Assembly (NCBI GenBank): GCA_944323735.1
Contig: CALUTO010000006.1
Coordinates: 8,000 to 71,999 of the forward strand
Direction: 5' to 3'
Source: Candidatus Gastranaerophilales bacterium
GTDB taxonomy: Bacteria; Cyanobacteriota; Vampirovibrionia; Gastranaerophilales; Gastranaerophilaceae
DNA length: 64,000 nt
Shown: positions 1 through 64,000 of the stretch, in pieces
Position numbering within the stretch: position 1 is the stretch's first letter
Layout: each line of letters opens with the position of its first letter
Program-made: the position numbers and the translations under genes
The notes under the pieces: generated by a model
The model's database searches: none
What the model was told of the DNA's origin: nothing
What the model saw: only the letters and a program-made list of their open reading frames with translations

Positions 1-782
1 CCCAGTCTAGAGTCCTCTTCTTTACCAATCGGTGTTTCAAGTGAAAGCGGTTCTTGCGCAACTTTGATGATTTCTCTGAGTTTTGAGATAGATATGCTCA
101 TTTCCTGTGCCAGTTCTTCTTCTGTCGGCTTTCTTGAGAGTTCCTGCGCCAGTTTTCTGGTTACTTTTTTGAGTTTGTTAATTGTTTCTACCATGTGGAC
201 AGGAATTCTGATGGTTCTGGCCTGATCTGCAATAGCTCTTGTTATAGCCTGCCTAATCCACCATGTTGCATAAGTGGAAAATTTGTAGCCCCGTTCGTGG
301 TCAAATTTTTCAGCAGCTCTGATAAGTCCGAGATTTCCTTCCTGAATAAGATCGAGGAAGAGCATGCCTCTGCCTACGTATTTTTTTGCAATACTGACAA
401 CGAGTCTCAGGTTAGCCTGAACAAGCTTTCTTTTTGCGACTGCACCTGCATCGCCGCCCTGTATAATCTTTCTTGCTAAATCAATTTCTTCATCGGCTGT
501 TAAGAGTTTAATTCTGCCGATTTCTCTTAAATACATTCTGACCGGGTCATCGAGCGAAACACCTTTTGGAACTCCTGAATCTGATATTTCATCCTGCTCG
601 TCGTCGTCCATGTAAATTTCATCAGCAACGGAGGAGGGCTTTCCGATAATAACATCCATGCTGCCTGTTGTAATTGTTTCAGGCTCGCTGAATAAGTCAT
701 CACCTGCTACATCATCAGTCTGAAGATCATCTTCATCGATTGTGCTGACGAGTGACTTATCTGACATTCTTTTTCTGCTCAT
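1..782 (-). CDS. rpoD: RNA polymerase primary sigma factor (sigma-70 family), N-terminal ~260 codons; gene continues beyond window start
   Basis: Absent from ORF track because it is open at the window edge. Hand translation of the minus strand from the ATG that overlaps the dnaG stop (TAATG) gives [11 protein letters not shown]...[28 protein letters not shown]...[80 protein letters not shown]... These are regions 1.2, 2.1-2.4 and the start of region 3 of group-1 sigma factors. Classic dnaG-rpoD gene order. Confidence 0.93.
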
Positions 783-2665
783 TAATTGTCTCCAGTTCTT
801 AGCTTATTTTTAATTTTTTCACGTAGTTGCATTTGATATTCAAGTGCCTGCAATTCATCGTCATTTACTTTTTTATACAGGGATTGTAAATGACTTTGTT
901 CTTCCTTTAGCTTATATGTATTAATAGTTTCGATATTCTCATGAATTACTGTTTTAAAATCCTTTTCCGACAAACCTTTGAAACTGTCGGACAAATATAT
1001 CAAATCGGTTATTAATTCTTTTATTTCATTATTATCTGCAAATTCTGCATATAGTGCTTCTGTTAATTCTTTAACATTATTTACTGTAAGTACCAGTTTG
1101 TCAATTGTATCTTTTACAATTATTAACTTTTCATTCGTATAATGTATATTTTTTAAAACAGCATTTAAAGATTGGATACTATAAACACTTTCATTTATTA
1201 AATATAGCGACAATAAATTTTTTTGCGCTTTTTCCGAAATATTTAAAGTTTTGTTAACGGCGGGAATTTGTTTTTTTGCTGCCAAAGGTGCATTTAGCTT
1301 GAGATTTGCCAGTTCTTTTTTTAATGCATATTCATCGATTTCAAGTTTAGATGCAACAATTTTTACATACTCGTCTCTGATAATATTATTTTTTATTTCA
1401 TTGAGCACGGGCACTGCTGTTTTAACAATGCTGCTTTTTTCCACAGGAGTCATGCCGGATTTTTTGAGTCCGAGTATTTTGTTGATTTGATAATCTATCA
1501 GCAGCGGCGCATTTTTAACATATTTTTTATACTCGTCTGCACCGTGTTCTTTTATAAATTCATCGGGGTCTTTCCCTTCAGGCGGCGACACTACACGTAT
1601 TTCGCATGCATATCTGTCTGCACTTATTGGAGCATAGCTTTCATCGAACTGTTTTATGTTGCCGAGTCCGTCAAAAGCTTCTTTTATAACCTGTGCGCCT
1701 CTTTCGGTCGCTTTTTGTCCGGCATTGTCCGTATCAAATGCAAGATATATTTTTCTGGATGAACTGTATCTCGAAATAAGTTTTACATGACTTTCTGTAA
1801 GTGCGGTGCCGCAGGCACCAACGCAGTTTTCGACACCGTTTACCTGAGCTGATATAACATCAAAATATCCCTCCATGATTATTACGGAATCTTCTTTTTT
1901 TATTGCGTCTTTAGCCTGATATAATCCGTATAATATGTGGCTTTTGTTGTATACCGGAGATTCTGACGAGTTTAGATATTTTGGAGAGTGTCCGTCGTCT
2001 TCAATTATTCTTGCACCGAATGCTGCAACATTTCCTTTTTCGTCAAATATAGATATCATCAGTCTGTTTCTGAAACGGTCTATGTAAGATGAACTGTTTT
2101 CTCTTTTTATTATAAGTCCTGCTTTTTCCAGTATTTCTTGTGAAAAATCGTTTTTTAAATGATTTAACAGTGTGTCATAACCTGTTGGAGAAAGTCCGAG
2201 TTTATATTTCTGAATAACAGCATCGTCAAATCCTCTTTTTTGAATGTATTGATATCCCTTTGATGTTTTATCAAGGAGCAGATTTTTTGTATAGAAATCT
2301 GAAGCTGCTTTCAATGCTTCGAGCATTCTGGTTTTGCTGCTCTGATTTTCTCCTGACTGATTAAATGATGACGGAAGTTCAATTCCGAGAAGTTCGGCCT
2401 GTTCTCTTACAACCTCGATGAAACTCTGATGATTTATTTTCATCAAAAAACTGATTACATCCCCTCCTTCTCCGCAGCCAAAACATTTGTAAATCTGTTT
2501 TGCCGGATTTACGCTGAAGGAAGGAGTCTTTTCGTTGTGAAAAGGACAAAGCCCCCAGTAATTTCCGCCGCTTTTTTTGAGAATTACATATTTTGAGACA
2601 ACATCAATTATGTCAAGTCTGTCTTTAATCTGTGTTATTACTTCTTGGTAGGATATATCACTCAT
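782..2665 (-). CDS. dnaG: DNA primase
   Basis: 627-aa ORF. CHC2 zinc finger [30 protein letters not shown] near the N-terminus. TOPRIM wording ([25 protein letters not shown]). Followed by rpoD. Confidence 0.95.
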
Positions 2666-2732
2666 CTCAAAAACAGTATATCATAAAGAATTTTGAATGA
2701 ATAACGCCGGCTCTTTATGAAAATTTGTGTTA

Positions 2733-3299
2733 TTAATTTTGCGTCTCCTCATCAGTTTTGCTGTCCGGTACTGTCATTTCCGGCACAATCTCTGTTTCCG
2801 TAGTTTCAGCCGGAATGAGTTCTGAATTTGCGGCACCGCCTGTTTGTTCTCCTGATTCCTGCTCTTCGTCACCGTTGGGGTCAACAACTTTTACACCCAT
2901 TGTCTTTAGAGCCTGAGCAGCTTTCGGGGCAAGGGCTGTGTCTGAAAAATTTTCAAGTATGGTTTGATAGCACTCTATGGCTTCTTTTTTCATTTCCCTT
3001 GCCCGATAAAGGTTTCCTGCTTTGTAATACAGCGGGGCAAGTGTGGCATCTGGCGCAATCAGCATTTGATTGTCGAGTTTTATTTTTACACCGATGAGTT
3101 CGGAGTTTTCATCAGGCGAAAACAGTGAAGCCGAGTATACTTTTTTTGTGAGATTGTCAATAGTTTCCGACATGGCATCCATATCCTGCTGTGTAATTGC
3201 ACCTGCGGATTTTTTTGACTTTTTAGCTGCCATGCTGTCTTTTGCTGCAAGTCCGAATATTATAAAACCTATTAACAGTAAAATTAAAGTCTTTTTCAT
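2733..3299 (-). CDS. hypothetical secreted protein with TPR-like helical pair and acidic tail
   Basis: 188-aa ORF. Signal peptide MKKTLILLLIGFIIFGLAAKDSMA. TPR-like segment LYYKAGNLYRAREMKKEAIECYQTILENF. Asp/Glu/Thr-rich C-terminus. No family recognised. Confidence 0.6.
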   Translation of the reverse strand: MKKTLILLLIGFIIFGLAAKDSMAAKKSKKSAGAITQQDMDAMSETIDNLTKKVYSASLFSPDENSELIGVKIKLDNQMLIAPDATLAPLYYKAGNLYRAREMKKEAIECYQTILENFSDTALAPKAAQALKTMGVKVVDPNGDEEQESGEQTGGAANSELIPAETTETEIVPEMTVPDSKTDEETQN

Positions 3300-3356
3300 G
3301 TTATACTCCCCTGTTTAATATTCTATGATAAAAATTTGATTTTTGCACTCAATTAA

Positions 3357-4370
3357 ATGTATGATAAGTCTATGATTTCAATGCGTGAAAAAATTGCACA
3401 GATGTTTATTATGGGGCTTGAGGGCGAGAATCTGTCCGGCAAAAATCTTGTTGCCATGCTCGAACAGGGACTGGGCGGCGTTATTTTTTTTAAGGAGAAT
3501 ATAAAGACAGAGACTCAATTCAAAAACCTTATCCGTGAAATAAACTCACATGCATCAATAAAACCGTTGTTTTTAAGTATTGATCAGGAGGGCGGAAGGG
3601 TAGAACGCACGCAAAATCTTTATGGCGGTTCAAAGTATAAAAGTGCCGGAGATAGTGCATTTCTCGGTGCGGAGTTTATAAAGGAACAGACCGCAGCTAT
3701 TGCTGAAGAACTTAGAAAATTCGGGTTAAATATGAATTTTGCACCTGTGCTTGATGTGAACACAAATCCTGAAAATCCGATTATAGCTGAACGTTCTTTT
3801 TCTGATAATCCGGAAATTGTTGCTTCGTGTGCAAGAATTTCAGCAAATACATACCTTGAGCATGGAATTATTCCTGTGGGAAAACATTTTCCCGGACATG
3901 GCGATACGTCTGTTGATTCTCATATATCTATGCCTGTTGTTGATTTGAGTCTGGAAGAGCTTGAGAATGTTCATATTTATCCGTTCAAAAAGCTTATTGA
4001 TATCCCTGCGATTATGGTAGCGCACGTCTATTATCCCTGCTTTGATACGGAAAAAATCCCCGCATCAGTGTCTGTAAATATAGTAAAAAAATATCTGAGA
4101 AATACGCTGCATTATCAGGGGCTAATAATTTCCGATGATATGAAAATGGGTGGGATACAAAATTATTCTGCTTTGGAAGCCTGTAAGGCGGCTATAAAAG
4201 CGGGTGTAAATATGTTTATTTTCCGTTCCTCCGATGACGATACCGTTTCTCTGATTGATTTACTGGAAAAAGAGGTTAACTCGGGAAATATTGACGCTGC
4301 ATATATTGATTATTCATATAAAAAGATAATTGAAACAAAAGAAAGATACATAAAAAGTCAAAATTTTTAA
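3357..4370 (+). CDS. nagZ: beta-N-acetylhexosaminidase (glycoside hydrolase family 3, NagZ-type)
   Basis: 337-aa ORF with GH3 N-domain wording: LSIDQEGGRVERT, KHFPGHGDTSVDSH, ISDDMKMGG. Size fits cytoplasmic NagZ. Confidence 0.85.
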   Translation: MYDKSMISMREKIAQMFIMGLEGENLSGKNLVAMLEQGLGGVIFFKENIKTETQFKNLIREINSHASIKPLFLSIDQEGGRVERTQNLYGGSKYKSAGDSAFLGAEFIKEQTAAIAEELRKFGLNMNFAPVLDVNTNPENPIIAERSFSDNPEIVASCARISANTYLEHGIIPVGKHFPGHGDTSVDSHISMPVVDLSLEELENVHIYPFKKLIDIPAIMVAHVYYPCFDTEKIPASVSVNIVKKYLRNTLHYQGLIISDDMKMGGIQNYSALEACKAAIKAGVNMFIFRSSDDDTVSLIDLLEKEVNSGNIDAAYIDYSYKKIIETKERYIKSQNF

Positions 4371-5455
4371 ATCTTTTCCCCTGTCTCGCCTGTGGCAGCG
4401 TATTCTGTTTTTATTTCCGGCATTTGTTTTGTTGCTTTTGCGCCGAGCTCCTGCAGTCTTTCTGCCTGTCTTAGAATATTGTCTCTTCCGTTGAGCTTTA
4501 CCATTGCAGATGAAAAGCTTTTTTGTATGCTGTTTAAATCATTTAAAAGTCCTGCAAATTTATCCAGCATTTTTCCTGCAAGTGTTGCTATTTCAAGTGC
4601 ATTTTTATTCTGGCGGTTAACAATATTAAAGTTGTTTATAATTTTTAGTGCAGCAAGAAGCGTAGATGGCGATACGGGCATGATTCTGTTTTTCCACGCA
4701 AATTCCCACAGTGTACTGTCCTGACTGAAAAGAAGTATATAACAGCTTTCAACGGGAATAAACATAAGGACATATTCGGGTGAAGAAAATTCAGTTGCAT
4801 TAAAATATTCTTTTCCGGCAAGGTTTGTTATGTGTGTTTTTACGGAATTTCTGAACATTTCAAGGCTGCTTTTTGCTTCTTCCTCAGACGTTGCATTCAA
4901 ATATGCGTCATAAGATGCAAGAGTCGTTTTTGCATCAATAAAAACAGCTTTGTTGTCGGGCAGAAGAATTGCTGCATCCGGTCGTCCTGTTGAAAAACCG
5001 GTCTGGACAATATATTCTTCTCCCTTTCTGAGACCTGACAGCTCGAGCACTCTTTCCAGTATAATTTCTCCCCATCTTCCCTGCACTCTGTTATCTCCTT
5101 TTAATGCAGCGGCGAGCGAGTTTGTGTCGGTTGAGATTTTCGCACCTGTTTCTATAACTTCTTTTATATGTACGTCTAGTTTTGCAAACTGTTCATTGTT
5201 TGCGGCAGATTGTTTTTTTAATTCATCAAATTTTTCTTTGAAGGGTTCGAGAATTTCTGTTACATGTTCTTTTGTCCGGGTGGAAAAATCCTTTGTTGTT
5301 TCTTTAAAAATTTTGTTTGACAAATTTTCAAACTGCATCTGCATCTTTTCGTATAAATCAGCGTTATTGCTTTTCGGAAGCAGAAATTTTTGTATTAAAA
5401 ATACAATTGCCGCACCGAAAATTGTTCCTGCTGAAAAAATAAATGCTGTTTCCAT
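4367..5455 (-). CDS. rmuC: DNA recombination protein RmuC
   Basis: 362-aa ORF. N-terminal TM helix and coiled coil, then the RmuC core (GRWGEIILERVLELSGLRKGEEY, RPDAAILLPD, FIDAKT). Confidence 0.85.
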   Translation of the reverse strand: METAFIFSAGTIFGAAIVFLIQKFLLPKSNNADLYEKMQMQFENLSNKIFKETTKDFSTRTKEHVTEILEPFKEKFDELKKQSAANNEQFAKLDVHIKEVIETGAKISTDTNSLAAALKGDNRVQGRWGEIILERVLELSGLRKGEEYIVQTGFSTGRPDAAILLPDNKAVFIDAKTTLASYDAYLNATSEEEAKSSLEMFRNSVKTHITNLAGKEYFNATEFSSPEYVLMFIPVESCYILLFSQDSTLWEFAWKNRIMPVSPSTLLAALKIINNFNIVNRQNKNALEIATLAGKMLDKFAGLLNDLNSIQKSFSSAMVKLNGRDNILRQAERLQELGAKATKQMPEIKTEYAATGETGEKI

Positions 5456-5485
5456 AAAATCATTCTCTTATTATTTCTAATTTAA

Positions 5486-5923
5486 TTAATATGCCTGAAT
5501 TAAAAATATTTTTATGCCCTGCGCTGTTTTTTCTACCCTTTTTACATATTTAATATCAGCGGGGTCTGTTAAAATAAGAGCAACTGCCGGAGTTTTTCCT
5601 GTCATTTTTGCATAATAGAGTGACTGGCCTATACTTTCAGCCCATTTCTTTGCAAAATCAAACTCTATTGCATAATCTTTTGATAAGCAGTCCACTCTTG
5701 TTTTGTCGTACAGTACGTATTCTCTCCTGCCGAAATCGGGACTGCACCATTTTTCTACATAGTAGCCCTCTTTCATCCCCTTTTGCATTTTTTGTGTTTC
5801 ATAGAGATTTTCGGGCACCGGTTGAAATCCGCCGAAAAAATATACTGCAGCAAATACTGCAATTGCTCCGGCAATCCTTATAAAGTTCAATAATGTTTTC
5901 TTGCTCTTTGTTTTCATAAACAA
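5486..5923 (-). CDS. hypothetical membrane-anchored protein, possible PD-(D/E)XK-like fold
   Basis: 145-aa ORF. N-terminal TM helix (LLNFIRIAGAIAVFAAVYFF). The segment RVDCLSKDYAIEFDFAKKWAESIGQSLYYA has D...E-x-D/K-K spacing reminiscent of restriction-endonuclease-like nucleases. The fold call is weak. Confidence 0.55.
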   Translation of the reverse strand: MFMKTKSKKTLLNFIRIAGAIAVFAAVYFFGGFQPVPENLYETQKMQKGMKEGYYVEKWCSPDFGRREYVLYDKTRVDCLSKDYAIEFDFAKKWAESIGQSLYYAKMTGKTPAVALILTDPADIKYVKRVEKTAQGIKIFLIQAY

Positions 5924-6032
5924 ACCTTTTCTTATTTATTATATACAAAAACTTTATGCAGGGCAGAATATTTTTTGACTTGATTATTCCACATGTTTAA
6001 TTTATAACAAAACATGTAGTAATAAATACTAA

Positions 6033-7061
<1,029 letters not shown>

Positions 7062-7083
7062 TTTTTATAATACAACTGTATAT

Positions 7084-7116
7084 GGCGGCTTTATTATTAA
7101 AGCCGCCTTTATTTTT
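7084..7116 (+). terminator. intrinsic terminator after gap
   Basis: GGCGGCTTT-attatt-AAAGCCGCC followed by TTTATTTTT. Confidence 0.8.
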
Positions 7117-7149
7117 GAAAAATCTTTTATTGCATATGACAATTAATAA

Positions 7150-8292
7150 TTGCCCATGCTTTTTGTTATACAGTACAATACTTTTATGAAAATGAAAAAT
7201 GTGCTTATACTTTTTATAATTTCATTTTTATGCATTATTTTTTGCATAAATCATTTTTCATACAAATATATAGACAGAACTGTAGATGCGGCTTTCGGGG
7301 CTAAAAATATTATAGCGGCTGAGGGAAATGCTGTCAGTGTGTCAGTTCCCGTCTCTGCACACTACTCCGCAGACAAAGAATACTGTCTCAATGAAGGTGA
7401 AAAACTTCTTGTGACATTAGGTGCATCTTTTCTTGCTATCATTGCATTTCTGTCGGCAAAATTTTTGTATGGATATATATTTATTGCTCTTTTTGTTATT
7501 TTTTATTTTGTTTTATATAAAGTTCTTTCAATGTATGGAATTTACATAAATCTTGCGGCTCCGGTGCTTTCTGTTCTTGTCGTTCCCGTATTTATAAAAA
7601 CATGCAGGAAGGTTTTTACGAGCGACAAGTCAGGACGTATAAAAAAAATACTTGATAAATATATCTCAAAGGATATTACGGATAAAATAATGAAAAATCC
7701 TGACAGCGTGTCTCTGGGCGGGAAAAAAGCGGAAATAACCGTGATGTTTGCTGATATAAGAGGTTTTACTACAATTTCGGAAACACATTCTGCCGAGGAT
7801 GTTTCAGGATTTTTGAACGAATACTTTTCGGAAATCGAACCTGTTATTTTAAAGTATAACGGTGTTATAAATAAATTTATAGGCGATGCTGTTCTTGTTG
7901 TGTTCGGTGATCCTGCCCAGGATAAAGACCATGTGAAAAAAGCTGTGAAGTGTGCTTATGAATTGAAAAATACCGTAAAAAAAATACAGGAACGCTGGAT
8001 TTGTGAAGGCAAACCAAAAATTGATATAGGCATAGGCATAAATACCGGTGAAGCATTTGTCGGGAATGTCGGCACACAAAACAGGTTCGAATATACTGTT
8101 ATTGGGGATACAGTAAATATTGCAAGCCGTATTGAAGGCTATAACCGTATCTATAAAACACATGTATTAATCAGTGAAAACACATACAACAAAATTTCGC
8201 ATATTGTTGATGTAATTAAAATACGTGAAGTAGATATAAAAGGCAAATCTAAAAAAATAAACATATATGAAGTTTTGAGAATCACCGAGTAA
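7150..8292 (+). CDS. membrane-bound class III adenylate/guanylate cyclase
   Basis: 380-aa ORF (alternative start ATG ~7186). N-terminal TM helices. C-terminal cyclase domain wording: VMFADIRGFTTISE, KFIGDAVLVVFG, GINTGEAFVGNVG, YTVIGDTVNIASRIE. Confidence 0.85.
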   Translation: MPMLFVIQYNTFMKMKNVLILFIISFLCIIFCINHFSYKYIDRTVDAAFGAKNIIAAEGNAVSVSVPVSAHYSADKEYCLNEGEKLLVTLGASFLAIIAFLSAKFLYGYIFIALFVIFYFVLYKVLSMYGIYINLAAPVLSVLVVPVFIKTCRKVFTSDKSGRIKKILDKYISKDITDKIMKNPDSVSLGGKKAEITVMFADIRGFTTISETHSAEDVSGFLNEYFSEIEPVILKYNGVINKFIGDAVLVVFGDPAQDKDHVKKAVKCAYELKNTVKKIQERWICEGKPKIDIGIGINTGEAFVGNVGTQNRFEYTVIGDTVNIASRIEGYNRIYKTHVLISENTYNKISHIVDVIKIREVDIKGKSKKINIYEVLRITE

Positions 8293-10664
8293 TGAATATA
8301 GAAAAGCTAAAAGCGGCAATAGAAGTCGAGCAGAAAAACAAATATATAGACATACGAGGCCGGATGTGCAGCTTTTCCCAGTATATACTGAAGGAGCTGA
8401 CAGGCATTTATAAAAACTCAAAACGTGACCCGAAATGGCTGGTGCTTTTAAAGGAGTTTGAAACGTATGCAATGGCTAATGTTCAGACAAGAAAAAAAAC
8501 AGTCCAGCATCTTGTGTATACTCTGCATAAAGAACTTCATCCGCAGGAAACGCAAAAATCAGATATAAAAAAAACTCCGGAAGAGACTGATGTGGTTTAT
8601 ATAAAAGGTGTAGGACCAAAAGTAGGCAGTCTGCTTCACAAACTGGGTATTTACACAGCAAGGGATTTAATTTTCTATTTTCCTAAACGACATATTGATT
8701 ATTCATCAAGAACACATATATCGCAGCTTGTGCAGGGTGAAAATTCTACAGTAATAGGAACAATTCGTTCTGTGAGTGCTTTTACCTCTCCAAAAGGTCT
8801 TAGTATTGTTTCGGTAACTGTTACTGACGGTACAGGACTGCTGAAATTAAGCTTTTTCTATAAAAAATCAAATAAATTTATGCTGGAACACTATAAATCA
8901 CAGTTTACAAGGGGTGCAAATATTATTGTTTCCGGTAAGGTTAAAAGAGACAGCTATTCAGGAGGTTTTACAATAGACAAGCCTGAGTATCAGGTGCTTT
9001 CAGGTGAATTTGAAGAAAAATCGAACTTGAATCTTGCAAGGATTGTTCCGGTTTATCAGCTCGTGGAAGGACTAAATATAAAGACTCTGCGAAAAGCTAT
9101 ATACAACGCTATTGAACAATTCTACGATGATATAGATGACGTTATCCCCGAATATATAGTGAAAAGACAGGTTTTGATGAATCGTCGTGATGCAATAAAA
9201 CAAATTCATTTTCCGGATAACGAAGAGAATATGGGCAATGCAAGATTTACACTGGTATTTGAAGAGTTTTTCCTTTTGCAGTTGCAGCTTGCACTAACCA
9301 GAGAATCAAATTCCCGCCGTATAAAATCAATTGCGCTTAAAATCAAAGAGGACGGACTTGTTAAAAAGTTCTTGAAAAGTCTGCCGTTTGAACTTACCGG
9401 TGCACAGAAAAAAGCACTGAATGAAATACTTGCGGATATATCATCGGATACTCCTATGCAAAGACTGCTTCAGGGGGACGTCGGAAGCGGCAAAACCGTA
9501 GTAGCCTGTGCAATGCTTCTGTCAGCGATAGAAAACGGTTATCAGGGCACTTTGATGGCTCCCACCGAAATACTTGCCCAGCAGCATTTTAATAATTTTG
9601 TAAACTGGCTTACCCCTCTCGGGCTTTCTGTAGGACTATTTACTGGAACAAACGGTGCTAAGGTAAGAAAAAAACTGGAAACCGACCTTAAAAACGGACA
9701 GATTAACATTGCAGTGGGGACACACGCTCTTATTCAGAGTAATATTGAATTCAAAAATCTCGGCGCAATAGTTATTGACGAACAGCACAGATTCGGAGTA
9801 AAGCAGCGGCTTGAACTTATGAAAAAGGGTAACAATGCACAAATGCTTACTATGACTGCTACTCCTATTCCCCGGACTCTTGCTCTTACCACACATGGAG
9901 ATCTCGATTTTTCAATAATTGACGGGATGCCCGAAAACAGAAAACCGATTATAACAACAATTGCAACAGGTGCTCAACGTAAAAAAGCGTATTCTCTGAT
10001 TAAAGATGAGATTAATAAAGGACATCAGGCTTATGTCGTGTATCCTTTAATCGATGAAAGCGAAACACTTTCGGCAAAAGCTGCTACGATAGAAGCGCAA
10101 CGGCTGCAAACCGAAGTGTTCCCCGATATGAAAATCGGTCTGCTGCACGGAAAACTTTCTAATGATGAAAAAGACGATGTTATGAACAGGTTTAAAAATA
10201 ATGAGTTCAATGTACTTGTAGCTACAACTGTTGTCGAAGTCGGCGTAGATGTTCCTAATGCTACTGTTATGCTGATAGAAAATGCGGAACGTTTCGGGCT
10301 TTCACAGCTTCACCAGCTTAGAGGACGTGTGGGCCGTTCTTCATTGCAGTCTTATTGCATACTCTGTCCGGGTACAAAGTCCTCTCTTGACCGGTTAAAA
10401 ATAATGGAAGAAACGAACAACGGGTTTGTCATATCGGAAAAAGATTTAGAACTGCGAGGCCCCGGTGAATTTTTGGGTACAAAACAGAGCGGTATAGCCT
10501 CATTTGCACTGGCTGATATAATAAAAGACACAAAAATCCTTGAACTCGCAAGGAAAGAAGCTTTCCATCTGGTAGAGGAAAGATATGAGACCATTGACTC
10601 AAAACTCCGGCGTGAACTTGAACTGAAATTCAGCAAAGTTCAGGATTTATCACTAATTGACTAG
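8292..10664 (+). CDS. recG: ATP-dependent DNA helicase RecG
   Basis: 790 aa. Wedge/OB region, then helicase motifs GDVGSGKT, DEQHRFG, QLRGRVGR. The start overlaps the cyclase stop. Confidence 0.95.
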   Translation: MNIEKLKAAIEVEQKNKYIDIRGRMCSFSQYILKELTGIYKNSKRDPKWLVLLKEFETYAMANVQTRKKTVQHLVYTLHKELHPQETQKSDIKKTPEETDVVYIKGVGPKVGSLLHKLGIYTARDLIFYFPKRHIDYSSRTHISQLVQGENSTVIGTIRSVSAFTSPKGLSIVSVTVTDGTGLLKLSFFYKKSNKFMLEHYKSQFTRGANIIVSGKVKRDSYSGGFTIDKPEYQVLSGEFEEKSNLNLARIVPVYQLVEGLNIKTLRKAIYNAIEQFYDDIDDVIPEYIVKRQVLMNRRDAIKQIHFPDNEENMGNARFTLVFEEFFLLQLQLALTRESNSRRIKSIALKIKEDGLVKKFLKSLPFELTGAQKKALNEILADISSDTPMQRLLQGDVGSGKTVVACAMLLSAIENGYQGTLMAPTEILAQQHFNNFVNWLTPLGLSVGLFTGTNGAKVRKKLETDLKNGQINIAVGTHALIQSNIEFKNLGAIVIDEQHRFGVKQRLELMKKGNNAQMLTMTATPIPRTLALTTHGDLDFSIIDGMPENRKPIITTIATGAQRKKAYSLIKDEINKGHQAYVVYPLIDESETLSAKAATIEAQRLQTEVFPDMKIGLLHGKLSNDEKDDVMNRFKNNEFNVLVATTVVEVGVDVPNATVMLIENAERFGLSQLHQLRGRVGRSSLQSYCILCPGTKSSLDRLKIMEETNNGFVISEKDLELRGPGEFLGTKQSGIASFALADIIKDTKILELARKEAFHLVEERYETIDSKLRRELELKFSKVQDLSLID

Positions 10665-10831
10665 CTTTCTGTACTGTTTTCTATGTCTTTAGCTTTATTT
10701 GCGTAGTCTTTGACAGAAGCATTGTATTCTGCGTCCAGACATCTTAATCTGGCTTTAAGATTGTTAAGCGGATTGAATTTTAAGGATAGTGATTCCTTTG
10801 CCAGACGGCTTTCTATGTTGTTTATTTTCAT
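10661..10831 (-). CDS. small hypothetical protein (56 aa), below ORF-track cutoff
   Basis: Hand-translated: MKINNIESRLAKESLSLKFNPLNNLKARLRCLDAEYNASVKDYANKAKDIENSTES. GAGGAAAGG lies 7 nt upstream of the ATG. Its stop shares the CTAG with the recG stop. Confidence 0.35.
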   Translation of the reverse strand: MKINNIESRLAKESLSLKFNPLNNLKARLRCLDAEYNASVKDYANKAKDIENSTES

Positions 10832-10971
10832 GCTAACCTTTCCTCACCACAAATGAGTTATTAGTTTCGACTACCCCGTTTAATTTCCGGGTCTATTATT
10901 ATATAATAAAATAAAAAAAAGTACAGCAAAAAAATTGCCTAATCGGGTAATTTTTAAAAAAAGGGAATAAA

Positions 10972-11496
10972 ATGGCTGAAAAAATCATTATACTGTCAGG
11001 AAAACAATACTCCGGCAAAGACACAGCAGCGAAAATTCTGCTTGAAAAACTCAAAGATTTTAAGAGAATAGGTCTGGGTGATGCAATAAAATTAGAATAT
11101 TCTGAACAAACAGGACTAACACTTGATGAAATTTTGAAAAACAAGCATCTTTACAGACCTGATTTGATAGCCCTCGGCAACAAACGCAGAAGTGAAGATT
11201 CAGACTACTGGATAAAAAAAGTGATTGCACAAAGCGGAAACATAATTGTGCCGGATGTTAGAGTAAAACGGGAACTCGAATTTTTTAAAAATGCTTTTAA
11301 AATCAGAGTTGAGGCTGACATCGAAAAAAGGGCACAGAGAGGTAAATTGACCAGCTCTGATGACCCGACGGAAACGGCACTGGATGACGTAAAAGATTGG
11401 GATGCGGTTATTTTCAACAATTCAACTTACGTGGAATTAGAAGAGCAAACTCTCGCACTGATTGACAGAATAAATAGTTTTTTTAGTGAATTTTAA
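10972..11496 (+). CDS. P-loop kinase resembling animal-type phosphomevalonate kinase / phage dNMP kinase family
   Basis: 174 aa. [61 protein letters not shown] and [12 protein letters not shown] align block by block with human PMVK as I recall it ([68 protein letters not shown]). Confidence 0.6.
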   Translation: [174 protein letters not shown]

Positions 11497-12797
11497 AACA
11501 AATCGTATCTCGGGCAGCGGCTTTGCATTTCGCAATAATCTTCAACGCCGACGGTATTTGCTGCCTGTGCAAGCTGCTGTAACCCCATAGATACAAGGTC
11601 AGGCTCTTTGTAAATAAGACGTTCCGACCCTTCTACGATGTCTCTGCCGTATGACGGTCCCATTATTCTGATTACTGTTTCAGTCGGTGCTCCTTCAAGT
11701 GCAACATGGTCTTGAATATAATAGCTGTCCCATTTGGGAGGAAGATTGTTTATATTCGTGTATCCCTTTTTTGTATCAAGACGCTTACCCAGCTGTTCTT
11801 TTAAAAGTGCTCTTGTGTAATCCTTCTGAGAGCAGATACTTGCTGTTACAATGACTTTATCTCCGATAACCTCCTGTGCATCACGCTTTTCGTGTTTTTC
11901 AAATAGTTTAGCTGCTGCCTGCAGGTGTTCCAGTTCAAAAAGAAGAAATCTTTCCCATATTTTTCTTACGCTTTCGTCTTTTTCATCTTCCATACAGGAA
12001 TAATATGCGCAGACCTCTGTGAATTCTTGTAACAGCAGCTTTTCGTATAAACTTTCCTTTGAATCAATCAACGAGCCGTACATAGTAACGTGTTCTTCTT
12101 CCACATCGCATATTTCTGCATATGTTTCTCTGAGCACACCGTTGCCGTAGTACATGCCATGTTCTGAATAGAAGTTCTGCGTTTGATGCTCAAGTGCTAA
12201 AATTGTGCGAATATTTACTTTTGTTTGAATAGCTGTTTTTTTTCTGTCGTATGGCTTTCTGATTCTCATTGAATTTACATTATGCTGCTGCTGTGTCGGG
12301 CGGCCCACAACAATATCTGTCTGGCACTGCGTAATGTCTGACGGCTTTACATTATGCATTATATAAGCCCACTGACTGTATCTGTAAAGATGATCAAAAT
12401 CCTCAAGAAGGCAAAAATCAAAAGCCTGCTTTACATAAGAATCAGGTTCGTTTTGTGCAATTCCCGCTGTCAGATCAACGGCAGTTTGTTCATATGCAAG
12501 AGTTGTCTCAAGTACTGACTGGTCTGACGGAGTGAGCCAGTTTACTGTTGTTTGCTGCATATCTTCAATTCTTCTTATGTCAGCTATAAGCTTTTTTGCT
12601 TCAGTGTCTTTGCAAAATTGTGAAAACATATGCTTAAAGTTCCGTGCTCCGGTTTCAATGCTGTTTAAAAGCAGCTGGCGAGCTCTTGTATAGCAGTTCG
12701 TCATTGTTTTGTTCAAAGGTTTTCCTGCTATTTCATGCCAGGTTCTTATCTGGTCTTCAAGCTTCATTCCCTTTTCTTTAAGCGGATTAAATGACAT
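11493..12797 (-). CDS. ferritin-like / di-iron carboxylate superfamily protein (hypothetical)
   Basis: 434 aa. Three helix pairs each carry an E followed by (D/E)xxH: YEQTAVDL/LEDFDHLY, ALEHQ/DVEEEHVTMY, LLQEFTE/LFELEHLQ. No specific family recognised. Confidence 0.5.
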   Translation of the reverse strand: MSFNPLKEKGMKLEDQIRTWHEIAGKPLNKTMTNCYTRARQLLLNSIETGARNFKHMFSQFCKDTEAKKLIADIRRIEDMQQTTVNWLTPSDQSVLETTLAYEQTAVDLTAGIAQNEPDSYVKQAFDFCLLEDFDHLYRYSQWAYIMHNVKPSDITQCQTDIVVGRPTQQQHNVNSMRIRKPYDRKKTAIQTKVNIRTILALEHQTQNFYSEHGMYYGNGVLRETYAEICDVEEEHVTMYGSLIDSKESLYEKLLLQEFTEVCAYYSCMEDEKDESVRKIWERFLLFELEHLQAAAKLFEKHEKRDAQEVIGDKVIVTASICSQKDYTRALLKEQLGKRLDTKKGYTNINNLPPKWDSYYIQDHVALEGAPTETVIRIMGPSYGRDIVEGSERLIYKEPDLVSMGLQQLAQAANTVGVEDYCEMQSRCPRYDLF

Positions 12798-13008
12798 GTT
12801 CTCATCCTTTCATCAATTTTTTAAAAGAAACTCTTATGTCTGACGTCTGTTTTTTTAAAAAATCGGACACATCAGACATGTAATTACACATAAGTTTAAT
12901 ACAAAATTACTATAATGCGCAATAAATAAAGATAAAACAGATTTTATTTGTAAAACAGGTATTGTGTAAAAAAATTACGGCAACAGCCTACTAGCACAAA
13001 CCTTATGT

Positions 13009-13350
13009 GTGAGTTATTATAATTATATGTATTACGATTACTCTCAAGATGAAGATAAAGATTTAAAAAGTGTCGGACTTGAACTGATGTTTATGACACC
13101 GGAAAAATGCAGCCATGATGACGGTGTTTCTGCCGTAGAACTTTCAAAATCACTGGGGTTGCCGCTTGAGATTGTCAAAAAGAAACTGAAAATTCTGCTT
13201 GATAAAAATATAGTGAGGGTAAGGGGTATAAATCCGAAGCTCTGGAAATTTGATGAATACAATTTTCAGCGTATGGACGAAGATGATGAAGTTTTCAGAC
13301 TGTTGTGCAGCTTTGATGATGTTGATTTTGACAGGTATTTTTCGTATTAA
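13009..13350 (+). CDS. hypothetical small acidic protein, possible winged-helix segment
   Basis: 113-aa ORF with GTG start. VSAVELSKSLGLPLEIVKKKLKILLDKNIVRVRG reads like an HTH/wHTH. No clear SD. Confidence 0.45.
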   Translation: MSYYNYMYYDYSQDEDKDLKSVGLELMFMTPEKCSHDDGVSAVELSKSLGLPLEIVKKKLKILLDKNIVRVRGINPKLWKFDEYNFQRMDEDDEVFRLLCSFDDVDFDRYFSY

Positions 13351-13481
13351 ATTGACATAGCAGTTTTACTTATAATAATAATTTGCGCCAATACAAATTT
13401 GTGTGCTAAAATATTTTGCAGTAAAAAACTAAAAGACCGCTTTATATTTGTTCAGGCGGCACAAAAGACAGGAGTTTAAAC

Positions 13482-14513
13482 ATGAGCAACGAATTTAAAG
13501 TTTACATGGACAAAGACATCGACAAAAGCAAAATTTTAGATAAAAAAATTGCCGTAATCGGTTTTGGTTCACAGGGATACGGCCAGTCGACAAATCTTAA
13601 AGATTCAGGCTGTGATGTAGTTGTAGGATTGAGACCGAACGGTGCTTCCGCAAAAAAAGCAGAAGCAATGGGTTTGAAAGTTATGTCCATTGAAGATGCC
13701 GTTGAGTGGGCTGATGTAATTCAAATTCTTATCCCGGACGAAGTGCAGGCTAAAGTATATGAAGAACAAATCAAGCCTCATCTCAGAAAAGGCCAGTACC
13801 TTATGTTTGCACACGGATTCAATATTCATTTCAAAAAAATCGTTCCGCCTGCTGATGTAAATGTTCTTATGGTCGCACCAAAAGGCCCGGGACATACTGT
13901 CAGAAGCGAATATGAAGCAGGCAAGGGTGTGCCGTCATTGATTGCTGTATATCAGGATCCTTCAGGCGACTCAAAAGAAGTTGCACTTGCTTATGCTTCA
14001 GCGATTGGCGCAGGCAGAGCCGGAATTTATGAAACAAACTTTAAAGAAGAAACAGAAACTGACCTCTTTGGTGAACAGTGCGTGTTGTGCGGAGGTTTGA
14101 CAGCACTGCTGAAAGCCGGATTTGAAACACTTGTAGAAGCGGGATATTCGCCGTACATGGCATACTTTGAATGTCTGCACGAAATGAAACTCATTGTTGA
14201 CCTTGTAAATCAGGGCGGTATTTCAGATATGAGATATTCTATTTCAAATACTGCTGAATGGGGTGATATGACGATAGGCCCGAGAATTATTACTCCTGCT
14301 GTAAAAGATGAAATGAAAAAAGTGCTCTCGGAAATCCAGAGCGGAAAATTTGCAAAAGAATGGCTTGATGAATATAATTCCGGCATGAAAAAATTCAGAG
14401 AACTTGAAAAAGAAGGTGAAGAACACCAGATAGAAAAAGTCGGAAAAGAACTGCGTTCGAAGTTTACATGGGTTGATGACAGCAATAAAATCATCAACAG
14501 AGCTAAAAACTAG
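13482..14513 (+). CDS. ilvC: ketol-acid reductoisomerase
   Basis: 343 aa. [25 protein letters not shown] fold, [19 protein letters not shown]. Class I length. Confidence 0.97.
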
Positions 14514-14542
14514 CCATAAGCAAACAATTCATGATAGAATAA

Positions 14543-14578
14543 GAGCCGGTATTATCGTACCGGCTTTTATTCTGTTTT
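14543..14578 (+). terminator. intrinsic terminator after ilvC
   Basis: AGCCGGT-attatcgt-ACCGGCT followed by TTTATTCTGTTTT. Confidence 0.7.
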
Positions 14579-14591
14579 GTAAAGGTTTAAT

Positions 14592-16160
14592 ATGAAAAAA
14601 ATTGAAATCTATGATACTACATTAAGAGACGGTGCTCAGTCAGAGGGCATTAATTTTTCAGTGTCTGACAAAATAAAAATTATAAAACTGCTTGACAATC
14701 TCGGTATTGATTATATTGAAGCCGGGTGGCCGGGCGCAAATCCGGTTGATGAAGAGGTTTTTAAAGAAATAAAAAAACTTTCGCTCTCTCATTCAAAAAT
14801 TTCGGCTTTTGGATGTACAAAAAAGCCGTTAATTAAAGCATCTGATGACAGAGTTTTGAACATGCTGCTTTCTTCGGAAGCAGAGGTAATAACTGTTTTT
14901 GGCAAAACATGGGATTTTCATGTAACGGAAGCTCTTTCAACCACTCTTGAAGAAAATCTGAATATGATAAAAGAAAGTATTGAATATCTGAAAAGTAACG
15001 GCAGGCGGGTATTTTTTGATGCAGAACATTTTTTTGACGGATACAGGCACAATCAGGAATATGCTCTGAAAGCCGTAAAAACTGCATATGAAGCAGGTGC
15101 GGAGAGAGTTGTTCTGTGTGATACAAACGGTGGATGTATAAATACTGAAATTTATAAGGTTACAAAAGCCGTCAAAGAATGTATACCGGAGATAGTTTTA
15201 GGTATACATGCCCACAATGACGGAGATATGGCTGTAGCAAACTCTATTGCAGCAACAGATGCAGGTGCTGTTCAGGTTCAGGGGACAATAAACGGCTACG
15301 GCGAGAGATGCGGAAATGCAAATCTGTGCTCTGTTATTCCTAACTTGCAGTTGAAAAAAAGTTTTGATGTAATCGGTGAAAATCTGTCAAAGCTGGTTTA
15401 CATCGCAAATTCTATTGCAGAAATCGCTAATGTGTCTGCACCTTCAAATCTGCCTTTTGTCGGAAGAAGTGCTTTTGCACACAAGGCAGGTGTGCATGCA
15501 AGCGGTGTTGCCAAAAATTCAGAGACGTACGAGCATATAAAACCGGAGCTTGTGGGTAATTCAAGAAAAATACTCATCAGCGATCAGGCGGGTGCTTCGT
15601 CTATCCGTGAAAAAATTGAACACCTACGTTTTGTGAACAGTGTCGGGGAAGAGAATATACCCCGAATCATTGAGAGAATAAAAAATCTGGAATGGAAAGG
15701 GTTTGCATTCGAGGGGGCAGAGGCTTCCTTTGAGCTACTTGTTATGGACATACTCGGAACAAAAAAAGAATTTTTTGAGCTGCTCGGATATAGAATAATT
15801 GGTGATACAATTGCAGGAATTTCTAATGTAAATACAGAGGCCTCGGTAAAACTCAAGGTAAAAAATGAAATTATTCATACAGTTTCAGAGGGAGACGGGC
15901 CTGTTAATGCACTCGATATGGCATTTAGGAAGGCATTGAAGGATGTTTTTCCGCAGATTCATTTCTACAAACTTAATGATTTCAAAGTACGTATTCTTGA
16001 TAGTGCTGATGGTACTGCTGCTCAGGTCAGAGTCAATATTGAAACAACAGACGGCTTTAATAAATGGGATACTGTTGGCGTCAGCCAGAACATTATAGAA
16101 GCTTCATATATGGCGATTGTTGACAGTATTGTATACGGGCTTATCCTGCATAATGCATAA
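14592..16160 (+). CDS. cimA: citramalate synthase / 2-isopropylmalate synthase family (citramalate-synthase-like length and N-terminus)
   Basis: 522 aa. IYDTTLRDGAQSEG, HAHNDGDMAVANS, C-terminal LeuA-dimer-type domain. I cannot separate CimA from LeuA by eye. Confidence 0.75.
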   Translation: MKKIEIYDTTLRDGAQSEGINFSVSDKIKIIKLLDNLGIDYIEAGWPGANPVDEEVFKEIKKLSLSHSKISAFGCTKKPLIKASDDRVLNMLLSSEAEVITVFGKTWDFHVTEALSTTLEENLNMIKESIEYLKSNGRRVFFDAEHFFDGYRHNQEYALKAVKTAYEAGAERVVLCDTNGGCINTEIYKVTKAVKECIPEIVLGIHAHNDGDMAVANSIAATDAGAVQVQGTINGYGERCGNANLCSVIPNLQLKKSFDVIGENLSKLVYIANSIAEIANVSAPSNLPFVGRSAFAHKAGVHASGVAKNSETYEHIKPELVGNSRKILISDQAGASSIREKIEHLRFVNSVGEENIPRIIERIKNLEWKGFAFEGAEASFELLVMDILGTKKEFFELLGYRIIGDTIAGISNVNTEASVKLKVKNEIIHTVSEGDGPVNALDMAFRKALKDVFPQIHFYKLNDFKVRILDSADGTAAQVRVNIETTDGFNKWDTVGVSQNIIEASYMAIVDSIVYGLILHNA

Positions 16161-16321
16161 CGTAGAAAATTTTAACAAAACATTGCCGAAGAAAATATTT
16201 TCATCTCTTTACATCTTTACAAAGACTGTATTTAGCTGATACAATATTTAGACTTTAATGTGAGTTATTTACAAAATTCAACATTTTTATATTTTTAGTC
16301 AAAAAAAATATGTGACTTGTT

Positions 16322-18199
16322 TTGTTGTATTTAACTCAGGAAGGTGTAATTTTGGACTTAAACAAGATAAAAAAAACAGAAAACAGTGAAAGTCAAAGTG
16401 TGACGGGAAAACTATCAAATCCTATCATTCCGGACGGACTTGTGTCCAGAATTAACAGCCTTAATAACAGAACTACCGCAAACAGGCTTTATGCCGGATA
16501 CGGACACAGTAACTGGATGCAGACTGCGAGTGTTGACTATGCGGAGGTCATAAAATTTTTTAATGAAGTAGTGAAGGATAAAGATACACAAAATGAGCTT
16601 TTTTACTCATTGCATAATATTTGTGTAAACCGTTTAAATGCTATGTTTACTGCTCTCGGGGTTTACAATGAGCGTTCAAGTTATATAAATCTGAAAATAA
16701 TTGACAAAATCGGCTCAACATTCACCTCCAGAATATTGATAAACGGGCATGGCTCGCCTATTGAAAAGGCATTTAAGTCGAGGCAGATACTTTTTAATGA
16801 AAATAATGAGTTTTTAAATATTCATTATCTGACCGAATCTCCGGTTGGAATCATACCTCTGTGTGTTATGGATAAATGCAGCGGAGTTATGCTTGTCGGG
16901 GACACTAATTTTGAATCCAATGCTGAAATTTATAAACTAATGGCTAACTATCTTGCTCTGTTTGTTCAAAACAAAGAGCTTTCAACAAAAGTTATACTGA
17001 ACACCCATACTGACGCTCTGACAAATTTGAACAATCACAGAAAATTTCAGGAAATTCTTGCACAGGAGCTTGATAAAGCAAACAGAACAGATACAAAAAC
17101 CTCAATAGTTATTTTTGATATCAACAATATTTCTCAGATAAACAAGGATTTCGGCCCTGCAAAAGGCGATGAAATAATAAAAATAGTTGCGGACAAAATC
17201 AATCAGAATATAAGAAATAACGACACTGCTGCAAGATACGGCGGAGATGAAATTGCAATCATTCTGCCTGAAACAGATTCATCTGATGCAAAATATCTTG
17301 CCGAGTATTTGACTTATGCGCTTTCATGCTGCCTTGTTGATGATGTAGGGCCGATAAAGGTGTCTGTTGGAATTGCTACATATCCTGATGCGACAAAGGA
17401 TCAGGAAAAGCTGCTTATTCTGGCAGAGCAGGCTATGTATATTTCAAAAAGCAAGGGGTACAAGAACGGAATGTCCACTATCGTATCGTCTGATGATTTT
17501 GATTTCTGGGATGATATGGCTCTCAGTTCTTTTGCTTCAATTATCGCTAAAAGGCATTCACAAATAGGCATAAACTTTGATGAGGAACTTGTGAATAAAT
17601 TTCATAGTGAAGAAATTATTTCACAAAACCATCTTATTGAGGTTGTCACCTCGCTTGCTTCTGCAATTGATGCAAAAGATGAATATACAAAAGGTCATTC
17701 AACTTCTGTTTCAAGATACTCTGAAGCACTTGCACGTGCGCTGAATCTTCCCGAAAAAGATGTTGAGCGTATAAAATTGGGTGCACTGCTGCATGATATC
17801 GGGAAAATCGGCATACCTGAAAATGTTTTGAGAAAACCTTCAAAACTGACTGACGATGAATGGGAAATTATGAAACAACATCCGGTTATAGGTGCAGAAA
17901 AAATTTTACGACCCAATGAATCGCTTCATGACCTTATTCCTATGGTCAAGTATCATCATGAGCACTGGGACGGTACAGGATATCCTGAAAAATTAAAAGG
18001 AGAGGAAATTCCGCTTACTGCAAGGATTGTTTCAGTTGCTGATGCGTATCACGCACTTATAAGCGACAGGCCTTACAGAAAGGGTTTGTCAGTTGAAAAA
18101 GCCTGTGAAATTCTGAAACTCGGTGCAGGCATTCACTGGGATGAAAGACTTGTCAGAGCGTTTATTAGCATTGCACCGTCTTTGGCGACGAAGATATAA
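16322..18199 (+). CDS. GGDEF diguanylate cyclase - HD-GYP phosphodiesterase hybrid signalling protein
   Basis: 625-aa maximal ORF. The likely true start is TTG ~16352, preceded by AGGAAGGTG. GGDEF wording RYGGDEIAIILPET. HD-GYP wording HSTSVSRY, LHDIGKIGIP, HHEHWDGTGYP. Confidence 0.88.
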   Translation: MLYLTQEGVILDLNKIKKTENSESQSVTGKLSNPIIPDGLVSRINSLNNRTTANRLYAGYGHSNWMQTASVDYAEVIKFFNEVVKDKDTQNELFYSLHNICVNRLNAMFTALGVYNERSSYINLKIIDKIGSTFTSRILINGHGSPIEKAFKSRQILFNENNEFLNIHYLTESPVGIIPLCVMDKCSGVMLVGDTNFESNAEIYKLMANYLALFVQNKELSTKVILNTHTDALTNLNNHRKFQEILAQELDKANRTDTKTSIVIFDINNISQINKDFGPAKGDEIIKIVADKINQNIRNNDTAARYGGDEIAIILPETDSSDAKYLAEYLTYALSCCLVDDVGPIKVSVGIATYPDATKDQEKLLILAEQAMYISKSKGYKNGMSTIVSSDDFDFWDDMALSSFASIIAKRHSQIGINFDEELVNKFHSEEIISQNHLIEVVTSLASAIDAKDEYTKGHSTSVSRYSEALARALNLPEKDVERIKLGALLHDIGKIGIPENVLRKPSKLTDDEWEIMKQHPVIGAEKILRPNESLHDLIPMVKYHHEHWDGTGYPEKLKGEEIPLTARIVSVADAYHALISDRPYRKGLSVEKACEILKLGAGIHWDERLVRAFISIAPSLATKI

Positions 18200-18350
18200 T
18201 TTTAATTAATAAAGTTATATTTTAATTAAATGAGTCAAGAAAATATTAATAAATTCTGGCTTTATCTACTTAAATTACCGCATCTGACAAACATTTTCAG
18301 AAGCGCAAGAAATCTGTCGCAAATCCAAAAAATTTAATAAAACATATAAC

Positions 18351-18382
18351 AAAAAAGGACTTTGTTGAAAAAGTCCTTTTTT
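18351..18382. terminator. bidirectional intrinsic terminator between convergent genes
   Basis: AAAAAA-GGACTTT-gttgaa-AAAGTCC-TTTTTT; A-tract and T-tract flank the stem. Confidence 0.8.
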
Positions 18383-18398
18383 ATAATTAATTTTTTAT

Positions 18399-19151
18399 CT
18401 AGTTTATTCTCTGAAACATATATCCGATACCTCTGGCCGTAAGTATGAGCTCAGGATTTGCCGGATCTGTTTCTAGTTTTGAGCGTAATCTTGAAATGTG
18501 TACGTCAACAACTCTTGTATCAATCCTGTGATCCGGCGGATATGCCCACACATACTGGAGAATTTCGTTTCTGGAGTATGCCTGACCTGAATTGTTAACA
18601 AGCAGTTCAAGAAGACTGAACTCCATACCTGTCAGTCTGATGCGTTCGTTCTTTCTGAACACCTGTCGTCTGGCTGTATCGATTTTAATGTTTCCTGTTG
18701 TAATAACGTTCTTTGTGACTTTACCGGTTGCAGGAGCTATTTCTCTGTTTGTTGCACGTCTTAAAACTGATTTAACACGTGCTTCGAGTTCTTTCGGGCT
18801 GAACGGTTTGACTACATAATCGTCTGCACCGAGCTCCAGACCCGTGATTCTTTCAGATACATCTCCGAGTGCGGTCAGAATAATAATCGGAACATCGGAT
18901 GTCCTTCTTATTTCACGACAGACACCGTAGCCGTCCATCTTCGGCATCATTACATCCAGTACTACTAAATCAGGATTTTCTTTGTTAAATACAGCAACAG
19001 CCTCTTCGCCGTCTGCAGCCGTAACAATATCATAACCTATCATACCCAGACGGGTTTCAAGAATTCTGCGAATACTCGCTTCATCATCCGCAATAAGGAT
19101 TTTTTGTTTTGTTTCGCTTTGTTCATTAATGGGTTCACTGTTTGGACACAT
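18399..19151 (-). CDS. OmpR/PhoB-family response regulator (RpaB/Ycf27-like)
   Basis: 250 aa. Receiver wording ILIADDE, DLVVLDVMMPKMDG, LGADDYVVKPF. Winged-helix output domain ending RGIGYMF. Confidence 0.88.
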   Translation of the reverse strand: MCPNSEPINEQSETKQKILIADDEASIRRILETRLGMIGYDIVTAADGEEAVAVFNKENPDLVVLDVMMPKMDGYGVCREIRRTSDVPIIILTALGDVSERITGLELGADDYVVKPFSPKELEARVKSVLRRATNREIAPATGKVTKNVITTGNIKIDTARRQVFRKNERIRLTGMEFSLLELLVNNSGQAYSRNEILQYVWAYPPDHRIDTRVVDVHISRLRSKLETDPANPELILTARGIGYMFQRIN

Positions 19152-19345
19152 GCTTAAAAACCTATCTTTCTATAATATCCACTACTTCTAATTTAGACTA
19201 AGACTTATTTGCATAAACTTATTAAAACTTAAAAATATTACAAATTATTTACTTTCTTTAAATTATATTACAATAAATTTAAAATTGCAATAGATTTTTG
19301 GTAGTGCTATAAAGGTATTATGGAATATTAAATGAGGAAGTAAAA

Positions 19346-21295
19346 ATGTCTAAAATTCAGGTAAGTTTACCCGACAATTCAAAAATCGAAATAGAAAACG
19401 GCTTTAGTGCGCTGGATTTGGCGAATCAAATCAGCAGCGGTCTTGCAAAAAATGCTGTTGCAGCTAAAATTAACGGTGAATTGAAGGATATACGAACTAC
19501 CCTGACGGATGGTGATAGTATACAAATACTGACCTCGAAAGACCCTGAGACGCTTTACGTGCTCCGCCATTCGACCTCGCATATTATGGCGCAGGCTGTA
19601 ATTGCACTTTTCCCGCAGGCAAAACTTGCGATAGGGCCTGCTATTGAAAATGGTTTTTATTATGATTTTGACCTTGACGGTCACACATTTGTTGAAGATG
19701 ATTTAAGAAAAATTGAAGAAAAAATGGAAGAAATAGTAAAACAAAACCTCCATTTTGAAAAATATGTTATTCCCGATGTTGATGCACAAATTTCTGAATT
19801 TAAATCACAGGGTGAAATATACAAGGCAGAATTATTAGAAGAGCATAAACATCATAACCCTACACTTTATCTGACAAAAGATAAAGACGGAAATTCTCTG
19901 TTTAACGACCTTTGCGCTGGCCCGCATTTGCAGAATACATCATTTATTAAAGCTTTTAAGCTTTTAAAAGTCGCAGGTGCATACTGGCGTGGAAATGCAA
20001 AAAATAAAATGCTCCAGAGAATTTATGCAACTGCCTTCTGGACAAAAGACGATTTGAAGGCATATTTAACAATGCTTGAAGAAGCTGAAAAACGTGATCA
20101 CCGAAAACTCGGTACCCAGCTTGATTTGTTCTCTACCCGTGATGAACTCGGCGCAGGACTTGTTCTGTGGCATCCGAATCTTGCTGTTGTCAGAGAAGAA
20201 ATAGAAAACTACTGGAGAGAGGAGCACAGAAAAAGAGGATACGTTATTGTAAACACTCCTCATATCGCAAAATCAAAACTCTGGGAAATTTCAGGCCATG
20301 CTGACCACTATAGAGAAAATATGTTTTTTATTCAGAAAGAAGAGGACAGTGACGAACAGTTTATTCTAAAACCGATGAATTGCCCGTTTCATATACTGAT
20401 TTATCAGGCAAACAGACATTCTTACCGTTCATTGCCGTTGAGAATGGCTGAACTCGGTACGGTATACAGAAAAGAACATTCCGGTGCTCTGGGCGGTTTG
20501 ACCCGTGTTCAGGGCTTTACTCAGGACGATGCACATATCTTCTGCACACCGGAACAGCTCGTTGATGAAATAAACGAAATTATTGACTTTGTTGCCGATA
20601 CAATGGCTATTTTTAATATGCAGTTTGAAGTTGAGCTTTCTACCAGACCGGAAAGCTATATCGGCGAAATAGAAAACTGGAACAAAGCTGAAGCCGGACT
20701 CAAAGAGGCAATGGAGCGCAGAGGCATGAAATATGAAATAAATGAAGGCGACGGTGCTTTTTACGGGCCTAAAATTGATTTCAAAGTTAAGGATGCGATA
20801 GGCAGAACATGGCAGTGTGCTACAATTCAGCTTGACTTTAACCTGCCTGCCAGATTTGATTTAAAATATCAGGACAAAGACGGTCAGTTAAAAACTCCGC
20901 TTATGCTTCACAGGGTTGTATTCGGCTCTATGGAAAGATTCCACGGAATTTTAATTGAGCACTATGCAGGTGCTTTCCCGCTCTGGCTTGCTCCGACACA
21001 GGTAGCTATTGTTCCGATTTCAAACGACAAACATCTTGATTTTGCGGAAAAAGTCTACAAAAAACTCAGAGCTGCAGGCATAAGAGTAAATCTTGATGAC
21101 CGTTCCGAAAGTATGAACTACAAAATCAGAGAAGCTCTGCAGAATAAAAAAGTTCCCTATGTAGCAGTTGTTGGAGACAAGGAAATCGAATCTGATTCTG
21201 TTGCAATTCGAAAAAGAGGAAAAGGTCCGATAGGTACACTGAAAGTTGACGAATTTGTATCGGCACTGCATGAGGAAATAAAAGATAAAGCATAA
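19346..21295 (+). CDS. thrS: threonine--tRNA ligase
   Basis: 649 aa. TGS domain, editing HxxxH (RHSTSHIMAQA), class II core (DHRKLG, MNCPFH, YRKEHSGALGGLTRVQGFTQDDAHIF), anticodon-binding C-terminus. Confidence 0.97.
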   Translation: MSKIQVSLPDNSKIEIENGFSALDLANQISSGLAKNAVAAKINGELKDIRTTLTDGDSIQILTSKDPETLYVLRHSTSHIMAQAVIALFPQAKLAIGPAIENGFYYDFDLDGHTFVEDDLRKIEEKMEEIVKQNLHFEKYVIPDVDAQISEFKSQGEIYKAELLEEHKHHNPTLYLTKDKDGNSLFNDLCAGPHLQNTSFIKAFKLLKVAGAYWRGNAKNKMLQRIYATAFWTKDDLKAYLTMLEEAEKRDHRKLGTQLDLFSTRDELGAGLVLWHPNLAVVREEIENYWREEHRKRGYVIVNTPHIAKSKLWEISGHADHYRENMFFIQKEEDSDEQFILKPMNCPFHILIYQANRHSYRSLPLRMAELGTVYRKEHSGALGGLTRVQGFTQDDAHIFCTPEQLVDEINEIIDFVADTMAIFNMQFEVELSTRPESYIGEIENWNKAEAGLKEAMERRGMKYEINEGDGAFYGPKIDFKVKDAIGRTWQCATIQLDFNLPARFDLKYQDKDGQLKTPLMLHRVVFGSMERFHGILIEHYAGAFPLWLAPTQVAIVPISNDKHLDFAEKVYKKLRAAGIRVNLDDRSESMNYKIREALQNKKVPYVAVVGDKEIESDSVAIRKRGKGPIGTLKVDEFVSALHEEIKDKA

Positions 21296-21462
21296 AAGAA
21301 AACCCTTCCGTATTATAAAAAAGCAGGAAGGGTGAGCACTAAGTACAAGCAATCAGAAGAGTTGAGGATTTACCATGCTAATATAGTATATGTCCCAACT
21401 CTTTTCATTGTGCTGAATAGCAATATTTTAAAAATTTTATTGCACAAAAGTATTATTAATTT

Positions 21463-21496
21463 TGTGAAAAAACAGCGCACCCTTTCAGGTGCGCTG
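21463..21496 (-). terminator. intrinsic terminator after gdhA
   Basis: Minus strand: CAGCGCACC-tgaaag-GGTGCGCTG followed by TTTTTTCAC. Confidence 0.8.
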
Positions 21497-21518
21497 CAGG
21501 TATTCCTTGCGTTGTTTA

Positions 21519-22886
<1,368 letters not shown>

Positions 22887-23261
22887 TTATTGTCTGTTTT
22901 CAATAATTTCTATTTCATTGCCGTCAGGGTCTTTTAGAAATGCAATTCTTGTGTCAATCTCTTTCAGATAAAACGGTTCCCACAAATATTCATAGCCTGT
23001 TTCTTTCACTTTTTTGCTGAATTCATCGAGGTTTTCGCACTCAAATGCAAAATGTCCGAATGCCGCACCGTTTTCATAGCCGTTTTCGGGAATTTCAAAG
23101 TTTTCTGTGAGTTCGATTTCTGTGTTTCCGTCTGTGAGGTAGTGCAGTTTTGAATCTTCGAGCTCTATTGTGCGTGTGGGGACAAGACCCAGCAGTTTTT
23201 CATAAAAATCGAGAGATTTATTCAAGTCTTTTACTCTAATCATTGCATGTAAAAATTTCAT
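22887..23261 (-). CDS. gloA: lactoylglutathione lyase (glyoxalase I, VOC family)
   Basis: 124 aa. MKFLHAMIRVKDLNKSLDFYEKLLG start, GHFAF, DPDGNEIEI; typical small GloA. Confidence 0.8.
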   Translation of the reverse strand: MKFLHAMIRVKDLNKSLDFYEKLLGLVPTRTIELEDSKLHYLTDGNTEIELTENFEIPENGYENGAAFGHFAFECENLDEFSKKVKETGYEYLWEPFYLKEIDTRIAFLKDPDGNEIEIIENRQ

Positions 23262-23354
23262 AAATTTTAACCTTTTATATACTCCAGTGATTTAATCATA
23301 CCATATCATTGTAATTTTTGTTTTAACTGATATATTTTTTAAAGGGAGTTATTT

Positions 23355-24329
23355 ATGAAAAATATATTATTTGTAATAGATGAAATAGAGCTGAAATACT
23401 TTGAATTTAACAGGCTTGTAACAAATTTCTGGCTTATAAAAGAATTTCTTGACAGGAATTTTGATGTCTCAATTACTACAAAGAGCAGACTGTTAATAGA
23501 AAATGTATGCGCCAAAACGCTTTGCTTTGAAGCTTTTGTGAAAAATAATGATATATTTTTCAAAAAGGAGGAACGGAAAAAAATTATAAATGACTTTGAT
23601 GTAGTCTTTTTCAGACCGGATCCGCCTGTCGATATTGATTACATCAATGCGTGTTATGTTTTTGACTTTGTTGATAAAGAAAAGACTCTTGTTATTAACG
23701 ACCCTTCCTCCGTAAAAAACTTTAATGAAAAGCTTCATTTGAATTACTTTCCTGAATTTGCGCCGAAAAATATTGTCACTTCGTCAATTGATGAAATAAG
23801 AAATTTTGTCAGAGAAAATGAAGAAGCAATAATAAAACCGCTGAACAGATGTTTCGGCAGCGGAGTATTTTACCTCAAAAACGGGGATAAAAATGAAAAT
23901 TCTATTATTTCAAATATAACTGACAACGGTAAAACACTGGTTATGGTGCAGAAATATCTTGATAAAGCAGCAGCGGGAGACAAAAGAGTTCTTATTCTGG
24001 GCGGGCACGTTTTTGATGAATGTATAACAAAACTTCCCGGAAAAAATGATTTTAAGTTTAATACTCATAGTGCAGAATTTTTCAGACCTGCAGAGCTAAG
24101 TCCTGAAGAAAAAAGTGAAGCTCTTGTTATAGCTTCACGACTCAATAAAATGGGCTTGTATATGGCAGGGCTGGATGTGATTGACGGGTATGTTATTGAA
24201 ATAAATGTAACAAGCCCCTGTTATTTTATAGAAGAAATAAATACTTGCAATAATATCTGCTTTCAGGACATATTAATGGATAAACTCCTTTCCTTTATTT
24301 CTTACAAAACACCGGTAAAAATATGCTAA
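23355..24329 (+). CDS. gshB: glutathione synthetase (prokaryotic ATP-grasp type)
   Basis: 324 aa. N-domain plus ATP-grasp wording IIKPLNRCFGSGVF, MVQKYL..GDKRVLILGG, AGLDVI..YVIEINVTSP. Confidence 0.75.
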   Translation: MKNILFVIDEIELKYFEFNRLVTNFWLIKEFLDRNFDVSITTKSRLLIENVCAKTLCFEAFVKNNDIFFKKEERKKIINDFDVVFFRPDPPVDIDYINACYVFDFVDKEKTLVINDPSSVKNFNEKLHLNYFPEFAPKNIVTSSIDEIRNFVRENEEAIIKPLNRCFGSGVFYLKNGDKNENSIISNITDNGKTLVMVQKYLDKAAAGDKRVLILGGHVFDECITKLPGKNDFKFNTHSAEFFRPAELSPEEKSEALVIASRLNKMGLYMAGLDVIDGYVIEINVTSPCYFIEEINTCNNICFQDILMDKLLSFISYKTPVKIC

Positions 24330-25663
24330 AAAATCCAGTTGAAAATAATTTAATATTGGAAAAATCCCAGCTGACCGAACAGTTTTTTTCAGGTTGTAAA
24401 CAGGATAAGAAAATAGGTATTGAATTTGAAAAAATACCTGTTTATGAGAAAAATTTAAATGCAGTTAAATACGAAGATATTGTCAGATTAATGCTGCAGT
24501 ACAACAACGGTAGTTGGTCAGGTATATTTGACAGCAAAAGTTTGATAGGAATGTCTGCACAGGACAGGCATATTACTCTTGAGCCGGGTTCTCAGTTTGA
24601 ACTCAGCTTAAACCCTGTTGAAAAAATTACAGACCTGCAAAAGATAATTGATAAATACAATACAGATACGGCAAATCTCGGTGAAAACCTGGGAATAAGC
24701 TGGCTCGGGTACGGCATACAGCCGCTTTCTACGTGGAAAAATATAAATATTATCCCTAAAAAACGTTATGCGCTGATGAGTAAATATCTTCCGCAAGTTG
24801 CTTCAAAGCCGCTTGTAATGATGAGAGAAACTGCAGGAATACAGGTGGGTATGGATTATTCCGATGAACCGGACGCTATGAGAAAATTCAGGCTTGCGCT
24901 AAAACTTTCTCCGGTTATATCGGCAGTGTTTTCTAATTCGCCGGTAAGAAACGGGAGACTCACAAAATATAAGTCCTACAGAGCCCTGAGCTGGCTAAGC
25001 ACGGACAATTCCCGCTGCGGTCTCGTATCATCAAAGCTTTTCAGAAAGAACAGCGATTTTTCCTTTAGTGATTATGCCTCTGTCCTGCTGGATGTGCCCA
25101 TGATTTTTATTGAACGCCCTCTTGAATCAACAGGTGCAATACCCGTTCAAAATCTTACCTTCCGTAATTATTTAAAAAGCGGTTATCTCGGGTTTAATGC
25201 TACTGTTGAGGATTGGGAGCTGCATTCGAGTCTGTATTTCCCTGATGTCAGGCTGAAATCATATCTTGAAATCCGAAATCATGATAACCAGAGAAAGGAC
25301 ATGATTTATGCAATTCCTGCCTTCTGGAAAGGTATACTATATGACACTGATGCAATGAATGCGGTTGAATCACTTTTTGAGAATTTTACTTACAGTGATT
25401 TTCAATATATCAGGCATAAAGCTCCAAAATACGGGCTTGATTTTTCTGTTAAAAGCGTTAAACTTTCAGAGCTTGCTAAAGAAATTCTTAACATTTCGTA
25501 TTTTAGTTTAAACAATCAAAATGATGGCGAAGCGGATTTCCTTCAGCCGGCAATAGAGCTTGTAAATAAGGGCTTGACGCCTGCAGATGTGATTATTAAT
25601 AAATGGCAAAATGAGTGGAAAAATAAACTGACATCTCTGGTTTTGCATACTAAATTGTCTTAA
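24323..25663 (+). CDS. gshA: glutamate--cysteine ligase, GCS2 (plant/cyanobacterial) type
   Basis: 446 aa. ITLEPGSQFELS and YLEIRNHD wording of the GCS2 family. Overlaps gshB by 7 nt. Confidence 0.75.
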   Translation: MLKNPVENNLILEKSQLTEQFFSGCKQDKKIGIEFEKIPVYEKNLNAVKYEDIVRLMLQYNNGSWSGIFDSKSLIGMSAQDRHITLEPGSQFELSLNPVEKITDLQKIIDKYNTDTANLGENLGISWLGYGIQPLSTWKNINIIPKKRYALMSKYLPQVASKPLVMMRETAGIQVGMDYSDEPDAMRKFRLALKLSPVISAVFSNSPVRNGRLTKYKSYRALSWLSTDNSRCGLVSSKLFRKNSDFSFSDYASVLLDVPMIFIERPLESTGAIPVQNLTFRNYLKSGYLGFNATVEDWELHSSLYFPDVRLKSYLEIRNHDNQRKDMIYAIPAFWKGILYDTDAMNAVESLFENFTYSDFQYIRHKAPKYGLDFSVKSVKLSELAKEILNISYFSLNNQNDGEADFLQPAIELVNKGLTPADVIINKWQNEWKNKLTSLVLHTKLS

Positions 25664-25794
25664 ATGTAAACTACTCCTCTAAAGAGGATAGAATTTATAT
25701 AAAAAAGTGATATAATGTAATATATATGTATGATAAAAATTTAAACTGTTGTGCATATAATATTAAATAAAAATTGTAATAGAGGTAACGGATT

Positions 25795-27219
25795 ATGACT
25801 ATACAATTTACAGGTGTCGGTTCAGGACTGCCGATTAGCGATTGGATTGATGCACTGGTCGGACTGAAACAGGATGATATTGATGTTCTGACAGAGGAGC
25901 AAAAAGTACTTCAGGAAAAGTCGAATACTCTTAACACTCTTAAGTCGACTTATAATTCAGTAAAAACTTCTACTATGAAGCTTACTGACTCTTTATTCGG
26001 CCCGGCTTCCGATATATTTTCAAAGGTTCAGGTCAGTACTTCTGACGAAAGTATTGTCGAGTGTACGGTAACGCAGGTCGCAACTCCGTCAAAACTTACT
26101 CTGGAAGTGGACAGGCTTGCTACAAAAGCTCAGAAAAAGACTTATCAGAATGACGTTTTTAAAGACAGTTCGAAAAAACTTTCAGAACTCGGAGATGTAA
26201 AATCAGGAAGTTTTACTATAAACGGTGCGGTTATTTCAGTTAGTCCGGATATGACTGTAGACGGGTTAATCTATGCGATAAATAACTCTGCAGATGCAAA
26301 AGTAAATGCATATCTGGAAAACGGACAAATTGTACTCGAAAGCACCGAGTACGGAGACCATCCGATTGAAGTAATAGAAACAAATTCAAACTTTGTTCAC
26401 CTTGCCGGTCTTGATGATCAGACAGAGGCATATAACATCGAAGGTATGACTGCTAAATTTAAAATAAACGGTGAAGAAAGAGAAGCTAATTCAAATAAAC
26501 TGGATAGCACAAACACCGGTGTTGTCGGTTTAACAGTAAACTTACTTTCTGTAACGGAGCCTGATGCTCCTGTCACTATTCAGATTGCACGTGATTTTAG
26601 TGCTGATGATGTTTTGTCTGCTGTTGAAAGTTTTGTTACTGCATATAATAAAGCAATTAAAGATACAGATACGGCAACAGAAGCCGGAACCGGACAGCTT
26701 TCCGGCGAAACCTCACTTATTTACATAAGAAACCAGCTCAGGACAATTACCTCTGATACAATATTGCCAAACGGTGTATATAAATCTCTGGCTGATATTG
26801 GTATTACAACAGGTGCACCGGGGCTTGATGTCGATGCTGATACAACCCAGCTTGTTATTGATGAGGAAAAATTCCTTGAGGCATTTACTGCTAATCCGAC
26901 AGCTGTTAAAGAACTATTAATAGGTTCAAATACTGATACTAATAATGTGACTGAAGGATTTATGCAAAGATTGCAGGACAAACTGGACACTGCTCTTGAT
27001 ACGCAAAGCGGATACTTTAATGCACGTTCGGAATCGCTTTCCAGCCAGATTAGCAATATGGCTGACAGAATTGCCAAAAAAGAGGATCAGCTGCTTTTGT
27101 ATCAGGAACAAATTACAAACCAGTTCACATATATGGACCAGCAGATTGCTCAAATGAATGCACAGTTTACTCAAATGCAGCAGCAGTTGTCAAGTATCGG
27201 TATAAATATGGGCAGCTAA
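25795..27219 (+). CDS. fliD: flagellar filament capping protein FliD (hook-associated protein 2)
   Basis: 474 aa. N-terminus FTGVGSGLPISDWIDALV followed by heptad region. C-terminal SLSSQISNMADRIAKKEDQLLLYQEQITNQFTYMDQQIAQMNAQ matches the FliD_C pattern. Confidence 0.8.
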   Translation: MTIQFTGVGSGLPISDWIDALVGLKQDDIDVLTEEQKVLQEKSNTLNTLKSTYNSVKTSTMKLTDSLFGPASDIFSKVQVSTSDESIVECTVTQVATPSKLTLEVDRLATKAQKKTYQNDVFKDSSKKLSELGDVKSGSFTINGAVISVSPDMTVDGLIYAINNSADAKVNAYLENGQIVLESTEYGDHPIEVIETNSNFVHLAGLDDQTEAYNIEGMTAKFKINGEEREANSNKLDSTNTGVVGLTVNLLSVTEPDAPVTIQIARDFSADDVLSAVESFVTAYNKAIKDTDTATEAGTGQLSGETSLIYIRNQLRTITSDTILPNGVYKSLADIGITTGAPGLDVDADTTQLVIDEEKFLEAFTANPTAVKELLIGSNTDTNNVTEGFMQRLQDKLDTALDTQSGYFNARSESLSSQISNMADRIAKKEDQLLLYQEQITNQFTYMDQQIAQMNAQFTQMQQQLSSIGINMGS

Positions 27220-27246
27220 GCACATAAAAAACAATAAATAATTAAT

Positions 27247-27275
27247 AAAAGACCGGATAATTGTCCGGTCTTTTT
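27247..27275. terminator. bidirectional terminator between fliD and dnaX
   Basis: AAAAGACCGGA-taattg-TCCGGTCTTTTT. Confidence 0.8.
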
Positions 27276-29121
27276 AGTCTATAATTTTTCCGTTGAATAC
27301 ATCAAGTATCATTTTTGCCTGATCCGAATAATCTGCCGGAGAAATCTTTTTTTCTTTTGGCTTTAGCGTTTCTTCAAGATATTCCGCATTTTCTTTTTCT
27401 TCATCTGCTTGCGTTCGGACAGATTTTACTTCATTTTTTTTTTCAAAATTAACGACCGGTTTTGCTGCCTCCATTTCTTCATGAGAGCCGAGCCTGATTG
27501 TAATTTTTATATCCGGTACCGAGAAAAATGCCAGTGCCGCTTTTTTCAGAGGCATCAGTTTTGACTCTTCTTTTGCCTGACGTACAAATATATCTTTTCC
27601 GAAAACGACAGTTATTTCCTCCGGTGTAATTGTGACGGGCTTAGAGAGGTTGTAGAAGAACATTCTGGAGGGTACGCTTTCTATGTTCTGCAGTACTCCC
27701 TGCCAGTTTGCCGCAGTATCGCCGGAAGGTGCGTGTTGTAGTGCGGACTCAACTGCTTCTTCTCTTTCTTCGTGGATAGCTTCACGTGGTTCTTTGATTT
27801 CCGGCGGAGCAGGATTTTCATCTGATATTTTGGTTTTTTGTACGGCAGGTGCTGTTTTTTGTTCTTTGATTTGCTGCGGTGCATCAGCAATCCGGTTGTA
27901 TTTTACCGGCGCAGAACTCATTACCGCCGGCATCGGTTGGGAACTGCCGGCCTCAAGCTGTTCTACTCTTTCTATTAGCTGTGCAAAGGAGGCATATTTT
28001 GTATTGGAGGAAAGCTCCATTATACAAAGCTCAAGCCATAAATATCTGTTGGTTGTTTCTTTGATTTCTTTAGAATAGAAGGACAGACGCTCAATTATAT
28101 ATATCATTTGTTCAATTTCAATATTTTGTGCCTGTTCTTTTAGCTTTTTAATGTTCTGTTCGCTTAGTTGTGTGAGTTCTATTGCTATATTTAAGTCCGT
28201 GCAATTCTTTACGACCAGCATATTCCTGAAAAACTGAATAAGATTTGTTATAATTTGAAGAGGTTCATTTCCCTTGTTGTAAATTTTATCAAGAATTATC
28301 AGTGAATTTTGTGTATCAGAATTTAAAATGCAGCTGCCGATTTCAAATAGTACATCATATGACAGGCGTCCCAGAAGCTCGTTTACATCATCCGGAGAAA
28401 TTTGTTTTTCTGTGTCAGCTACACTGATTTGATCCAGCAGCGCAAGGGAATCTCTCATTCCTCCTGCCGAGCTTCTTGCAATAGTGTTTAGTGCTTCGTC
28501 GGAAATGTTTATATTTTCCTGTTCGGAAATGTATTTTAATCGTTTTACAATATCGTCGTTTGTAATCCTTCGAAAATCAAAACGCTGGCATCTTGATATT
28601 ATTGTGTCAAGTACTTTGTGGGGTTCTGTGGTTGCAAGAATGAAAATTACATTTTCAGGCGGTTCTTCAAGTGTCTTTAAGAGGGTATTAAACGCCTCTG
28701 TCGTGAGCATGTGCACTTCATCTATGATGTATATTTTATAACGTCCGTGTACGGGTACAAACTGTATTTTTTCCAGAATATTTCTGGCATCCTCAACTTT
28801 TCTGTTGCTTGCCGCATCTATTTCTATTACATCAATCGGGTTTGAATTTATTATGTCCAAACAACTCGGGCACTTTCCGCACGGGGTTAATGTGGGCCCC
28901 TGTTCGCAGTTAAGTGATTTTGCCAGTATTCTGGCTGACGAGGTTTTTCCGGTACCTCTTGGCCCGCACAGCAGATACGCATGGGCAATTTTTCCGAGTT
29001 TTATAGCGTTGCTGAAGGCTTTTACAATATTTTCCTGCCCGATTAAATCCAAAAAAGTCTGCGGACGGTATTTTCTGTATAACGGTAAGTATCTTTCTGT
29101 CAAATTTTTGCTCCAAACCAC
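27274..29121 (-). CDS. dnaX: DNA polymerase III subunit gamma/tau
   Basis: 615 aa. GPRGTGKTS Walker A, zinc module CGKCPSCLDI, IYIIDEVHML, SRC motif IISRCQRF. Confidence 0.95.
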   Translation of the reverse strand: MVWSKNLTERYLPLYRKYRPQTFLDLIGQENIVKAFSNAIKLGKIAHAYLLCGPRGTGKTSSARILAKSLNCEQGPTLTPCGKCPSCLDIINSNPIDVIEIDAASNRKVEDARNILEKIQFVPVHGRYKIYIIDEVHMLTTEAFNTLLKTLEEPPENVIFILATTEPHKVLDTIISRCQRFDFRRITNDDIVKRLKYISEQENINISDEALNTIARSSAGGMRDSLALLDQISVADTEKQISPDDVNELLGRLSYDVLFEIGSCILNSDTQNSLIILDKIYNKGNEPLQIITNLIQFFRNMLVVKNCTDLNIAIELTQLSEQNIKKLKEQAQNIEIEQMIYIIERLSFYSKEIKETTNRYLWLELCIMELSSNTKYASFAQLIERVEQLEAGSSQPMPAVMSSAPVKYNRIADAPQQIKEQKTAPAVQKTKISDENPAPPEIKEPREAIHEEREEAVESALQHAPSGDTAANWQGVLQNIESVPSRMFFYNLSKPVTITPEEITVVFGKDIFVRQAKEESKLMPLKKAALAFFSVPDIKITIRLGSHEEMEAAKPVVNFEKKNEVKSVRTQADEEKENAEYLEETLKPKEKKISPADYSDQAKMILDVFNGKIID

Positions 29122-29179
29122 CTGATATATTATAATTATAAAGTAAATTTTTTAAAAAGAACGCAGATATTAAGAAAAT

Positions 29180-30064
29180 ATGAATTTAATTAAACCTGAA
29201 AATCTAAAACCCGGCTCTACCATTGCTTTTGTCTCAGTTGCCGGTGAAATACACGAAAATAATACACTTGAAAATGCAAAAATTTATTTTGAAAAAAAAG
29301 GATATAAGGTGAAAATATTTGCGCCTGAGAATAACTGTGCATATCTCGGCGGAACAGATAATGAGCGGCTATCTGCGTTACATAGTGCATTTTTGGACCC
29401 TGATACAGATGCGCTGATTGCTATGCGTGGCGGTTACGGCAGTCTGCGCTTGTTAAATAATATCGACTGGCAGCTTATAAAAAGTAATCCAAAAATTTTT
29501 GCCGGCTATTCTGATATCACAGCACTGCTGCTTATGATTTATAAAAAGTCCGGACTTATTACTTTCCATGCACCTATGGTGTGTTCTGATTTTGGAGACG
29601 GTATTACTAAATTTACGGAGAATAATTTCTTTAAAACTCTGTGCAGCGGTTTTGACAGTGCTGAATTGACAGGCTCTTACAACGGCAATAGTGCATACGG
29701 TACACTCTGGGGCGGCAATCTTTCGACGGTTGTTTCTCTTTGCGGACAGGATTTTCTGCCGGAGGAAAAGTTTATTATGTTTTGCGAAGATATAAATGAG
29801 CCTGTGTATAAAATAGACAGAGTGTTTACGCAGCTTGGAAATATCCAAAAATTCAGACAGAACATTGCCGCTCTTGTGATTGGTGATTTCAGCTGGCTTG
29901 ATGACAGGGATATGTTTATTGAATATATAAAACAACTCGCACTCTCTCTTAATATTCCTTTGTTTTTCGGACTAAAATCCGGACATGAAAAAGATAAGCT
30001 GACACTGCCCGTTGGTGTCCGCATGAAAATAGAAAATCTTGTTTTAATGTCAGATGAATATTAA
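29180..30064 (+). CDS. ldcA: LD-carboxypeptidase (peptidase S66, LdcA/MccF family)
   Basis: 294 aa. ALIAMRGGYGS, nucleophile motif FAGYSDITAL, C-terminal SGHE. Confidence 0.8.
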   Translation: MNLIKPENLKPGSTIAFVSVAGEIHENNTLENAKIYFEKKGYKVKIFAPENNCAYLGGTDNERLSALHSAFLDPDTDALIAMRGGYGSLRLLNNIDWQLIKSNPKIFAGYSDITALLLMIYKKSGLITFHAPMVCSDFGDGITKFTENNFFKTLCSGFDSAELTGSYNGNSAYGTLWGGNLSTVVSLCGQDFLPEEKFIMFCEDINEPVYKIDRVFTQLGNIQKFRQNIAALVIGDFSWLDDRDMFIEYIKQLALSLNIPLFFGLKSGHEKDKLTLPVGVRMKIENLVLMSDEY

Positions 30065-31919
30065 AATGCTTAAAGTTTTTGAAAAACCTGCCGATATAGA
30101 AGTTATGGAAAATTTTATAAATAAAATTAAATCAAAATTTAATACGCCTGAATTGCCGGACAATGGGAATGTTGTGCCAAAAAATGACACTATAAAGACG
30201 GATAGTGTCTTTTTGAGGGAAGATATAGACTTTCAAAATGAGGATACAATAATAAAACAAAAAACGTCCGAGGAATTGATTATAGAAGAATTAAAAAGAA
30301 CCCGTGCGCAAAAAAAATCCGAAATCACCCCCGAACAAGAACAATTAAGAAAAAAACTTTTAAAAGAGACCGGCAGAGAATTTTCTCAGGAATCTCTTGA
30401 TTTACTTGAAGGAATAACGGCGGAAAAAATTCAACTGGCAAAAAAAATTATAAACATTGACAGGGAACAAACACTTTCTGAAAATGATCTGACTTTTTTG
30501 CTTTTGGCTGATGATATTTCTGAAAATGATTTGCCAAAACTGGAAAAACTCATAAATATGAAAGAAAGAGAATTCGGATTTTCCGCTTCAGAGCTTTGTC
30601 TTCTCTCAAAACTTTCTGATGAAGAAATTGAACGGGTGCGGGAGCTGTCCTCTGTGCCGGACAGAATGGCTAAATTTAATGCAAAAGAACTTTCACTTCT
30701 TGTGAAAATGCCTGAAAATGTACTGGATAGCATACTACAAAAAAATCCTGATATTCTTATTGAAAAAATCAGCAGTGATTGCCTGTCTTTTGAAACATAC
30801 AACAGTGATGAAACAAGAATATATGAAATATTTGATACAAAATTGAAAAAGTTTGTTGAAAAACAAACGGTTGAGATAAACGGAGACAAAATCACAGAAA
30901 CAATAGAAAATACGCAAAATAATATTAAGCAAAAAATAGTCTCAGACAGGTATAACAGCGTAATCGAGGATGAGCAGATTTTTCGTTATGACAAAAACGG
31001 TGAACTGCTTTCTGTCGAGCATCTGAGGAAAAATGACGGAATTGTCGGTCAAAATGCCAGCCTTACAGACAAAAACGGAAAAATTTATCCTTTGCAGCGG
31101 GAAAACTTTGACAATGAAACAGGTATAAAAAGTGTAGAAAAAAACTTTACTTCGCCGGATGGTACAAGAACAGAATACTTCTATGAAGAAATGCCGGACG
31201 GCAGCAGAATTTCCGAATATAAAATAATTGATTCAAGCGGAAATGTTTTGCTGAATGAGCATACGACTTTTGCTTCCGTAAATGGAGATAAAAACAGATT
31301 TGTGTCCTCACGTAACGGGTTTGTCTATGAAATAGAACACAGGAATGACAGAATAATAGTCACTGACAAAACTAAAAACAGGACTGCGGAAATTGATATA
31401 AATAAACTAACCGGTTCAAAACCAGAAAATTTTGTAGAGGTTTTGAAACAGCTTTCCGGTGATTATCTTATGCGGATAGCTGAAAATCCTATTAAATTGG
31501 AAGAAGCAGAATTTGACCCCGGACTCTGGGGCAATGAAAGCAAAGTGCTATATCTCGGTGTTTCTGAGTGGTTTAGCGGAGATGAAGAAAAATTTTCTGT
31601 TTTTCTGCATGAACTGGGGCATTATATTGATACTGAAAAAATAGGTGATGATTTTGGCATATATTCAGGAAACAGAGAGCTTAGAGAGATATTTGAAAAA
31701 GAAATTGAAAATTTCAAGAAGCATTCTACTACAAAACAGCAGATGTTTATAGATTATTTTATCGGTGACAGAGGTAAAAGTTCTGCAGCCGAAACATTTG
31801 CTGAGTCCAATATGCTGTTATCAACTCCATATTCAACAAGAAGAGCATATTATCTGCAGCAGAACTTTCCTCGAACAATAGCGAAAATTGCAGAGCTTAT
31901 AAAATCAGATTTGCAGTAA
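30054..31919 (+). CDS. multidomain protein: tandem helical repeats, YD-like repeats, C-terminal anthrax-lethal-factor-like (peptidase M34/ATLF) zincin domain
   Basis: 621 aa. HELGH at 31608-31622 followed by SSAAETFAES. The pattern HExGHxxD...EIFEKE...AETFAE...QQNFPRT parallels anthrax LF (HEFGHAVD...DIFKEE...AEFFAEAF...QKNAPKT) as I recall it. No signal peptide seen. Confidence 0.7.
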   Translation: MNIKMLKVFEKPADIEVMENFINKIKSKFNTPELPDNGNVVPKNDTIKTDSVFLREDIDFQNEDTIIKQKTSEELIIEELKRTRAQKKSEITPEQEQLRKKLLKETGREFSQESLDLLEGITAEKIQLAKKIINIDREQTLSENDLTFLLLADDISENDLPKLEKLINMKEREFGFSASELCLLSKLSDEEIERVRELSSVPDRMAKFNAKELSLLVKMPENVLDSILQKNPDILIEKISSDCLSFETYNSDETRIYEIFDTKLKKFVEKQTVEINGDKITETIENTQNNIKQKIVSDRYNSVIEDEQIFRYDKNGELLSVEHLRKNDGIVGQNASLTDKNGKIYPLQRENFDNETGIKSVEKNFTSPDGTRTEYFYEEMPDGSRISEYKIIDSSGNVLLNEHTTFASVNGDKNRFVSSRNGFVYEIEHRNDRIIVTDKTKNRTAEIDINKLTGSKPENFVEVLKQLSGDYLMRIAENPIKLEEAEFDPGLWGNESKVLYLGVSEWFSGDEEKFSVFLHELGHYIDTEKIGDDFGIYSGNRELREIFEKEIENFKKHSTTKQQMFIDYFIGDRGKSSAAETFAESNMLLSTPYSTRRAYYLQQNFPRTIAKIAELIKSDLQ

Positions 31920-31936
31920 GTGCCTTTAATATTGCT

Positions 31937-31975
31937 CCTGTATATCAAAGAAATCCGCCCTCTTTGATATACAGG
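31937..31975. repeat. 15-bp perfect inverted repeat (hairpin) between convergent genes
   Basis: CCTGTATATCAAAGA-aatccgccc-TCTTTGATATACAGG; no T-tract on either side. Confidence 0.85.
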
Positions 31976-31993
31976 GCGTTATAGTGTAAGATT

Positions 31994-32533
31994 TTAGTCG
32001 TCTGTATCAAGAATAGGCAGTGTTATAACATACCTGTCTTTAATTTTTTCTTTCTTTATTGCAAGTGAATCTATTTTTTCCGGCAGAACAAAAGTCTGAG
32101 AGAAGGTGTATAAATCTTTTCTGTTATGTCTGTCTTTGTATTTTATTCCGCTTACTGTGACTTTCTTTCCGTCCGCCTTTACATCAACGTTGTTAATATT
32201 GTTATCAAAAGGCTTCAGGTCAATTATGATTTTATAAACATTTTCATCTTTAAATGATTCAACTGACACCGGATCGTTTTCGTTGAATGCGGTCTGAAAT
32301 CCGACGGGTATTTTGTTAAAGTCTTGAAATACTCTGTCCTGTTCCCTGAGAATTCTGTCAAGATTATCCATCCGGTATGGAATACCGTAAGAATGTCTTA
32401 TCTGATCCATTATATAGTAGGTTGCAAAAAATACACCCAGAAAAACGGCAAGTGCAATGAATGCAAATTTTATCCAGTGCTCTTCATTGCATCTGCATTC
32501 TTTTGAGTTTGTACTGTTCTGATTTTCGTCCAT
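31994..32533 (-). CDS. membrane-anchored Hsp20/alpha-crystallin-like protein
   Basis: 179 aa. TM helix WIKFAFIALAVFLGVFFATYYIM. C-terminal ACD-like wording YKIIIDLKPF, VDVKADGKKVTVSG, FSQTFVLPEKID, YVITLP. Confidence 0.6.
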   Translation of the reverse strand: MDENQNSTNSKECRCNEEHWIKFAFIALAVFLGVFFATYYIMDQIRHSYGIPYRMDNLDRILREQDRVFQDFNKIPVGFQTAFNENDPVSVESFKDENVYKIIIDLKPFDNNINNVDVKADGKKVTVSGIKYKDRHNRKDLYTFSQTFVLPEKIDSLAIKKEKIKDRYVITLPILDTDD

Positions 32534-32694
32534 GGCTTCTTCTCCTGTTTTGTCTTTTCTAAAATAATGTTTAACTTTTTTTTATCAAAGAATAATGATT
32601 TTTAAATTGTCCTGTTAAGCACACATAGAGTATAAAAATTTTTGTTAATAATTTTGTAGAAATATAAACTTTAGGGATATTTTTGTGATTTTAA

Positions 32695-32703
32695 TGCTAT
32701 AAT
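32695..32703 (+). promoter_or_regulatory. extended -10 promoter element upstream of skp-like gene
   Basis: TGcTATAAT about 50 nt upstream of the ATG at 32752. AT-rich context, so chance occurrence is possible. Confidence 0.35.
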
Positions 32704-32751
32704 CTTTTTACATAATGAGTTTGTACTTTAGTTTATAGAAAGGGTATTAAT

Positions 32752-33219
32752 ATGAAAAATTGTGTAAAGTACTGCGTTTTAGGTCTGTCTGCTTTTGTTA
32801 TAGGTATGTCAGTAAATAATTTTGCTGTTTCTGATGTACCGTCAAACTATAAAGTAGCTGTTGTTGATGTGCAGAAGGTTGTGGCTGCATCTTCCCAGGT
32901 AAAAGCACTGAAAACAGAACAGCAGAAAAAATTTCAGGATTTAAATACATTTGTTAAAAATGCAAATGCTGCAGTAAATAAAGAAAAAGATGCAGCTAAG
33001 AAAAAAGCTCTGCAGGATAAGTACAACAAAGAATACAATACAAAAAGAGCTGCAATTCAAAAAGATTATGCTGCAAAACTCTCATCAATTGATAAAAATA
33101 TCTCATCAGTTATTGCTGCTAAAGCAAAACAGGATAACTACAATCTGGTACTGGCAAAGGGCGTTGTTCTTTCAGGCGGTACAGATATAACAGCTGAAGT
33201 TACGAAATTAATCAAGTAA
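32752..33219 (+). CDS. skp: OmpH/Skp-family periplasmic chaperone
   Basis: 155 aa. Signal peptide, then KVAVVDVQKVVAASSQVKALKTEQQKKFQDL and a long Lys/Ala/Gln coiled region. Confidence 0.75.
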   Translation: MKNCVKYCVLGLSAFVIGMSVNNFAVSDVPSNYKVAVVDVQKVVAASSQVKALKTEQQKKFQDLNTFVKNANAAVNKEKDAAKKKALQDKYNKEYNTKRAAIQKDYAAKLSSIDKNISSVIAAKAKQDNYNLVLAKGVVLSGGTDITAEVTKLIK

Positions 33220-33232
33220 AAAATATTCTTAT

Positions 33233-33270
33233 AAAAAGCCCTGACTAACAATCAGGGCTTTTTTATTTTT
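33233..33270. terminator. bidirectional terminator (skp / unknown operon)
   Basis: AAAAAGCCCTGA-ctaacaa-TCAGGGCTTTTTTATTTTTT. Confidence 0.85.
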
Positions 33271-33838
33271 TATACAGGTCATTAGCTGCATTGTTTCTTA
33301 AAAGTTCAAGCAGTGCGCCTCCGATTTCCTGATTCGGGTCAAACGATATATTAGGCGGGTGAAAAGTGTTTTTGATGAGCATACTCATTAGCGGGCCGAA
33401 TGCATCAGGAACTTTGATTTTTCTGTAAATTCCGGCCAGCAATACCTGTATCGTCGGAGATGTTGTTCTGTCAAAACGGCATATGACCGGATAAAACTTA
33501 TCAATACCTTTTACTCCTGCATCAATCATTCTGTCCAGTATATACAATCCTTCTGCTACCTGTTTTTCCTCCTGTACAACAGACAGATAGTTCCACAGGT
33601 AAGGCAGTGCATCTTCTTTGTAATCCGCAATCTGCTTTACCAGATTCTGGTTAAAGAGAGTATAATTTCTGCTTCCATCCGGAAGTTGGACGGCTGTGCC
33701 TATTTGAGGTATAAGAGTGCCGAGCGGTGCCTTACACGGGTAAGGCAGGCTGCTTTTAAATGAAATTTTATTGAATTTATTTATTTTATTGATTTTCATA
33801 ATCTTAAATTCATTCCCTGTATTAAATCTGAAGAGCAA
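33263..33838 (-). CDS. hypothetical helical-repeat (HEAT/ARM-like) protein, third gene of unknown operon
   Basis: 191-aa ORF (TTG start; alternative ATG ~33799). All-helical wording, e.g. ALPYLWNYLSVVQEEKQVAEGLYILDRMIDAG. No family recognised. Confidence 0.6.
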   Translation of the reverse strand: MLFRFNTGNEFKIMKINKINKFNKISFKSSLPYPCKAPLGTLIPQIGTAVQLPDGSRNYTLFNQNLVKQIADYKEDALPYLWNYLSVVQEEKQVAEGLYILDRMIDAGVKGIDKFYPVICRFDRTTSPTIQVLLAGIYRKIKVPDAFGPLMSMLIKNTFHPPNISFDPNQEIGGALLELLRNNAANDLYKK

Positions 33839-33856
33839 TTTGACAAAGAATATCCC

Positions 33857-35416
33857 CTATGAATAAACAAACGGCGGGCCGTTTTTGATTTCGCACAAAA
33901 TATTTTCAGCACGTGTCTTGAGCTCCTGCTTGTCTTTTCCGGAGCGTGCCTGTTTTCTGAATTCATCCATGAGCGGTTCTATGACACTGCTTTTCTTTGC
34001 ACTGAAATTGTTCAACTCCACATTGACAAGTCTGTCCTGCAGATTATATTCGGTTTTTGCATTTTCTTTCATAACCTGTACTGTTTTCTGGGCATCAACA
34101 ACCGATGTTCCTATATAGCTCAGAGCCGTAACGGTCGACATGCCTGCAAATACCAGCTTCAAAATGGGATTTTCCCAGTTTACAATCATATTATAAAGAT
34201 GTGCTCTGTCACCCTCTGTGTATGAGTAGAGCATCGGCTTTGAGCTGGGTTTTCCGGCTATAGCCTCCGCACCGTGTACAGTAACACGTTCAACTTCTTT
34301 TTTTACATATTCATAAAAATCCTTCGGGTATTTTCCTATTTTTTCCGCTTCTTTTTCCAGTGCCTCTCCGGTCAGATTTTCACCAAGTCCGAGTACATGT
34401 TTTATCTCTCTGTCTGTGGCATTAAGGGAAACGAAAATATTGTTTAGTGTATTGAGCTCTTCCTGTGTCATTTTTCCTTGATTGTTCTGAATGAGCTTTT
34501 TCCAGTAATTAAGCATTTGTGAACGGTAGCCGTTTATATTCTGTGCTGTACTTCTAAGAGATTTGAGAGCGAATGCCCCGAGTGCGCTAATAGAAAGTAC
34601 CGTGCCAAGTATCATCGCTGACGCAATAAAAAGGCTGCTTTTTTCCTGCTTTTTATCTTCTTTGTGTCCGAAAGACAAAAACTGCTTAAATGTTGCATTT
34701 TCCTGACCTTTTGTATTTGTATGCAAAATAAAATCCAGTTCTTTTGCTTTGTCAGAAAGCATATTCCTCATAATCTGCATTTTTCCTGAGAAGCTTCTTG
34801 TTTCAACCGCAATCAGTTTTTCCTGTAAGTCCCGCTGGATATCTGCCTGTTTTTTTCTTATCCAGATTTCTTTAACGCCGTCTATAAAATTTTTGCTTAC
34901 CAGTCCGATTGCACTTAAAACAAAAACTCCGAGTGCTCCGAGTATATTCCTCATATTGGGATCTCTAATCATTAGAAGCGTTGCAAAATGCGGTTCATCA
35001 TTTATAGAAATGTTTTTAGGAATTTCCTGAAGAGTTTTCCATGAAGGCAGAATTTTTTTATATTTTGCAGCATGGGAAAGCAACCCCGTTGTGCCAGCAA
35101 TCAATCCGAAAAGACCGATTGTGCCGCCAAGAAGCGGCATAAGTGTCTGATGAATAGGCTTTTCCTGATTATTTGCTTTCTTTTTCTCTGAAATTTTTTC
35201 AAAATTGTCAGGTTTTGTAGTTTTGTCAGGAATAATCAAATTGTCATATATTTCATCAAGATTTATTGTCTCTGATGCATTTTCTCTGTCTTTTATTAAA
35301 TTATTGACAACCAGCCCTTCTTTTAGCTCTGAGATGTTACGTCTCTGGGTATCAGTAAGGTTTCTGTATTGCTTTCTTGTTTCTAAATCCTGATATGGCT
35401 TAATATAGATGCTCAT
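33857..35416 (-). CDS. hypothetical integral membrane protein with internal duplication, second gene of unknown operon
   Basis: 519 aa. Four hydrophobic helices (LLGGTIGLFGLIAGTTGLL, ILGALGVFVLSAIGLV, LFIASAMILGTVLSISALGAFAL, LKLVFAGMSTVTALSYIGTSVV). The second and fourth are followed by related segments: FIDGVKEIWIRKKQADIQRDLQEKLIAVETRSFSGK and VVDAQKTVQVMKENAKTEYNLQDRLVNVELNNFSAK. Confidence 0.75.
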   Translation of the reverse strand: MSIYIKPYQDLETRKQYRNLTDTQRRNISELKEGLVVNNLIKDRENASETINLDEIYDNLIIPDKTTKPDNFEKISEKKKANNQEKPIHQTLMPLLGGTIGLFGLIAGTTGLLSHAAKYKKILPSWKTLQEIPKNISINDEPHFATLLMIRDPNMRNILGALGVFVLSAIGLVSKNFIDGVKEIWIRKKQADIQRDLQEKLIAVETRSFSGKMQIMRNMLSDKAKELDFILHTNTKGQENATFKQFLSFGHKEDKKQEKSSLFIASAMILGTVLSISALGAFALKSLRSTAQNINGYRSQMLNYWKKLIQNNQGKMTQEELNTLNNIFVSLNATDREIKHVLGLGENLTGEALEKEAEKIGKYPKDFYEYVKKEVERVTVHGAEAIAGKPSSKPMLYSYTEGDRAHLYNMIVNWENPILKLVFAGMSTVTALSYIGTSVVDAQKTVQVMKENAKTEYNLQDRLVNVELNNFSAKKSSVIEPLMDEFRKQARSGKDKQELKTRAENILCEIKNGPPFVYS

Positions 35417-36105
35417 TTTTCACCGTCTTTTTGTTCGTTTTCCTGACTTTCGTCCCTGTGTCTTTCGGGGTTAAACAGGATTTCTTTCAGATTCTTTAAA
35501 TCAAACAGTCTTTTTTCTTCTTCAACCCGTTTTTCTTCCTCTTCGTTGTCTGCTTCGGCTATTCCGAAAAGGTTAAACAGCTTCTTTTTCAATTCTCTTA
35601 ACTTATCGGAAATTTTCTTTTCCACTGCTGCTTTCAGTTCTCCAAAAACTGCCGTCAGTTTGTCAGTAATTTCAGCTATTTTTTCTTTTACAGAGTTTAG
35701 CATGTTTGATAATGATGTGTGCAAACCGCTAAATACTGTTTGTACAAAGCGAATTGCCGGCATGATTATGTTGTTTGTTACTGATATCAGTGTATTTGAT
35801 ACCGGAGCAGGCAGAAATTTTATCATCAAATCCCGCATTTGCTCGGCGAACTGTGCAGCTGCCTTCATCATCGTTTTTTGTGCCTGCAAAAGAGCTTCTG
35901 TCTGTGCTTCTTCTTTTGCGAGTTTTTGGGCTTTCATCATTTGTCCGATGGCATAGCACTGACTCCAGGTGAGTTCTCCGGGTTTGTGCTCCGTAACTCT
36001 TGACGCTCCGCCGCCGCCTGCTCCGCTGCAGACAGGACAGGCACCCGGCGGTAATCCGTGCGGGCAGGTTCCGGTTCTAACACTCCCTGAAATCTGTGTA
36101 GACAT
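35413..36105 (-). CDS. hypothetical zinc-knuckle plus amphipathic-helix protein, first gene of unknown operon
   Basis: 230 aa. N-terminus TGTCPHGLPPGACPVCSGAGGGG (C-x-H...C-x-x-C-x-G-x-G), then Ala/Lys/Gln-rich helices and an acidic tail. ATGA overlap with the next gene. Confidence 0.75.
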   Translation of the reverse strand: MSTQISGSVRTGTCPHGLPPGACPVCSGAGGGGASRVTEHKPGELTWSQCYAIGQMMKAQKLAKEEAQTEALLQAQKTMMKAAAQFAEQMRDLMIKFLPAPVSNTLISVTNNIIMPAIRFVQTVFSGLHTSLSNMLNSVKEKIAEITDKLTAVFGELKAAVEKKISDKLRELKKKLFNLFGIAEADNEEEEKRVEEEKRLFDLKNLKEILFNPERHRDESQENEQKDGEK

Positions 36106-36341
36106 TAAAAAATCCCTGTTTATCTGTAAACCCGGGATACTTAAAGCTCATTATGCGCCTTGACCTAAGCTCGAAGTACCGGCATATTTAGGGGAAAACA
36201 AGTAATCATACTGTGTTTTCTATGCGGTAAAAGTTTTTTGTTATTTTCTTTATTCCAAACAAATTTACCGTTTCCCTCAGAGTATTCCGGCTGTTACGGC
36301 TGCGGCTCAGTCGGGGATTTCCGCCCCAGTTTCCTCTGTTT
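36106..36341 (-). promoter_or_regulatory. structured 5' leader, riboswitch-like (partial resemblance to cobalamin riboswitch core) with terminator/SD-sequestering hairpin
   Basis: Minus-strand GC-rich island AACAGAGGAAACUGGGGCGGAAAUCCCCGACUGAGCCGCAGCCGUAACAGCCGGAAUACUCUGAGGGAAACGG. 3' hairpin AUCCCGGGUUUA-caga-UAAACAGGGAU plus UUUUU abuts the AUG (36112-36138). No clear B12 box, so ligand class is uncertain. The confidence given is for the cobalamin class; I rate a cis-regulatory leader of some kind at ~0.6. Confidence 0.4.
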
Positions 36342-36346
36342 CGTAC

Positions 36347-36375
36347 ATTCTAAAATACAGGTGTTGCATTGTCAA
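36347..36375 (-). promoter_or_regulatory. sigma-70 promoter of the unknown operon
   Basis: Minus strand TTGACA - 17 nt - TAGAAT; consensus -35 and near-consensus -10. Confidence 0.65.
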
Positions 36376-36442
36376 TTATTTGTGAATTTATGTCAATTTT
36401 TTTCATAAAAATGTTTTTATATAACTAAGAGAGGATAAAATT

Positions 36443-37066
36443 ATGCAAAATTATAATATTAACTATTATAATTCAATTGATAATATTTCTGAAAATTCAC
36501 AGCATATCATGGAGGAAATTATTTTGACACCATGGAATGCACTAAACGATGCTCAGCAAAATTATGTTGTAAACCAGTTGAAAAAGTGCGGAATGTATTC
36601 AGTGTATGAGAATGTCAGGATTTCTAAAACAACAGATGCATTAAAAAGTATGGACAGTGCTCTTTATTATATATTCAGGGAAAATGATAAATTTGTGAAA
36701 ATTGCAATGGGGCAGCCGGAGGGCTTTTTCTTCAGTGATGAAAAAACCGCTGAGAAAATTCTTCAGCGTATCTTTGAACACCCGCAGTTTGATAAATCAC
36801 TCTGGACAAGCAGAAAATACAGAAAAGCTTCTCAGATTTTGAATGATATTACGAGAATGCCTGACTGCAGCATAAAATATTATCAGGAAAATAAAGAATC
36901 TTTTGAAAAGAGAAAAAGACAGTCGCTTCTGGCAAGAGAAACCGCACTTTCTTTAAATTTAAAGCGCAAGCTTAAACTCTATTTTACAAATCCGAATATT
37001 GTTAATACAAGGGATTATGAAATATTTGAAAGCAGGAAATATCCCAGTTCTTTTATAATTACTTAA
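36443..37066 (+). CDS. hypothetical protein
   Basis: 207-aa ORF, GAGAGGA SD upstream, own terminator downstream. No motif recognised. Confidence 0.65.
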   Translation: MQNYNINYYNSIDNISENSQHIMEEIILTPWNALNDAQQNYVVNQLKKCGMYSVYENVRISKTTDALKSMDSALYYIFRENDKFVKIAMGQPEGFFFSDEKTAEKILQRIFEHPQFDKSLWTSRKYRKASQILNDITRMPDCSIKYYQENKESFEKRKRQSLLARETALSLNLKRKLKLYFTNPNIVNTRDYEIFESRKYPSSFIIT

Positions 37067-37098
37067 AAAAGTTAGTTATAATAAAATGATTTTAATTT

Positions 37099-37127
37099 GG
37101 AGAACGCAAATTCGTTCTCTTTTTTTT
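37099..37127 (+). terminator. intrinsic terminator
   Basis: GGAGAACG-caaatt-CGTTCTC followed by TTTTTTTT. Confidence 0.85.
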
Positions 37128-37244
37128 GAAAATTTTTTAGTCCTGTCAAATAGCCGTGGTGTTTAATTGTTTAAAGTATGGAGTTAAGGTTTAATATAAT
37201 CAAATCTTTTTCATACTTCCAACTATTCTTAATTCCAGACAACA

Positions 37245-37272
37245 GGGCTTGATTATCAGGCCCATTTTTTTT
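37245..37272 (+). terminator. orphan intrinsic terminator (no annotated gene upstream)
   Basis: GGGCTTGA-tta-TCAGGCCC (8 bp including one G-U) followed by ATTTTTTTTT. It lies ~120 nt after the previous terminator. Confidence 0.6.
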
Positions 37273-37420
37273 AATAAAATAAATTTATGACCGTAAGTTT
37301 ATATTTGATTTAGCCTGTTTGTCTAATGAACTATTTTTTAAAAGTGCGACAATGATTATGAAGTTTGCACTTTAGAACTTTATAAATGTACTTGAAAATA
37401 AGTTTACTAAGGAGAAAAGT

Positions 37421-37702
37421 ATGAAAAAAGTAATTGCATTATCAGCACTTATTATGTCATTAGCAGGCACTGTTGCTTTTGCTGCGTGTCCCTGTCAGAT
37501 ACAGCAAAAATCTTATATAGCCCCTGTGTCTAAAATTACTTATGTTGCACCGGCAAATCCATGCTGTTGCAAAGTTGAACCAAAACCCTGCTGTACGGGT
37601 GCTGCTGCTCCAATAACACAGAAAAAATCTATGTGGGACAGGACAAAAAATATTTATAACTCTACTGTAGGAACCTTCTTTACATCTATGCTCGGATACT
37701 AA
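37421..37702 (+). CDS. small secreted Cys-rich protein
   Basis: 93 aa. Signal peptide MKKVIALSALIMSLAGTVAFA. The mature part has CPC, CCC and CC clusters. AAGGAGAAAAG SD and its own terminator. Confidence 0.7.
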   Translation: MKKVIALSALIMSLAGTVAFAACPCQIQQKSYIAPVSKITYVAPANPCCCKVEPKPCCTGAAAPITQKKSMWDRTKNIYNSTVGTFFTSMLGY

Positions 37703-37708
37703 ACACGG

Positions 37709-37739
37709 CAGCCCGCTTTTATATGCGGGCTGTTTTTTC
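37709..37739 (+). terminator. intrinsic terminator
   Basis: CAGCCCGC-ttttatat-GCGGGCTG followed by TTTTTT. Confidence 0.85.
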
Positions 37740-38588
37740 TTAAGTTTTTAAATGGTATTTCTTAAAAAGTTCAAGTGTGTTCTTCATTAAACAGCATATT
37801 GTCATTGGTCCGACGCCGCCCGGCACGGGTGTAATGTATGATGCTTTGTCTTTTACTCTTTCAAAATCAATATCACCTTTTATTTTTCCGTCTGTATCCC
37901 TTGTTATTCCTACATCTATGACTACCGCACCCTCTTTAACCATTTCTTTTTTGACAAATTCAGGTTTACCTGCCGCAGAAATAAGTATATCTGCATTTTT
38001 TGTAAAATCAGCGAGATTTTCGGTTTTGCTGTGGCATACGGTCACTGTCGCACTATTATTCAGCAGTAGCCAGGAAAGAGGTCTGCCGACAATATTTGAC
38101 CTCCCTATTATGACAGCATGTTTCCCTTCTGCTGATATACCGTATTCTTTGAGAAGAAGCATTATTCCTGCAGGCGTGCACGGAAAAAGAGTTGTTTCCA
38201 TATTTAGTGCTATTTTTGCCGTGTTATACGGATGAAAGCAGTCCACATCTTTGTCCGGTCTGATTGACTCAATAATTTTTGAGCTGTCAATGTGTGCAGG
38301 CAGAGGAAGCTGTACGAGAATTGCATGAACATTCTCATCTCTGTTGAGCTTTTCTACTTCTTCAATCAAACTGTTTTGTGAAATATCTTCGGGCAGCTCT
38401 TTTACGATTGACTCAAATCCCAGATATCCGGCAGTTTTTTGTTTGTTGTTTACATAAATTTTGCTGGCTGCATCATTTCCTGCAATTATGACGGCAAGAC
38501 ACGGTTTATTTTGTAAATTTTCTGTCTCAAGTTTAATTTCTTCAAGTATTTTTTTTGATACGGCTTTGCCGTCTATTATTATTGACAT
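37740..38588 (-). CDS. folD: bifunctional methylenetetrahydrofolate dehydrogenase/methenyl-THF cyclohydrolase
   Basis: 282 aa. YVNNKQKTAGYLG, VQLPLP, GRSNIVGRPL, PVPGGVGPMT. Confidence 0.95.
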   Translation of the reverse strand: MSIIIDGKAVSKKILEEIKLETENLQNKPCLAVIIAGNDAASKIYVNNKQKTAGYLGFESIVKELPEDISQNSLIEEVEKLNRDENVHAILVQLPLPAHIDSSKIIESIRPDKDVDCFHPYNTAKIALNMETTLFPCTPAGIMLLLKEYGISAEGKHAVIIGRSNIVGRPLSWLLLNNSATVTVCHSKTENLADFTKNADILISAAGKPEFVKKEMVKEGAVVIDVGITRDTDGKIKGDIDFERVKDKASYITPVPGGVGPMTICCLMKNTLELFKKYHLKT

Positions 38589-38589
38589 A

Positions 38590-39348
38590 TTACCCCTTGT
38601 TTCTTAAGTCAGGCAGATTTAATCTGAAATAGAATTGTTTAAGTGCTTCTGATACAGTAGCTGAATTTCTGGAGAGTGATTTGCCGGCAAGATTTTCGTC
38701 TTCAGGTATTATTGCCAGCATGTCCAGACTATATTTTGTAAGAAGCTCATGAATTTTGGGCATATCATCGGGTTTTACCCTGTTTATTACCAGTCCCATC
38801 TGTCCGCCTGCAGCATATTTTGCGGAAAATTCTTCAATGCGTTTAGCCAGCAGAAGTGATTCTTCTGTCGGAAGCGCGAGCACCAGTGTAACATCTATAT
38901 CTGTGTCCACAACCTGATTCAGATATTTCAAATCAAATTCACAGTCAAATATAACAATGTCATACGCAGAAATCAGTTTTGTGACTGCGTCTCTCATAAG
39001 AGAGGTCATTGGACATCGGCAGTCCTTTGACGGCACAAGCCATGAAACAATCAAATCAACATTGTCCTCAACAGGAACAATTATATCCTCAAGTGCCCAT
39101 TCAATATACTCCTGTTTAGACATTTTCTCGGGTAATCCTGTTTTGAGTTCGTGCTTGCCGCTTCTTATGCCGTAAATTGTTTTTCTTATATCTTTTCCGT
39201 ATGTGTGTCCGAGTTCTCCGGAGAGGTCGTTGTCAAAAAGCAGAATACTTTTTTCAGGGTATATTTCCCTGAATAGTTTTGCAAAACCTTTTACTAAAGT
39301 AGTTTTTCCGCTTCCGCCTTTTCCTGTTAGCGCAAAAGTTATGGGCAT
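38590..39348 (-). CDS. CooC-like P-loop metallochaperone ATPase (MinD/ParA superfamily)
   Basis: 252 aa. GKGGSGKTT deviant Walker A. SKDCRCPMTSLMRD matches the C-x-C-P metal motif of CooC (R. rubrum GSGCVCPEHALVR, from memory). Confidence 0.65.
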   Translation of the reverse strand: MPITFALTGKGGSGKTTLVKGFAKLFREIYPEKSILLFDNDLSGELGHTYGKDIRKTIYGIRSGKHELKTGLPEKMSKQEYIEWALEDIIVPVEDNVDLIVSWLVPSKDCRCPMTSLMRDAVTKLISAYDIVIFDCEFDLKYLNQVVDTDIDVTLVLALPTEESLLLAKRIEEFSAKYAAGGQMGLVINRVKPDDMPKIHELLTKYSLDMLAIIPEDENLAGKSLSRNSATVSEALKQFYFRLNLPDLRNKG

Positions 39349-40421
39349 TTAGACCTCCGTTTTGTTAATTCTGCGGATAAATCACACACCAGCGTCATTG
39401 CCCTGTCCGCAAGTTCTACGGAAAGAGAGCCTGCGCCGCAGGAGGGTGTCAGGATACTTTGTTTTTCTATTAGTGATTCGGGTATTCCCTTTTCCGAAAG
39501 TGATTTTACTGCGTCATAATATATGTCAGCCAGCTCTTTTAAACTGATTTTTTTGAGTGCATCTGAATCTAATGTCGGAACCAGTCCCCAGGCGATATAA
39601 CCTCCGTTTTCCAAAAAAGTTTTTATTTTTCCGGCATAAGGTACAAGGCTTTTTGCAAAGAAAAACGCATCGAGATTTATAATATCAACTTTTGAGTCAA
39701 TAAGTACAGACCAGTCAGACTTTCCGCAGCAATGAATTCCGCTCATTGCTCCAAATTCCCTAACAGTTTTTGCTATTTCCGAAAAAGCTTCAGTTAAATC
39801 CTCTTTTGTAATGGTTACAAAGGCAGATGTTCCGTACTGCGACATTACCGGTTCATCGAAAAAGATAATAGGCGTTATTTCGGGGTTTATTTCTTTTATT
39901 TTATGTATTTGCCATATTGCTTTTAAGGTAACTGCTTTTACCAGAATTTCACGGCAAGTTTCGTCATAAAAAGAACATTGCAAATCTCCGTCGCAAATAC
40001 TGGTACCCCACGTGAAAGCACCTGTAACATGTCCTTTGGCAAATTTATAGTTTTTATTTTTCAGTTTTTCAAAAAACAGATTTATTGCATTGGAATATGG
40101 CGGAGTTATTGCATATTTTTCAAGTTTCGAGAAGTTTTTTTCGTTTACTATCTCTTCGTAGTCCATGAAAAACTCTTCCAGTTGAATAAAAAATTCATCT
40201 GAGGTTGTGTTGAAAATGTATTTGTCTTTCTGTTCATCATAATATATGCCGGGGATACCTTGAATGTACTGCACGGTCATATCTTCATGTCTGTCAACTG
40301 CTCCCAGCTGCGGCCAGAAAGGGATATCTGTAAATTTCTCAAATATCATATCCACTGCTGTTTTTGAATCGGTATAAGGCAGACTTCCTATTGCTGTCGG
40401 CTTTAATGATAAATTATCCAC
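39339..40421 (-). CDS. core MetE-like (cobalamin-independent methionine synthase C-terminal / UROD-fold) methyltransferase
   Basis: 360 aa, GTG start after GGAG. TAIGSLPY, FFDEPVMS, GIHCCG and TPSCGAG correspond to the substrate and zinc-ligand motifs of short MetE-type enzymes. Confidence 0.6.
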   Translation of the reverse strand: MDNLSLKPTAIGSLPYTDSKTAVDMIFEKFTDIPFWPQLGAVDRHEDMTVQYIQGIPGIYYDEQKDKYIFNTTSDEFFIQLEEFFMDYEEIVNEKNFSKLEKYAITPPYSNAINLFFEKLKNKNYKFAKGHVTGAFTWGTSICDGDLQCSFYDETCREILVKAVTLKAIWQIHKIKEINPEITPIIFFDEPVMSQYGTSAFVTITKEDLTEAFSEIAKTVREFGAMSGIHCCGKSDWSVLIDSKVDIINLDAFFFAKSLVPYAGKIKTFLENGGYIAWGLVPTLDSDALKKISLKELADIYYDAVKSLSEKGIPESLIEKQSILTPSCGAGSLSVELADRAMTLVCDLSAELTKRRSKCP

Positions 40422-40475
40422 TCAAAACTCCTGTATAATCTTTCATTTTATATTATATGTCATTATAAGGCAATA

Positions 40476-42233
40476 TTATTTCCCCAGTATTTTGATAATT
40501 TTTTCAACTGCTTCTTCCGGTTTAAGAGTAATGACTTCACCTGTTTCACGTGTTTTGAACTCTACAAGTCCGTCATCTATGGTCTTTCCTACAGTAATTC
40601 TGAACGGAAATCCGATTAAATCAGCATCTTTGAATTTTACACCGGCACGTTCGTCTCTGTCATCCAGTACTGCTTCAACTTTCTGTTCAAGCAGCTTCTG
40701 GTAAATTTCATTTGCAACTTTAAACTGGAGTTCATTTTGTACATTAACCGGTACAACATCTACGTGGTACGGAGCAATGGACACCGGCCATTTAATACCG
40801 TGTTCATCGTGATGTCTTTCCACTGCGGCGGCGGCTGTTCTGGATATGCCTATACCATAGCAGCCCATAATAAAAGGCTGTGTCTTTCCGTTTTCATCAA
40901 GAAAAACAGCATTCATTGCTTTTGAGTATTTTGTACCGAGCTGGAATATGTTTCCTACCTCTATACCTTTTGTTACATGTAGCGGCTCCCCGCATTCAGG
41001 GCATTTTTCGCCCTTTTCTACCAGCCTTATATCGGCAAAAACAGGCTCTTTTAAATCAGACCAGTTTACACCGGCAAAGTGTTTATCTGTTTCATTTGCT
41101 CCGATTACAAAATTTTTCATCTCTTTTGCCGTCAGGTCAGCAACAACCTGTATTGTATCTCCGTCATACTCCTGCGGAATTTTAACTTTTTCAATGTCTT
41201 TCGGACCGACAAATCCTTTGCTTGCGCCAAAGATTGCCTCTAGTTCCGCAGGTGATGCACTTCTAATATCATGGGCTTTTAGTGCATTCATTACTTTTGT
41301 TTCTTCAAATGTTTTGTCAGCCCTGATTAGAGCCATTGCTACTTTATTGTCGGCAATATAAATCATTGATTTTAGTATAATTGTTTGCGGAATATTCAAA
41401 AATCCGGCAAGTTCCTCTATTGTAGCAGTATTTGGAGTATCGACTTTTTTAAATTCACTGAAATATTTTCCGCCGTCTGTTTCAGCCGGCTCAAGCACAG
41501 AAACAGCATGGTTTGCGTTTGCAGCATAGCCGCAGGATTTGTTCTTGCAGAAAAACACATCATTCTCTCCTGCATTATTTTCTGTGTCATCAATTAAAAC
41601 CATATATTCGTGCGAGACAGCCCCGCCTATAGCTCCCGAGTCAGATTGAACAGCTTTCGTCTCCAGACCGCAGCGGTCAAAGATTTTTGTATATGCATCT
41701 GCCATGATTTTATAAGATTTTTCGAGTCCTTCCTGATTTACATCAAAGCTGTATGCATCTTTCATAATGAACTCTCTGCCCCTTAATAGTCCGTATCTGG
41801 GACGAACTTCGTCTCTGAATTTCGATTGTATCTGGTATAAATTGACAGGAAGCTGTTTGTAGGATTTTATACCTTCTCTTGCGATAAAAGTAATGACTTC
41901 TTCGTGTGTCGGACCGAGGCACATACCTCTGTCATGCCTGTCTTTCAGTCTCATTAATTCTTTTCCGTATACATCCCATCTGCCGGACTCTTTCCACAGC
42001 TCTTCCGGCTGTACAAACGGCATGAGCAATTCCTGTGCGCCCGAGGCATCCATTTCTTCACGCACTATATTTTCCACTTTCTTAAGCACCCGCCACATTA
42101 ATGGAAGGTAGTTATATATCCCGTTTGCAAGCTTTCTTATATATCCCGCTCTGACAAGAAGTTTGTGGCTTATGACTTCTGCGTCTGACGGATAGTCTCT
42201 AAGAGTTTGTACAAAGAGTTTTGACATTTTCAT
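40476..42233 (-). CDS. proS: proline--tRNA ligase (bacterial type with editing insertion)
   Basis: 585 aa. KFRDEVRPRYGLLRGREFIMKDAYSF, GCYGIGISR. Confidence 0.97.
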   Translation of the reverse strand: MKMSKLFVQTLRDYPSDAEVISHKLLVRAGYIRKLANGIYNYLPLMWRVLKKVENIVREEMDASGAQELLMPFVQPEELWKESGRWDVYGKELMRLKDRHDRGMCLGPTHEEVITFIAREGIKSYKQLPVNLYQIQSKFRDEVRPRYGLLRGREFIMKDAYSFDVNQEGLEKSYKIMADAYTKIFDRCGLETKAVQSDSGAIGGAVSHEYMVLIDDTENNAGENDVFFCKNKSCGYAANANHAVSVLEPAETDGGKYFSEFKKVDTPNTATIEELAGFLNIPQTIILKSMIYIADNKVAMALIRADKTFEETKVMNALKAHDIRSASPAELEAIFGASKGFVGPKDIEKVKIPQEYDGDTIQVVADLTAKEMKNFVIGANETDKHFAGVNWSDLKEPVFADIRLVEKGEKCPECGEPLHVTKGIEVGNIFQLGTKYSKAMNAVFLDENGKTQPFIMGCYGIGISRTAAAAVERHHDEHGIKWPVSIAPYHVDVVPVNVQNELQFKVANEIYQKLLEQKVEAVLDDRDERAGVKFKDADLIGFPFRITVGKTIDDGLVEFKTRETGEVITLKPEEAVEKIIKILGK

Positions 42234-42307
42234 ATCTGTATTCCTTTATTTTTATGGTTTATTCCTGCTTATACATTTAATACATTTTAATATTAGCATA
42301 AAAAAAC

Positions 42308-42336
42308 TTGATAATAATTTTTGAGCAATTTAAAAT
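42308..42336 (+). promoter_or_regulatory. candidate sigma-70 promoter of rpmE
   Basis: TTGATA - 17 nt - TAAAAT, ~40 nt upstream of the ATG. Confidence 0.45.
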
Positions 42337-42374
42337 TAAGATAAATCAGTATACGAAAGAAGGGAATAATAACA

Positions 42375-42578
42375 ATGAAAAAAGATATTCATCCTGAATA
42401 TAAAAAAATGAAAATTAAATGTGTATGCGGAAATGAAATCGAAACCGGTTCTGTAATGGACGATATCACGGTTGAAATCTGCAATAACTGTCATCCGTTC
42501 TTCACCGGCACACAAAAAATCATGGACACTGAAGGACGTGTTGAAAGATTCAAGAAAAGATACGAACAGAATAAATAG
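42375..42578 (+). CDS. rpmE: 50S ribosomal protein L31 (zinc-binding type)
   Basis: 67 aa. MKKDIHPEY start, CVCGNE...[10 protein letters not shown]. Confidence 0.96.
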
Positions 42579-42610
42579 TTTATCTTTTTATACCGGTATT
42601 TTAAACAAAA

Positions 42611-42637
42611 GGCGGATATATATTATCCGCTTTTTTG
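42611..42637 (+). terminator. intrinsic terminator after rpmE
   Basis: GGCGGATA-tatat-TATCCGC followed by TTTTTTG. Confidence 0.85.
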
Positions 42638-42773
42638 TGAGAAAAGTTATACTTTATACCGTTTATTTCTAAACAATAAAATATTAAAATTCATACGCTA
42701 TGGATACAAAACTTCTCACTAGATTTTTGAGTATACTTTTGATTTTCACCTGTATAATACTCGGGATTGAATT

Positions 42774-42811
42774 TGTAAAAACAGTGCTGCATGCTCTTTT
42801 ACCTGCAGCAT
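42774..42811 (-). terminator. intrinsic terminator after etfA
   Basis: Minus strand ATGCTGCA-ggtaaaagagca-TGCAGCAC followed by TGTTTTTAC. Confidence 0.6.
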
Positions 42812-42889
42812 TTCCGACAAAAATCTGCTTTTTGCCGGACAAAGTGTTATACGGACTTGCAAACAGCTTCCTGCCGGAACGGACATGTG

Positions 42890-43843
42890 TCAGACATAAA
42901 ATTCATTTATAAGAGTTTTTAAGACAGTTACTGCATCCGCAGGAATTGAAACATCAGATATCTTCATTATAGGTGCATTTCTATCTGTGTTAACTGCGAT
43001 AATCCTGTCAGCGTTTTCTATTCCGACTATATGCTGCATTGCACCGGAAATGCCAAATGCTATGTATAGTTTCGGGGAAACAGAAGAGCCGGTCTGTCCG
43101 ATTTGTATAGCGGCATCTGCCCAGCCAAGCTCGACTGCACAGCGTGAAGCAGCAGGCTGCGCATCGATTTTTTCGCAGAGTTTGTATATCAAATCAAAAT
43201 TTTCTTTGCTTCCGAGTCCTCTTCCTCCGGCAACAATTATTTGTGCGTTTGCCCAATCTGTAATGTTCTGTTTTTTTGTGTATGATATTATGCTCGTTTT
43301 AAGTTTTGAACAATCAATTTCAGGATAAATTTCGGTGATTTTAGTGTTTTCTTTTCCTGAAAATCCGCTGAATTTCAATGCTCCGGGGCGTATTGTCGCA
43401 AACTGCGGAGTCGTTTTTGAAAGTATTGTAGCCATAAGTTTTCCGCCGTATGTCGGGCGTGTTGCATTAAGCAGATTATCTTCATCCAGCGAGATTTCCG
43501 TGCAATCTGCCGTGAGTCCCGCATTCAATGCTGACGCAATACCGGGTGCCAGATCTCTGCCCGATGGTGTTGCCGGAATGAGCACAATATCATGTTCGTG
43601 TGTTTTTAGAAAATCAACAGCTGCTTTTTTGTATATTTCCGTAGAGTAGTTTAGAAAATTTTCATTTATAAGCAGGTACAGATTGTCCAAACCTGTTGCA
43701 GACAGACGGTGTGTATCATTGTTTGTGGTAAAAACTGCTGCATTTATCTCTGCATTTTGAAAATTTTTCATACAGTATGAAATAATTTCGTCAGAGGGTT
43801 CTTTATCACCCGATATCTCCGCAAAAACTAAAATACGTGTCAT
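42890..43843 (-). CDS. etfA: electron transfer flavoprotein subunit alpha
   Basis: 317 aa. IVAGGRGLGS and PKLYIAFGISGAMQHIVG FAD-binding signature. Confidence 0.9.
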   Translation of the reverse strand: MTRILVFAEISGDKEPSDEIISYCMKNFQNAEINAAVFTTNNDTHRLSATGLDNLYLLINENFLNYSTEIYKKAAVDFLKTHEHDIVLIPATPSGRDLAPGIASALNAGLTADCTEISLDEDNLLNATRPTYGGKLMATILSKTTPQFATIRPGALKFSGFSGKENTKITEIYPEIDCSKLKTSIISYTKKQNITDWANAQIIVAGGRGLGSKENFDLIYKLCEKIDAQPAASRCAVELGWADAAIQIGQTGSSVSPKLYIAFGISGAMQHIVGIENADRIIAVNTDRNAPIMKISDVSIPADAVTVLKTLINEFYV

Positions 43844-44637
43844 GTCTGTCCCCCTCCGGCAGAAGTGATTTCATTTTTTATTGCTTCAATATAATTTTCT
43901 TCTATGATTGTATTTTTTCTTTGTTTCATTGCCCTGTAAGCTTTTTTTACATAAGTTGGCGAGCCTGCGTATCCTGTTCTTTCTTTGTCTGCGCTAATAT
44001 CTCCGGACGTTAGTGTAATTATTTTTGTGTCCTGTGAACGTATATAGTCATTTATACGTGGTTGAATATATGTTCCTTTTGCATCTATTGTTAACAGTGC
44101 TGGAAGCTCTGCTTTTATTTTTGAAATCGATGTTTTTGTTTCGCTAATTGCAGTTATGCTGTTATCTGTCAGTTCTTCTATGCTTTTGCATCCATTTATG
44201 TGTGGAATATTGAGCTTTTCAGCCATGCTTGCCGGAGTTTGCGCCGTGTCTCCGTCAATTGCCTGTTGTCCGCAAATAATCAGGTTAAAATCGGGCTCTT
44301 TTTCTTTAACAAATCGGGAAAGAGTGTATGCAGTGGCAAGAGTGTCAGAGCCGGAGAATTTTCTGTCGCATAAAAGAAATGCCCTGTCAGCACCCAGTGC
44401 AATTGCCTGTTTTAAAGCTTCTTCAGCCTGAGCCGGCCCCATTGAGGCTGCAATTATTTCTGCATTTTTTACTCTGTATTTTTTTATTTCCACAGCAGTT
44501 TGAATTGCACTTAAATCGTATGGATTAATTATGCTGTCAAGTCCTTCTCTTTGTATTGTGTTATTTTCTGTCCATTTGATATCATCAGTGTCGGGCACCT
44601 GTTTTATGAACACGAGAATTTTGAATTTTTTATCCAT
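43840..44637 (-). CDS. etfB: electron transfer flavoprotein subunit beta
   Basis: 265 aa. ILVFIKQVPD start, INPYDLSAIQTAVEIK, LIICGQQAIDGDTAQ. Confidence 0.9.
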   Translation of the reverse strand: MDKKFKILVFIKQVPDTDDIKWTENNTIQREGLDSIINPYDLSAIQTAVEIKKYRVKNAEIIAASMGPAQAEEALKQAIALGADRAFLLCDRKFSGSDTLATAYTLSRFVKEKEPDFNLIICGQQAIDGDTAQTPASMAEKLNIPHINGCKSIEELTDNSITAISETKTSISKIKAELPALLTIDAKGTYIQPRINDYIRSQDTKIITLTSGDISADKERTGYAGSPTYVKKAYRAMKQRKNTIIEENYIEAIKNEITSAGGGQT

Positions 44638-45479
44638 TAAATATCTAATCCTAAATCTAAGACTTTGGCATTTGCTACTATAGCACTGGTTGAAATTATA
44701 TCGACACCTGTTGATGCAATTTCTTTTACTGTATCAAGTTTAACATTTCCGCTTGCCTCAACAATAGCTCTTTTGTCTATAAGGTTAACACATTCTTTCA
44801 TTAAGCTTACCGGCATGTTGTCAAGCATTATAATGTCACAGCCGCATTTCAGAGCTTCTTCGACATCTGAAACAGTTTCGCATTCTATTTCGATTTTATG
44901 CGCATGTGATATTTTTTCTTTTATAAGATTTACTGCTTTTGTAATGGAACCGGCCTGACGAATGTGGTTGTCTTTTATCATCACGCAGTCGCACAGATTG
45001 AATCTGTGTGGTCTTGCGCCTCCTGTCTGAACTGCATATTTTTCAAAATAGCGGAAGCCCGGTGTATTTTTTCTTGTGTCAGTGATTTTTGCTTTGTACG
45101 GATGAATTTCCTTTTGATATTTTGCAGTTTCTGTTGCTATGCCTGACATACGCTGTATGTAATTCAGTGCGGTTCTTTCTCCTGTAAGTATTGCTTTTGA
45201 TGAACCTTTTAGTACAGCTATGTTGCTGCCTTTTTTGAGAATATCGCCGTCATTTAAATTAAAAACAATTTCGACATCCGGTGATAATATCTTAAATACT
45301 TTAGCGAAAACCTGTGCTCCGCAGAAAACACCGTCTTCTCTCGTATTCAGAAATGCCGTGATTGTATCATGTTCACTGTAAATACAGTCTGTTGTAATAT
45401 CACCGAAGCCTATATCTTCTTCAAGGGCAGCTTTTATGTGCTTTTCTATAATAAAATCATGCAGTAACTGTTGAACCAT
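44637..45479 (-). CDS. nadC: nicotinate-nucleotide pyrophosphorylase (carboxylating)
   Basis: 280 aa. DTRKNTPGFRYFEKYAV, IMLDNM, EASGNV. Confidence 0.92.
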   Translation of the reverse strand: MVQQLLHDFIIEKHIKAALEEDIGFGDITTDCIYSEHDTITAFLNTREDGVFCGAQVFAKVFKILSPDVEIVFNLNDGDILKKGSNIAVLKGSSKAILTGERTALNYIQRMSGIATETAKYQKEIHPYKAKITDTRKNTPGFRYFEKYAVQTGGARPHRFNLCDCVMIKDNHIRQAGSITKAVNLIKEKISHAHKIEIECETVSDVEEALKCGCDIIMLDNMPVSLMKECVNLIDKRAIVEASGNVKLDTVKEIASTGVDIISTSAIVANAKVLDLGLDI

Positions 45480-47088
45480 CAGACCGTTCCTTTATTATTT
45501 GCGCAGCAGGCTCTGTGCATTCTACGGAATCAGAACGATAATGCGCGCCTATTGATGTTTTTCTTTTCAAAGCCGCATTAATTATACTTTTTGCGACATA
45601 AATCAAATTTCTGACTTCATATTCTTTTGCTGTTGAACAAATTTTGTTTAAATCAAAAGCTGTCGCAATTTTGTTAATATCAGAAAGTGCAGTGAGCAAG
45701 GATGTTTCATCCCTGACAATACCGACATTTTTCCACATTGTATCTTTTATTGCCGTAATATATTTGTCCGTGTATTCTTCCGGACGGATTTCTTCTTCAT
45801 TTGATTCATATAGTTTAATTAGTGACATTATTGAATCGTCAATTACTTCTGAATTCTGGAGGTTAGCAAAAGACAATTTGTTGACAAGTTCGTAAGCCGT
45901 AACTACACACTCCAGCAGAGAGTTGCTGGCAAGTCTGTTTGCACCGTGAAGTGAAGTGCAGGCAACCTCGCCTATTGCATACAGGTTTTTTAAAGATGTG
46001 TGCCCGTCCACTGATGTTTTTACGCCTCCCATGCAGTAGTGAGCGGCAGGTGATACCGGAATATAGTCTTTTGTTACGTCTATTCCTGCTTTCAGACAGC
46101 TTGCGTATATATTGGGGAAGCGAGATTTAAAAGTTTCAACAGGTATGAGTGTGGCATCCAGATGCACTTTATTTGTACCGGTCTTTTTCATTTCAGCATA
46201 AATAGAACGTGTGACAATATCTCTGCTTGCGAGGTCTTTTTGCTCGTGATAACGCTCCATAAAGTATTCGCCGTCTTTGTTTATAAGTTTTGCACCCTCT
46301 CCTCTTACTGATTCGGAAATAAGAAATCTTGATTCATCATTGTCAATCGAAAGAGCTGTGGGGTGGAACTGGATAAATTCCATATCTTTTATTTCCGCAC
46401 CTGCTCTGATTGCGAGAGCGAGCCCGTCTCCTGTTGCCACTGAAGGGTTTGTTGTATATTTATACACCTGTCCGGTACCGCCTGTAGCCAGAATTGTTAC
46501 CGGTGCATATATTGTTTCGTATTCTCTGGTAATTTCATTAAAGGCTATTATACCCCTGCACTGTCTTTTTGAATCAACCAGCAGCTCAACGGCATGTGTC
46601 TGTTCATATATGGAAATGTTTCTTGAAACAGACTGGTCGGATTGCACTTTCTGGACAAGTGCTTTTTCTATACTGAATCCTGTTGCGTCTCCTCCGGCAT
46701 GCAAAATTCTTCTGACGCTGTGCGCTCCTTCAAGTGTAAATGTCAGTTCCCTGTTTTCATTTCTGTCAAAATTGACTCCGTATTCTATAAGATCCTGTAT
46801 TGCAAATCTGCTGTTTTCTGAAATAAATTTTACTACATTTAAATCAGATAAACCGCAGCCAGCCTTAAGCGTGTCTGCAACATGCAGGCTGACTGAATCT
46901 TTTTTGTTCTCGGGCAAAACTCCGACAATACCGCCCTGGGCATATCTGGAATTGCTCTCGGAAAGCTGTGATTTTGTGACCAGAAGAATACCGTCCGGTA
47001 ATGTAACATTTTCTGACAGCTTAATCGCTGCATACAACCCTGCAACCCCGCTGCCTACGATTATTACTGAATATTTTGAATGTTTCAT
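45457..47088 (-). CDS. nadB: L-aspartate oxidase
   Basis: 543 aa. VIIVGSGVAGLYAA, RYAQGGI, FHPTAL, LYAIGEVACTSLHGANRLASNSLLE. Confidence 0.95.
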   Translation of the reverse strand: MKHSKYSVIIVGSGVAGLYAAIKLSENVTLPDGILLVTKSQLSESNSRYAQGGIVGVLPENKKDSVSLHVADTLKAGCGLSDLNVVKFISENSRFAIQDLIEYGVNFDRNENRELTFTLEGAHSVRRILHAGGDATGFSIEKALVQKVQSDQSVSRNISIYEQTHAVELLVDSKRQCRGIIAFNEITREYETIYAPVTILATGGTGQVYKYTTNPSVATGDGLALAIRAGAEIKDMEFIQFHPTALSIDNDESRFLISESVRGEGAKLINKDGEYFMERYHEQKDLASRDIVTRSIYAEMKKTGTNKVHLDATLIPVETFKSRFPNIYASCLKAGIDVTKDYIPVSPAAHYCMGGVKTSVDGHTSLKNLYAIGEVACTSLHGANRLASNSLLECVVTAYELVNKLSFANLQNSEVIDDSIMSLIKLYESNEEEIRPEEYTDKYITAIKDTMWKNVGIVRDETSLLTALSDINKIATAFDLNKICSTAKEYEVRNLIYVAKSIINAALKRKTSIGAHYRSDSVECTEPAAQIIKERSDGSTVTA

Positions 47089-47416
47089 TGGTGCACCTTT
47101 TAAATTTATTTATAAGATAATATAAAAATAAAATTATTGCCACTAGAAAATTAGTTATATTCTCATGCCTGTCTTCTCTATGTTTTATCATACCTTTATA
47201 TTGCATTTCCGGCATGTTGGATGTAATGTTGGCATGGAAAAGCTGTAAAAGAGGTTTGAAATATTCTTTTTTTTATAAATGAAGCTTAGTTAAAAACTTT
47301 GCCACAGCTGCTTTTTCAGTTTATTGTTAACTTTTGTTAATAAAAAATTCTTTACTAGCAAAAAATTTTTTTTTCAATTATTAAAGCATATGCGAACGTC
47401 ATTTAATGGAGGACTT

Positions 47417-47611
47417 ATGATACAAGCACCGCAGAACTATGTTCCTGTTCAACAGGCACCTGTTCAACAAACACCTTATAACCAGCCGCAGGTCAATGCT
47501 GTTAATATCCAGATTTTTGATCCTAAATCTTTTGCACAGCCGGATCCAGTTTACAATTATCCGCAGGCACCTATATACCAGTATCCGGAAGCTAAAAAAG
47601 AAAATGTTTAA
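47417..47611 (+). CDS. small Pro/Gln-rich protein (64 aa), paralog of the N-terminus of the next gene
   Basis: ATG at 47417 preceded by GGAGGA. The track ORF 47324-47611 has an implausible N-terminal extension. MIQAPQNYVPVQQAPVQQTPYNQPQVNAVNIQIFDPKSFAQPDPVYNYPQAPIYQYPEAKKENV. Confidence 0.65.
   Translation: MIQAPQNYVPVQQAPVQQTPYNQPQVNAVNIQIFDPKSFAQPDPVYNYPQAPIYQYPEAKKENV
47483..47523 (+). repeat. 41-nt exact direct repeat, copy 1
   Basis: CAGCCGCAGGTCAATGCTGTTAATATCCAGATTTTTGATCC, identical to 47824-47864. Confidence 0.9.
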
Positions 47612-47766
47612 TATAACTAAATTGAGCAGCTGTTTTTAGAGTTGCTCTTTTGTTGTTAGAAAACTTTTTGTTAAGAATTATTAAAATACTAAAAAAAAAT
47701 AGCAATTTTCAATATTCATATCTATTAAATAAGTAGAAAAAATACATTTTAAAAAAGGGGAAAAAT

Positions 47767-48906
47767 ATGATACAAGCACCACAAGCTTATACTCCTGTAC
47801 AACAACAGCCTTTATACCGCCAGCAGCCGCAGGTCAATGCTGTTAATATCCAGATTTTTGATCCCAAGTCCTTTGCTCAACCGGATCCTACATACGCAAT
47901 GCCGACAAATTCTGTTTATACAGTGCCGCAGCAGTCAGTTTACAATCCGGCACAACCTGATTCACAGACTCCGCCGGCTCCTCCGGTTCCGGTGCCTCCG
48001 CCGGTTGTGAATACCCAGAATGTTAACCCGCCGGCACCTTCGGTAATCCCGCAGCAGCCGCAGCCTACACCGGCTCCGGTACAGCCGCAAGCTGCACCTC
48101 AGACACAGACTCCGGAACAGCCTGTAACTCCTCCGCCGGCTCCCCAGCCTACAGCAGCCGCTCCGAGTTTCAACACAAAAGGACTTGCACAGGATGTAAA
48201 GTCTGATAACCTTGAAACAGCAGGTGCTGCAATTGAAAAGATAGCTGATATTGCTCAGCATAATCCTAATGAAGCCAAACAACTTCTGGATCAAGAACTA
48301 ATGGAAAGCCTTCTGGGTGTTATTGCAAAAGACACCACACAGCTTCAGGATGCTACACCCCAGCAGCTTCAATGGAGAGAAGAACTCCTTCAGGGCAAAA
48401 CATTAACTCCTGAACAAACAGCTGAAGCCCAGAAAATTTCACCAAAAGAAATGGCTGACAGAAACAAACAGTATGCACTATTCACTGTAGCAATACTTCA
48501 GGATTTGCTTGTTAAAGAATTTCAGGCACAAAACAATGTTACACCTGACATAAAAGACCTTCCGGGTATGGAGCAGATTGTGTCTACAATAAAAGACAAC
48601 AGCTCTCCAATGCTTAGAGCAAGCGGTCTTGCAGCTCTTGCTTACAATGCCAGACCTGAATACACACCTGTAATGAAAGAAATATTCGGTCTTTCAGAGC
48701 AGGACGAAGACCCGAATGTAAGAAATGTTGCAAGCGACGGATTTGAAAAACTTGCAAATATACACGTTCAGGAGGCTGAAAAAGCCCAGGCAGCAAATGA
48801 CAAAACGAATGCTATTGCAAACTACACAACAGCTGCAGATTTGACAAGAGATGCTAAACGTAAAGAAGATATCAAAAAATTGATTGATAACCTGCAAAAG
48901 GCATAA
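47767..48906 (+). CDS. hypothetical protein: conserved N-module, Pro-rich linker, C-terminal HEAT-like repeats
   Basis: 379 aa. Same N-terminal module as the preceding gene. ~90-aa PxP/QP linker. C-terminal wording SPMLRASGLAALAY and DEDPNVRNVASDGFEKLA, typical of HEAT repeats. Confidence 0.8.
   Translation: MIQAPQAYTPVQQQPLYRQQPQVNAVNIQIFDPKSFAQPDPTYAMPTNSVYTVPQQSVYNPAQPDSQTPPAPPVPVPPPVVNTQNVNPPAPSVIPQQPQPTPAPVQPQAAPQTQTPEQPVTPPPAPQPTAAAPSFNTKGLAQDVKSDNLETAGAAIEKIADIAQHNPNEAKQLLDQELMESLLGVIAKDTTQLQDATPQQLQWREELLQGKTLTPEQTAEAQKISPKEMADRNKQYALFTVAILQDLLVKEFQAQNNVTPDIKDLPGMEQIVSTIKDNSSPMLRASGLAALAYNARPEYTPVMKEIFGLSEQDEDPNVRNVASDGFEKLANIHVQEAEKAQAANDKTNAIANYTTAADLTRDAKRKEDIKKLIDNLQKA
47824..47864 (+). 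repeat. 41-nt exact direct repeat, copy 2
   Basis: Identical to 47483-47523. Flanks are related but carry mostly synonymous differences. Confidence 0.9.
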
Positions 48907-48921
48907 TTAAATCATAACAAA

Positions 48922-48956
48922 AATAGCAGTCAGTAAAAACCGGCTGCTATTTTTAT
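48922..48956 (+). terminator. intrinsic terminator
   Basis: AATAGCAG-(loop)-CTGCTATT followed by TTTATTT. Confidence 0.65.
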
Positions 48957-49011
48957 TTCTGCAGGAACAAATTGTTTCAGTATGCGTCTTTCAGTATATG
49001 AACAATAAGTG

Positions 49012-49040
49012 TGAAAATGCCCGTACAGTAGTGTACGGGC
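49012..49040 (-). terminator. intrinsic terminator after 30-aa peptide gene
   Basis: GCCCGTAC-(6 nt)-GTACGGGC; on the minus strand it is followed by ATTTTCAC. Confidence 0.6.
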
Positions 49041-49064
49041 ACAAAATCTTTTTCGTTTCTGCTA

Positions 49065-49157
49065 TTAATGTGCTGTTTTTTCTTCCATGAAAGATGGAAT
49101 AGCAATAAATGCAAAATACATTAATAAGCCAAATGCTACTAAACTTAAAATTTCCAT
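49065..49157 (-). CDS. 30-aa hydrophobic peptide (below ORF-track cutoff)
   Basis: Hand-translated MEILSLVAFGLLMYFAFIAIPSFMEEKTAH. AGGTGA lies 4 nt upstream of the ATG. A stem-loop terminator follows. Confidence 0.45.
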   Translation of the reverse strand: MEILSLVAFGLLMYFAFIAIPSFMEEKTAH

Positions 49158-49390
49158 GATGTCACCTGCCGATTACCTGATTACTTATTTACATTATTAT
49201 AATTCCCCAAAATTTTATTTTTTAAACACCAAATGATGTATTTTTTTATAAAAAAGATAAAAAAATTCAAAAATATTTAAAAAAGTGTACAAAAAGCACA
49301 AAATAATGATGATTTTTTATTTAAAAAAACGATTTACAAATTAAATTTAGCTTTATTGGATATTTTTTTTATAGTATTGTGAGGATTAAG

Positions 49391-49723
49391 ATGAATAAGA
49401 AATTTTTAGATACAATTTTTTCAGATATGTGCTGTTCCGACTGCAGAGCGGACTTTACGGCTGAATCAGTAAAAGTGATAAGGCAGGAAAAGGACTTATA
49501 TGTAGTTCAGATTATCTGCCAAAAGTGTGGAAAAGCGTTCGGGATTGCACTTTTTGGCAATTGCTCGGAGAAGGGCAGGAGCTACAGTCAGGATGAACTT
49601 GTTATGGAAGTAACAGAGGGACCGGAGGCTATAAGTTATGACGATGTTATTGATGCGCACAAATTTATCCGCAGTCTGGATGCTGACTGGCTTAAACACA
49701 TTCCTGAAAATTTCCGAAAATAG
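49391..49723 (+). CDS. hypothetical zinc-ribbon protein
   Basis: ATG at 49391 after GAGGA (track ORF starts at GTG 49379). CCSDC...CQKCG four-Cys arrangement. Confidence 0.6.
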   Translation: MNKKFLDTIFSDMCCSDCRADFTAESVKVIRQEKDLYVVQIICQKCGKAFGIALFGNCSEKGRSYSQDELVMEVTEGPEAISYDDVIDAHKFIRSLDADWLKHIPENFRK

Positions 49724-49728
49724 CCGGC

Positions 49729-50133
49729 TTACTTCAAATAGGATATAAATTTTTTGTCTATTTCTATTTTATAGCCGCACCCGTCAAAGGTTTCATACCT
49801 GCCTGAGAGAATTTTGTTGCTGTGATTGGGATATTTGCGGCAGTATAGTGACCTGAACATATAGTCACGGCAGGTTCCTTTATCCGTAAGTGAGTTGCAG
49901 CGAAAAAGGAGCGTGCCGTCTGCTTTTTTCCCTGATATTGAAAAATTGTTGTATACTTTGTTGAACTTTTTCATTCGCTCAAACTCTTCTTCTGTTTTTA
50001 CTGTATTATCGAGTATGTAAAACACAATGTTACTGCAGCAGACACCGCATTTATTACATTTTCCGGTGACTTTGTATCTGGAAGAAAACATTTTTTGCAA
50101 ATGAAATATAATGTATTGATAAATTTTTTTCAT
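49729..50133 (-). CDS. YkgJ-family Cys-cluster protein (CxxCxxCC, UPF0153)
   Basis: 134 aa. GKCNKCGVCCSN, later CNSL..GTCRDY..RSLYCRKYP. Confidence 0.7.
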   Translation of the reverse strand: MKKIYQYIIFHLQKMFSSRYKVTGKCNKCGVCCSNIVFYILDNTVKTEEEFERMKKFNKVYNNFSISGKKADGTLLFRCNSLTDKGTCRDYMFRSLYCRKYPNHSNKILSGRYETFDGCGYKIEIDKKFISYLK

Positions 50134-50537
50134 TTGTCTAAAACCCAGAAATCATTTCTAGCTATTACCCTGTCAAAGTCGTTAAATCCGTATATCTGCA
50201 TAAAATAGTATCCGGGGCGGTTGATGACCACGTAATTTACATAGTTATCTTTTGTTGAGTCGATTTTATAGTCTTTTGCCCAGTATATTGAGTATCCCCA
50301 GTGCTCAGTTTTTTCTTCTTTTTTTATGACCTGTACACGTATGTAGTCGCTTTTAAAACCTTTCGGATTAATCAATGCATAGTGGACAGGTTCTCCGACT
50401 CTGAAATGTCTGGAGGGCTGATTTATTGTTGCCGGAGTAACCGGCTGCGTATTAAACAGCAGTAAAGGCTTATCACCGCCGCCAAAGGCTGCTAACATAA
50501 AAGATAATGACATTTTTACAACAGAACCAAGAGACAT
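50130..50537 (-). CDS. hypothetical exported beta-rich protein
   Basis: 135 aa. N-terminal hydrophobic segment; no motif recognised. ATGA-type overlap with the YkgJ-like gene. Confidence 0.6.
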   Translation of the reverse strand: MSLGSVVKMSLSFMLAAFGGGDKPLLLFNTQPVTPATINQPSRHFRVGEPVHYALINPKGFKSDYIRVQVIKKEEKTEHWGYSIYWAKDYKIDSTKDNYVNYVVINRPGYYFMQIYGFNDFDRVIARNDFWVLDK

Positions 50538-50542
50538 ATCGT

Positions 50543-52528
50543 TTATTCGGATTTAAGGTAATTAATTTTTGCTTTTATTTCCGATTTTAGCTGATTGTTG
50601 TCAGACAAATCCAAAAATTTCTGATAATTTTCTATTGCTGCATCAATATTTTTTTCTTTTTCATATGCAAGTGCAAGCGCATAGTATGCATAAGAGTATT
50701 TAGGATTTATTGTAACAGCTTTTTCAAGAAGTTCTTTTGATTTTGTAAGATTATTCAGCTCTGCATAACAGAGACCCGCATTATAAAGGGCATCTGTATT
50801 TTTGTAATTTATATCCAGTGCTTTTTCATAGTATTGCAGAGCAATATCCGTACACTGTTTTTCTTTGTATGCATTTCCAAGTTTTATAAGGGTTGCGGTG
50901 TCATTCGGATTTATTGCAATAGCTTTGCTGTATTCAGCAATTGCCTCATCAAGCTTCTTTTGTTTTGAGTAGGCATCTGCAAGACCTGCATGCGCTTCAA
51001 AAACTGTTTCATCCATTGCGATTACTTTGTTAAATGCAGCCTGTGCTTCTTCTATGCGGTCATATTTTGAAAGAGTATTAGCATAGTCCACTATAACATT
51101 TTTGTTATCCGGATCGATTTCCATTGCCCGTTCATACTGCTCAATGGCTTTTGTTTTTATGCCAAGCTCATCATAAGACTTCGCAATCAATCGTCGTGCG
51201 TTGACATCATTTGTATCAAGAGCAACTGCTTCCTCATAGCTGCTTATTGCTTTTCTCTGGTTGTTTTCGTCTGCAAACGTATTACCCTGAGCTATGTAAG
51301 CTTTTGAGAGATATTCCTTGACTTTTTCTTCGGGTTTTTGTGCATATAAATTTTTGTATATTGCAATTGCCTCTTGATAACTGCCTGTTGCATGCAATGC
51401 AATAGCTTTATTGAACAGAAGATTGTAGTCATCTTTATGTTTAACGAGCAGTTCATCATATACTCTTATTGCGTCTGTGTAGTTTTTGTTCAGGTGGTAG
51501 CATCTTGCAAGTTCGCTTTTTACCTCTTCATTATCCGGTGCAAGTGTCAAAGACTTGTTGTATGCTTCGATTGCCTTGTTATACTGCTCTATTTTCTGGT
51601 AAACAATACCCAGATTGTAATACCCCATTTCATCTTTCGGATAATATGTCAGATATTCGTTATATTTTTCAATGGCATCCTGGGTTTTGCCCATGTCAGC
51701 AAGCAGGTTTGCGTAGTCAAATTTGAGGTAGTGTAAATCAGGTTTTATTTCAAAAGCTTTTCTGAACTGAATTAAAGCCAGTTCTTCTTTTTGAAGTTTT
51801 ACATATGCAAGTGCAAGATTTCCGTGAGCAGTGTAGTCTGACGGGTCATTTTTTATAGCTTCCTTTAGCATTTCTGCTGCATTCGGATAGTCTCCTGATT
51901 TCAGCATAGCAAGCCCGTAGTTGGAAAATTCGGTAAACGCAGACGGATTTTTTGTATATAAAACAGCGTATTCATCCGCTGCATCCTGATACTTGTCAAG
52001 CCTCATATAGATAGAAGCGAGACTTTCTCTTGCTTCGGTATTGTCGGGATAGTAGCCGAGAAATGTTTTGTAATACTGCACGGCTTCAATATTATCACCC
52101 TGAAGAGCCTTTACGTTAGCAAGATTTAAATAATTATATTTATATTCGGGGAAAATGGTAAGTGCCTGATTGTACGCTAAAAATGCATTGTCATAGTCAT
52201 TTTGCTGCTGGAGAATATTGCCTATGCTAATATAAACGACTGCATCATTAGGCTTTAGTTTAATGGCTTTTTTGTATGCAATAAGTGCGTTGTTCCAGTC
52301 GCCGATTTCCGAATACATTCCGCCGAGTTTTATGTAAAGAATTGCTTCATCCGGAGAAAGTTCAAGTGCACTTTTGAGCTGGTCAACCGCTTCAAGATAC
52401 TTATTTTGCTTTTCAAGCTGATTGGCATTTTGAAAAAGTTTATACGCATCGTCACTCATTTTTGCGTGAGATACAAGGGGCTGAACTGCCAGCATTAAAG
52501 ATAGTGCTACAATAAGTCTCCGTTCCAT
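50543..52528 (-). CDS. exported tetratricopeptide-repeat protein
   Basis: 661 aa. Signal peptide, then ~18 consecutive TPR units (repeated A..Y..AL...P......N.G pattern). Confidence 0.88.
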   Translation of the reverse strand: MERRLIVALSLMLAVQPLVSHAKMSDDAYKLFQNANQLEKQNKYLEAVDQLKSALELSPDEAILYIKLGGMYSEIGDWNNALIAYKKAIKLKPNDAVVYISIGNILQQQNDYDNAFLAYNQALTIFPEYKYNYLNLANVKALQGDNIEAVQYYKTFLGYYPDNTEARESLASIYMRLDKYQDAADEYAVLYTKNPSAFTEFSNYGLAMLKSGDYPNAAEMLKEAIKNDPSDYTAHGNLALAYVKLQKEELALIQFRKAFEIKPDLHYLKFDYANLLADMGKTQDAIEKYNEYLTYYPKDEMGYYNLGIVYQKIEQYNKAIEAYNKSLTLAPDNEEVKSELARCYHLNKNYTDAIRVYDELLVKHKDDYNLLFNKAIALHATGSYQEAIAIYKNLYAQKPEEKVKEYLSKAYIAQGNTFADENNQRKAISSYEEAVALDTNDVNARRLIAKSYDELGIKTKAIEQYERAMEIDPDNKNVIVDYANTLSKYDRIEEAQAAFNKVIAMDETVFEAHAGLADAYSKQKKLDEAIAEYSKAIAINPNDTATLIKLGNAYKEKQCTDIALQYYEKALDINYKNTDALYNAGLCYAELNNLTKSKELLEKAVTINPKYSYAYYALALAYEKEKNIDAAIENYQKFLDLSDNNQLKSEIKAKINYLKSE

Positions 52529-52575
52529 GCCAATATTATCTAATGGTTTTTAAAAAAAATCAATATTTAATAATT

Positions 52576-53484
52576 TTATTTGTTTATACTTTTACCAAAA
52601 AGAACCCGCAATCCTCCAAAAGGCTTTCTGAGAGTGCATTTTATTCCTGTTGTGATTTCATTGAGATTTGATGTAATTGCTGTTGCATTAGCCAGTGCAC
52701 ACTCGAGCATGGGCATGCTCTGGCAGATTGCGTCTGTTGTGCCGCCGAGATTTTCGCTTACACCTGTGAATGATTGCGTAATATTTTTTACATTAGTACT
52801 TGTTGCATCAATATTGTTAAGTAAGGCTTCTAACTTTTCTCCTGTTATTGTTTTTTCTATGCGTGCTGTTACCTGTGTTGTGTTCATTGTTGCTGTTGCA
52901 AGATTTTTTGCTGATATATCAATATTTTTCCGGTTTTCTTCAACTATTGAATTTAGCATAGCTATCAAATCATTCAGCCCTGCTGTGCTGTATTCAAGGT
53001 TTGACATTGTATTAGCTGCGTTTTTTTCTATTTCCTCGAGTTTTTCCATATCAAGGCTGGAAAAGTATGAATGGGCGTCAATAGTAGTTGTCCCTGTTAT
53101 GATGGAATTGTTTTTTAGTCTTAAAGGAACAGGATTTTCAGGCAGAATTAAATCAACATAGTCCTTTTCAAATCTCCCCCTTTTTATAATCTTGAGTTTT
53201 GCCGTGATATTTTCAGGGAGGTTTAAGTCATGCGGATAGAGTACCAGTCTTACCAGTGTGTGCTGATAATCTTTGCTGTGGCGGACTTTTACAATTTTTC
53301 CTACTTTATGACCCTTGTAAAAAACTGGTGCGTGATGATGAAATGGTCTTGCTTCCTTAAATTTTACCGTAATATATGTATACATCACCATTCTGTAAAA
53401 GGTGACAATACAGGTTATGAGCACAATAAGCAGTGCCAGCAGTAATTTGTGTTTTGTCCATATGTTTTTTATAAAATTCTTCAT
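52576..53484 (-). CDS. MlaD/MCE-domain membrane protein
   Basis: 302 aa. N-terminal TM helix, MCE-like beta domain (VKFKEARPFHHHAPVFYKGHKVGKIVKV), long helical C-terminus. No mlaE/mlaF adjacent. Confidence 0.6.
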   Translation of the reverse strand: MKNFIKNIWTKHKLLLALLIVLITCIVTFYRMVMYTYITVKFKEARPFHHHAPVFYKGHKVGKIVKVRHSKDYQHTLVRLVLYPHDLNLPENITAKLKIIKRGRFEKDYVDLILPENPVPLRLKNNSIITGTTTIDAHSYFSSLDMEKLEEIEKNAANTMSNLEYSTAGLNDLIAMLNSIVEENRKNIDISAKNLATATMNTTQVTARIEKTITGEKLEALLNNIDATSTNVKNITQSFTGVSENLGGTTDAICQSMPMLECALANATAITSNLNEITTGIKCTLRKPFGGLRVLFGKSINK

Positions 53485-53577
53485 AAAAAGACTATATAAA
53501 ACTTTAATGGAAAAACATATTCGCTTTTTGGAGTGCCGGTCAGGCTATATATTTTGAAGCATACGGAAGGGAATACA

Positions 53578-53612
53578 ACAAAAAAACGAACCCTTTCGGA
53601 TTCGTTTTTTTG
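53578..53612 (-). terminator. intrinsic terminator after rpmA
   Basis: AAAAAACGAACCC-tttc-GGATTCGTTTTTTT. Confidence 0.8.
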
Positions 53613-53630
53613 TTTAATGTGTTTAAATCA

Positions 53631-53888
53631 TTAGCCGGCTGCGTATACGCTGACCTGCTTTTTATCTCTTCTGTGAGGCTCAAATGCCACTTTCCCGTCA
53701 ATAAGCGCAAAAAGTGTATCATCTTTGCCGATGCCTACATTGTTTCCGGGATGAAATTTTGTGCCTCTCTGGCGGACTATGATATTTCCTGCTTTAACAG
53801 TTTCACCGCCGAATTTTTTCACACCAAGTCGCTTGCTTTCGCTGTCACGACCGTTTTTTGATGAGCCTACGCCCTTCTTATGTGCCAT
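53631..53888 (-). CDS. rpmA: 50S ribosomal protein L27
   Basis: 85 aa. [24 protein letters not shown]. Confidence 0.97.
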
Positions 53889-53906
53889 TTTATATCTCCT
53901 TTATAT

Positions 53907-54263
53907 TTATTCTTCTACGGTTTCAGCTTCCTGTGCTTTTGCTCTTGAGGCTGTTGTTCTGATTTTATTAATCATAACTCTGGTAAAAGCCTGTCTGTGA
54001 CCCTGTTTTTTTCTGTAGCCTTTTTTAGCTCTTTGTTTGTAAACAATTACTTTTTTAGCTTTATCATGTTTAACAATAACACCTTCAACAGAAGCCTTTT
54101 CTACATAGGGCTGACCGACTTTTGATTTTTTTCCGTTAACGAGCATGATTACTTTGTCAAAAACGACTTTTTCATCAGCATTTCCTTCGAGCAATTCGAT
54201 ATCAGTATAACGGCCTTCTTCAAGTTTATACTGTTTACCGCCTGTTTCTACTATTGCGTACAT
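53907..54263 (-). CDS. rplU: 50S ribosomal protein L21 (with short acidic C-terminal extension)
   Basis: 118 aa. [17 protein letters not shown]. Confidence 0.95.
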
Positions 54264-54346
54264 TTTCTTTTCCTTTCGCTTCGGGAGCTGCAGCCAGACC
54301 GGAAATAAATAATTTATCCGGGTGCATTTAATGGCAGCTTACCCAT
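54264..54346 (-). promoter_or_regulatory. structured 5' UTR of rplU-rpmA (candidate ribosomal-protein leader)
   Basis: Minus strand GGGUAAGCUGCC...(inner hairpin CCGGAUAAAUUAUUUAUUUCCGG)...GGCUGCAGCUCCC. The long-range stem encloses a hairpin and lies immediately upstream of the SD. Confidence 0.3.
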
Positions 54347-54488
54347 CTAATACCATTTTGACTATAACAAGTACATAAACTACTGTCAAGATTGATTGCC
54401 GGTTATTATTTTAAATACTTTACAAACGACCGCAGGTTTATCCCGTCAAAAGGATTGAAAAGCTGAAAAAAAACGTTATAAATTAAAT

Positions 54489-54989
54489 ATGAAAAAACTG
54501 TTAATATCCGCAATAGTCTTTCTTGCATTTTTTCTGCCGGCTTTTTCCGAAACAGTCATAAAAGGCGGTGTGGCTCTGTCTGATAGGGTTCCGAAGGGCT
54601 TTTTTGGCACCTGGAAGGTGACGTCCGTCCAGACTTATACAAACAATCCAATGCTTTTTACGGAAAAAAGTACAGACTACTGGAACTTATCTAAAGAAGA
54701 TGACGTCATTACACTATCAAATCCTGTGTCAGGTGCAATAGCTTCTGTTACGGTAGAAGAGGTAAAAAACAATCAGATTACATTTACAAGGAGGAAAACA
54801 GACCGTAACGAAAATGTTACGGAAACACCTACTCTGACATTAAATGGTGAAAATTTTTCTGGAACTGATAGAATAGTAATAGAAAAGTACAAATACGGCA
54901 GGCTGGTTAGTACAGACATTGTAGAATACCGGATTAAGGCTGTAAAAGTTTCGGGAGACGGCGCAAATAAAATTCTGGGCATAAATTAA
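54489..54989 (+). CDS. hypothetical secreted protein (lipocalin-like wording)
   Basis: 166 aa. Signal peptide MKKLLISAIVFLAFFLPAFS, then GFFGTWKV and a beta-rich sequence. Confidence 0.65.
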   Translation: MKKLLISAIVFLAFFLPAFSETVIKGGVALSDRVPKGFFGTWKVTSVQTYTNNPMLFTEKSTDYWNLSKEDDVITLSNPVSGAIASVTVEEVKNNQITFTRRKTDRNENVTETPTLTLNGENFSGTDRIVIEKYKYGRLVSTDIVEYRIKAVKVSGDGANKILGIN

Positions 54990-55019
54990 GCGAGATTGTT
55001 ATGAAAGAGGGTTTTAAAA

Positions 55020-55991
55020 ATGAGTGAAAAAAAGGTTTTGGAATATGATATTGTAATTTTGGGCGGCGGGCCTGCAGGTATTTCGGCCGGTATTTATGCG
55101 GCAAGAGGCGCAGCAAAAACCGCAATCATTGATACTTCTATGCTCGGGGGCCAGCCTTCGAATTACCTTGAGCTTGAGAATTATCCGGGATTTGGTAAAA
55201 TAGGCGGGTTTGACATGATGGAAAAATTTGAACAGCATGTTGACATGTTTGATATTGATAAATATCCGATGCAGGAAATAATAAATATTGACCTGAATTC
55301 AGGTGTTAAATCAATAGAAACAGCTGATTATCTTTTTAATGCAAAAGCAGTAATAATAGCAACGGGTGCGCAGTCTAAAAAACTGGGTATTCCCGGAGAA
55401 AAAGAGTTTTTTGGCAGAGGCGTAAGTTATTGTGCTGTCTGTGACGGTGCGTTTTACAAGGACAAAACAGTAGCTGTAATAGGCGGCGGCAATGCTGCTG
55501 TCGAAGAGGGTGCATACCTTACAAAATTTGCAAAAAAAGTATATATAATTCATCGTCGTGACTCGTTAAGAGCAGATAAAATCGCTCAGGAGCGTGCATT
55601 TAAAAATGAAAAAGTAGAGTTTGTTTATGATACGATACCGCTTGAAATTACCGGCAAAGAGACTGTCGAAACGCTGGTAGTAAAGAATGTAAAAACCGGA
55701 GAAATCTCTAAAATAAACGTAGACGGAGTTTTTCCCTATATCGGGTTTGCGCCTAATGTAGATTATATCAATGCAAGGCTGCAGCAGGATACTGCCGGAT
55801 TTATAGTCACAGACGAAGCTATGCGTACTTCAATCGAAGGTGTTTTTGCCGCAGGTGATGTTAGAACAACCCCGCTAAGACAGGTCATTACAGCGGCTGC
55901 CGACGGTGCTGTGGCAGGGTGTTATGCTTTAAAGTATATAGATGAAAACATTTCACAACCGCTTACAACAGGTGCTTCAGAGGCTATATGA
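55020..55991 (+). CDS. trxB: thioredoxin-disulfide reductase
   Basis: 323 aa. ILGGGPAGISAG, redox-active CAVCDG, VIGGGNAAVEEG, HRRDSLRA. Confidence 0.94.
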   Translation: MSEKKVLEYDIVILGGGPAGISAGIYAARGAAKTAIIDTSMLGGQPSNYLELENYPGFGKIGGFDMMEKFEQHVDMFDIDKYPMQEIINIDLNSGVKSIETADYLFNAKAVIIATGAQSKKLGIPGEKEFFGRGVSYCAVCDGAFYKDKTVAVIGGGNAAVEEGAYLTKFAKKVYIIHRRDSLRADKIAQERAFKNEKVEFVYDTIPLEITGKETVETLVVKNVKTGEISKINVDGVFPYIGFAPNVDYINARLQQDTAGFIVTDEAMRTSIEGVFAAGDVRTTPLRQVITAAADGAVAGCYALKYIDENISQPLTTGASEAI

Positions 55992-56146
55992 TTACTAAAG
56001 AAGTAAATGACTGGATAAAAAATGTTAAATTGCATAAATATTCTTCTTACTATGATGCAATAGAAGAGTTTTCCGGATTTGTGCGGTATTTGACAAAAGA
56101 CGAATTAATCAGGATAAAGCGTATTCTTGAGTCAGAATACAGATAA
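55988..56146 (+). CDS. small hypothetical protein (52 aa) translationally coupled to trxB
   Basis: Hand-translated MITKEVNDWIKNVKLHKYSSYYDAIEEFSGFVRYLTKDELIRIKRILESEYR. ATGA overlap with the trxB stop. The terminator follows. Confidence 0.4.
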   Translation: MITKEVNDWIKNVKLHKYSSYYDAIEEFSGFVRYLTKDELIRIKRILESEYR

Positions 56147-56165
56147 TTGCTGATAAACAGTAAAT

Positions 56166-56198
56166 AAAAAAGACAGTCAAATTCGACTGTCTTTTTTA
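56166..56198. terminator. bidirectional terminator
   Basis: AAAAAAGACAGTC-aaattc-GACTGTCTTTTTT. Confidence 0.85.
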
Positions 56199-56217
56199 TG
56201 ATTTGTTTAAGATTTTA

Positions 56218-56448
56218 TTAGTCGTATACATAGTTTATTAAAGCGGCTTCTCTTGCTCTTTTTACCGCACGTGCCAGCTCTCTTTGATGTTCGGCACATG
56301 TACCGGTAATTCTTCTCGGGAGAATTTTACCTGCTTCTGTTAAGTATCTTCTGATTTTTTGTGCATCTTTGTAGTCGATAACTTCAATTTTATCTGCACA
56401 GAAGTTACAATTTTTACGTTTTTTCTTGTCTGCTTGTTCTCTTGCCAT
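56218..56448 (-). CDS. rpsR: 30S ribosomal protein S18
   Basis: 76 aa. [40 protein letters not shown]. Confidence 0.96.
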
Positions 56449-56493
56449 ATTATTATCCTTTATTTTCTGATTAAAATTCTTATATTTTATAGT

Positions 56494-56889
56494 TTAAAAC
56501 GGTATTTCGTCTTCTGCAATAAGGTCATCAGAGAAATCCTGCTGTCCGAATTGAACAATGCTGTCACCTGATTGTGCAGCAGGTGCACTGCCTGAGCCTG
56601 CCAGATGTTCAAGTGCAAAACAGTCTATTTCCACTATTTTTCTCTCAGTGCCGTTTTCGTTTTTTACTGTATTTGTTTGAAGTCTGCCTTCGACTATAAT
56701 TTTGTCACCCTTATGCACTGTTTTTTCAACAGTGTCTGCAAAATTACCTTTTGTTATAACTCTGACGACAGATTCTTCACTGTCGGAAATGTTCAAAGCA
56801 AATGCCGTAATAGGTACGTTGTTAGACGTAAAACGTTTTTCCGGTTCTCTGTAAACAGTTCCTGAGATTACTGCCTTGGCTAAGCTCAT
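56494..56889 (-). CDS. ssb: single-stranded DNA-binding protein
   Basis: 131 aa. OB-fold, C-terminal acidic tip DLIAEDEIPF. Confidence 0.93.
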   Translation of the reverse strand: MSLAKAVISGTVYREPEKRFTSNNVPITAFALNISDSEESVVRVITKGNFADTVEKTVHKGDKIIVEGRLQTNTVKNENGTERKIVEIDCFALEHLAGSGSAPAAQSGDSIVQFGQQDFSDDLIAEDEIPF

Positions 56890-56903
56890 TTCTCTCTCCT
56901 GAC

Positions 56904-57200
56904 TTATGCTTTAACTTTTGCTTCTTCCATGAACATAGTTCTTAAAATATTTTCATTGAGTCTTAGTTGTCTTTTGAACTCAGCGACTTTATCTTCGGGA
57001 AGTTCCATTTTTTGTGCAACAAAATGTCCGTCTCTGAAATTCTGGATATCATGAGCGAGTTTTTTTCTTCCCATTTTGTCTGTATCGTAAACATTTCCGC
57101 CGAGAGCGGCAACATTTTCTTCTATTTTTGCAATCACTTTATCAGCCTCTTCTACGTCCATATTAGGCTTTATGATTGATAATAATTCGTATTTTTTCAA
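56904..57200 (-). CDS. rpsF: 30S ribosomal protein S6
   Basis: Start revised to the in-frame TTG (LKKYELLSIIKPN...), preceded by AAGGAG. The track ORF extends to 57266 through the SD. Confidence 0.9.
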   Translation of the reverse strand: MKKYELLSIIKPNMDVEEADKVIAKIEENVAALGGNVYDTDKMGRKKLAHDIQNFRDGHFVAQKMELPEDKVAEFKRQLRLNENILRTMFMEEAKVKA

Positions 57201-57359
57201 TTTTTTGCTCCTTAATTCATAATTAACCAGTATTTGCAATTTAACATAAACATATTTTGAATACAATTACTTTTATCTGCAAAAAGTTATGCAGCTTAAA
57301 AAAAGTTAAAACTAATTGCGGCAACCGGTGTTTGATGACAACATAAATTTATTTTTTGT

Positions 57360-57893
57360 TTAATTTTGCGGCTGTTTCGATTTTAATTTTTTATCAGCTT
57401 TTGTATTTTCTTTGTCTGACTCATTTTGTTCTTCACAGTCATTGCTTTCATCGTTTTCATTGTTCTCTTCATTTTCTGTGTCATCATCCAGATTTTCACA
57501 GTCATCTGATGAGTTTTCAGTTTCATCGTCTTTTGACTCTTCGTTTGCCTCAAGTGCTTTTTGTGCCATTTCTTCCTCTTCGGCTTTTTCAATGGCCTCT
57601 ATTTCTTCCATTGTTCTTGCACGAATTACGGGAATGTTAAGCATCAGTGCAATCGCATCGCCTTCTCCTTCAAGGTTTAAGTCAAGAGCTTCCTGATCAA
57701 TTTCAATGTATTTTGAAATAACTTTTATAAGCTGCTCTCTCATTTTTTGCATTGTAAAAGTGTCGAGATTTGTTCTGTCATGCATTAAAACGAGCTTCAG
57801 TCTGTTTGAAGCAATGACTTTTGATGAGTCGCCTTTTTCTGCCTGGAAAAAGCCGATTACTTTATTGTAAAGATTGGTAAAAATATCTTTCAT
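57360..57893 (-). CDS. minE: cell division topological specificity factor MinE with long acidic C-terminal extension
   Basis: 177 aa. The first ~90 aa are MinE (SSKVIASNRLKLVLMHDR...ALMLNIPV). This is followed by an ~85-aa Asp/Glu/Asn-rich tail. Confidence 0.88.
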   Translation of the reverse strand: MKDIFTNLYNKVIGFFQAEKGDSSKVIASNRLKLVLMHDRTNLDTFTMQKMREQLIKVISKYIEIDQEALDLNLEGEGDAIALMLNIPVIRARTMEEIEAIEKAEEEEMAQKALEANEESKDDETENSSDDCENLDDDTENEENNENDESNDCEEQNESDKENTKADKKLKSKQPQN

Positions 57894-57904
57894 CAGCTTT
57901 CCTC

Positions 57905-58717
57905 CTATGCTTTTGCCTTAATTTTACTGAAGAAATGTTTTATTTTGTCAATGACTCCGTGCGGTTCATCTATGTCCAGGAACGGAACTTCTTCACCCAG
58001 TATTCTTAGAGCGACATTTTTGTATGCTTTGCCTGCAAGCGAGTTTTCATCATTGACAATCGGTTCGCCTCTGTTTGTTGAAGTAATTATGCCTGTGTCT
58101 TCGGGGATAACACCGATTAAATTGCAGGAAAGAATATCAACGACCTCGTCAACGCTCATCATGTCGTTTGCCTTGATGAGATTGGGGCGGACTCTGTTGA
58201 CAAGAAGCTTGTAAGATTTTATTTCCTCTTTAGCTTCAAGCAGTCCGATTATTCTGTCTGCGTCTCTGACAGCAGACATTTCGGGAGTAGTTACAACGAT
58301 TGCCTCGGACGCACCGCTTATTGCAGTCTGAAATCCGTGTTCAATGCCTGCGGGGCAGTCAACCAGAATAAAATCATAATCCTCCTGCAGCTCTTCGCAA
58401 ATTTCCTTAAGCTGTTCTGCGCTTACGGCTGTTTTGTCACGGGTTTGTGCAGCTGCAAGCAGGCATAAATTCGGATTTTTTTTGTCTTTAACAAGTGCCT
58501 GTTTGAGCTTGCATCTTTCTTCAACAACATCGACAAGTGTATACACTATGCGGTTTTCAAGCCCGAGAAGCAAATCCAGATTTCTCAAGCCGATATCAGT
58601 ATCAATTAAAACCACCTTTGCACCGCTTTTCGCCAGAGCTGTGCCGATGTTTGCGCTGGTCGTAGTTTTTCCTACGCCGCCTTTTCCTGAAGTAATTACA
58701 ATTACTCGCCCTGTCAT
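57905..58717 (-). CDS. minD: septum site-determining ATPase MinD
   Basis: 270 aa. SGKGGVGKTT, C-terminal amphipathic helix IDKIKHFFSKIKAKA. Confidence 0.96.
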   Translation of the reverse strand: MTGRVIVITSGKGGVGKTTTSANIGTALAKSGAKVVLIDTDIGLRNLDLLLGLENRIVYTLVDVVEERCKLKQALVKDKKNPNLCLLAAAQTRDKTAVSAEQLKEICEELQEDYDFILVDCPAGIEHGFQTAISGASEAIVVTTPEMSAVRDADRIIGLLEAKEEIKSYKLLVNRVRPNLIKANDMMSVDEVVDILSCNLIGVIPEDTGIITSTNRGEPIVNDENSLAGKAYKNVALRILGEEVPFLDIDEPHGVIDKIKHFFSKIKAKA

Positions 58718-58753
58718 TATTTTTTACTCCTTATTATTTAATATGTGTCAGTT

Positions 58754-59881
58754 TTATTTGTCATTAAGCCTGAGGATAACAATATTGTCTTTCAGTATAC
58801 GTGCTTCTTCAGGTGTAAAAGTGTTGGTTTTTCCGGCGTACATAATATTAATTGAATCCGGACGCCGTGCATAATACTGTGCAATTCTAAGCTGGATTGC
58901 ATTCAAATTCAAAGCTCTTATTCTTGCTTTTTTATTTCCTTTTGCACCTGCGTGTGCTATGCCGCCGAGCACACCCCATACGGTAATGTCTCCCGTTGCA
59001 ATAATTTCCGAGCCAGGATGACAATCGCCGATTACCACAACATTTCCGTCATAGTTGATTACCTGACCGGAGCGGACAGTCTGTTTGTAAGACTTTGTGC
59101 TCATTTCCATTATTGCATAATCTTCTTCTGTGTATTCTTCTTCCGGTATTTCATAATCAGGTATTTCAATTTTTACGGATATACCGGTTTCAGGAATATT
59201 TTCCTGTTTTATTTCCTGTTCTTCGAAAAGCTTTTCAAGCTTTTGCTCCGAATCAAAAATACTTCCGGCTGTTGCCGTCACGCTGTTTACTTCTGTATTT
59301 TCATACAGTGTATCAAGTCCTGATTTTATTTCTTCTTTGATTTCTTCCTTTGCTTCAGTATCAGTCTGGCTGACCGGTTTGTTCAACTCGTCCTCCAGCT
59401 CTTTTTCTTCAATATAGCTGTCTGCTTTTAGTTCGGTTGCTTCTGTTTCTTCTTCTTTTTCCGTATCATTCCTGTCAGTGTATGCCTGCTGCTCATTGTC
59501 GGAACTGTCGTCGATCTGTGCTTTTTCTGTTTCAAGCACCTGTTCTTCAAGTGCAATATGTTCTGTCATAGGCACATATTGCGTAGGTTCGGGTATTTCA
59601 ACACCGTTGTCTATAACCATGCCCAGCGAAAGAGCAGCCTGTTTAGTCTGTTCGGAGTCGGCAGAAAGTGTGACAAGTGATGAATTAATTCCGTTTATGA
59701 GTGATTTAATACTCAAAAGCTGCGACTGATTAAGATCTACGCTGCCGAGTTTTAAATTTACTCTTTTATTTGATGCTGAATCTGTCTCAATAACTGAACT
59801 CAGTTCAAAAACAACGTCGGCAGGTGTTTTTGCGTATGACAGGTCAATAAGATAAATGTTATCTGCCGTTTTATTTTCCAT
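58754..59881 (-). CDS. minC: septum site-determining protein MinC (expanded acidic linker)
   Basis: 375 aa. C-terminal beta-helix wording VRSGQVINYDGNVVVIGDCHPGSEIIATGDITVWG. ~150-aa Glu/Asp-rich linker. Confidence 0.85.
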   Translation of the reverse strand: MENKTADNIYLIDLSYAKTPADVVFELSSVIETDSASNKRVNLKLGSVDLNQSQLLSIKSLINGINSSLVTLSADSEQTKQAALSLGMVIDNGVEIPEPTQYVPMTEHIALEEQVLETEKAQIDDSSDNEQQAYTDRNDTEKEEETEATELKADSYIEEKELEDELNKPVSQTDTEAKEEIKEEIKSGLDTLYENTEVNSVTATAGSIFDSEQKLEKLFEEQEIKQENIPETGISVKIEIPDYEIPEEEYTEEDYAIMEMSTKSYKQTVRSGQVINYDGNVVVIGDCHPGSEIIATGDITVWGVLGGIAHAGAKGNKKARIRALNLNAIQLRIAQYYARRPDSINIMYAGKTNTFTPEEARILKDNIVILRLNDK

Positions 59882-60047
59882 TTTTTTCTCCCGCTAATTT
59901 CAATAAGGCTCTAGCAGCCGTATCTTAAGGATATCTTAAATACCGGCAGATTACAAATATTTATGTTGTTTTGTATCGAAATGTTTATGTAAATTTTTAT
60001 TTAAATTTATGTATAATATAATTAAAGTTAATGGAGTGAGGTTTATT

Positions 60048-60884
60048 ATGTATAGAGAAAAAATAGTTAAAATGTGTATTATAGCAGGCTTTGTAGTGAT
60101 TTTTCTGCTATTTTTGCCTTTCTTTGCAGTTGACACACCGCATAGAGCTGCGGCACCGGTGCAAAATCCTGATGAACCGCCAGTCGAGATGCAGCAGCGG
60201 CTTGCGCAAATGCAAATGCAGTCAAAGGCAAGGGAAGCTCAAAATTCGGAAAGCTCTTATAACAGAGCTCACAATGCCGGAGTAAGTCTCTACGATGACA
60301 GAGACTATATCGAGGCTGTTGCTGCGTTCAACGAGGCTTTGAGAATAAAACCGAATTCTGCAATTGATTCGCTCTATCTCGGTATGTGCCAGAGTAAACT
60401 GCGCAGGCATGATTTGGCAGAACAAAAATTTGCGCAGGTTGAATCCGCATACAGAATGAAAAAAGAATACTGGCTCGCAAGAGCAATAAATGCACGCCGT
60501 ATTTCAAATGACAAATATCTGGAAAAAGCCCAAAATTATATACAACAGGCAACTGAAATAGCCCCTGATGATTTGGAAATTCTCTATAACAGAGCTATGA
60601 TAACAAAAACTGCATATAATGAATACAGAAAAGTCTATGAAGGACAGGGCGGCAGATATCTTGAAAAACCAAAAAATATTCTGATAAAAGCCTATGAAGA
60701 TTTGTATAACGCTTCTGTTGCGCAGGACAATGACAAATACATTGAAATTGCTCAAATGGGACTGGAACAGCTGCAAAATGAAAATTTAACGGATAAAAAC
60801 GAACAAAATTCAGTAAATGCAAATACCTCCTCTATTCAAGGAGTTGATCCGCAGCTTGTTGAAAATCTTCCGGTATTAAAATAA
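60048..60884 (+). CDS. membrane-anchored TPR-like protein
   Basis: Start revised to ATG 60048 after GGAGTGAGG. TM helix MCIIAGFVVIFLLFLPFFA. TPR-like AVAAFNEALRIKPNSAIDSLYLGMCQ. Confidence 0.7.
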   Translation: MYREKIVKMCIIAGFVVIFLLFLPFFAVDTPHRAAAPVQNPDEPPVEMQQRLAQMQMQSKAREAQNSESSYNRAHNAGVSLYDDRDYIEAVAAFNEALRIKPNSAIDSLYLGMCQSKLRRHDLAEQKFAQVESAYRMKKEYWLARAINARRISNDKYLEKAQNYIQQATEIAPDDLEILYNRAMITKTAYNEYRKVYEGQGGRYLEKPKNILIKAYEDLYNASVAQDNDKYIEIAQMGLEQLQNENLTDKNEQNSVNANTSSIQGVDPQLVENLPVLK

Positions 60885-61418
60885 TTAGCTGAACCAGCCT
60901 TTGACTGTTTCAAAAAGTCCTTTTCCGCCTTCAACAATACCGTCGGCAATTCCGCCCACGCCGCCGATTGCTCCTGATGTAGTATCGCTTGTCGCATTAC
61001 CCAGACCGTTAGTTACATCGCAGAATCCCTGTATAATCGCACCTGCTCCGTAAATTCCGGTGAGCCAGTTGTTAACTTTATTTGAGATAGTCTGGCCTTT
61101 GTATGCTGAAGACATTGCATTATTATAATTGTTCCATGTATTTTGATTCATTCCGTACATATTGCCGAATCCGCAGTTTCCGTATCCCATACCGAAGATG
61201 TTGTTATTGAAGCCGCCGAGTTTCGTATAATCAACTGTACAGTAAAGAGGTGCCTGATTATAATATGGTGCAGCATTCCAGATGCTTGCTCCCGGCATTG
61301 TTTCTGCAAAAGCTATGCTTGTTGATGTTCTGTGGCTGCCCCAGGTCGGGTTTCTCAGTGCTGATACATCATAGCCTTGATTTTTTTGAAATGTTCTAAC
61401 TTGATCGTACTTAGTCAT
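60885..61418 (-). CDS. hypothetical Asn/Gly/Tyr-rich low-complexity protein with glycine-zipper C-terminus
   Basis: 177 aa. GGFNNNIFGMGYGNCGFGNMYGMNQNTWNNYNN, then GIYGAGAIIQG and GAIGGVGGIADGIVEGGKG. Confidence 0.65.
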   Translation of the reverse strand: MTKYDQVRTFQKNQGYDVSALRNPTWGSHRTSTSIAFAETMPGASIWNAAPYYNQAPLYCTVDYTKLGGFNNNIFGMGYGNCGFGNMYGMNQNTWNNYNNAMSSAYKGQTISNKVNNWLTGIYGAGAIIQGFCDVTNGLGNATSDTTSGAIGGVGGIADGIVEGGKGLFETVKGWFS

Positions 61419-61732
61419 AATCTCATCTCTTATATTTTTTCCTCTTACATATATAAAGTATATATTTGATTTATGATTGATACTTCTGCGAAAAGTATGT
61501 TACAAAACTTAATAATTTTTTTCTAACCGCCTCTAAGCAGCAGTTTTTGAAGTTAAAAAAGTCGTTAGTGGGGCTAAAAAAATTGCCCTGATATATAAGA
61601 ATTTAAATTAGCTAAAAGCAGATAAGGAATGCCCCTTAAGGAGAATTCTTTCATATGCGTCAGCCTGTATACTTTATTTGTGTCTGAAAAGCCCTGAAAA
61701 ATTAAGAAAAAAACGGCACGAAAGGAGAAATT

Positions 61733-61840
61733 ATGGAAAAAGGTATGAAAAAGCAGCCGGCACATTCAAAAAATGATACACACAAGAAGCCGGCAACAAA
61801 GACAAAAAAACAAAATGATGTAAAAACCGCAAAAAAATAG
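61733..61840 (+). CDS. 35-aa lysine-rich basic peptide (below ORF-track cutoff)
   Basis: Hand-translated MEKGMKKQPAHSKNDTHKKPATKTKKQNDVKTAKK. AAAGGAG lies 5 nt upstream. A strong terminator follows immediately downstream. Confidence 0.5.
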   Translation: MEKGMKKQPAHSKNDTHKKPATKTKKQNDVKTAKK

Positions 61841-61845
61841 CGAAG

Positions 61846-61870
61846 GCGGGGGCTGCGGCTCCCGCTTTTC
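61846..61870. terminator. GC-rich stem-loop terminator shared by convergent genes
   Basis: GCGGGGGC-tgcg-GCTCCCGC followed by TTTTC. Confidence 0.8.
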
Positions 61871-62846
61871 AGTGTTTTGTTAAAAATTTGTCGGTTTTTT
61901 CAGCCATGAAAGTCGAAAAAACAGGAAGCAGTCCGTAATATATAGCTGCAAAAATCAATGTAGGTCTGACAATATTGATGCCCTCTATGTACTTTGGCAG
62001 GTTTATATCAAGTGCATTTGCACGTTTGAATTTTTCAATGAATTGTCTGCTGCCGGATTTAATCACCCTGTCAATACCGTACCCGAAAATCAGAGTAAAG
62101 GCTGTTGGAATAATATTATTGTAAATAAGCGGTTTTTTCCTGTTTTCTTTGATTTTCCGGCTTTTGTTTATTTGAACTGCTGATGTTGCAGCGAGCAGTA
62201 TATCTGTAGCGGCTGTAATATGCTTGTTTATGTCTGTGTCCAGTTTTGAATATTTTTTTGCAAATTTTATTACAAAAGGCTGACTCAGAAATTTACCGAA
62301 ACAGCCGGCAAAAAATTCGTGAGGCCTGTTTTTAAAAGACGGGTGTTTTGTTTTCCGGGGTTTTTGCGGCACGGGTTTTTTTTGAAAAACATTGTCCATA
62401 ATAAGCGGTATTAAAGAAATGGTAATAACTGATTTTGGAACAGCCGTCAAAAATCCCGTGCTCAGTTTGATTATTTGTGTTATGAAGCTGTAGCTTTTTG
62501 AATTGGAAATTTTGTGAACACCGGATTTATACAGATTGAGTGCGCTTTTTTTTAAATATTTTTCCGGATTTTTGTCTATCTTTTTAATTATATTTTCAAC
62601 AGGCAGTGCAGCCGCTTCCACCATGGCAAACTTGACCAGTCCGGAGCAGATTGAATTTGAGGCTGCATATTGTTTGTTTTCTTTTTCAACCGACGGTGTT
62701 TTTAAAATAGAAAATGTTCTCAGTCCTGTTGACATAAAAAGCGTTGTTACTGCAGCAAAAGATGTGCCGTGCTCTGAAATGTTTTTTAGCCCTGACAGAA
62801 GATATTTATTGTTTAATGCTCCTTTGAAAGACGGAGTGACTTTCAT
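61869..62846 (-). CDS. hypothetical integral membrane protein with internal duplication
   Basis: 325 aa. Two halves each have TM - Lys-rich loop (VEKENKQ / IKENRKK) - TM. No family recognised. Confidence 0.7.
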   Translation of the reverse strand: MKVTPSFKGALNNKYLLSGLKNISEHGTSFAAVTTLFMSTGLRTFSILKTPSVEKENKQYAASNSICSGLVKFAMVEAAALPVENIIKKIDKNPEKYLKKSALNLYKSGVHKISNSKSYSFITQIIKLSTGFLTAVPKSVITISLIPLIMDNVFQKKPVPQKPRKTKHPSFKNRPHEFFAGCFGKFLSQPFVIKFAKKYSKLDTDINKHITAATDILLAATSAVQINKSRKIKENRKKPLIYNNIIPTAFTLIFGYGIDRVIKSGSRQFIEKFKRANALDINLPKYIEGINIVRPTLIFAAIYYGLLPVFSTFMAEKTDKFLTKH

Positions 62847-62997
62847 AATTCTCTTCTCCGGTGTGAACCGTTTCTTTTACAAGTAGACATCACTCAAGGA
62901 AAAAAGTAAAATAAATTTATTAATTCTTAATGTTTTATATTTATGTACTTGCTGCAAACGGTAATTTCAAAAGCAAAATAACAGAGAGACCGGAAAA

Positions 62998-63702
62998 ATG
63001 GGAGTTTCAAACGTCATAAGATTTATAAAAGGTGAGTTTAGCGGCTGGGGAGCGGCAGAGCGTTTTTTGTTCCCTTTAGCCTTAATCGTCCCTGTTTTTA
63101 TCTCTTTTTTAATAAATGACAGTAAAATTGCACTGGTGTCTTCTGTTTGCGGAATGAGCTATACTATACTTGCCGGAAAAGGAAAAGTTTCTTGTTATTT
63201 AATCGGAATCTGCGGTACGTTGTGTTATTGTATTATTGCATACAAAAACGGTTTTTTCGGAAATCTTGCCTTATACCTGCTTTATTATTTACCAATGCAG
63301 GTTACAGGGTTTTTTAGGTGGCGCAAACATATGAAAACAAATCAACAGGAAATAATAAAAACAAAACTTTCACAAAAAGAACGTTTTTTATATTTTTCAA
63401 TATCCCCGTTACTGACATTACTGCTCGGGTGGATATTGTATAAAACAGGCGGCTCATCGCCGTTTGCGGATGCATTTACTGTTGTGTTTTCAGTCCTTGG
63501 TATGCTGTTAACAGTAAAAAGATGTTATGAACAGTGGATAGTCTGGCTGTTTGTAAATGCAGTGTCCTTATATATGTGGATAATTGCCTGTTTAAACGGT
63601 GCAAACTGCTTTGCTACGGCTTATATGTGGTTTGTGTATCTTATACTCGCCATTTACTTTTTGATTGCATGGAAAAAGGAGATAAATAATGAATCTGTTT
63701 AG
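62998..63702 (+). CDS. pnuC: nicotinamide riboside transporter PnuC
   Basis: 234 aa. GNLALYLLYYLPMQVTGFFRW and FADAFTVVFSVLGMLLTVKRCYEQWIVWLFVNAVSLYMW parallel H. influenzae PnuC wording (from memory). Confidence 0.85.
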   Translation: MGVSNVIRFIKGEFSGWGAAERFLFPLALIVPVFISFLINDSKIALVSSVCGMSYTILAGKGKVSCYLIGICGTLCYCIIAYKNGFFGNLALYLLYYLPMQVTGFFRWRKHMKTNQQEIIKTKLSQKERFLYFSISPLLTLLLGWILYKTGGSSPFADAFTVVFSVLGMLLTVKRCYEQWIVWLFVNAVSLYMWIIACLNGANCFATAYMWFVYLILAIYFLIAWKKEINNESV

Positions 63703-64000
63703 TTTTCAGCGCATAAGAAACCGTGTATTTGTTAATTTTTTCGGAATAAAGTTCAAATACACCTCTTTTAATAATTTTGGAAAATACAGAAAACCTGACT
63801 ACAGGTACATTATTGACCTTGTGTCAGAAATTTCGGGAAAAGAAGTGAAAAATATTGACGACAGAAAAATATATGTAATCGGTGACAGTCACAGCGTATT
63901 TTTTTGCGGACAGGATTTTCTTTCATATAAAAAATTAAAAAATGGAATAACAACAGCCTGCTGTGCATTAAAACCTTTCAAAAACTATCATCTGGGTGCC
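63689..64000 (+). CDS. partial ORF, possible SGNH/GDSL-type hydrolase (N-terminal 104 codons; continues past window end)
   Basis: Hand-translated MNLFSFQRIRNRVFVNFFGIKFKY...KIYVIGDSHSVFFCGQDF... The GDSH block resembles SGNH block I. Overlaps the pnuC stop by 14 nt. Confidence 0.45.
   Translation, partial: MNLFSFQRIRNRVFVNFFGIKFKYTSFNNFGKYRKPDYRYIIDLVSEISGKEVKNIDDRKIYVIGDSHSVFFCGQDFLSYKKLKNGITTACCALKPFKNYHLGA

Follow-up and report, generated by a model that had tools for sequence, protein, structure and literature searches.

The systems closest to the locus described here are the B12 uptake operons (btuB, btuFCD, ECF-CbrT and BtuM), and cobalamin riboswitches have repeatedly led to missing B12 parts, including BtuM, CbrT, BtuG, CbiR and CbtAB. 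In organisms that do not produce the vitamin, a B12-sensing switch mostly controls uptake-related genes, but B12-independent substitutes (metE, nrdDG) and cobalt transporters of formerly unknown families (CbtAB) are also found under cobalamin riboswitches. We describe a three-gene operon, A-B-C, from the Gastranaerophilales, which are widespread and still poorly cultured bacteria of the human and animal gut; it lies in a 64-kb stretch of DNA that we refer to as the window. The operon resembles the B12 uptake operons in being governed by a cis-regulator of their type, probably with the OFF logic that they have, and in being centred on a membrane protein, but is related to them neither in sequence nor in fold; it is without an ATPase, a substrate-binding protein or a TonB-dependent barrel, and its other two proteins are soluble, cytoplasmic and from new families.

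All three genes are on the minus strand and form one unit, which begins with a promoter and leader and is closed by a bidirectional terminator, and both of the boundaries originally proposed, a leader above and a terminator below, were borne out. Gene A (35413..36105) codes for a soluble protein of 230 aa and gene B (33857..35416) for an integral membrane protein of 519 aa; the two open reading frames are where the initial annotation had placed them, and the stop codon of A and the start codon of B share an ATGA at 35413-35416, also as first described. Translational coupling links A to B, with C downstream. Gene C (33263..33799), which codes for a second soluble protein, had been called with a TTG start at 33838 and 191 aa, but the real start is the ATG at 33799 (MKINKINKF..., 178 aa), since the closest relatives begin MKVDKVSFK, MQVKKIAFK or MKINKVSFK and none has an upstream extension; the gap between B and C is therefore 57 nt, and not 18 nt as previously reported. 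The terminator is a 12-bp G+C-rich hairpin (33233..33263), bordered by an A-run at one end and by a T-run at the opposite end, and ends both the operon and a convergent, plus-strand OmpH-like gene (32752-33219). At the other end a sigma-70-type promoter (36347..36375, minus strand; TTGACA-17 nt-TAGAAT, 11/12 matches) abuts the 5' edge of the riboswitch aptamer, and a -10-like box (TAAAAT or TACAAT) is present just 5' of the aptamer in orthologous leaders too. Over 80 independent genomes have homologues (E = 1e-80 to 1e-240), and judged by this conservation the three are real genes and not chance open reading frames.

The leader contains a match to the Rfam model of the class II cobalamin riboswitch aptamer (AdoCbl-II, RF01689) at 36270..36347 on the minus strand. 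The match covers the full model (1-81) with 30.5 bits (E = 4.5e-5), below the gathering score of 36.5 bits; this departure from the env8-type family is mainly owing to the outer helix, and some of the orthologous leaders depart from it in that their last hairpin is enlarged by a long insertion. Inspection by eye showed covariation in the outer helix. Ten of the 17 other loci scanned have leaders above the gathering score, at about 37-49 bits (37.4-48.6), with the conserved core intact and the full model length matched; one locus (L001) scores 34.9 bits. A custom aptamer model, R1, gives 75 bits on the window's copy and places one aptamer upstream of gene A in 80 of 82 sources, including every locus with upstream DNA, and an aptamer was found upstream of A again in four further loci, one of them divergent. 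The main aptamer hairpin (P-stem) covaries, with compensatory changes in four of its five pairs among 33 leaders. By these matches the leader is, as far as sequence can tell, a class-II cobalamin riboswitch, in line with the corrinoid sensing on which the original proposal depended. The low score of the window's copy and the lack of a B12 gene nearby (none is beside the module at any locus surveyed) could instead be taken to mean that the aptamer is a lineage-specific variant for a non-corrinoid ligand and the operon unrelated to B12; we consider this very improbable, given the ten orthologous leaders that pass the curated threshold, and no cobalamin-riboswitch variant that binds a different ligand is known to us. 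The aptamer core pattern is not lineage-specific, as only 35 of the 83 matches in a metagenome scan precede A/B and the others are in other bacteria; a possible second regulated locus is L118. Second copies of the aptamer were sought to define a regulon, and none are present across the window and flanks or across ~780 kb of related loci.

Downstream of the aptamer, folding and conservation point to an expression platform (36107..36137, minus strand) composed of a hairpin (36113-36137) and, after it, a U-run (36107-36112) just ahead of the ATG; the 3' arm of the hairpin holds the Shine-Dalgarno sequence AGGGA (36113-36117). Inspection by eye gave no convincing partner in this platform for an L5-L13 kissing loop. 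In 77 distinct orthologous leaders the Shine-Dalgarno is paired in a local hairpin in 58, and a T-run precedes the start in 65; the mean folding energy is -9.8 kcal/mol, compared to -5.5 kcal/mol for shuffles. The best alternative partner of the anti-Shine-Dalgarno arm is the 5' AGAGGAA strand of the aptamer, a Shine-Dalgarno mimic, in 39 of 57 leaders, and from this complementarity only we infer the polarity of an OFF switch. With corrinoid bound, the aptamer helix would lock the AGAGGAA-like 5' strand, and the anti-Shine-Dalgarno arm would then pair with the Shine-Dalgarno and turn translation and/or transcription off; with corrinoid scarce, A, B and C would be produced.

The synteny of the leader and the three genes is conserved across the lineage with flanking genes that otherwise differ, in agreement with the view of them as one unit. 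Synteny of A and B is universal among the loci examined and C follows B in all clades but one; the order A, B, C is present in 87 loci with variable flanks, and, at the eight loci for which called-gene coordinates were read, A either overlaps B or stops just short of it. Module and leader thus move together through differing genomic neighbourhoods. Approximately 500 matching stretches were found in species-representative genomes, those with names being almost all Gastranaerophilales/Melainabacteria, and we take the operon to be specific to the Gastranaerophilales, non-photosynthetic relatives of the Cyanobacteria. We found nothing in the literature on the A-B-C operon or on riboswitches in Melainabacteria.

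The three proteins had been described as belonging to no recognised family, and this holds for Pfam (scanned with every alignment member), NCBIfam, PADLOC and PHROGs (scanned with single proteins) and PDB sequences, none of which gave homology to a characterised family; every public name is "hypothetical". The output of the scans is compositional or due to chance (Baculo_PEP_C, Apolipoprotein, tape-measure proteins, REase_II over 46 aa, AI-2E and HblD), and profiles searched against all PDB sequences retrieve generic helical proteins alone, such as ATP synthase subunit b, apolipoproteins and designed bundles. Comparison by hhalign indicates that A, B and C are unrelated to each other. Known B12 importers (BtuCD-F, ECF-CbrT, BtuM, BtuB and BacA-type ABC) were considered and rejected, with no Pfam or NCBIfam match; FecCD, ABC_tran, Peripla_BP_2, ECF S-components, TonB-dependent receptors and ABC exporter folds are unmatched by A, B or C, and there is no PDB sequence or fold match to B12 importers (Foldseek for the B and C models). 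The Pfam B12-binding domain does not match any of the three, and a DxHxxG...SxL...GG B12-binding motif is not apparent in their sequences by eye.

The gene A product starts with a Cys/His knuckle and a run of Gly, continues with putative amphipathic helices and finishes in an acidic tail, and neither a transmembrane segment nor a signal peptide is predicted. The knuckle (residues 14-30; 36016..36066, minus strand) has the alignment consensus C-P-H-G-L-P-x-G-A-C-P-[IV]-C-x-G-x-G and is a candidate metal or thiol site. Invariant residues are C14, P15, H16, G17, P19, G21, A22, C23, P24, C26, G28, G32, E44 and C50, so that the four Cys and the one His are invariant in the family alignment. A strict pattern (C.H.{4,8}C..C.G.GG) matches 106 of the 117 family members; in ten of the other 11 the sole difference is in the Gly run that follows the final Cys, and the eleventh was available only as a sequence cut short ahead of the motif. 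The initial annotation likened this region to a DnaJ-type zinc knuckle, which is correct for one exact CxxCxGxG (C23-G30), but DnaJ has four such repeats and two zinc centres whereas A has a single repeat, a CxH first knuckle and a fifth invariant residue, C50; the DnaJ domain PF00684 gives no Pfam match at E <= 1 and is absent from the 25 families commonest among 56 members. The proposed ~150 aa of amphipathic helix agree with consistent weak matches to amphipathic-helix families (Baculo_PEP_C in 40 and Apolipoprotein in 20 of 56 members), this being the one kind of signal for it. A was also considered as a PduO-type cobalamin adenosyltransferase (PF01923), with weak matches in seven of 56 members (best E = 0.0064), but this was dropped, as no adenosyltransferase is among the PDB sequences matched by a profile search, at a limit as loose as E <= 10.

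With C14, H16, C23, C26 and C50 invariant, the operon could be imagined as a system for the uptake of cobalt or another metal, or as a metallochaperone system, comparable to CbtAB or CbiMNQO, in which the Cys3His/Cys4 site of A binds the metal and B is a channel. CbtA/CbtB and other cobalt transporters found through riboswitches provide a precedent, being small membrane modules of once-unknown families with a metal-binding accessory protein, but A-B-C has no homology to CbtA/CbtB. Cobalt and nickel transporters (CbiMNQO, NiCoT, CbtAB, CorA) were rejected: one of 37 B members touches CorA at E = 0.037, a single-member signal at chance level, and nothing else matches; the short CxH...CxxC knuckle is more likely to be a structural zinc site. 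The B12 pathway of gut Melainabacteria is predicted to be incomplete and B12 synthesis lacking (PMC4914512, Table 1), so that regulated cobalt import would be pointless, and we regard a role in metal uptake as improbable.

Four hydrophobic segments are present in B, at about residues 92-114, 158-178, 258-283 and 418-438; the four transmembrane helices proposed earlier thus correspond to three that are clearly hydrophobic and a fourth that is weak. Very long helices extend from TM2 and TM4, and the AlphaFold2 model (pLDDT 70.8, pTM 0.60) has helices at 155-232, 259-311 and 417-491. An internal duplication, also suggested from the outset, is recovered by hhalign between residues 140-212 (34781..34999, minus strand; short helix, TM2 and amphipathic helix KEIWIRKKQADIQRDLQEKLIAVETRSFSGK) and residues 401-474 (33995..34216, minus strand; short helix, TM4 and amphipathic helix QKTVQVMKENAKTEYNLQDRLVNVELNNFSAK), with a probability of 96-97% and E = 1e-9 to 2e-11, but does not extend to TM1 and TM3, which are not detectably related. 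The C-terminal tail NGPPFVYS (33860..33883, minus strand) is identical in 111 of 118 family members and is kept in divergent ones. An exhaustive profile search of 1.84 billion representative proteins gave 246 matches, and the 150 listed are all of the B family or fragments of it, with no bridge among them to any known family.

The B model has no significant structural neighbour in the PDB by Foldseek. The best matches are the ClyA pore, XaxB and MakA (E = 0.2-1.9, TM 0.13-0.30), and together with a faint NCBIfam match to HblD (E = 0.011) they raise the idea of a ClyA/Hbl-type pore-forming or membrane-remodelling system. We give this hardly any credence and rank it below all other explanations: the matches are all non-significant, as is usual for long helical bundles (ClyA-family Foldseek E = 0.2-0.3, TM 0.18-0.30; HblD 14.7 bits against a cut-off of 650), secretion signals are absent, size and architecture are unlike the tripartite alpha-pore-forming toxins, and nearly all of the lineage has the operon as a core feature, controlled by a vitamin switch.

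Conservation in B peaks in the cytoplasmic juxtamembrane amphipathic helices, and the membrane helices are less conserved; because of this B is unlike a classical transporter, and its conservation pattern looks more like that of a membrane-anchored scaffold than of a substrate pathway. The same pattern would suit a B12-sparing or adaptation module, needed when corrinoid-dependent metabolism is unavailable and acting in membrane-associated scaffolding or maintenance, not transport. The riboswitch logic is, as is well established, identical for B12-independent substitutes, no transporter hallmark emerges from the Pfam and NCBIfam scans, and the families weakly matched by A are of the amphipathic lipid-surface kind. 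Such weak helical matches are nevertheless typical of compositional bias, none of A, B and C is enzyme-like, and we know of no B12-dependent membrane process that proteins of this kind could replace; a sparing role is thus a minority view, although a more credible one than metal uptake.

Gene C codes for a variable N-terminal stretch followed by an alpha-solenoid, with seven consecutive helices in the AlphaFold2 model (pLDDT 89.7, pTM 0.82), and neither a transmembrane segment nor a signal peptide is predicted. With few exceptions the top Foldseek matches in the PDB are to ARM/HEAT proteins (probability up to 0.98, TM 0.40-0.51, E >= 0.13), and the model superposes on V-ATPase subunit H, APC-ARM, designed armadillo proteins and deoxyhypusine hydroxylase, but C has only about three repeats and constitutes its own sequence family. 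Among the HEAT/ARM Pfam families there are no matches other than chance ones to V-ATPase_H_N and ARM_LIN_2nd, in one of 77 members each. The HEAT/ARM-like helical repeat noted earlier is therefore supported at the level of fold class, and we are confident, on the strength of the model, that C is an ARM/HEAT-like solenoid.

We favor the interpretation that A-B-C, a module made up of new protein families and repressed by corrinoids, acts in the acquisition or handling of B12, with a probability of roughly 0.4. In the suggestion of an undescribed corrinoid uptake or handling module, the new families, the riboswitch and the synteny are all supported; the uptake or handling role we infer from the riboswitch regulation and the published prediction that gut Melainabacteria do not synthesise B12. 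B would reside in the cytoplasmic membrane with both ends inside, as pseudo-twofold units of short helix, transmembrane helix and long amphipathic helix, and would probably oligomerise, its conserved cytoplasmic helices and NGPPFVYS tail recruiting the two soluble partners, A and C. The Cys/His knuckle of A could bind a metal, or could supply a thiol or imidazole ligand to the corrin cobalt; ligation of B12 by cysteine has a precedent in BtuM, a solitary, small, non-ABC importer. C would be the solenoid partner of B, and we note that ARM/HEAT solenoids typically bind extended peptides. Together the proteins would form a complex by which an organism unable to make corrinoids acquires or captures them or passes them on inside the cell. 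Counting against acquisition, the operon encodes no ATPase, periplasmic binding protein or outer-membrane receptor, and no protein features marking transport or corrinoid binding were found in A, B or C; having no signal peptide, A and C cannot scavenge outside the cell. A more specific version, which we hold to be possible but doubtful, is that A-B-C is a new corrinoid import and trafficking machine unique to this non-photosynthetic sister lineage of the Cyanobacteria and working without an ABC ATPase or TonB-dependent receptor, in which B is an oligomeric, pseudo-symmetric four-TM conduit, cytoplasmic A captures the cofactor, perhaps ligating or reducing its cobalt, and C docks on the B tail.

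The A-B-C unit is a strong candidate for an undescribed route of B12 acquisition or handling: a riboswitch-marked three-protein module throughout the Gastranaerophilales, with no detectable relative in curated families or solved structures. If it does import or process corrinoids, it would represent a new transporter or chaperone family and would explain how the Gastranaerophilales compete for B12 in the gut; if it has some other role under B12 limitation, it would point to a B12-linked membrane process that is new to science.

The three genes of the operon, here A, B and C, lie head to tail on the minus strand, with A (35413-36105, 230 aa) 5'-most, followed by B (33857-35416, 519 aa) and then C; the ORF list bears out the initial annotation's reading of three linked ORFs, with an ATGA forming both the stop of A and the start of B. 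The third gene is shorter than first proposed. The mechanical ORF list gives 33263-33838, as in the earlier reading of 191 aa and an 18-nt gap after B, but the C proteins of the three closest relatives begin with MKVDKVSFK, MQVKKIAFK and MKINKVSFK directly after the B stop, with no upstream extension. We therefore place the start at the ATG at 33799 (33263-33799, minus strand, 178 aa), and the B-C spacer is thus 57 nt. A near-consensus promoter (TTGACA-17-TAGAAT, 36375-36347, minus strand) abuts the leader, and the terminator noted earlier is a 12-bp hairpin (33233-33263) with an A-run on one side and a T-run on the other, which ends both the operon and a convergent OmpH-like gene. A divergent 207-aa ORF with no Pfam match (36443-37066, plus strand) begins ~70 nt from the -35 box of the operon.

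At Rfam gathering thresholds no match is reported in the window; in E-value mode the leader matches the full AdoCbl-II model (RF01689) at 36272-36347, scoring 30.5 bits where the cut-off is 36.5. Orthologous leaders exceed this cut-off, with 43.9 bits at the related locus L004 and 37-49 bits at nine of 15 further loci, always upstream of A. Searches with a covariance model (R1) trained on 33 leaders place a single aptamer upstream of A in 80 of 82 sources; the two exceptions have no upstream DNA. The model also detects the aptamer in four more loci, including the divergent L211, and reports no further copies elsewhere in the window or flanks. Compensatory changes are present in four of the five pairs of the main hairpin among the 33 leaders. 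The regulator belongs to a known riboswitch family, and the corrinoid-sensing leader considered initially is upheld at the sequence level as a cobalamin riboswitch, with a cobalamin as its predicted ligand. That it is instead a variant sensing a different ligand, with the window copy below the family cut-off and most of the orthologous copies scanned above it, we consider highly improbable. In several loci (L022, L038, L039, L041/L007, L042, L064 and L067) the last, P6-like hairpin carries an insertion of 15-60 nt, so that matches span 91-135 nt rather than 76 and R1 scores are lower (50-58 bits); these aptamers are a structural subtype within the same operon family.

Downstream of the aptamer, the SD is paired in a local hairpin in 58 of 77 distinct leaders, a T-run directly precedes the ATG in 65 of the 77, and the mean folding energy is -9.8 kcal/mol versus -5.5 for shuffles. 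The window copy has its platform hairpin at 36113-36137 and its U-run at 36107-36112 (both minus strand). The best alternative partner of the anti-SD arm is the aptamer's 5' AGAGGAA strand (39 of 57 leaders), which would act as an SD mimic, and the platform is built as OFF switches usually are, with OFF as the predicted polarity.

Two metagenome contigs carry cobalamin riboswitches next to other genes. L118 (Ga0310690_10176524, L118:1-1278) has an aptamer 87-92% identical to those of the operon (R1, 76 bits) followed by two ORFs, one of 95 aa (L118:879-1166, minus strand) and one of 275 aa or more that codes for a membrane protein (L118:1-824, minus strand), neither related to A, B or C; it may represent a second locus under riboswitch control in a related organism. 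The operon at L123:2413-5768 (Ga0209210_1004132) is unrelated, comes from another low-GC bacterium, and came up only through the aptamer-core pattern, which is not specific to the lineage; it codes for a secreted protein of 607 aa with prenyltransferase-like repeats, a multi-TM protein, and a second, small secreted protein that by eye resembles DUF4430, and looks like a conventional corrinoid-binding/uptake set.

Homologues number 219 for A and 693 for C, and for B they include more than 150 full-length proteins of ~500 aa, with identities down to 35%; none of the homologues has a Pfam domain, and all recorded names are "hypothetical" or "uncharacterized". When one genome for each GTDB species was scanned, 503 stretches encoded a B relative, and nearly all of the 80 kept are labelled Gastranaerophilales or Melainabacteria, the remainder being "uncultured bacterium" or Clostridia and Muribaculaceae bin names. 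According to a published reconstruction, the genomes of gut Melainabacteria have an incomplete B12 pathway (PMC4914512, Table 1).

The conserved A-B-C synteny suggested for checking is present across 87 loci, with gene order taken from profile searches of six-frame ORFs. A is immediately 5' of B in every locus with upstream DNA, and C immediately follows B outside one clade (L007/L040, L041) and truncated contigs; in the eight loci where called-gene coordinates were compared, A and B either share 1-29 nt or are separated by 3 nt. The flanks vary by locus, and include chemotaxis, radical-SAM and murein genes, a peptidase S41/TPR cluster and an RND pump, with no B12-related gene in those eight loci. 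The scanned parts of the 64-kb window contain only housekeeping genes (dnaX, LD-carboxypeptidase, Hsp20, OmpH, proS, thrS, ilvC, leuA, gdh, gshAB, fliD, ETF and nadBC). Because the order is kept while the flanks differ, without B12 genes nearby, A-B-C and its leader are an autonomous module.

Some clades have an additional gene after C. In one, whose B proteins are ~38-40% identical to that of the window, a conserved protein of ~335-360 aa without a Pfam family on record (L004:8391-9431 and the equivalent site in L043-L087; N-terminus MGMAASQARFLGLTARK) follows on the same strand after a gap of ~110-150 nt; the window has no equivalent. In a clade at ~58% identity, a small ORF of 146-154 aa with no Pfam match (L001:8176-8616, L208:12170-12634) lies 56-70 nt downstream of C on the same strand, and may be a clade-specific fourth operon member. 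Other window ORFs without a Pfam family are 30054-31919 (plus strand, 621 aa), 39339-40421 (minus strand, 360 aa) and 37421-37702 (plus strand, 93 aa), the last with an N-terminus resembling a signal peptide and with Cys clusters (CPC...PCCCK...PCC).

Protein A has no TM segment or signal peptide. Its invariant residues are C14, P15, H16, G17, P19, G21, A22, C23, P24, C26, G28, G32, E44 and C50, together with a central block, I-x-DKL-x-A-x-x-GE-x-K. A strict motif regex matches 106 of the 117 members; of the 11 left, ten deviate solely in the Gly run that follows the last Cys, and the eleventh is printed cut off before the motif. The wording of a DnaJ-type knuckle had been noted, and the CxxCxGxG is indeed present with a CxH ahead of it; it occurs only once, though, and the Pfam model is not matched, so that a DnaJ cysteine-rich domain is rejected. 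The site (four Cys and one His) could be structural zinc, bind another metal, or be a thiol/imidazole ligand set. Along the remainder of the protein, weak matches to amphipathic-helix families recur consistently: of 56 members, 40 match Baculo_PEP_C and 20 match Apolipoprotein. Seven of the 56 also give a faint Cob_adeno_trans signal, which gets no backing from a profile search of PDB sequences and was rejected.

Protein B had been described as four TM helices arranged as an internal duplication. The duplication is confirmed, with residues 140-212 aligning to 401-474 (hhalign probability 96-97%, E = 1e-9 to 2e-11) and a repeated unit that runs from a short helix through a TM helix into a long amphipathic one; of the four hydrophobic segments by hydropathy (~92-114, 158-178, 258-283 and 418-438), three are strong and one is weaker. 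Lys+Arg density is greater in the putative inside regions (16, 21 and 18%) than outside (11 and 13%), which favours a topology with both ends inside. The AF2 model is all-helical with moderate confidence (pLDDT 70.8, pTM 0.60), and TM2 and TM4 extend into helices of 75-78 residues. Conservation is highest in the juxtamembrane helices, an N-terminal domain segment and the C-terminal tail, where NGPPFVYS is identical in 111 of 118 members, and lower in the TM helices. When 1.84 billion representative proteins were searched exhaustively with the B profile, 246 matched, and all 150 listed belong to the B family itself. Foldseek finds no structural neighbour, the best match being the ClyA pore (E = 0.2, TM 0.18-0.30); the proteins fail the test for ClyA toxins, and we regard a ClyA-like pore as a most improbable reading of the module.

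Protein C is soluble, and is the only one of the three with a recognisable fold class. Its AF2 model is confident (pLDDT 89.7, pTM 0.82); the N-terminus is variable, and a row of seven consecutive helices begins at residue 51. Foldseek E-values all stay above 1e-3, but the best 50 matches are almost all ARM/HEAT solenoids (probability up to 0.98, TM 0.40-0.51), including V-ATPase subunit H, FANCE, APC-ARM, peptide-bound designed armadillo proteins, deoxyhypusine hydroxylase and CNOT9; the model thus supports the HEAT/ARM-like assignment made earlier at the level of fold class, and no specific family. ARM grooves commonly bind extended peptides, which makes the invariant tail of B a plausible ligand of C. 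We note that C and many Gastranaerophilales hypothetical proteins of the loci, several neighbouring proteins among them, have similar short N-termini of the form M-x-I-x-[P/S/K]-[I/V] (e.g. MKINKI, MQISP, MILNSI and MINKINNINFKG), which could be a lineage-specific signal or mere compositional habit.

In B12 non-producers, cobalamin riboswitches mainly govern uptake-related genes, and less often B12-independent isozymes. Because of these usual targets and the incomplete B12 pathway, we rank corrinoid acquisition or handling first among the functions of A-B-C, with a probability of about 0.4. Two features together speak most strongly against transport: the operon encodes no energising or binding component, and conservation in B is concentrated on the cytoplasmic side. 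An adaptation to B12 limitation, or a scaffold function, involves no transport and is a less probable but substantial alternative. Metal transport, for which the Cys/His site of A could provide a metal ligand, we consider unlikely; the proteins fail the test for cobalt transporters. A, B and C also fail the tests for B12 importers, PduO adenosyltransferase and canonical B12-binding domains, and with every membership test run having failed, the initial view that they belong to no recognisable family stands. The literature searched makes no mention of the operon. We rate the A-B-C protein module as categorically new, with a putative function; if it imports B12, the functional category itself would be an old one.

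Follow-up and report, generated by a model that had tools for sequence, protein, structure and literature searches.

A probable class-II cobalamin riboswitch upstream of a three-gene operon restricted to Gastranaerophilales

Promoter, leader and operon

The window analysed here is a stretch of 64,000 nucleotides from a Gastranaerophilales genome, and on its minus strand a promoter and a leader of about 235 nt precede an operon of three genes (Table 1). The product of gene 1 carries an invariant N-terminal motif, GTCPHGLPxGACPxCxG, with a Cys3His signature, and the hydrophobic segments of the gene 2 product can be read as putative membrane-spanning segments. Through homologues of the gene 1 product we fetched 80 genomic loci, all of them from Gastranaerophilales. 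The three-gene operon is intact in every one (80/80), and the neighbouring genes vary. Searches of the operon proteins against Pfam, NCBIfam, PADLOC, PHROGs and PDB sequences gave nothing significant, and every homologue of theirs is an unnamed Gastranaerophilales protein that lacks Pfam domains. AlphaFold models of the operon proteins were all-helical and of low confidence (pLDDT 59.9 and 55.5), and the best Foldseek match in the PDB had an E-value of 0.3 and a TM score below 0.3. Foldseek also gave a likeness to ClyA-type helical proteins, which was weak and non-significant and was disregarded. Family, fold and homologue searches thus gave the window's operon no recognisable link to B12, and the genes that neighbour the operon in a separately fetched 699-kb scaffold show no such link either. 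Because the regulated genes are without a known connection to B12, their physiology provides no cross-check on the ligand of the leader. The operon is restricted to Gastranaerophilales, and it is this regulated operon, rather than the RNA itself, that is the unusual aspect of the locus; the RNA is ordinary.

Table 1. Positions of the leader elements and operon genes in the window
Feature	Position	Strand	Composition or remark	Basis
-35 hexamer	36375-36370	minus	TTGACA	sequence read, promoter scan
-10 hexamer	36352-36347	minus	TAGAAT; 17-nt spacer from -35	
Class-II cobalamin aptamer, four-way junction P3-P6	36338-36278 (61 nt)	minus	CAGAG GAAAC UGGGG-CGGAAAU-CCCCG AC UGA-GCC-GCA G CCG-UAACAGC-CGG AAUA CUCUG	RF01689 match, model R1, covariation
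P3	ends of 36338-36278	minus	CAGAG/CUCUG	RF01689 alignment
J3/4	within 36338-36278	minus	GAAAC	RF01689 alignment
P4 and L4	36328-36312	minus	stem UGGGG/CCCCG, 7-nt loop CGGAAAU	RF01689 alignment, covariation
P5/L5	36309-36301	minus	UGA-GCC-GCA; L5 core GCCG 36306-36303, proposed kissing-loop partner	
Junction	~36306-36294	minus	GCCGCAGCCGUAA	read in sequence
P6 and L6	36299-36287	minus	CCG/CGG, 7-nt loop UAACAGC; without the class-I peripheral extension	
B12-box equivalent	36292-36278	minus	AGCCGGAAUACUCUG; L6 end, P6 3' strand, J6/3, P3 3' strand	
J6/3	between P6 and P3 3' strand	minus	AAUA	RF01689 alignment
Clade-specific insertion domain	36276-36192 (85 nt)	minus	closed by GGGAAAC/GUUUUCCC; inner hairpin CGGUAAA/UUUUACCG	
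P13-like hairpin	36183-36157	minus	GCCGGUAC-UUCGAGCUUAG-GUCAAGGC; L13 core CG(A)GC 36173-36169	recurring hairpin
Candidate antiterminator/anti-sequestor hairpin	36182-36132	minus	CCGGUACUU.GAGCUUA ... UGAGCUU.AAGUA..CCGG	MFE of isolated platform
Terminator/SD-sequestering hairpin with U6	36138-36107	minus	AUCCCGGGUUUA (36138-36127), loop CAGA, UAAACAGGGAU (36122-36112), U6 (36112-36107)	sequence, folding, relatives
Sole SD-like sequence	36117-36113	minus	AGGGA, in 3' arm of terminal hairpin	
Gene 1	36105-35413	minus	230 aa; Cys3His knuckle and long helices (coiled-coil); U6, one A, then AUG at 36105	ORF, homologues
Gene 2	35416-33857	minus	519 aa; all-helical	start overlaps gene 1 stop
Gene 3	33838-33263	minus	~178-191 aa; best conserved of the three	ORF, homologues
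Bidirectional terminator hairpin	33233-33263		after gene 3	terminator scan

The promoter that the initial annotation had read on the minus strand lies exactly where it was placed; it agrees with the consensus at 11 of 12 positions and is the joint best among the 4.5 kb scanned. The other landmarks of that annotation were found in their places as well, namely the leader of about 235 nt, its GC-rich island with the GGGG hairpin and the GCCGCAGCCGUAA junction, and a terminal hairpin that holds the Shine-Dalgarno (SD)-like AGGGA in its 3' arm and is followed by a U-tract and the start codon. Among 81 orthologous and paralogous leaders, a -10-like hexamer was seen in 78 and a -35 hexamer with at least four of six matches in 63, and most of the leaders share the consensus TTGAC(A/T)-17-TAnnAT, that is, TTGACA or TTGACT followed by a -10-like hexamer at a spacing of 16-18 nt. 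The P3 helix of the aptamer begins 4-13 nt past the end of the -10 box in 78/81 leaders. A P1/J1-3 element would not fit into this distance. With the promoter conserved directly before the aptamer, transcripts should start at or just before P3. In the window we predict a start at about 36341-36339, some 7 nt past TAGAAT and 1-3 nt before P3. Judged by the promoter position in the leaders examined, neither the P1 helix nor the J1/3 T-loop that mark canonical class-II aptamers is present, and the outer P1 of the Rfam model aligns in the window copy with three non-canonical pairs. In class II, J1/3 has been described as central to ligand selectivity (PMC6158498).

Aptamer homology and covariation

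The GC content of the leader is 0.60 at 36280-36339 compared with 0.15-0.30 in the flanking spacer, and the remainder of the leader is AT-rich. An Rfam scan of the whole window at gathering thresholds returned zero matches. In a permissive scan of 401 nt (36050-36450) against 4227 families at E <= 10, the island gave a full-length match to RF01689 (AdoCbl-II, earlier named AdoCbl-variant; PMC2864571), covering model positions 1-81 at 36347-36272 of the minus strand with E 2.6e-5. This match scored 30.5 bits, which is 6 bits short of the gathering score of 36.5; besides it there was only eukaryotic miRNA, snoRNA and IRES noise at E > 1. RF01689 was the best member of the cobalamin clan for the element, so the likeness to the cobalamin core of E. 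coli btuB that the initial annotation had pointed out holds for the clan and not for the class: the closest family is of class II (AdoCbl-II/AdoCbl-variant, env8 type) and not of the class I to which btuB belongs. The initial annotation had named the lack of any covariance-model hit above the gathering threshold among its grounds for giving up the proposal, and the window copy has none, yet in our judgement the comparative sequence evidence described below overrides this. Together with the recurring architecture, the E-value of 2.6e-5 indicates that the match is more than chance.

Several parts of the island could be assigned from the RF01689 alignment. The L4 loop sits at the position of the conserved T-loop of class II, and the core nucleotides (J3/4 GGAAA, L4, GCCGCAxCCGU and AGYCGGAA J6/3) are conserved; in a set of 70 sequences to which the window belongs, 24 columns are invariant. 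The peripheral extension of P6 is absent in the window, and a minority of relatives have a hairpin inserted in L6. The initial annotation found no canonical B12 box and offered CCCCUAAAUAUGCCGG as the nearest candidate. An equivalent does exist in AGCCGGAAUACUCUG, which aligns with the RF01689 consensus AGUCcGAGcGCCaC, and the former candidate is rather the junction of the insertion helix and P13. The second GGGAA block that had been counted as part of the core (GAGGGAAACGG, ~36278-36268) is present, but it lies outside the aptamer, where it supplies the 5' arm for an insertion helix specific to the clade.

The main support for this assignment comes from the related loci. The aptamer is found upstream of the orthologous first gene in 79 of the 80 loci, at a distance of 90-200 nt, and the one exception is a truncated locus. 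When 16 orthologous copies at the same position were sampled, 13 exceeded the RF01689 gathering score, with 38.6-48.6 bits. We built a covariance model, R1, from 70 copies, and it also matched an element in the separately fetched 699-kb scaffold (L081); it gives the window copy 72.9 bits, but the window belonged to the R1 seed. The whole arrangement of promoter, aptamer, SD-containing hairpin and U-run recurs before the orthologues in 79/80 genomes. When 82 distinct sequences were aligned, the cells in the helices were paired in 92% of cases and nine pairs showed compensatory change, and the covariation score of 0.340 compares with a mean of 0.169 for shuffled columns (0/500 reach 0.340) and a maximum of 0.141 for slid controls; as the structure guided the fit of the alignment and the sequences share ancestry, these figures are supportive rather than formal probabilities. 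The bulk of the signal comes from P4, where four of five pairs show compensatory change, 98% of the cells are paired and the variants include GGGG/CCCC, GAAG/CUUC, GGAG/CUCC and GAUG/CAUC. The inner three pairs of P3 covary and its outer two fail to form in roughly half the relatives, and the pairs of P5 and P6 are invariant or changed on one side only. A long-range tertiary pair also joins the nucleotide just 3' of P4 to the final one of L6; this pair is GC in 37 sequences, AU in 31, GU in 4 and another combination in 3. The alignment of related leaders that the initial annotation had suggested as a check therefore came out in favour of a conserved RNA structure. Folding of single sequences (leader, aptamer and platform) gave z-scores of -1.4, +1.07 and -0.5 relative to shuffles, which is no better than expected, and did not recover the aptamer; because of this, the case rests on the comparative data.

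Expression platform and proposed mechanism

The part of the leader between the aptamer and the start codon contains an insertion domain, a P13-like hairpin, a candidate antiterminator and the terminal hairpin. The insertion domain has an equivalent closure by a G-run and a C-run in two other loci (L001 and L002) and is absent in most relatives. With it, L13 lies 102 nt past the aptamer in the window, compared with 10-40 nt in most relatives. Long unstructured linkers have been reported to slow the docking of the kissing loop (PMC5028336), so at a distance of 102 nt our model needs the insertion domain to be folded; if it is, the domain would bring P13 close to the aptamer.

In the relatives, a hairpin follows shortly 3' of the aptamer with a loop that contains CGNGC (ACGUGC in one clade), and the clade of the window and its sister clade share the loop UUCGRGNUUAG. 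The CG(A)GC of the window's L13 is complementary to the GCCG of L5 with one nucleotide bulged. In the L5-L13 kissing loop of cobalamin riboswitches, L13 keeps one or more nucleotides unpaired, a feature that is conserved and required for function (PMC5028336). A stricter, automated comparison of cognate and non-cognate L13 in predicted hairpin loops was noisy and degenerate, and a positional tally was used instead. By this tally, L5 GCCG meets L13 CGNGC in 52 of 71 leaders, with CGGGA in 9 others; the variant L5 GGCG is accompanied by CGCNC in 7/7 leaders, and L5 UCCG, which occurs in two copies upstream of nrdDG genes, by CGNGA in 2/2. The variable bulged position in L13 thus shifts as the pairing with L5 requires, though few independent events underlie the pattern. 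From these sequences we regard an L5-L13 kissing loop as likely but not proven.

The terminal hairpin and its U6 are conserved. Its stem is bulged and has a predicted stability of about -9.5 kcal/mol, and the U-run overlaps the spacer between the SD and the AUG. The consensus terminator scan did not list this hairpin, as its stem is bulged. The initial annotation had called the end of the leader a riboswitch expression platform, and the description is apt: in at least 50 of 74 orthologous leaders, an SD-sequestering, terminator-like hairpin whose 3' arm holds the SD is kept ahead of the U-run and the AUG. The antiterminator has its 5' arm in common with P13, and on its 3' side it shares nucleotides with the 5' arm of the terminal hairpin, so these structures would be mutually competing. 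The minimum free energy structure of the isolated platform is the antiterminator, at -18.7 kcal/mol, and when P13 is enforced the complete SD-sequestering terminator forms at -15.5 kcal/mol. In this folding model, the gap of about 3 kcal/mol would have to be made up by a kissing loop that the ligand stabilises. The aptamer itself may take part in the competition, as AGCCGGAAUACUCUG is also able to pair with AGUAUCCCGG (36141-36132). In the relatives, the segment before the last hairpin complements the aptamer 3' strand GGAAYRCU, and the YR dinucleotide tracks that segment (UA with GUAUCC in 11/17, CA with GUGUCC in 11/22, and almost no cross cases). Duplexes between the aptamer 3' strand and the terminator 5' strand have energies of -6.2 kcal/mol for cognate and -5.1 kcal/mol for non-cognate combinations, a difference that is modest and confounded by phylogeny.

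We therefore propose a switch with the following steps. The RNA would begin essentially at P3 of the aptamer. When the ligand is absent, CCGGUACUUCGAGCUUA (36182-36166) would pair with UGAGCUUUAAGUAUCCCGG (36150-36132) to form the antiterminator, and the aptamer 3' strand CCGGAAUACU may likewise pair there. This would withhold AUCCCGG from the terminal hairpin and leave the SD AGGGA free, so that the operon is on. When a corrinoid occupies the P3-P6 junction, L5 GCCG would dock on the CG-A-GC of L13 and stabilise the short P13, which would take over the 5' arm of the antiterminator and release AUCCCGGGUUUA to pair with UAAACAGGGAU. The terminal hairpin with its U6, which ends 1 nt before the AUG, would then bury the SD and cause termination, a block of translation initiation, or both. 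In the window, this would accordingly be an OFF switch.

This arrangement can be compared with known systems. Like members of RF01689 such as the env8 hydroxocobalamin (HyCbl) riboswitch (PDB 4FRN/4FRG), the window element has a P3-P6 junction with a GGAAA J3/4 and a 7-nt L4, a short L6 without the peripheral extension, a J6/3 strand that resembles a B12 box and, as a candidate feature, an L5 that could pair, with one nucleotide bulged, to the loop of a hairpin further downstream. OFF control of a B12 regulon would be a further likeness to the class, seen here through the nrdDG copies. In contrast to RF01689, the window RNA starts at P3 without a P1 helix or J1/3 T-loop, has the 85-nt insertion domain between aptamer and P13, and carries no SD in P13, which is proposed to act through the antiterminator and a separate terminator/SD hairpin; the nrdDG copies resemble env8 in that P13 carries the SD. 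The class-I family RF00174 (Cobalamin, E. coli btuB) belongs to the same clan (CL00101) and shares the homologous core junction, the B12 box and the logic of the L5-L13 kissing loop, but unlike the window element it has a large P6 extension with a peripheral domain and a longer B12 box. The AdoCbl element of the Enterococcus faecalis eut locus, as cited in PMC6158498, has a class-II core and no identifiable J1/3; this likeness is by description only, and the genetic context differs.

Ligand, alternative readings and significance

The best available evidence for the ligand comes, by analogy, from elsewhere in the same lineage. The search with R1 found six more copies of the aptamer in six Gastranaerophilales genomes, on the opposite strand of some of the fetched loci, and all six precede nrdD-nrdG, which encode the class III anaerobic ribonucleotide reductase and its activase. 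In these copies the SD lies inside P13 itself and there is no terminator. B12 elements upstream of nrdDG are known to repress the B12-independent isozyme when B12 is available (PMC545781). The six paralogous copies fit this pattern, and they imply, by analogy with that precedent, that the B12-independent ribonucleotide reductase of these six genomes would be subject to B12-dependent repression. The window copy heads a different operon, and it is from the nrdDG copies that we infer a corrinoid as its ligand too. A search of the accessible literature returned no paper that connects cobalamin riboswitches with Melainabacteria or Gastranaerophilales. Taking the aptamer, its conservation and its regulon together, we think it very probable that the leader works as a class-II cobalamin riboswitch, which senses a corrinoid (vitamin B12) and represses the three-gene operon.

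A resemblance by chance, in which a GC-rich cluster of hairpins senses no ligand and control of the leader, if there is any, falls to a protein, could draw on the sub-threshold Rfam score and on folding energies no better than those of shuffles, but the compensatory changes, the presence of the element at 79/80 orthologous loci and in paralogous copies, and the orthologues that exceed the Rfam gathering score make it extremely improbable, and we consider it effectively refuted by the comparative sequence data. The idea that the leader holds a fragment of an FMN riboswitch is less credible still and is rejected. It came from a similarity of GGGGCGGAAAUCCCCGAC, noted in the initial annotation, and it is contradicted by the Rfam scan, in which RF00050 was unmatched in the 401 nt even at E <= 10 with permissive filters, as well as by the four-way junction of cobalamin type where FMN aptamers have a six-helix fold. 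A shift in specificity within the same fold is a less distant prospect, though we think it improbable: the variant without P1 and J1/3 might recognise a particular corrinoid form (one with a certain upper or lower ligand, or cobinamide), or even a metabolite that is not a corrinoid and is tied to the regulated operon. The absence of J1/3, the class-II selectivity determinant (PMC6158498), would fit such a change, as would the sub-threshold score of the window copy and a main regulated operon with no recognisable connection to B12. Against it, the core positions aligned with RF01689 are all conserved and orthologues pass the gathering score, nrdDG, a textbook member of the B12 regulon, stands under the same type of aptamer, and class-II members without J1/3, such as that of E. 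faecalis, still bind cobalamin (PMC6158498).

The most serious competitor concerns the output of the switch rather than its ligand. The terminal hairpin may do nothing but occlude the SD, with the U-run serving as an AT-rich spacer between SD and AUG and without any termination; we lean against this purely translational control but give it appreciable weight. The nrdDG copies hold the SD directly in P13 and manage without a terminator, and in the window the stem is short and bulged, at about -9.5 kcal/mol, was missed by the terminator scan, and is followed by a U-run that ends 1 nt from the AUG. However, a U-run of at least five immediately after the stem is kept in most leaders, and in two of them (L003 and L011) the hairpin and U-run lie well upstream of a separate SD and have the look of a true terminator. 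Our preferred reading of a corrinoid-responsive repressor of the operon leaves room for either output. A bolder version of it, in which the operon has a novel corrinoid-related function and the aptamer without P1/J1-3, with its two-stage platform, is a distinct class-II subtype with a corrinoid selectivity of its own, seems to us rather unlikely.

The window copy is divergent and sub-threshold, and it belongs to a class-II subtype, specific to the lineage, of a known riboswitch class; it illustrates that a copy that looks functional can score below the Rfam gathering threshold. Gastranaerophilales (Melainabacteria/Vampirovibrionia) are uncultured, non-photosynthetic gut relatives of the cyanobacteria, and B12 riboswitches have repeatedly led to new transporters and B12-independent isozymes. 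The riboswitch can therefore serve as a functional handle, as it flags an uncharacterised operon that is kept in all 80 loci examined. One may speculate, by analogy, that the operon functions in the uptake or handling of corrinoids or as a B12-independent substitute. If this is true, the operon would encode a hitherto unrecognised system that takes up or handles B12, or else a B12-independent replacement for a B12-dependent process. The leaders also form a natural series of class-II platforms, from those with the SD in P13 (nrdDG) to the proposed relay of P13, antiterminator and terminator in the copies upstream of the three-gene operon, and it is intriguing to consider that this series, which includes J1/3-less and L6-insertion variants, could be useful for research into corrinoid selectivity in the gut.

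Variation within and beside the aptamer

Within the aptamer, the nucleotide directly 3' of P4 would pair long-range with the final nucleotide of L6, and in our alignment of aptamer copies (A3) this pair is G-C in 37 copies, A-U in 31 and G-U in 4. The Rfam secondary-structure annotation does not include it. Some copies among the fetched Gastranaerophilales loci (L-numbers) also carry a hairpin of 15-50 nt inserted into L6, reminiscent of the P6 peripheral extension of class-I aptamers. These copies tended to score below the Rfam threshold for RF01689, and no RF01689 match was reported for two of them, those of L020 and L034, in a scan of 16 sampled loci. An AT-rich insertion domain of 85 nt, closed by a G-run/C-run helix, separates the aptamer from P13 only in the window and its closest relatives, L001 and L002; it may serve as a spacer or as an additional regulatory input.

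Coordinates of the features (window numbering, or that of the named locus)
Feature	Locus	Position	Strand	Remark
P4-3'/L6-end pair	window	36311 and 36290		A3 columns 36 and 58
Insertion domain	window	36192-36276	-
Aptamer copy with L6 hairpin	L020	327-414
Aptamer copy with L6 hairpin	L031	5778-5862
Aptamer copy with L6 hairpin	L034	5816-5900
Aptamer copy with L6 hairpin	L041	5799-5883
Aptamer copy with L6 hairpin	L053	5804-5885
nrdD-nrdG copy	L026	4183-4250	-
nrdD-nrdG copy	L032	4185-4252	-
nrdD-nrdG copy	L067	4170-4237	-
nrdD-nrdG copy	L062	5694-5760	-
nrdD-nrdG copy	L060	2742-2859	-	L6 hairpin insertion
nrdD-nrdG copy	L065	4818-4933	-	L6 hairpin insertion
3' hairpin	window	33233-33263
OmpH-like gene	window	32752-33219		convergent
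207-aa ORF	window	36443-37066	+	divergent
FolD-like gene	window	37740-38588	-	read from sequence
CbiA/CooC-type P-loop ATPase gene	window	38590-39348	-
360-aa protein gene	window	39339-40421	-	weak MetE-like match only (NCBIfam PRK00957, E 1.5e-4)

Second copies ahead of nrdD-nrdG

In six loci, a second copy of the same aptamer type precedes nrdD-nrdG. Here the Shine-Dalgarno sequence lies inside the P13 hairpin itself (e.g. CCUCGUGACUAGGAG...AUG), and these copies are candidate translational kissing-loop switches of the env8 type. Both riboswitches of L062 stand back to back within a single divergent intergenic region.

Operon boundaries and neighbouring genes

The promoters of some leaders (L004, L007, L009, L012-L014, L017-L021, L033 and L039) contain a TTGACA-N8-9-TGTCAA inverted repeat across the -35 box and spacer, approximately 20-45 nt upstream of the aptamer. 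This repeat could serve as the operator of a further regulatory protein; the window promoter has none. At the other end, a strong hairpin of 12 bp, with runs of A and T on its flanks, sits between the operon end (33263) and the OmpH-like gene, and looks like a bidirectional terminator of the riboswitch-controlled operon.

The 207-aa ORF shares the intergenic region of the riboswitch leader and is kept only in L001 and L002. The window also holds a minus-strand trio of FolD-like, P-loop ATPase and 360-aa protein genes, ahead of which no riboswitch was detected. The same trio is found near the operon in L016, and it may represent a folate/methyl-transfer module.
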